Origin: Escherichia coli
GTDB lineage: Bacteria; Pseudomonadota; Gammaproteobacteria; Enterobacterales; Enterobacteriaceae
Reading direction: 5' to 3' (one strand)
DNA length: 338 bases
Assembly (NCBI RefSeq): GCF_003334335.1
Contig: NZ_QOWQ01000215.1
In this document: piece after piece, positions 1 through 338 of the stretch
Position numbering within the stretch: position 1 is the stretch's first letter
Layout of the letters: each line of letters begins with the position of its first letter
The notes under the pieces: model-generated
What the model was told of the DNA's origin: nothing
Databases searched by the model: none
Seen by the model: only the letters and a program-made list of their open reading frames with translations
Translations under genes and position numbers: made by a program

Positions 1-338
1 CCATACAGCACGGCATTCACCGCCTGCATTTCTTCCACCTGGACAATGGCGTGCTCTTCCTGTTTGAGGTTATCGGTGATGATACGCAGACGACGGTAGG
101 TCGGGTCGTTCAGCTGCGCCGGATCTTCACCGGGAAGGCGCTCCACCGCCTGCTGGTAATTAAATTCGTGTTTCGGCTTGACGTAGCCCGGACGTAACAC
201 GCGGGTTTCACCACCACGATGACGCAGCACTTTTCCTTCAACAACCGGGGAGACATAGGCTGCCACCGGCGTTTTTCCGGTAATTTTGTCCAGCATCACC
301 TCTTCGGTGTGGAAATTCACCGTACGGCGGAAAAACAG
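1..338 (-). CDS. E: Major capsid protein, lambda gpE family (internal fragment, truncated at both window edges); N-terminus lies beyond position 338, C-terminal ~200 codons beyond position 1
   Basis: Seen in sequence: the reverse-complement frame with codons at + 336-338 down to 3-5 is open for all 112 codons; the other two minus-strand frames hit stops within the first ~35 codons, and all three plus-strand frames contain stops. Translation: LFFRRTVNFHTEEVMLDKITGKTPVAAYVSPVVEGKVLRHRGGETRVLRPGYVKPKHEFNYQQAVERLPGEDPAQLNDPTYRRLRIITDNLKQEEHAIVQVEEMQAVNAVLY. Established knowledge (recalled, not searched): lambda gpE residues ~26-137 read LFFRESYPFTTEKVYLSQIPGLVNMALYVSPIVSGEVIRSRGGSTSEFTPGYVKPKHEVNPQMTLRRLPDEDPQNLADPAYRRRRIIMQNMRDEELAIAQVEEMQAVSAVLK. 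The two are collinear with no gaps, about 66/112 identical. Codon usage (CTG, CCG, GCG, CGT preferred) is typical of enterobacterial genes and lambdoid head genes. Confidence 0.85.
   Translation of the reverse strand, partial: MFFRRTVNFHTEEVMLDKITGKTPVAAYVSPVVEGKVLRHRGGETRVLRPGYVKPKHEFNYQQAVERLPGEDPAQLNDPTYRRLRIITDNLKQEEHAIVQVEEMQAVNAVLY

Follow-up and report, generated by a model that had tools for sequence, protein, structure and literature searches.

A probable prophage-borne fragment of a phage-21-type major capsid gene in Escherichia coli

The stretch analysed here (the window, 338 nt in all) raises two questions: which gene it was cut from, and whether the element that carried it is a free phage, a prophage or something less usual. 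We are almost certain that it is an internal, minus-strand piece of the major capsid gene of a lambdoid siphophage with a head module of the phage 21 type, most probably resident in an E. coli chromosome as a prophage and less probably part of a free phage genome. No result of the analysis speaks against this assignment.

Reading frame and protein family

Six-frame translation leaves minus-strand frame 1 as the sole frame that is free of stops across the 338 nt. It runs from window position 338 to 3 as 112 codons, and each of the other five frames contains between three and six stops. The 112-residue product is LFFRRTVNFHTEEVMLDKITGKTPVAAYVSPVVEGKVLRHRGGETRVLRPGYVKPKHEFNYQQAVERLPGEDPAQLNDPTYRRLRIITDNLKQEEHAIVQVEEMQAVNAVLY. 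A single uninterrupted frame had already been described in the first-pass annotation, which left its strand unnamed, and the description is borne out. The openness of the frame is nonetheless weak evidence, being only modestly unlikely by chance: when the window was shuffled 20,000 times at the mononucleotide level, 6.5% of the products had a full-length open frame. It is homology (phmmer, Pfam and PHROG), and not frame openness, that decides the assignment. The register against annotated identical genes makes positions 338 to 3 codons 26–137 of a 342-codon gene, uninterrupted throughout this portion, with positions 2 to 1 supplying GG, the first two bases of Gly138. The main feature is thus as follows.

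1–338, minus strand: internal fragment of a phage-21-type (lambda gpE family) major capsid protein gene, assigned from the sole open frame, homology and 100% nucleotide identity.

Residues 1–111 of the fragment align without gaps to residues 26–136 of lambda gpE (NC_001416, gene E), with 66 of 111 positions identical (59.5%). The earlier hand count of about 59% over the N-terminal third of gpE was therefore exact, and the gpE sequence that it used proves correct in the aligned region when compared with NC_001416. A phmmer search of PDB chains finds lambda gpE (7sj5/7vi9; E = 2e-35) in the same register as the pairwise alignment, and tblastn against lambda records likewise gives 2e-35. As the first-pass annotation had anticipated, the fragment also matches the Pfam profile for phage major capsid protein E (PF03864, Phage_cap_E), with an hmmscan i-Evalue of 3.8e-18 and a score of 66.1 over fragment residues 1–110, corresponding to positions 22–127 of the 329 in the model. 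The 'major head protein' family PHROG 2353 (phrog_2353) matches with E = 2.6e-65. NCBIfam release 20 contains no model matching this very common E. coli prophage capsid protein, whether as the fragment or at full length; the non-match is a gap in the library and not evidence against the capsid assignment.

A TBLASTN search with the 112-residue fragment matched 359 of 50,697 phage records. Annotated matches are nearly always to a major capsid or head protein, and the alignment covers the full fragment in lambda, 434, N15 and phage 21, which is the outcome that the lambda-like reading had predicted. The matches include a group of 20 records of the phage 21 type at 95–100% identity, a group at 59.5% which includes lambda, 434, N15 and Stx1a phages, and a tail at 27–43% in Aeromonas phages, Chi-like Casjensviridae, the Xylella phage Salvo and the Paenibacillus phage Lily.

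Phage 21 gene 7 and its head module

By megablast against phage records, all 338 nt recur unchanged in Escherichia phage PhiR5_1 (PV340545.1), a complete phage genome for which E. coli C is the recorded host, within the gene annotated 'major capsid protein E' (31868–32896). The window is also 100% identical at the nucleotide level to the gene for WP_000522645.1 in a prophage of E. coli O104:H4 (NZ_CP022086.2). To gene 7 (major capsid protein) of the classical lambdoid phage 21 the nucleotide identity is 94.4%, both in the head-operon record of the 1990s (M81255) and in the complete genome (OL657228). In the window the phage 21 sequence is far closer than that of lambda (98.2% versus 59.5% at the amino acid level, and 94.4% versus 60.9% at the nucleotide level). 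On this comparison the window is best regarded as an allele of phage 21 gene 7, and neither as a separate protein nor as an anonymous relative of lambda E. The first-pass description, a divergent lambda-gpE-like capsid gene, was accordingly right about the family and needs one refinement, to the gene-7 type of phage 21. Its view that this is a known family and not a novel system is upheld by the annotated identical matches; the capsid gene is already known and ordinary, and there is nothing new in the window.

Of the 19 base differences between the window and phage 21 gene 7, 16 fall at third codon positions. At the level of codons, 15 differences are synonymous and two are non-synonymous, a ratio which indicates purifying selection acting on the capsid frame.

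The window spans about one third of the capsid gene and carries none of the flanking sequence, so the gene context is read from relatives only. In both PhiR5_1 and the O104:H4 chromosome the order is Nu1-A-W-B-C/Nu3-decoration-E-FI-FII-Z-U-V-G-T-H-M-L-K, where Nu1 and A are the small and large terminase subunits, B is the portal, C/Nu3 is the S49 protease/scaffold and E is the major capsid protein. Where the capsid gene is 100% identical, the neighbouring decoration protein has 93.0% identity to SHP of phage 21 compared with 52.8% to lambda gpD; for the protease/scaffold the corresponding values are 94.4% (phage 21 gp5) and 54.1% (lambda C). In these identical loci it is therefore the whole head module, and not the capsid gene in isolation, that is of the phage 21 type. 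The order protease-decoration-capsid is kept in PhiR5_1, O104:H4, phage 21, lambda, N15, the Aeromonas phage PCAh2, E21, Chi and Salvo. Lily and Vibrio K251 have the same order by position, with the gene between protease and capsid annotated as hypothetical.

The O104:H4 prophage is about 40 kb long and adjoins yecD. All of its head and tail genes are annotated as intact, and it also carries J, lom, tail-fibre, lysis, Q-antiterminator and replication-region genes. In strain FDAARGOS_348 (10219–49001, locus numbering) it further contains three tRNA genes (Arg, Arg and Ile) and genes for a SASA-family carbohydrate esterase and an Ail/Lom family protein. A pair of genes, one for a nucleoid-associated protein and one for a hypothetical protein, is inserted between Q and the late region. 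Extras of this sort are what Stx-like lambdoid prophages typically carry as morons.

Two further observations concern the records themselves. The phage 21 entry M81255 annotates three repeats of ~105–115 nt at 1949–2343, termed 'Tri boxes' and listed there as of unknown function; they fall within scaffold gene 6, which precedes shp and gene 7, and are outside the window. Separately, the exact window recurs in the plus-strand orientation at 401–738 of OR844803.1, a 1498-nt 'UNVERIFIED_ORG' contig assigned to Escherichia phage ECO111 5-P from wastewater in Turkey, which probably represents prophage DNA of the host carried into a phage preparation. This contig is a candidate source of the window, along with dozens of E. 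coli genomes.

Prophage, remnant or another setting

The gene is widespread in E. coli. Matches are present in 1,909 of 5,426 complete genomes (about 35%), at 2,981 places of which 2,973 are on chromosomes, so that nearly all of them are chromosomal and therefore in prophages. This distribution agrees with the origin proposed at the outset, a lambdoid phage or prophage in an enterobacterial-type host. Identity reaches at least 99% in 65 E. coli records, the O104:H4 lineage among them, and the annotation is always 'major capsid protein'.

The alternative that survives best is that the window derives from a defective or cryptic prophage remnant, in which a break beyond the 338 bases has disabled the capsid gene or its module, so that particles are no longer made. 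Many lambdoid prophages of E. coli are known to be defective, which counts in favour of this reading. In addition, coverage of the window falls below 80% in about 300 of the 1914 E. coli records with a match, and in O157:H7 strains the capsid gene breaks off after 264 nt, next to a frameshifted tail-gene pseudogene. The window itself, however, continues with perfect capsid homology past the O157:H7 breakpoint, which falls at base 176 of the reverse-complemented window. Moreover, the identical genes belong to a complete phage genome, PhiR5_1, and to the O104:H4 prophage with its fully intact annotation of head and tail genes, and the pattern of substitution relative to phage 21 gene 7 indicates purifying selection. 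We consider a remnant unlikely, while according it some weight. The earlier statement that this part of the gene shows no sign of decay stands for the window, given the identity with the PhiR5_1 gene and the intact passage through the O157:H7 breakpoint.

One such broken locus was inspected in E. coli O157:H7 SS17 (NZ_CP008805.1; 3926–4913, locus numbering), where the pseudogene copy of the capsid gene abuts a frameshifted 'phage tail protein'. The arrangement implies a deletion of the remaining capsid gene together with FI, FII, Z, U and part of V. A patch of similar extent to this truncated copy occurs in the 254-kb genome of the T4-like Aeromonas phage AP1 (MT713136.1; Straboviridae), where 169 unannotated nucleotides are 98.2% identical to the capsid gene. 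The patch is located at 5001–5169 (locus numbering), near the end of the record and amid short hypothetical ORFs, and looks like an assembly chimera or contamination.

It is also conceivable that the head module sat in an unusual setting, for example in a non-E. coli host, or on a plasmid or phage-plasmid. Twelve plasmid records do contain copies with 80–97% identity. The content of the window supports no such setting, and even there the gene would be the same known capsid gene; we judge this origin very improbable.

Less probable still is a reading that treats the capsid-like frame as incidental and places the function on the plus strand or in a different frame, for example in a terminator, an antisense RNA or a small overlapping ORF. 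The window does contain two 48-residue ORFs in other frames (51–197 on the plus strand and 110–256 on the minus strand), and a single terminator-like hairpin.

265–281, plus strand: terminator-like hairpin ACCGGCGTTTTTCCGGT with a T-rich tail, antisense to the capsid frame and consistent with chance.

The ORFs were rejected since the substitution pattern, with its strong third-position bias, fits one coding constraint in the capsid frame. The hairpin was likewise rejected because its number lies within shuffle expectation (one site, against a shuffle mean of 0.3 with sd 0.7). Scanning both strands of the window against Rfam matched no family at E <= 1, and a scan of the window for sigma-70-like promoters found none. 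A repeat search of the window returned no inverted repeats and two short direct repeats only, of 12 nt (83%) and 10 nt (100%) with two copies each, which were rejected as chance. An overlapping or antisense function is thereby effectively refuted.

Least credible of all is an origin in a phage satellite (a capsid-forming PICI) or a domesticated HK97-fold element (an encapsulin or GTA) instead of a lambdoid phage, and these readings were rejected on identity and gene context: the HK97-fold proteins of the cf-PICI EcCI2 and encapsulins do appear in the fold search, but far down (ranks 33, 37, 45 and 47) with 7–11% identity and TM scores of 0.41–0.46, as against 60% and 0.82 for lambda gpE, and all examined loci with 94–100% identity are full lambdoid head-tail modules.

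Predicted fold, role and relation to known capsids

An AlphaFold2 model was built for a full-length protein whose sequence agrees with the fragment throughout, with a family alignment of 10 sequences (A1) as input. The model is of medium confidence (pTM 0.76, mean pLDDT 73.5), with pLDDT below 50 at residues 51–60 in the region of the E-loop tip. The best Foldseek match to the full-length model is lambda gpE (7sj5_A; TM 0.82, E = 2.6e-42), followed by 3bqw (TM 0.80) and then by YSD1, Chi, P23-45 and other HK97-fold capsids, and on this basis the full 342-residue protein is assigned the HK97 fold. The literature that we found on lambda gpE gives general descriptions only, with no residue-level domain boundaries, and the boundaries of the encoded elements were for that reason taken from the model.

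264–338, minus strand: distal N-arm, codons 26–50 (end of helix 22–27 and strand 30–33); AlphaFold2, boundaries approximate.
123–263, minus strand: E-loop region and linker, codons 51–97 (hairpin 62–66/69–73 and strand 81–83); AlphaFold2, boundaries approximate.
3–122, minus strand: helix 98–101 and the P-domain spine helix 104–137, codons 98–137; AlphaFold2, pLDDT 72–89 in this block.

The end of the window coincides with the end of the spine helix in the model. The most conserved motif of the family, PGYVKPKH (residues 75–82), lies in the E-loop region. Positions that are invariant or nearly so in the 10-sequence alignment are A51, V54, P56, G60, V62, G67, T70, P75, Y77, K79, P80, R92 and E96, together with P104, R107 and E128 in the spine-helix block.

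In lambda, 415 copies of gpE (PMC10721106) form a T=7 capsid (PMC10721106; PMC5701804). The N-terminus of gpD adds a strand to a sheet made of the two E-loop strands of one gpE and the N-arm strand of a neighbouring gpE, and it is this sheet that staples the capsomers at three-fold sites (PMC5701804). The phage 21 protein SHP, a homologue of gpD, forms trimers and binds at three-fold sites (PMC7602432), and Wendt and Feiss 2004, as cited in PMC7602432, are credited with the finding that SHP binds to lambda heads and alters particle stability. By analogy, residues 26–137 would supply the protein's contacts with the decoration protein and with adjacent subunits, along with the P-domain backbone helix. 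About 415 copies of the 342-residue protein would assemble around the portal, with the S49 protease/scaffold (gp5/gp6, the counterpart of lambda C/Nu3), to give a T=7 procapsid. This would expand during cos-dependent DNA packaging, after which SHP trimers, the counterparts of gpD, would clamp the expanded head at the three-fold sites. The copy number, T number, assembly pathway and binding of the decoration protein in this scheme are all inferred from the biology of lambda and phage 21, and T=7 assembly may be expected in addition from the presence of the identical gene in the complete PhiR5_1 genome.

The practical value of the sequence is as a marker, the allele being 100% identical in the O104:H4 lineage and in other E. 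coli strains. Its use lies mainly in annotation, where a minus-strand fragment of a phage-21-type capsid gene signals the head module of a phage or prophage in a genome of the E. coli type.

Compared with known systems, the fragment shows no difference from the capsid proteins of PhiR5_1 (XSB41322.1) and the O104:H4 prophage (WP_000522645.1), with all 112 residues and every nucleotide of the window the same. It shares 110 of its 112 residues with gp7 of phage 21 (AAA32346.1; genus Jouyvirus), which is also 342 residues long, is identical at 329 of 342 positions to the full-length relative that matches the window exactly, and is encoded after shp and before ORF1/FI; the only differences in the window are two conservative substitutions, A99 (Ser in phage 21) and T105 (Ala in phage 21). 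Lambda gpE (NP_040587.1; PDB 7sj5, 7vi9 and 8k39) shares the PF03864 family, 61% full-length identity, the fold (TM 0.82) and the same place in the head operon, but differs at ~40% of residues and is only about 61% identical in DNA, and its decoration partner gpD is about 53% identical to the SHP-type protein of the identical loci. The CFT073 prophage capsid of E. coli (PDB 3bqw) is similar over fragment residues 1–110 (E = 4.2e-27) and in fold (TM 0.80), but has 46% full-length identity and a single-residue indel in the N-arm/E-loop region.

What the first reader, a model, noticed from the sequence alone, without database searches (positions are those of the whole stretch)
258..326. Strongly divergent N-proximal segment next to highly conserved blocks
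Relative to lambda gpE, fragment residues 5-27 (RTVNFHTEEVMLDKITGKTPVAA against ESYPFTTEKVYLSQIPGLVNMAL) share only about 7 of 23 positions. The rest of the fragment is about 65% identical, with runs of 8-9 invariant residues. This uneven pattern is typical of capsid proteins, where surface-exposed or partner-contacting segments change faster than the core fold. Since lambda gpE is stabilised by the decoration protein gpD, this segment could reflect co-variation with a different decoration or scaffolding partner. That last point is speculative and cannot be tested from this window.
Basis: inference. Interest (0 to 1): 0.3.

Follow-up and report, generated by a model that had tools for sequence, protein, structure and literature searches.

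The report
Phage 21-type capsid protein N-proximal segment
The window is an ordinary piece of the well-known phage-21-type major capsid gene, and the stretch that looks "strongly divergent" from lambda is not a special fast-evolving region: half of it is among the most conserved parts of the protein in its own lineage, and lambda is the one that changed.

Summary
The minus strand of the window encodes residues 26-137 of a 342-aa lambda-E-family (PF03864, HK97-fold) major capsid protein. It is 100% identical in DNA to prophages in many E. coli genomes and 96% identical in protein to phage 21 gene 7. The flagged segment (window 258-326, residues 30-52) is 8/23 identical to lambda gpE, against 65% for the rest of the fragment. 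That makes it the lowest 23-residue window in the protein. However, shuffling gives an equally low window in 18-46% of trials, and two other regions are nearly as divergent.

Family alignments show the segment is a composite. Residues 30-38 vary in every clade. Residues 39-52 (VMLDKITGKTPVAA) form the third most conserved 14-residue block in the 21-like clade and keep the family-wide L-D-K-I motif. The lambda clade lost that motif (D42 to S/A/T, T45 to P). Most of the excess divergence therefore lies on lambda's branch.

The phage does carry a different decoration protein (SHP-type). Its N-terminal arm is far more diverged than its body, and capsid type and arm type co-occur in 241/241 loci. 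But the two genes are adjacent, this represents one evolutionary event, and seven outgroup pairs do not repeat the link. Physical contact could not be tested. Verdict: ordinary, already known, low interest.

The parts
1..338 (-). Internal part of the major capsid protein gene, codons 26-137 of 342. Phage-21-type, lambda gpE family.
   Evidence: Single open frame on the minus strand. 100% nt identity to PhiR5_1 'major capsid protein E' and to many E. coli prophages, 94% to phage 21 gene 7. Pfam PF03864 E=4.8e-66 for the full protein.
300..326 (-). Residues 30-38 (RTVNFHTEE): short strand 30-33 plus turn. The genuinely variable half of the flagged segment. Only F34 is fixed within the two clades (66% F in the outgroup); T36 is mostly kept.
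   Evidence: 3/9 identical to lambda. Variability rank 43/334 in the 21-clade and 42/334 in the outgroup. AF2 strand E30-33. dN/dS 0.015 among close relatives.
258..299 (-). Residues 39-52 (VMLDKITGKTPVAA): strand 39-44 followed by the lead-in to the E-loop. Highly conserved within the 21-like clade and carries the family-wide L-D-K-I motif. The lambda clade reads V.L[SAT].IPG.V.
   Evidence: 5/14 identical to lambda. Rank 314/329 for variability in the 21-clade and third most conserved block. D42 is 86% in the outgroup, 100% in the 21-clade and 0% in the lambda-clade. No nonsynonymous differences among close relatives. AF2 strand E39-44.
162..257 (-). Residues 53-84: E-loop region (YVSP...RGGE...PGYVKPKHE), including the invariant run PGYVKPKHE at window 165-191.
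   Evidence: 21/32 identical to lambda. Run of 9 identities starting at residue 75. AF2 strands 68-73 and 81-84, with 45-67 unstructured in the monomer model. Assignment as the E-loop is by HK97-fold topology (inference).
3..104 (-). Residues 104-137: spine helix of the P-domain, including the invariant run QVEEMQAV at window 18-41.
   Evidence: AF2 helix H104-137. 23/34 identical to lambda. Run of 8 identities starting at residue 125.

Best explanation
SHOWN: the window is an internal part of the major capsid protein gene of a phage-21-type lambdoid prophage (HK97 fold, lambda gpE family). The flagged residues 30-52 lie between the N-arm helix (22-27) and the E-loop. They contain two short beta-strands (30-33, 39-44) and the lead-in to the E-loop. 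Their low identity to lambda has two unrelated sources. (a) Residues 30-38 are a moderately variable strand and turn in all clades, with alternating fixed hydrophobic positions. (b) Residues 39-52 are under very strong purifying selection in the 21-like lineage and keep the ancestral family motif L-D-K-I. The lambda lineage replaced that motif (D42 to S/A/T, T45 to P, plus sub-clade changes Y40, Q43, L47, N49). The window's sequence is therefore the conservative one and the lambda reference is the derived one. The clustering of differences is no greater than chance. INFERRED from HK97-fold anatomy in related capsids: these strands are the 'upper-arm' end of the N-arm and the base of the E-loop. 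They take part in the inter-subunit beta-sheet (neighbour's E-loop plus N-arm strand) to which the N-terminal arm of the decoration protein (SHP here, gpD in lambda) adds a further strand. Their job would then be to interlock capsomers rather than to act as a fast-evolving surface epitope.
For: Identity of the gene. Predicted fold matches lambda gpE 8k39 with TM 0.85. Secondary structure H22-27, E30-33, E39-44, H104-137. Composite conservation: in the 21-clade, 39-52 ranks 314/329 and 30-38 ranks 43/334; block 38-51 is the third most conserved 14-mer. Polarity: outside the segment the outgroup favours 21-type and lambda-type residues 50:51, inside it 10:3. Mean identity to the outgroup is W 0.330 overall / 0.295 in the segment, and lambda 0.332 / 0.215 (0.181 in 39-52). 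D42 is one of only four family-conserved residues lost in the lambda clade. Purifying selection: dN/dS 0.015 (30-38) and 0 (39-52) among close relatives, against 0.13-0.24 in 253-275. No excess clustering. Anatomy of the sheet: PMC5701804, PMC7385642, PMC6775164.
Against: The polarity test has small numbers (10:3 vs 50:51, Fisher p=0.08). The structural role is inferred. No residue-level contact map of gpE 30-52 was available, and the AF2 monomer model leaves 45-67 unstructured with pLDDT about 67-72. It is not established whether strand 30-33, strand 39-44 or the extreme N-terminus (disordered in the model) is the strand that joins the neighbour's E-loop. Clade samples come from database searches seeded with W and lambda, though their internal diversity is matched (0.736 vs 0.745).
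Confidence: 0.75

Rival explanations
1. Co-adaptation with the decoration protein. The lambda-versus-21 difference in residues 39-52 was selected to fit gpD-type versus SHP-type N-terminal arms, so the segment is a partner-specificity determinant.
For: The adjacent gene is SHP-type, 51% identical to gpD. Its arm is 3/16 identical plus a 3-residue indel against a body 53/93 identical, Fisher p=0.006. Each clade has its own conserved arm motif..R[IV]F[AS]G[NS]D versus F.H.QP[LQ]G. Capsid type and arm type pair perfectly in 241 loci, 157 + 84 with 0 mixed. The decoration arm joins the E-loop/N-arm sheet (PMC5701804; PMC7385642). SHP binds lambda heads, and SHP-gpD chimeric oligomers give particles of varying stability; the reference title calls lambda shp a 'fragile lattice' and Mg2+-dependent (Wendt & Feiss 2004, as cited in PMC7602432).
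Against: D and E are about 56 nt apart and inherited together, so the perfect association amounts to one evolutionary event. Within each clade the arm varies a lot while capsid 39-46 stays fixed. In seven outgroup capsid-decoration pairs the arms are hypervariable while L-D-K-I persists, and capsid P45 does not predict a QPxG arm (P0223 has P45 with an 'HAGD' arm). In the related P74-26 capsid the Dec-arm pairs with the E-loop on the outer surface while the N-arm strand pairs with it along the inner surface (PMC6775164), so by analogy the two need not touch. Contact of 30-52 with gpD was not testable.
Confidence: 0.2
2. Co-variation with another partner: the neighbouring subunit's E-loop (capsid-capsid interface), the scaffold Nu3, or the packaging chaperone FI.
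For: Nu3 and FI are the most diverged head proteins between this phage and lambda, about 30% identical against 50-79% for the others. E-loop residues 69-74 differ at 5 of 6 positions. N-arm strands pair with the adjacent E-loop in nearly all HK97 folds (PMC6775164; PMC7385642).
Against: There is no direct evidence that 30-52 contacts Nu3 or FI. Overall E-loop identity (66%) is not reduced. The same one-event linkage problem applies, because all head genes travel as one module.
Confidence: 0.15
3. Diversifying selection to escape host immune sensors that recognise capsid protein, or a mosaic recombination patch imported from a distant allele.
For: Lambda gpE monomer is the trigger of the Avs8 defence system (PMC12236752). 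Lambdoid genomes are mosaic (general knowledge).
Against: dN/dS in the segment is 0-0.015 among close relatives, lower than the rest of the protein. Avs8 is reported to recognise HK97-fold capsid proteins sharing <15% sequence identity, so its authors suggest recognition is buffered against sequence change. Flanking regions and the whole head module are uniformly 50-69% diverged, and differences are not clustered beyond chance.
Confidence: 0.04

Closest known systems
Phage 21 gene 7 product (major capsid protein) with its decoration protein SHP
   Same: 96.2% protein identity over 342 aa. Within the window there are only two differences, A99S and T105A, and the flagged segment is identical. 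The gene order is the same: Nu1-A-W-B-C/Nu3-shp-capsid-FI-FII. The decoration protein is 93% identical to the phage 21 decoration protein (SHP).
   Different: 94% nucleotide identity rather than 100%. The window's exact allele is that of phage PhiR5_1 and of prophages in E. coli O104:H4 and other strains.
Lambda gpE (PDB 7VI9, 7VIK, 8K39, 7SJ5)
   Same: Same family (PF03864) and same length with a gapless alignment in the window. 61% identity overall. The predicted fold superposes with TM 0.85.
   Different: Residues 30-52 are 8/23 identical. Lambda lacks the family-conserved D42 and G95 and has P45. Its partner is gpD rather than SHP.
E. coli CFT073 prophage/satellite capsid protein (PDB 3BQW) and YSD1/Chi major capsid proteins (6XGP, 6XGQ, 8VJI)
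   Same: Same family by sequence (E=4e-27 and 6e-11 for the fragment) and by fold. All keep L-D at positions 41-42 and have HDPD-type decoration genes nearby.
   Different: 26-47% identity. There is a one-residue insertion in the 3BQW alignment within the segment. YSD1's decoration protein has an extra N-terminal hook (PMC7385642).
HK97 gp5
   Same: Same HK97 fold elements: N-arm, E-loop, spine helix, A-domain.
   Different: HK97 stabilises its shell with covalent isopeptide cross-links and has no decoration protein. The lambda/21 class uses a trimeric beta-tulip decoration protein placed over the equivalent sites (PMC5701804).

Membership tests
Phage major capsid protein E family (Pfam PF03864; lambda gpE type HK97 fold) | Full-length match to the family profile | tested here: met
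   Pfam Phage_cap_E, E=4.8e-66, residues 5-341 on model positions 1-329 of 329. All close homologues carry PF03864.
Phage major capsid protein E family (Pfam PF03864; lambda gpE type HK97 fold) | Sequence similarity of the window fragment itself to solved gpE | tested here: met
   phmmer E=2e-35, fragment 1-111 aligned to gpE 26-136 without gaps.
Phage major capsid protein E family (Pfam PF03864; lambda gpE type HK97 fold) | HK97 fold with N-arm, E-loop and long spine helix | tested here: met
   AF2 model with pLDDT 80 and pTM 0.78, helix 104-137. Foldseek top hits are lambda gpE chains, TM 0.78-0.85, E about 1e-42.
Phage major capsid protein E family (Pfam PF03864; lambda gpE type HK97 fold) | Location in a lambda-like head module next to an HDPD-type decoration gene | tested here: met
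   Order portal, protease/scaffold, decoration, capsid, FI, FII in L001 and L002. The same holds in 241 related loci.
Phage major capsid protein E family (Pfam PF03864; lambda gpE type HK97 fold) | Assembles a T=7 shell decorated by trimers | not testable with these tools
   Needs microscopy of particles. Known for lambda and reported for SHP on phage 21 (PMC7602432).
   The 30-52 window ranks 104-113 of 320 in the outgroup and lambda-clade, and 196 of 320 in the 21-clade. Sub-segment 39-52 ranks 314/329 in the 21-clade. Only 30-38 is variable (about 42/334).
   dN/dS 0.015 (30-38) and 0 (39-52) among close relatives in both clades, against 0.13-0.24 for 253-275.
Capsid-decoration co-evolving interface | Segment physically contacts the decoration protein | not testable with these tools
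   No access to PDB coordinates, and the held papers give no residue-level contacts.
Capsid-decoration co-evolving interface | Capsid segment type and decoration-arm type associated across genomes | tested here: inconclusive
   241/241 concordant. However, the genes are adjacent and the pattern reflects a single split.
Capsid-decoration co-evolving interface | Association repeated in independent lineages | tested here: not met
   In seven outgroup pairs the arms are hypervariable and capsid P45 does not predict the arm motif. The sample is small.

The most novel reading that the evidence does not exclude
The lambda lineage made a coordinated change. It lost the family-conserved D42 and gained P45 in capsid strand 39-45, replaced the otherwise invariant G95 with D, and shortened and re-patterned the decoration protein's N-terminal arm (R[IV]F[AS]G to QP[LQ]G). 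Together these would form a lineage-specific lock between shell and cement protein that explains why SHP on a lambda shell gives a fragile, Mg2+-dependent virion. Under this reading, residues 39-52 would be a specificity determinant usable to engineer decoration-protein compatibility.
Probability: 0.15. Interest if true: 0.35.

Novelty: already known. Interest (0 to 1): 0.08.

Why it matters
It matters little. The gene is an annotated, very common E. coli prophage capsid gene: a match in 1909 of 5426 complete genomes, 1607 of them covering at least 80% of the window. Its family, fold and decoration partner are well characterised. The useful corrections are methodological. A single pairwise comparison to a reference cannot tell which lineage diverged. 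Here the reference, lambda, is the derived one, and the 'divergent' stretch contains one of the most conserved blocks of the protein in its own clade. If the capsid-decoration lock reading were true, it would give a modest handle for engineering lambda/21 display particles.

Tried and rejected
(1) Type-II divergence (both clades conserved but different). I proposed this after and rejected it with a larger lambda-clade sample. Only 2 of 11 such sites fall in 30-52 and there is no clustering. The pattern is asymmetric: conserved in the 21-clade, average in the lambda-clade.

(2) Residue-level mapping of gpE 30-52 onto the lambda capsid. The held papers give no residue numbers.

(3) Alignment-based locus search.

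(4) An R30-D42 cross-strand salt-bridge idea. In the outgroup, position 30 is not coupled to D42, so I dropped it.

(5) D42-loss and G95D-gain as a compensating pair. Two lambda-clade sequences have S42/P45 with G95 retained, so strict coupling is not supported.

(6) Other features in the window. No Rfam match on either strand at E<=1. Only two 48-aa ORFs exist in other frames, with no evidence of function.

(7) A pseudo-multimer AF2 run. I considered it and did not run it, because the tool returns no coordinates or contacts.

Full report
WHAT THE WINDOW IS.
The minus strand carries a single open frame across all 338 bases. The other frames contain stops, and only two 48-aa ORFs appear elsewhere. 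No Rfam family matches either strand. The DNA is 100% identical to the 'major capsid protein E' gene of Escherichia phage PhiR5_1 and to prophages in many E. coli genomes, including O104:H4 strains. It is 94% identical to phage 21 gene 7. 1909 of 5426 complete E. coli genomes hold a match.

In PhiR5_1 the window is bases 6001-6338 of locus L001, inside CDS 5926-6954, so the fragment is residues 26-137 of a 342-aa protein. That protein is 96.2% identical to the phage 21 capsid protein and 61% identical to lambda gpE. It matches Pfam PF03864 end to end with E=4.8e-66. Its AlphaFold model (pLDDT 80, pTM 0.78) superposes on lambda gpE chains with TM 0.78-0.85. The gene sits in a lambda-like head module directly downstream of an SHP-type decoration gene.

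CHECK OF THE OBSERVATION.
Window 258-326 on the minus strand translates to RTVNFHTEEVMLDKITGKTPVAA. This is full-length residues 30-52, aligned without gaps to lambda ESYPFTTEKVYLSQIPGLVNMAL. The rest of the fragment is 58/89 = 65%, and the invariant runs of 9 and 8 residues exist.

This is the lowest 23-residue window in the protein. However, when the identity vector is shuffled, a window this low occurs in 46% of trials for the whole protein and 18% for the fragment alone. Residues 182-204 (9/23) and 251-273 (10/23) are nearly as low. With clade consensus sequences the segment has 13 differences in 23 positions. That equals the maximum elsewhere, and the shuffle P is 0.83. The numbers are essentially right, but the clustering is not beyond chance.

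FAMILY-LEVEL CONSERVATION.
I assembled three sets:
- 45-48 non-redundant 21-like sequences, at least 62% identical to the window's protein;
- 38 lambda-like sequences;
- 71 distant representatives, 28-47% identical.

The two clade samples have matched internal diversity, with mean pairwise identity 0.736 and 0.745. The whole segment ranks 196, 113 and 112 of 320 windows for variability in the three sets. An earlier mixed alignment gave 104 of 320. It is therefore about as conserved as the average of the protein and is not a recognised variable region. The most variable regions are 253-275, 154-176, 181-204 and 290-312.

The segment is a composite:
- Residues 30-38 are variable in the 21-clade (rank 43/334) and in the outgroup (42/334).
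- Residues 39-52 rank 314/329 in the 21-clade.
- Block 38-51, EVMLDKITGKTPVA, is the third most conserved 14-mer of the whole protein there.
- Among close relatives, dN/dS is 0.015 for 30-38 and 0 for 39-52, against 0.13-0.24 for 253-275.

WHICH LINEAGE DIVERGED.
Outside the segment, at positions where the two clade consensus residues differ, the outgroup favours the 21-type and lambda-type residue equally often (50 vs 51). The window's protein and lambda are also equally distant from the outgroup overall (0.330 vs 0.332). Inside 30-52 the outgroup favours the 21-type residue 10:3. Lambda's identity to the outgroup falls to 0.215 there (0.181 in 39-52), while the window's protein stays at 0.295 (Fisher p=0.08).

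D42 is 86% conserved in the outgroup and 100% in the 21-clade, but it is S/A/T in every lambda-clade sequence. It is one of only four family-conserved residues lost in the lambda clade, together with the otherwise invariant G95. T45 versus P45 is the other clean clade marker. Deeper lambda-clade members show intermediates such as VMLSKIPG.

STRUCTURAL CONTEXT (partly inferred).
The model gives helix 22-27, strand 30-33, a turn, strand 39-44, an unstructured 45-67 (the E-loop is poorly formed in a monomer), strands 68-73 and 81-84, and the spine helix 104-137.

Papers on related capsids state the following. The N-arm's strand next to the body pairs with the E-loop of the adjacent subunit in nearly all HK97 folds. 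The decoration protein's N-terminal arm adds a strand to that E-loop sheet in lambda, YSD1 and P74-26 (PMC5701804; PMC7385642; PMC6775164).

By topology, residues 30-52 are the end of the N-arm and the base of the E-loop, so they are plausibly part of this inter-subunit sheet. I could not obtain residue-level contacts for gpE.

THE DECORATION-PARTNER IDEA.
The phage does have a different decoration protein. It is 93% identical to the phage 21 decoration protein (SHP) and 51% identical to gpD. Its N-terminal arm is 3/16 identical with a 3-residue indel, while the body is 53/93 identical (p=0.006). Each clade has its own conserved arm motif. In 241 loci with both genes, capsid type and arm type are perfectly concordant. 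A review reports that SHP binds the lambda capsid as chimeric oligomers with gpD, giving particles of varying stability, and the cited paper's title calls lambda shp a fragile, Mg2+-dependent virus (PMC7602432).

Against this:
- The genes are adjacent and inherited together, so the association is one event.
- Arms vary widely within each clade while capsid 39-46 is fixed.
- In seven outgroup pairs the arms are hypervariable while L-D-K-I persists, and capsid P45 does not predict the arm motif.
- Nu3 and FI, other gpE partners, are even more diverged at about 30% identity.

The speculation is reasonable but unproven, and this segment is not singled out by the evidence.

VERDICT.
This is a correctly identified but ordinary fragment of a very common, already annotated capsid gene. 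The 'strongly divergent segment' is numerically real but statistically unremarkable. It is not a family-wide variable region. Half of it is strongly conserved in its own lineage, with the change lying on lambda's branch. Novelty: already known. Interest: low.

Noticed in passing
L252:1-6056 (capsid 2501-3556, decoration 3568-3903): The nearest outgroup capsid is P0125, 47% identical and probably the protein of the 3BQW CFT073 structure (same length, 351 aa, and the same segment residues; not compared directly). Its locus has the order AAA_25, SSB, small ORF, capsid, HDPD decoration, then Nu1-like small terminase. The decoration gene is downstream of the capsid and no portal or protease lies upstream. 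This looks like a capsid-forming satellite rather than a phage head module.
   Followed up: no
window 54-56 (codon 95) and window 288-290 (codon 42), compared with L003: The lambda clade replaced two family-conserved residues. G95 is 100% in the outgroup and the 21-clade and became D in 36 of 38 lambda-clade sequences. D42 became S/A/T. Two lambda-clade sequences (P0340, P0342) keep G95 with S42/P45, so the two changes are not strictly coupled.
   Followed up: partly
capsid genes of L004-L249 (codons 1-52 versus 138-342): Among close relatives in both clades, synonymous diversity is lower in the first 52 codons (pS 0.05-0.13) than in codons 138-342 (0.14-0.22). This could reflect mosaic recombination in the 3' part or constraints near the gene start. 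It is unexplained.
   Followed up: no
proteins P0022, P0005, P0100, P0101, P0105, P0110: There are odd database entries. A 517-aa 'Bacillus thuringiensis' protein is 100% identical to lambda gpE over its aligned part (84% of gpE), with a two-stretch match that suggests duplication. Several ORFs fuse capsid with FI (PF14000) or with the decoration domain (PF02924). These are probably contamination or assembly and frameshift artefacts.
   Followed up: no
L001 versus L003, head genes: The scaffold Nu3 and the packaging chaperone FI are only about 30% identical between this phage and lambda, against 50-79% for the other head and tail proteins compared. The protease/scaffold C protein is 501 aa here and 439 aa in lambda.
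   Followed up: partly
window 1-338: The exact or near-exact window sequence occurs in 1909 of 5426 complete E. coli genomes, with up to 5 places per genome and almost always on the chromosome. These include the O104:H4 outbreak strains.
   Followed up: no
literature, PMC12236752: Lambda gpE monomer is reported as the direct trigger of the Avs8 STAND nuclease defence system, which recognises HK97-fold capsid proteins sharing <15% sequence identity. Whether the 21-type protein also triggers it was not addressed there.
   Followed up: no

Follow-up and report, generated by a model that had tools for sequence, protein, structure and literature searches.

Conservation of two lambda-identical residue blocks encoded by a phage-21-type major capsid gene fragment

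Two short runs of amino acids encoded by the 338-base stretch of DNA analyzed here (hereafter, the window) recur unchanged in gpE, the major capsid protein of phage lambda. The original prediction had read both of them, PGYVKPKHE and QVEEMQAV, as invariant signatures of the gpE family. The question raised by the locus is whether residues shared by one pair of proteins are also residues that the family at large retains and, where they are, which part of the capsid protein they occupy.

Identity of the gene

A single one of the six reading frames of the window is open. This frame, minus-strand frame 0, runs for 112 codons without a stop (positions 3-338, minus strand, bases 1-2 being a partial codon), and the five others all contain stops. 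Its product is LFFRRTVNFHTEEVMLDKITGKTPVAAYVSPVVEGKVLRHRGGETRVLRPGYVKPKHEFNYQQAVERLPGEDPAQLNDPTYRRLRIITDNLKQEEHAIVQVEEMQAVNAVLY. Two mechanically called ORFs of 48 residues each (plus strand, 51-197, and minus strand, 110-256) overlap the capsid frame and were dismissed as shadows of it, without independent support. Megablast comparison with phage records showed the window to be identical, over all 338 bases, to the gene annotated "major capsid protein E" in Escherichia phage PhiR5_1, and 94% identical, again over all 338 bases, to gene 7 of phage 21. The PhiR5_1 gene has 342 codons, of which the window comprises codons 26-137, and lies within a canonical lambdoid head module in the order Nu1-A-W-B-C/Nu3-D-E-FI-FII. 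The fragment matches the Pfam family Phage_cap_E (PF03864) with an E value of 3.8e-18 at model positions 22-127 of 329; the full-length protein, identical over the window, matches the entire model (positions 1-329 of 329; E = 4.8e-66). A match to PHROG 2353, "major head protein", was obtained at 2.6e-65, and no NCBIfam model matched the capsid protein. Thus, the window derives from a lambdoid phage or prophage of the phage 21 type and carries a fragment of its gene for the major capsid protein, an HK97-fold member of the lambda gpE family (PF03864). The assignment made in the original prediction was correct, as borne out by the Phage_cap_E match and by the placement of the structural model on gpE in Foldseek searches (see below).

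Of 5426 complete E. coli genomes, 1909 contain the segment, in up to five places per genome. Most of the genomic copies are 95-99% identical to the window; copies with 100% identity occur in O104:H4 and FORC strains. The window is merely an allele of the phage 21/PhiR5_1 capsid gene, a common prophage gene. Gene, family and fold are already established, as are several solved structures; the finding is an ordinary one and its overall importance is small. Among E. coli prophages, heads of the phage 21 type are very common.

A 1.5-kb record named "phage ECO111 5-P" is also 100% identical to the window at the DNA level. Two database entries carry the name "Escherichia phage ECO111 5-P", OR844803.1 (1498 bp) and OR844767.1 (59207 bp), but their E-family capsid genes are not the same: one matches the window with 100% identity, whereas the other, which is chi/Casjensviridae-like, reaches only 30% in a protein comparison. 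An induced lambdoid prophage was probably present in the sample along with the isolated phage.

Conservation of the two blocks

The lambda gpE sequence used as the reference was that of NC_001416, positions 6135-7160. BLASTP aligned the product of the window to it without gaps, with 66 identical residues out of 111 (59%); the full-length proteins are 61% identical with one gap, and the DNA of the window is 61% identical to that of lambda. The figure of about 40% divergence given originally is therefore accurate. So is the location of the two blocks, both of which are encoded by the minus strand: PGYVKPKHE (block 1; positions 165-191) corresponds to residues 75-83 and QVEEMQAV (block 2; positions 18-41) to residues 125-132, each identical to the same residues of gpE.

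Conservation was evaluated in three samples. A HMMER search of 1.84 billion cluster representatives returned 1231 relatives at E ≤ 0.001; alignment A1 was made of 71 full-length proteins with 27-46% identity, taken from the best 150 of these 1231, together with the query and lambda gpE, a provenance by which conservation in the more distant members is under-sampled. An independent sample of 16 annotated capsid genes, with 23-61% identity, was picked from a spread tblastn listing of 433 phage records, and these cultured phages gave the same conservation picture as alignment A1. Finally, a sample of close relatives comprised 73 proteins at 58% identity or above. All relatives among the matches listed by the homologue search lie at or above this value, which makes that listing informative for the clade and not for the family.

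The core of block 1, residues 75-81 (positions 171-191, minus strand), ranks first among the 336 7-mers of the protein in mean information content, and the complete 9-mer ranks 6 of 334. In the 71 representatives, the residue of the query is kept at K79 in 100% of the sequences, at Y77 in 96%, P75 in 95%, K81 in 85%, P80 in 73% and V78 in 64%. The weak positions of the block are G76 (9%, with Ala in 76%), H82 (35%) and E83 (19%). The codon for Lys79 (positions 177-179, minus strand) specifies a residue that is invariant throughout the 73 sequences of the family alignment, a property shared by P56, R92 and W170. Among the cultured phages, N15 and phi80 keep PGYVKPKHE, PGYAKPKHT is the version in Aeromonas phage PhAER-5 (46% identity), and PAY[VLIT]K[PDL]x that in Casjensviridae and other distant members; the solved homologues read PGYMKPKHE (3BQW) and PAYVKPKHV (YSD1 and Chi). 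Both Y77 and K79 are lost in Vibrio phages R20L and X29 (PPMVGPR) and in Clostridium phage Saumur (PPLVAPD), so that Lys79 is replaced by Gly or Ala in these three distant cultured phages. Hence, the core of block 1 is near-invariant, not invariant, and PGYVKPKHE is the lambda-clade spelling of the most conserved motif of the family, P-[A/G]-Y-V-K-P-K. As a description of the whole nine-residue block, "invariant" was too strong a word; the claim of a family signature holds for the core and gives way at residues 76, 82 and 83.

Block 2 presents a different picture. The residues of QVEEMQAV are kept, in order, in 14%, 4%, 45%, 89%, 5%, 14%, 77% and 30% of the 71 representatives. The family consensus at residues 125-132 is RREEWMAA, and only E128 (89%) and A131 (77%) of the query residues hold. 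Mean identity to the query across the block is 0.32, which is also the mean for the protein as a whole, and ranks 137 of 335. The same columns rank 27 of 335 in information content, the conservation being toward RREEWMAA. Among the solved homologues, YSD1 and Chi have TWEWMAAQ at the corresponding place, and 3BQW has RVEWLAVN. Cultured phages N15 and phi80 have QVEEKQAV, PhAER-5 has QLEEHQAV, and distant members have x-R-x-E-W-M-A-A. The protein belongs with the lambda/21/N15/phi80 subclade in that its identity to lambda or 21 is at or above about 56% and its sequence conforms to Q-[VIA]-E-E-x-Q-A-[VTS]. It is this clade that QVEEMQAV marks, not the family, and its proposed role as a signature of the E family must be abandoned. 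The inspection of a family alignment that had been suggested as a check thus separates the two blocks: across the 71 representatives, block 1 has a near-invariant core and block 2 is not conserved beyond its clade.

Other positions in the window are conserved like the best residues of block 1: F28, A51, P56, G60, G67, R92, G95, E96 and R107. Several of these are in the region around block 1 (in alignment A1, A51 93%, P56 100%, G60 95%, G67 95%, R92 100%, G95 97% and E96 92%), and the window contains P-[A/G]-Y-x-K-P-K, P56, R92 and G95-E96 all together. Toward the C-terminus of the protein, an M-T-Q-S-A-P-L block rivals block 1 in family-wide conservation.

The suggested use of the blocks in primer design or motif searches was put into practice by scanning IMG/VR with degenerate DNA patterns for P[GA]YVKPKH and QVEEMQAV and checking the ORFs with the A1 profile. 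The first pattern occurs at no fewer than 120 loci, and all 120 matches listed are in E-family ORFs, with identities to the query ranging from 24% to 99%. The second likewise occurs at no fewer than 120 loci, and 119 of the 120 matches listed are in E-family ORFs. The sole false positive among them is an unrelated ORF of 104 residues on the minus strand of locus L146, ...NKEQVEEMQAVLDGKRF... Block 1 can thus serve as a probe at the family level, within those members that retain the His residue, and block 2 as a probe for the clade; the idea stands for the former and, for the latter, only in this narrower sense. In practical terms, E-family capsid genes can be probed for specifically, and over a fairly broad range, with P-[A/G]-Y-V-K-P-K(-H).

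Could the blocks be invariant signatures throughout the E family after all? Their identity in lambda and in the window speaks for it, and so does the presence of PGYVKPKH in 72 of the 73 close relatives (where residue 83 varies among E, Q, R and D). However, QVEEMQAV is found exactly in only 43 of the same 73, the E-family matches to its DNA pattern are all at least 56% identical to the query among the matches listed, and the percentages given above for residues 76, 82 and 83 and for Q125, V126, M129 and Q130 are too low for such a reading. Alignment A1 and the cultured phages already refute it at residues 76, 82 and 83 and in block 2, and as a statement about both blocks we regard it as very unlikely. 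A view at the opposite extreme is that the two runs merely reflect matches that cluster by chance between two proteins with 59% identity, with no special constraint behind them. When the 66 matches were redistributed at random among the 111 positions, 31% of the trials produced a run of nine or more, and 7.7% such a run accompanied by a second one of at least eight. Lambda-shared runs as long or longer also exist outside the window, in PhiR5_1 residues 216-236 and 313-337: EKLDTRRGSNS (11), LETAVKDLG (9) and GDPAREFTM (9). At this level of identity the runs are not statistically significant; the two by themselves provide no evidence of special constraint, and their status as signatures rests entirely on the family alignment. 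The point is of methodological value: runs of identity between just two proteins, when these are about 60% identical, are no evidence of family-wide constraint. Chance clustering agrees with the average retention of the block 2 residues, but not with the top-ranking information content of the block 1 columns in 71 divergent representatives or with their recurrence in the solved structures of 3BQW, YSD1 and Chi; the block 2 columns, too, are moderately conserved, but toward a different consensus. For block 1, this explanation, which the pair alone does not allow one to reject, is rejected by the family alignment; for the two runs jointly we consider it improbable.

Lambdoid phages are known mosaics, and the two blocks might also be patches of shared DNA left by recent recombination between lambda-type and 21-type head genes. 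At the DNA level the blocks are indeed 23/27 and 20/24 identical to lambda, above the 61% average of the window. However, an absence of amino acid changes in the blocks suffices to raise DNA identity, and 8 of the 17 block codons carry a synonymous difference from lambda, a proportion similar to that found elsewhere (28 of the 66 codons for residues identical in the window as a whole). Furthermore, the same protein motif is found in phages with 24-46% identity. The synonymous differences inside the blocks argue against a recent exchange with lambda and indicate that identity was kept at the protein level; of the explanations considered, recombination is the one to which we give the least credence.

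Some database entries encountered among the relatives deserve mention. In the 254-kb jumbo-phage record of Aeromonas phage AP1 (MT713136.1), a stretch of 245 bp matches the E. coli phage capsid gene with 98.4% identity. Located at about 250152-250396 (2925-3169 of locus L217), the stretch runs from the base preceding the capsid start codon to a break inside the PGYVKPK codons; it falls in an unannotated gap near the end of the record, at which the G+C content rises abruptly from about 0.40-0.48 to 0.53-0.61. It has the look of a chimeric assembly or a contaminating fragment, not of a real gene transfer. A 517-residue protein designated "Major head protein [Bacillus thuringiensis Sbt003]" (P0022) contains a lambda-like capsid (61-63% identity in two matched stretches) behind an N-terminal extension of about 176 residues, and its UniRef cluster, comprising 205 taxa, is labelled "cellular organisms". 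Contamination with lambda DNA or a mis-called fused ORF probably accounts for it. In other proteins, the capsid domain is fused to a second Pfam domain: PF14000 (P0005, P0100, P0105 and P0110), PF02924 (P0101) or PF06141 (P0097, named minor tail U family protein by its source). These fusions are likely to be frameshift or gene-calling artefacts in short contigs.

Predicted structural placement and proposed role of the motif

An AlphaFold2 model of the full-length PhiR5_1 protein was built on alignment A1 (mean pLDDT 91.5, pTM 0.88). DSSP analysis of the model identified N-arm strands at residues 30-33 and 39-44, further strands at residues 68-73 and 81-84, and a 34-residue helix at residues 104-137, which is the putative spine helix of the P domain (positions 3-104 of the window, minus strand). 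The best Foldseek matches of the model are lambda gpE chains, with TM-scores of 0.82-0.86, followed by 3BQW, Chi and YSD1. In the HK97 fold, an N-arm is followed by the E-loop, the spine helix and then the P and A domains (see also PMC5701804). By this order, the window would take in the last part of the N-arm, followed by the E-loop and the spine helix. Combined with the predicted secondary structure, it places the E-loop region at approximately residues 51-100 (positions 114-263, minus strand), with the conserved sequences A51-x-[FY]-V-S-P56 and R92-x-x-G95-E96 as its borders. Lying between strands 68-73 and 81-84 and ahead of helix 104-137, PGYVKPKHE is probably in the E-loop, where it would form the turn at the tip of the hairpin (P-G or P-A) and the beginning of the strand that runs back. 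QVEEMQAV maps, in the model, to the C-terminal half of the spine helix. Being three residues apart, E128 and A131 are expected on one face of this helix, and probably lie there.

In capsids of the lambda/chi type, the E-loop and the N-arm build an intermolecular sheet that interlocks each capsomer, and at the threefold axes two loops of a neighbouring subunit clamp the extended E-loop; a gpD-type trimer docks over the clamp and gives the sheet a fourth strand (PMC7385642; PMC5701804). Searched for residue-level contacts of gpE 75-83 and 125-132, the full-text literature (the lambda capsid structure paper excepted) yielded only general descriptions of the E-loop, the clamp and gpD. We postulate that block 1 is kept by purifying selection on assembly contacts of the E-loop, namely the capsomer interlock, the threefold clamp and the decoration trimer. 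The coupling of the motif to these contacts is suggested by its predicted position, and we hold it with moderate confidence. The six residues of block 2 other than E128 and A131 would represent a lineage-specific solution that lambda, 21, N15 and phi80 have by common descent. Taken as a whole, the reading that combines the identity of the gene, an E-loop motif under assembly constraint in block 1 and a lineage variant in block 2 appears to us the best explanation, with a probability of roughly 0.85.

The gene order in PhiR5_1 is D - E - FI, the flanking genes being outside the 338-base window. Of the 16 other phages, 13 have a gene annotated as decoration protein immediately upstream of their capsid gene, down to 23% capsid identity, and an unannotated gene occupies this place in the remaining three. 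The decoration-capsid order holds from 100% to about 23% capsid identity, the Clostridium phage included. R20L, X29 and Saumur, which are without Y77 and K79, yet have a decoration gene directly upstream of the capsid gene; the motif is thus not strictly tied to the decoration architecture. One may speculate that Lys79, in the K-P-K sequence near the E-loop's tip, does more than pack and is a specific docking determinant for the N-terminal strand of a gpD-type protein or for the threefold clamp, and that the switch of the whole clade from RREEWMAA to QVEExQAV reflects a lineage-specific change in scaffold interaction or in the mechanics of maturation in lambda-type heads; we consider these ideas unlikely.

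Comparison with known capsid proteins

HK97 gp5, the archetype of the fold, has the same order of elements as the protein analyzed here, and the latter has no detectable membership in its sequence family: a Pfam scan of the full-length protein gives Phage_cap_E only. Capsids of the lambda type are stabilized by a decoration protein and not by Lys-Asn isopeptide crosslinks (PMC5701804).

The capsid proteins of YSD1 (6XGQ), Chi (8VJI) and an E. coli CFT073 prophage (3BQW) share the Pfam family and the fold, with 26-47% overall identity. The E-loop motif is kept in YSD1 and Chi as PAYVKPKH and in 3BQW as PGYMKPKHE, whereas the spine-helix block of all three differs from QVEEMQAV. YSD1 has a decoration protein of the gpD type (PMC7385642). 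Closer still is lambda gpE (PDB 7VI9, 7VIK and 8K39; PF03864), which contains both blocks unchanged and superposes on the model with a TM-score of up to 0.86, although about 40% of its residues differ from the product of the window and the DNA is only 61% identical.

The nearest relatives are phage 21 and PhiR5_1. Their head genes are arranged in the same order, their capsid gene presents no difference of note from the window, and gp7 of phage 21 is 96% identical to the window-type protein. From this degree of identity, the window-type protein would be expected to build a T=7 capsid shell.

Follow-up and report, generated by a model that had tools for sequence, protein, structure and literature searches.

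Capsid gene fragment and flanking genes

In the window, by which we mean the whole 338-base stretch of DNA under analysis, frame 1 of the minus strand is open across all 112 codons, and its translation aligns without gaps to residues 26 to 136 of lambda gpE (66 of 111 residues identical, or 59%; blastp, E value of 1e-42). The first-pass annotation had placed the start of the aligned fragment at about residue 26 of gpE, and this position proved exact. The translation also matches the Pfam family PF03864 (Phage_cap_E) over model positions 22 to 127, with an E value of 3.8e-18, and the capsid match in three PHROG profiles of the major head protein (2353, 6020, and 29) begins at profile position 26. 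The window corresponds to codons 26 to 137 plus 2 nt of codon 138 of the capsid gene, that is, to gene nt 76 to 413, and the capsid gene that contains the exact window encodes 342 amino acids. The feature in the window is as follows:

1 to 338, minus strand: major capsid gene, internal fragment, of the phage 21 gene 7/lambda E type

When the full 342-aa protein was compared with gpE by blastp, residues 1 to 341 were found to be collinear with gpE residues 1 to 340 at 61% identity, and a PDB search retrieved solved gpE chains (7VI9, E value of 5e-134; 7SJ5, E value of 5e-132). Since the protein is 61% identical to gpE, whose capsid structures are solved, it would be expected to adopt the HK97-type fold and to form a T=7 shell held by the decoration protein, without covalent cross-links. 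Each strand also has a 48-aa ORF outside the capsid frame; both were set aside for want of homology support, and chance alone would produce such ORFs on the strand opposite a coding region or in its other frames. An Rfam scan of the window yielded no match at an E value of ≤1.

Flanks were read in six full-length exact-match places among public records rather than in the window itself. These are phage PhiR5_1 (L001), O104:H4 FDAARGOS_348 (L002), 99RCEF (L006), a second, O104:H4-type prophage in FDAARGOS_772 (L007), JNEC-KY179 (L008), and O104:H4 2009EL-2071 (L009). All six carry the gene order terS-terL-W-portal-C/Nu3-D-E-FI-FII-Z-U-V-G-T-H, and every gene is co-directional with the capsid gene and lies on the minus strand of the window, as had been predicted for the flanking genes. 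The offsets of the capsid, D, protease, and FI genes from the window are equal in the six places. With the extrapolated window coordinate taken as 12339 minus the L002 coordinate, the neighbourhood reads as follows, each entry being extrapolated from the exact-match loci:

-1382 to -1029, minus strand: FII-type gene
-1036 to -668, minus strand: FI-type gene
-615 to 413, minus strand: full capsid gene
471 to 818, minus strand: decoration gene (gpD/SHP type)
855 to 1457, minus strand: nested scaffold frame (Nu3 type)
855 to 2360, minus strand: S49 protease gene (C type)

The following spacings hold in 6/6 places. The capsid ATG lies exactly 75 nt past position 338, where a start codon roughly 75 bp beyond that position had been forecast. 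The decoration gene (348 nt, 115 aa) ends 57 nt ahead of this ATG and matches HDPD and SHP models, in agreement with the gpD-like gene expected just past the capsid start. It is preceded by the protease gene (1,506 nt, 501 aa), and the scaffold gene anticipated beyond the decoration gene is present as a Nu3-type frame nested in this C-type gene. On the other side, the capsid stop lies 616 nt past position 1 and FI starts 51 to 52 nt after it, which bears out the prediction of an FI-like gene at least about 600 bp below position 1; FII overlaps the end of FI. The expectation of head-completion genes beyond position 1 held for FII, but FI is a packaging chaperone, and W, the other head-completion gene, lies upstream, between terminase and portal. 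Judged from the exact-match public sequences, the window itself would have these same lambda-order neighbours.

Identity of the neighbours and the nested scaffold

The identities of the neighbours were tested apart from the annotation by blastp of the flanking proteins against lambda proteins (NC_001416). For 13 of 13 flanking proteins, the best match was the lambda counterpart, and the matches followed lambda order, with these identities to the lambda counterpart:

Nu1: 53%
A: 67%
W: 55%
B: 61%
C: 53% (C-terminal part, 45% to Nu3)
D: 57%
E: 61%
FI: 28% (E value of 5e-7)
FII: 70%
Z: 91%
U: 99%
V: 99%
G: 100%

Extending the flanks and comparing their ORFs with lambda D, Nu3, C, and FI, the check suggested at the outset, found all counterparts in the six exact-match places. 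The PHROGs calls were head maturation protease, head decoration, major head protein, FI chaperone, and head closure Hc1. For the decoration protein, we found matches to Pfam HDPD (1.6e-23) and to the solved SHP of phage 21 (1TD3, E value of 9e-67), and gpD was matched as well; SHP is an established gpD homologue that is able to substitute on lambda capsids (PMC7602432). FI matched Pfam Packaging_FI (PF14000, 6e-14) and phrog_92 (3.8e-40), and a PDB search found no sequence relative of it among solved structures. PMC4856287 describes gpFI as a prohead-bound packaging chaperone that aids docking of the terminase-DNA complex. FII was assigned to phrog_82 and scored above the cut-off of the NCBIfam model tail_join_FII; no NCBIfam model matched the capsid, decoration, or FI proteins.

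The protease gene contains an in-frame ATG at L002 10882, 903 nt into the gene, with AGGAGG, a strong Shine-Dalgarno sequence, ahead of it. The nested scaffold product would be 200 aa long, compared with 201 aa for lambda Nu3, and the annotation of phage 21 suggests that this internal start is in use. A Shine-Dalgarno sequence was sought at the other internal starts of the protease gene, and none was found. A scaffold start at codon 235, suggested by the blastp register to Nu3, was rejected, as the Shine-Dalgarno sequence is present at codon 302 only. The scaffold domain includes three repeats (L002 10903 to 11349, protease residues 309 to 457) of about 47 to 50 aa with a motif of roughly IM..EAKGRE.LA..LA...GMTVE.AR.IL...P; the phage 21 record annotates the corresponding repeats as "Tri boxes, function unknown". 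These repeats are visible in the protein only, and both Tandem Repeats Finder and a DNA repeat search left them undetected.

What we read here is gene order and homology, and functions are carried over from experimentally studied homologues. By analogy with these, scaffold and protease would direct prohead assembly on the portal, and FI would aid docking of the terminase-DNA complex on the prohead. Once the capsid shell has expanded, it would be cemented by decoration-protein trimers, and FII, together with W, would ready the head for tail joining.

Distribution and mosaicism of the head module

Phage PhiR5_1 and OR844803 (L005), a 1,498-nt wastewater contig that stops within the capsid gene, match the window at 100% identity; a source resembling OR844803 would therefore show an assembly-end truncation of that gene. 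Among 5,426 complete E. coli genomes, 1,909 match the window and 1,607 cover at least 80% of it. At ≥99% identity, the window is matched by 65 E. coli records, the O104:H4 outbreak lineage among these. Twelve plasmid-labelled records hold related copies, with no exact copy among them. In 1,559 of the 5,426 genomes, coverage of the 3.7-kb C-to-FII block is 80% or more, and about 97% of the genomes with an intact window also carry most of this block. About 30% of the complete E. coli genomes carry the phage 21-type head module. A record of a different kind is that of the T4-like Aeromonas phage AP1 (MT713136, L011), in which 245 nt (4925 to 5169) share 98% identity with the 5' end of an E. coli lambdoid capsid gene, and the 80 nt at 8538 to 8617 are a piece of a tail gene from an E. 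coli prophage. Both pieces lie in the last ~9 kb of the record, the end of which looks like a chimeric or contaminated assembly.

Prophage boundaries, which the first-pass annotation had listed for checking, were located in FDAARGOS_348. Its element is a complete prophage of ~49.7 kb (~1,775.3 to 1,825.0 kb) inserted at yecE, with yecD and a yecE fragment bordering one end and the integrase beside yecE (DUF72), followed by yecN, at the other. The prophage runs from DinI, tail fibre, Lom, and J to excisionase and integrase, and its layout of early, Q, tRNA, lysis, head, and tail regions is complete. Three tRNA genes (Arg, Arg, and Ile) were observed in the O104:H4 prophage (L013 765 to 1014; NZ_CP022086.2 1805764 to 1806013), where they sit between the Q antiterminator region and a gene for a SASA-family esterase, upstream of the lysis genes.

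The breadth of the synteny was assessed in 80 IMG/VR viral loci whose capsid proteins are at least 95% identical, 77 of them with enough flank. Of these 77, 76 have D directly upstream of the capsid gene (by tblastn, L039 and L048 included), and all 77 have an FI-family frame directly downstream, which is complete in 75, fused to J in 1, and split into two shorter ORFs in 1. Most exact-match places are at least 97% identical to one another over the head block from W to FII. The terS gene has been exchanged between these places (100%, 75%, or no match). From Z to H, the tail genes of L002 and L009 are ~99% lambda-like, those of L001, L006, and L007 are only 74 to 82% identical, and this lower range holds for most of them in L008. 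Mosaicism beside the exact window takes the form of allele swaps at FI, terS, and the tail genes, without gene loss. Missing or replaced neighbours, flagged beforehand as the outcome that would be informative, are absent beside exact window copies and occur only in decayed relatives. The mosaic is joined within or at terS/terL, at FI, and between FII and Z, and the segment from W to FII travels as a unit. We noticed that O104:H4-type genomes (L002 versus L007 and L009) hold two to three prophages that are 98.6 to 100% identical from W to FII and differ in their terS and tail modules; such near-identical head modules provide long identity tracts for inter-prophage recombination.

The most variable immediate neighbour is FI. 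The O104 and KY179 alleles are 50% identical although both lie beside an identical window. The N-terminal 45 residues are conserved, whereas the C-terminal part diverges to 44 to 57% identity or less. At least four FI allele types of 120 to 127 aa were found (L002 13007 to 13375, L008 8006 to 8389, L003 7599 to 7973, and L091 4081 to 4443). In many loci, an in-frame ATG is present 11 codons upstream of the usual FI start.

The capsid gene of L008 contains a dense divergent patch at gene nt 432 to 600 (L008 7357 to 7525), which begins 19 nt past window position 1 and alters capsid residues 148 to 187, mostly within 148 to 172. This hypervariable patch was compared with FI in 76 loci, which are not independent samples, so that linkage may account for any pairing; the patch variants are those of L008 and L085 to L093. 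Patch type 1 (residues 158 to 172) was found only with KY179-type FI, in 9 loci, L008 among them; patch type 2 was seen once, together with a fourth FI type, and the O104-type and 21-type FI alleles were found only with patch type 0 (63/63). Across the same 76 loci, the patch at 158 to 172 showed no co-variation with the equally distant decoration gene. If co-adaptation rather than linkage lay behind the pairing of patch and FI C-terminal type, capsid residues 158 to 172 would mark the site of FI docking on the prohead lattice, a reading that we regard as doubtful.

Decayed relatives, alternative sources, and known systems

Decayed forms of the module exist among close relatives of the window. 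In the O157:H7 EDL933-type prophage (L010, NZ_CP124741, 5926 to 6914), capsid codon 84 is joined to a V-type major tail gene, and the deletion removes the 3' part of the capsid gene, FI, FII, Z, U, and the first codons of V. This fusion prophage keeps the same upstream head module (terL, W, portal, S49, and decoration gene), and its capsid codons 1 to 84 are 98% identical to the corresponding half of the window. The E::V junction is present in 300 of the 5,426 complete E. coli genomes and accounts for the roughly 300 genomes with half-window matches only. Other rearrangements were seen in viral contigs. An ORF for an IS200-type transposase abuts the capsid gene upstream, at the place where D would be expected, in L058 (39 to 308), a contig that starts inside the IS. 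In L065 (4081 to 7026), the last codon of FI runs in frame into the central tail fibre gene J, entering it near J profile position 470, which points to a defective prophage that has lost the genes from FII as far as the 5' part of J. L028 (1 to 2600) has an Rz-like lysis sequence and unrelated ORFs before the last 130 codons of C/Nu3, a layout in which terminase, portal, and protease are missing. Disrupted C/Nu3, FI, or FII frames were found in the viral contigs L029, L087, L068, and L059, with an internal deletion of C/Nu3 in L029 (1713 to 2559) and a C/Nu3 gene broken into separate ORFs in L087 (1054 to 2525).

Such relatives raise the possibility that the source of the window is itself a decayed prophage, with a truncated capsid gene or with a neighbour lost or replaced just beyond the window's ends, and the O157:H7 fusion, L058, L065, and L028 are examples of this kind. 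The window, however, is uninterrupted at position 163, the E::V junction point, and thus does not come from the O157:H7 fusion form, which is in any case only 98% identical over the half that it covers. Moreover, C/Nu3, D, E, FI, and FII are free of defects in 6/6 exact-match places, where neither abutting non-phage genes nor a truncated capsid gene was seen, and the ~97% of genomes with an intact window that hold most of the C..FII block likewise speak against decay. We therefore consider a decayed source very unlikely. Less probable still is that the synteny is true but FI or D has been replaced by a non-homologous gene in the source. What speaks for replacement is the variability of FI, with 50% identical alleles beside an identical window, four C-terminal types, and 28% identity to lambda FI, together with the swapping of terS and tail modules between exact-match places. 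Yet every FI variant matches the FI family (phrog_92, PF14000) and keeps the conserved N-terminal 45 residues, and none of the 77 viral loci, nor any of the E. coli loci, showed a non-homologous replacement.

The shortness of the window is all that favours a chance match to gpE or a pseudogene relic in non-phage DNA. Against this stand the E value of 1e-42 to gpE over 112 codons without gaps or stops and the 100% identity to complete genes for 342-aa capsid proteins, one of them from the isolated phage PhiR5_1, and we regard this explanation as refuted.

Taken together, the above makes it highly probable, on the strength of identical public sequences, that the window is an internal fragment, on the minus strand, of an intact phage 21-type capsid gene in the lambda-order late (head) operon of a lambdoid phage or prophage of E. 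coli. The outcome is textbook: the head module is well known, very common, and already described. A 338-nt fragment can be placed with confidence in the phage 21-type head operon, which has little import beyond annotation; its practical value is that of a positive control for synteny-based inference.

Compared with lambda (NC_001416), whose head genes run Nu1-A-W-B-C/Nu3-D-E-FI-FII, the present module has the same order, strand, and approximate gene sizes, and the proteins are reciprocal counterparts, mostly at 53 to 70% identity. At the nucleotide level, the head module consists of diverged alleles with ~67 to 75% identity to lambda where alignable, and D and FI are not alignable as DNA. The tail genes of the O104:H4 locus, in contrast, are 98 to 100% identical to lambda for U, V, G, and T and 90% for Z. 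The protease differs in length, being 501 aa here and 439 aa for lambda C (62 codons longer), and the scaffold repeat regions of the lambda and present proteins cannot be aligned collinearly.

The phage 21 head operon (M81255; genes 1, 2, 3, 4, 5/6, shp, 7, ORF1, and 8) is identical in gene order and sizes. The window is 94.4% identical to phage 21 gene 7, and nucleotide identities between phage 21 and the O104:H4 exact-match locus are 100% for terS, 99.3% for terL, 99.5% for W, 96.4% for portal, 95.5% for gene 5/6, 95.1% for shp, and 92.6% for gene 7. The annotated gene 6 of phage 21 has the same 903-nt nested offset and the same triple repeat. The capsid protein of phage 21 differs from the present one at 13 residues, its FI homologue (ORF1) has only 57% protein identity, and its FII is 90% identical over half its length. 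In the L002 locus, where head and tail genes were compared together, terS to E are 93 to 100% identical to phage 21 (genus Jouyvirus), whereas the tail genes are lambda-identical.
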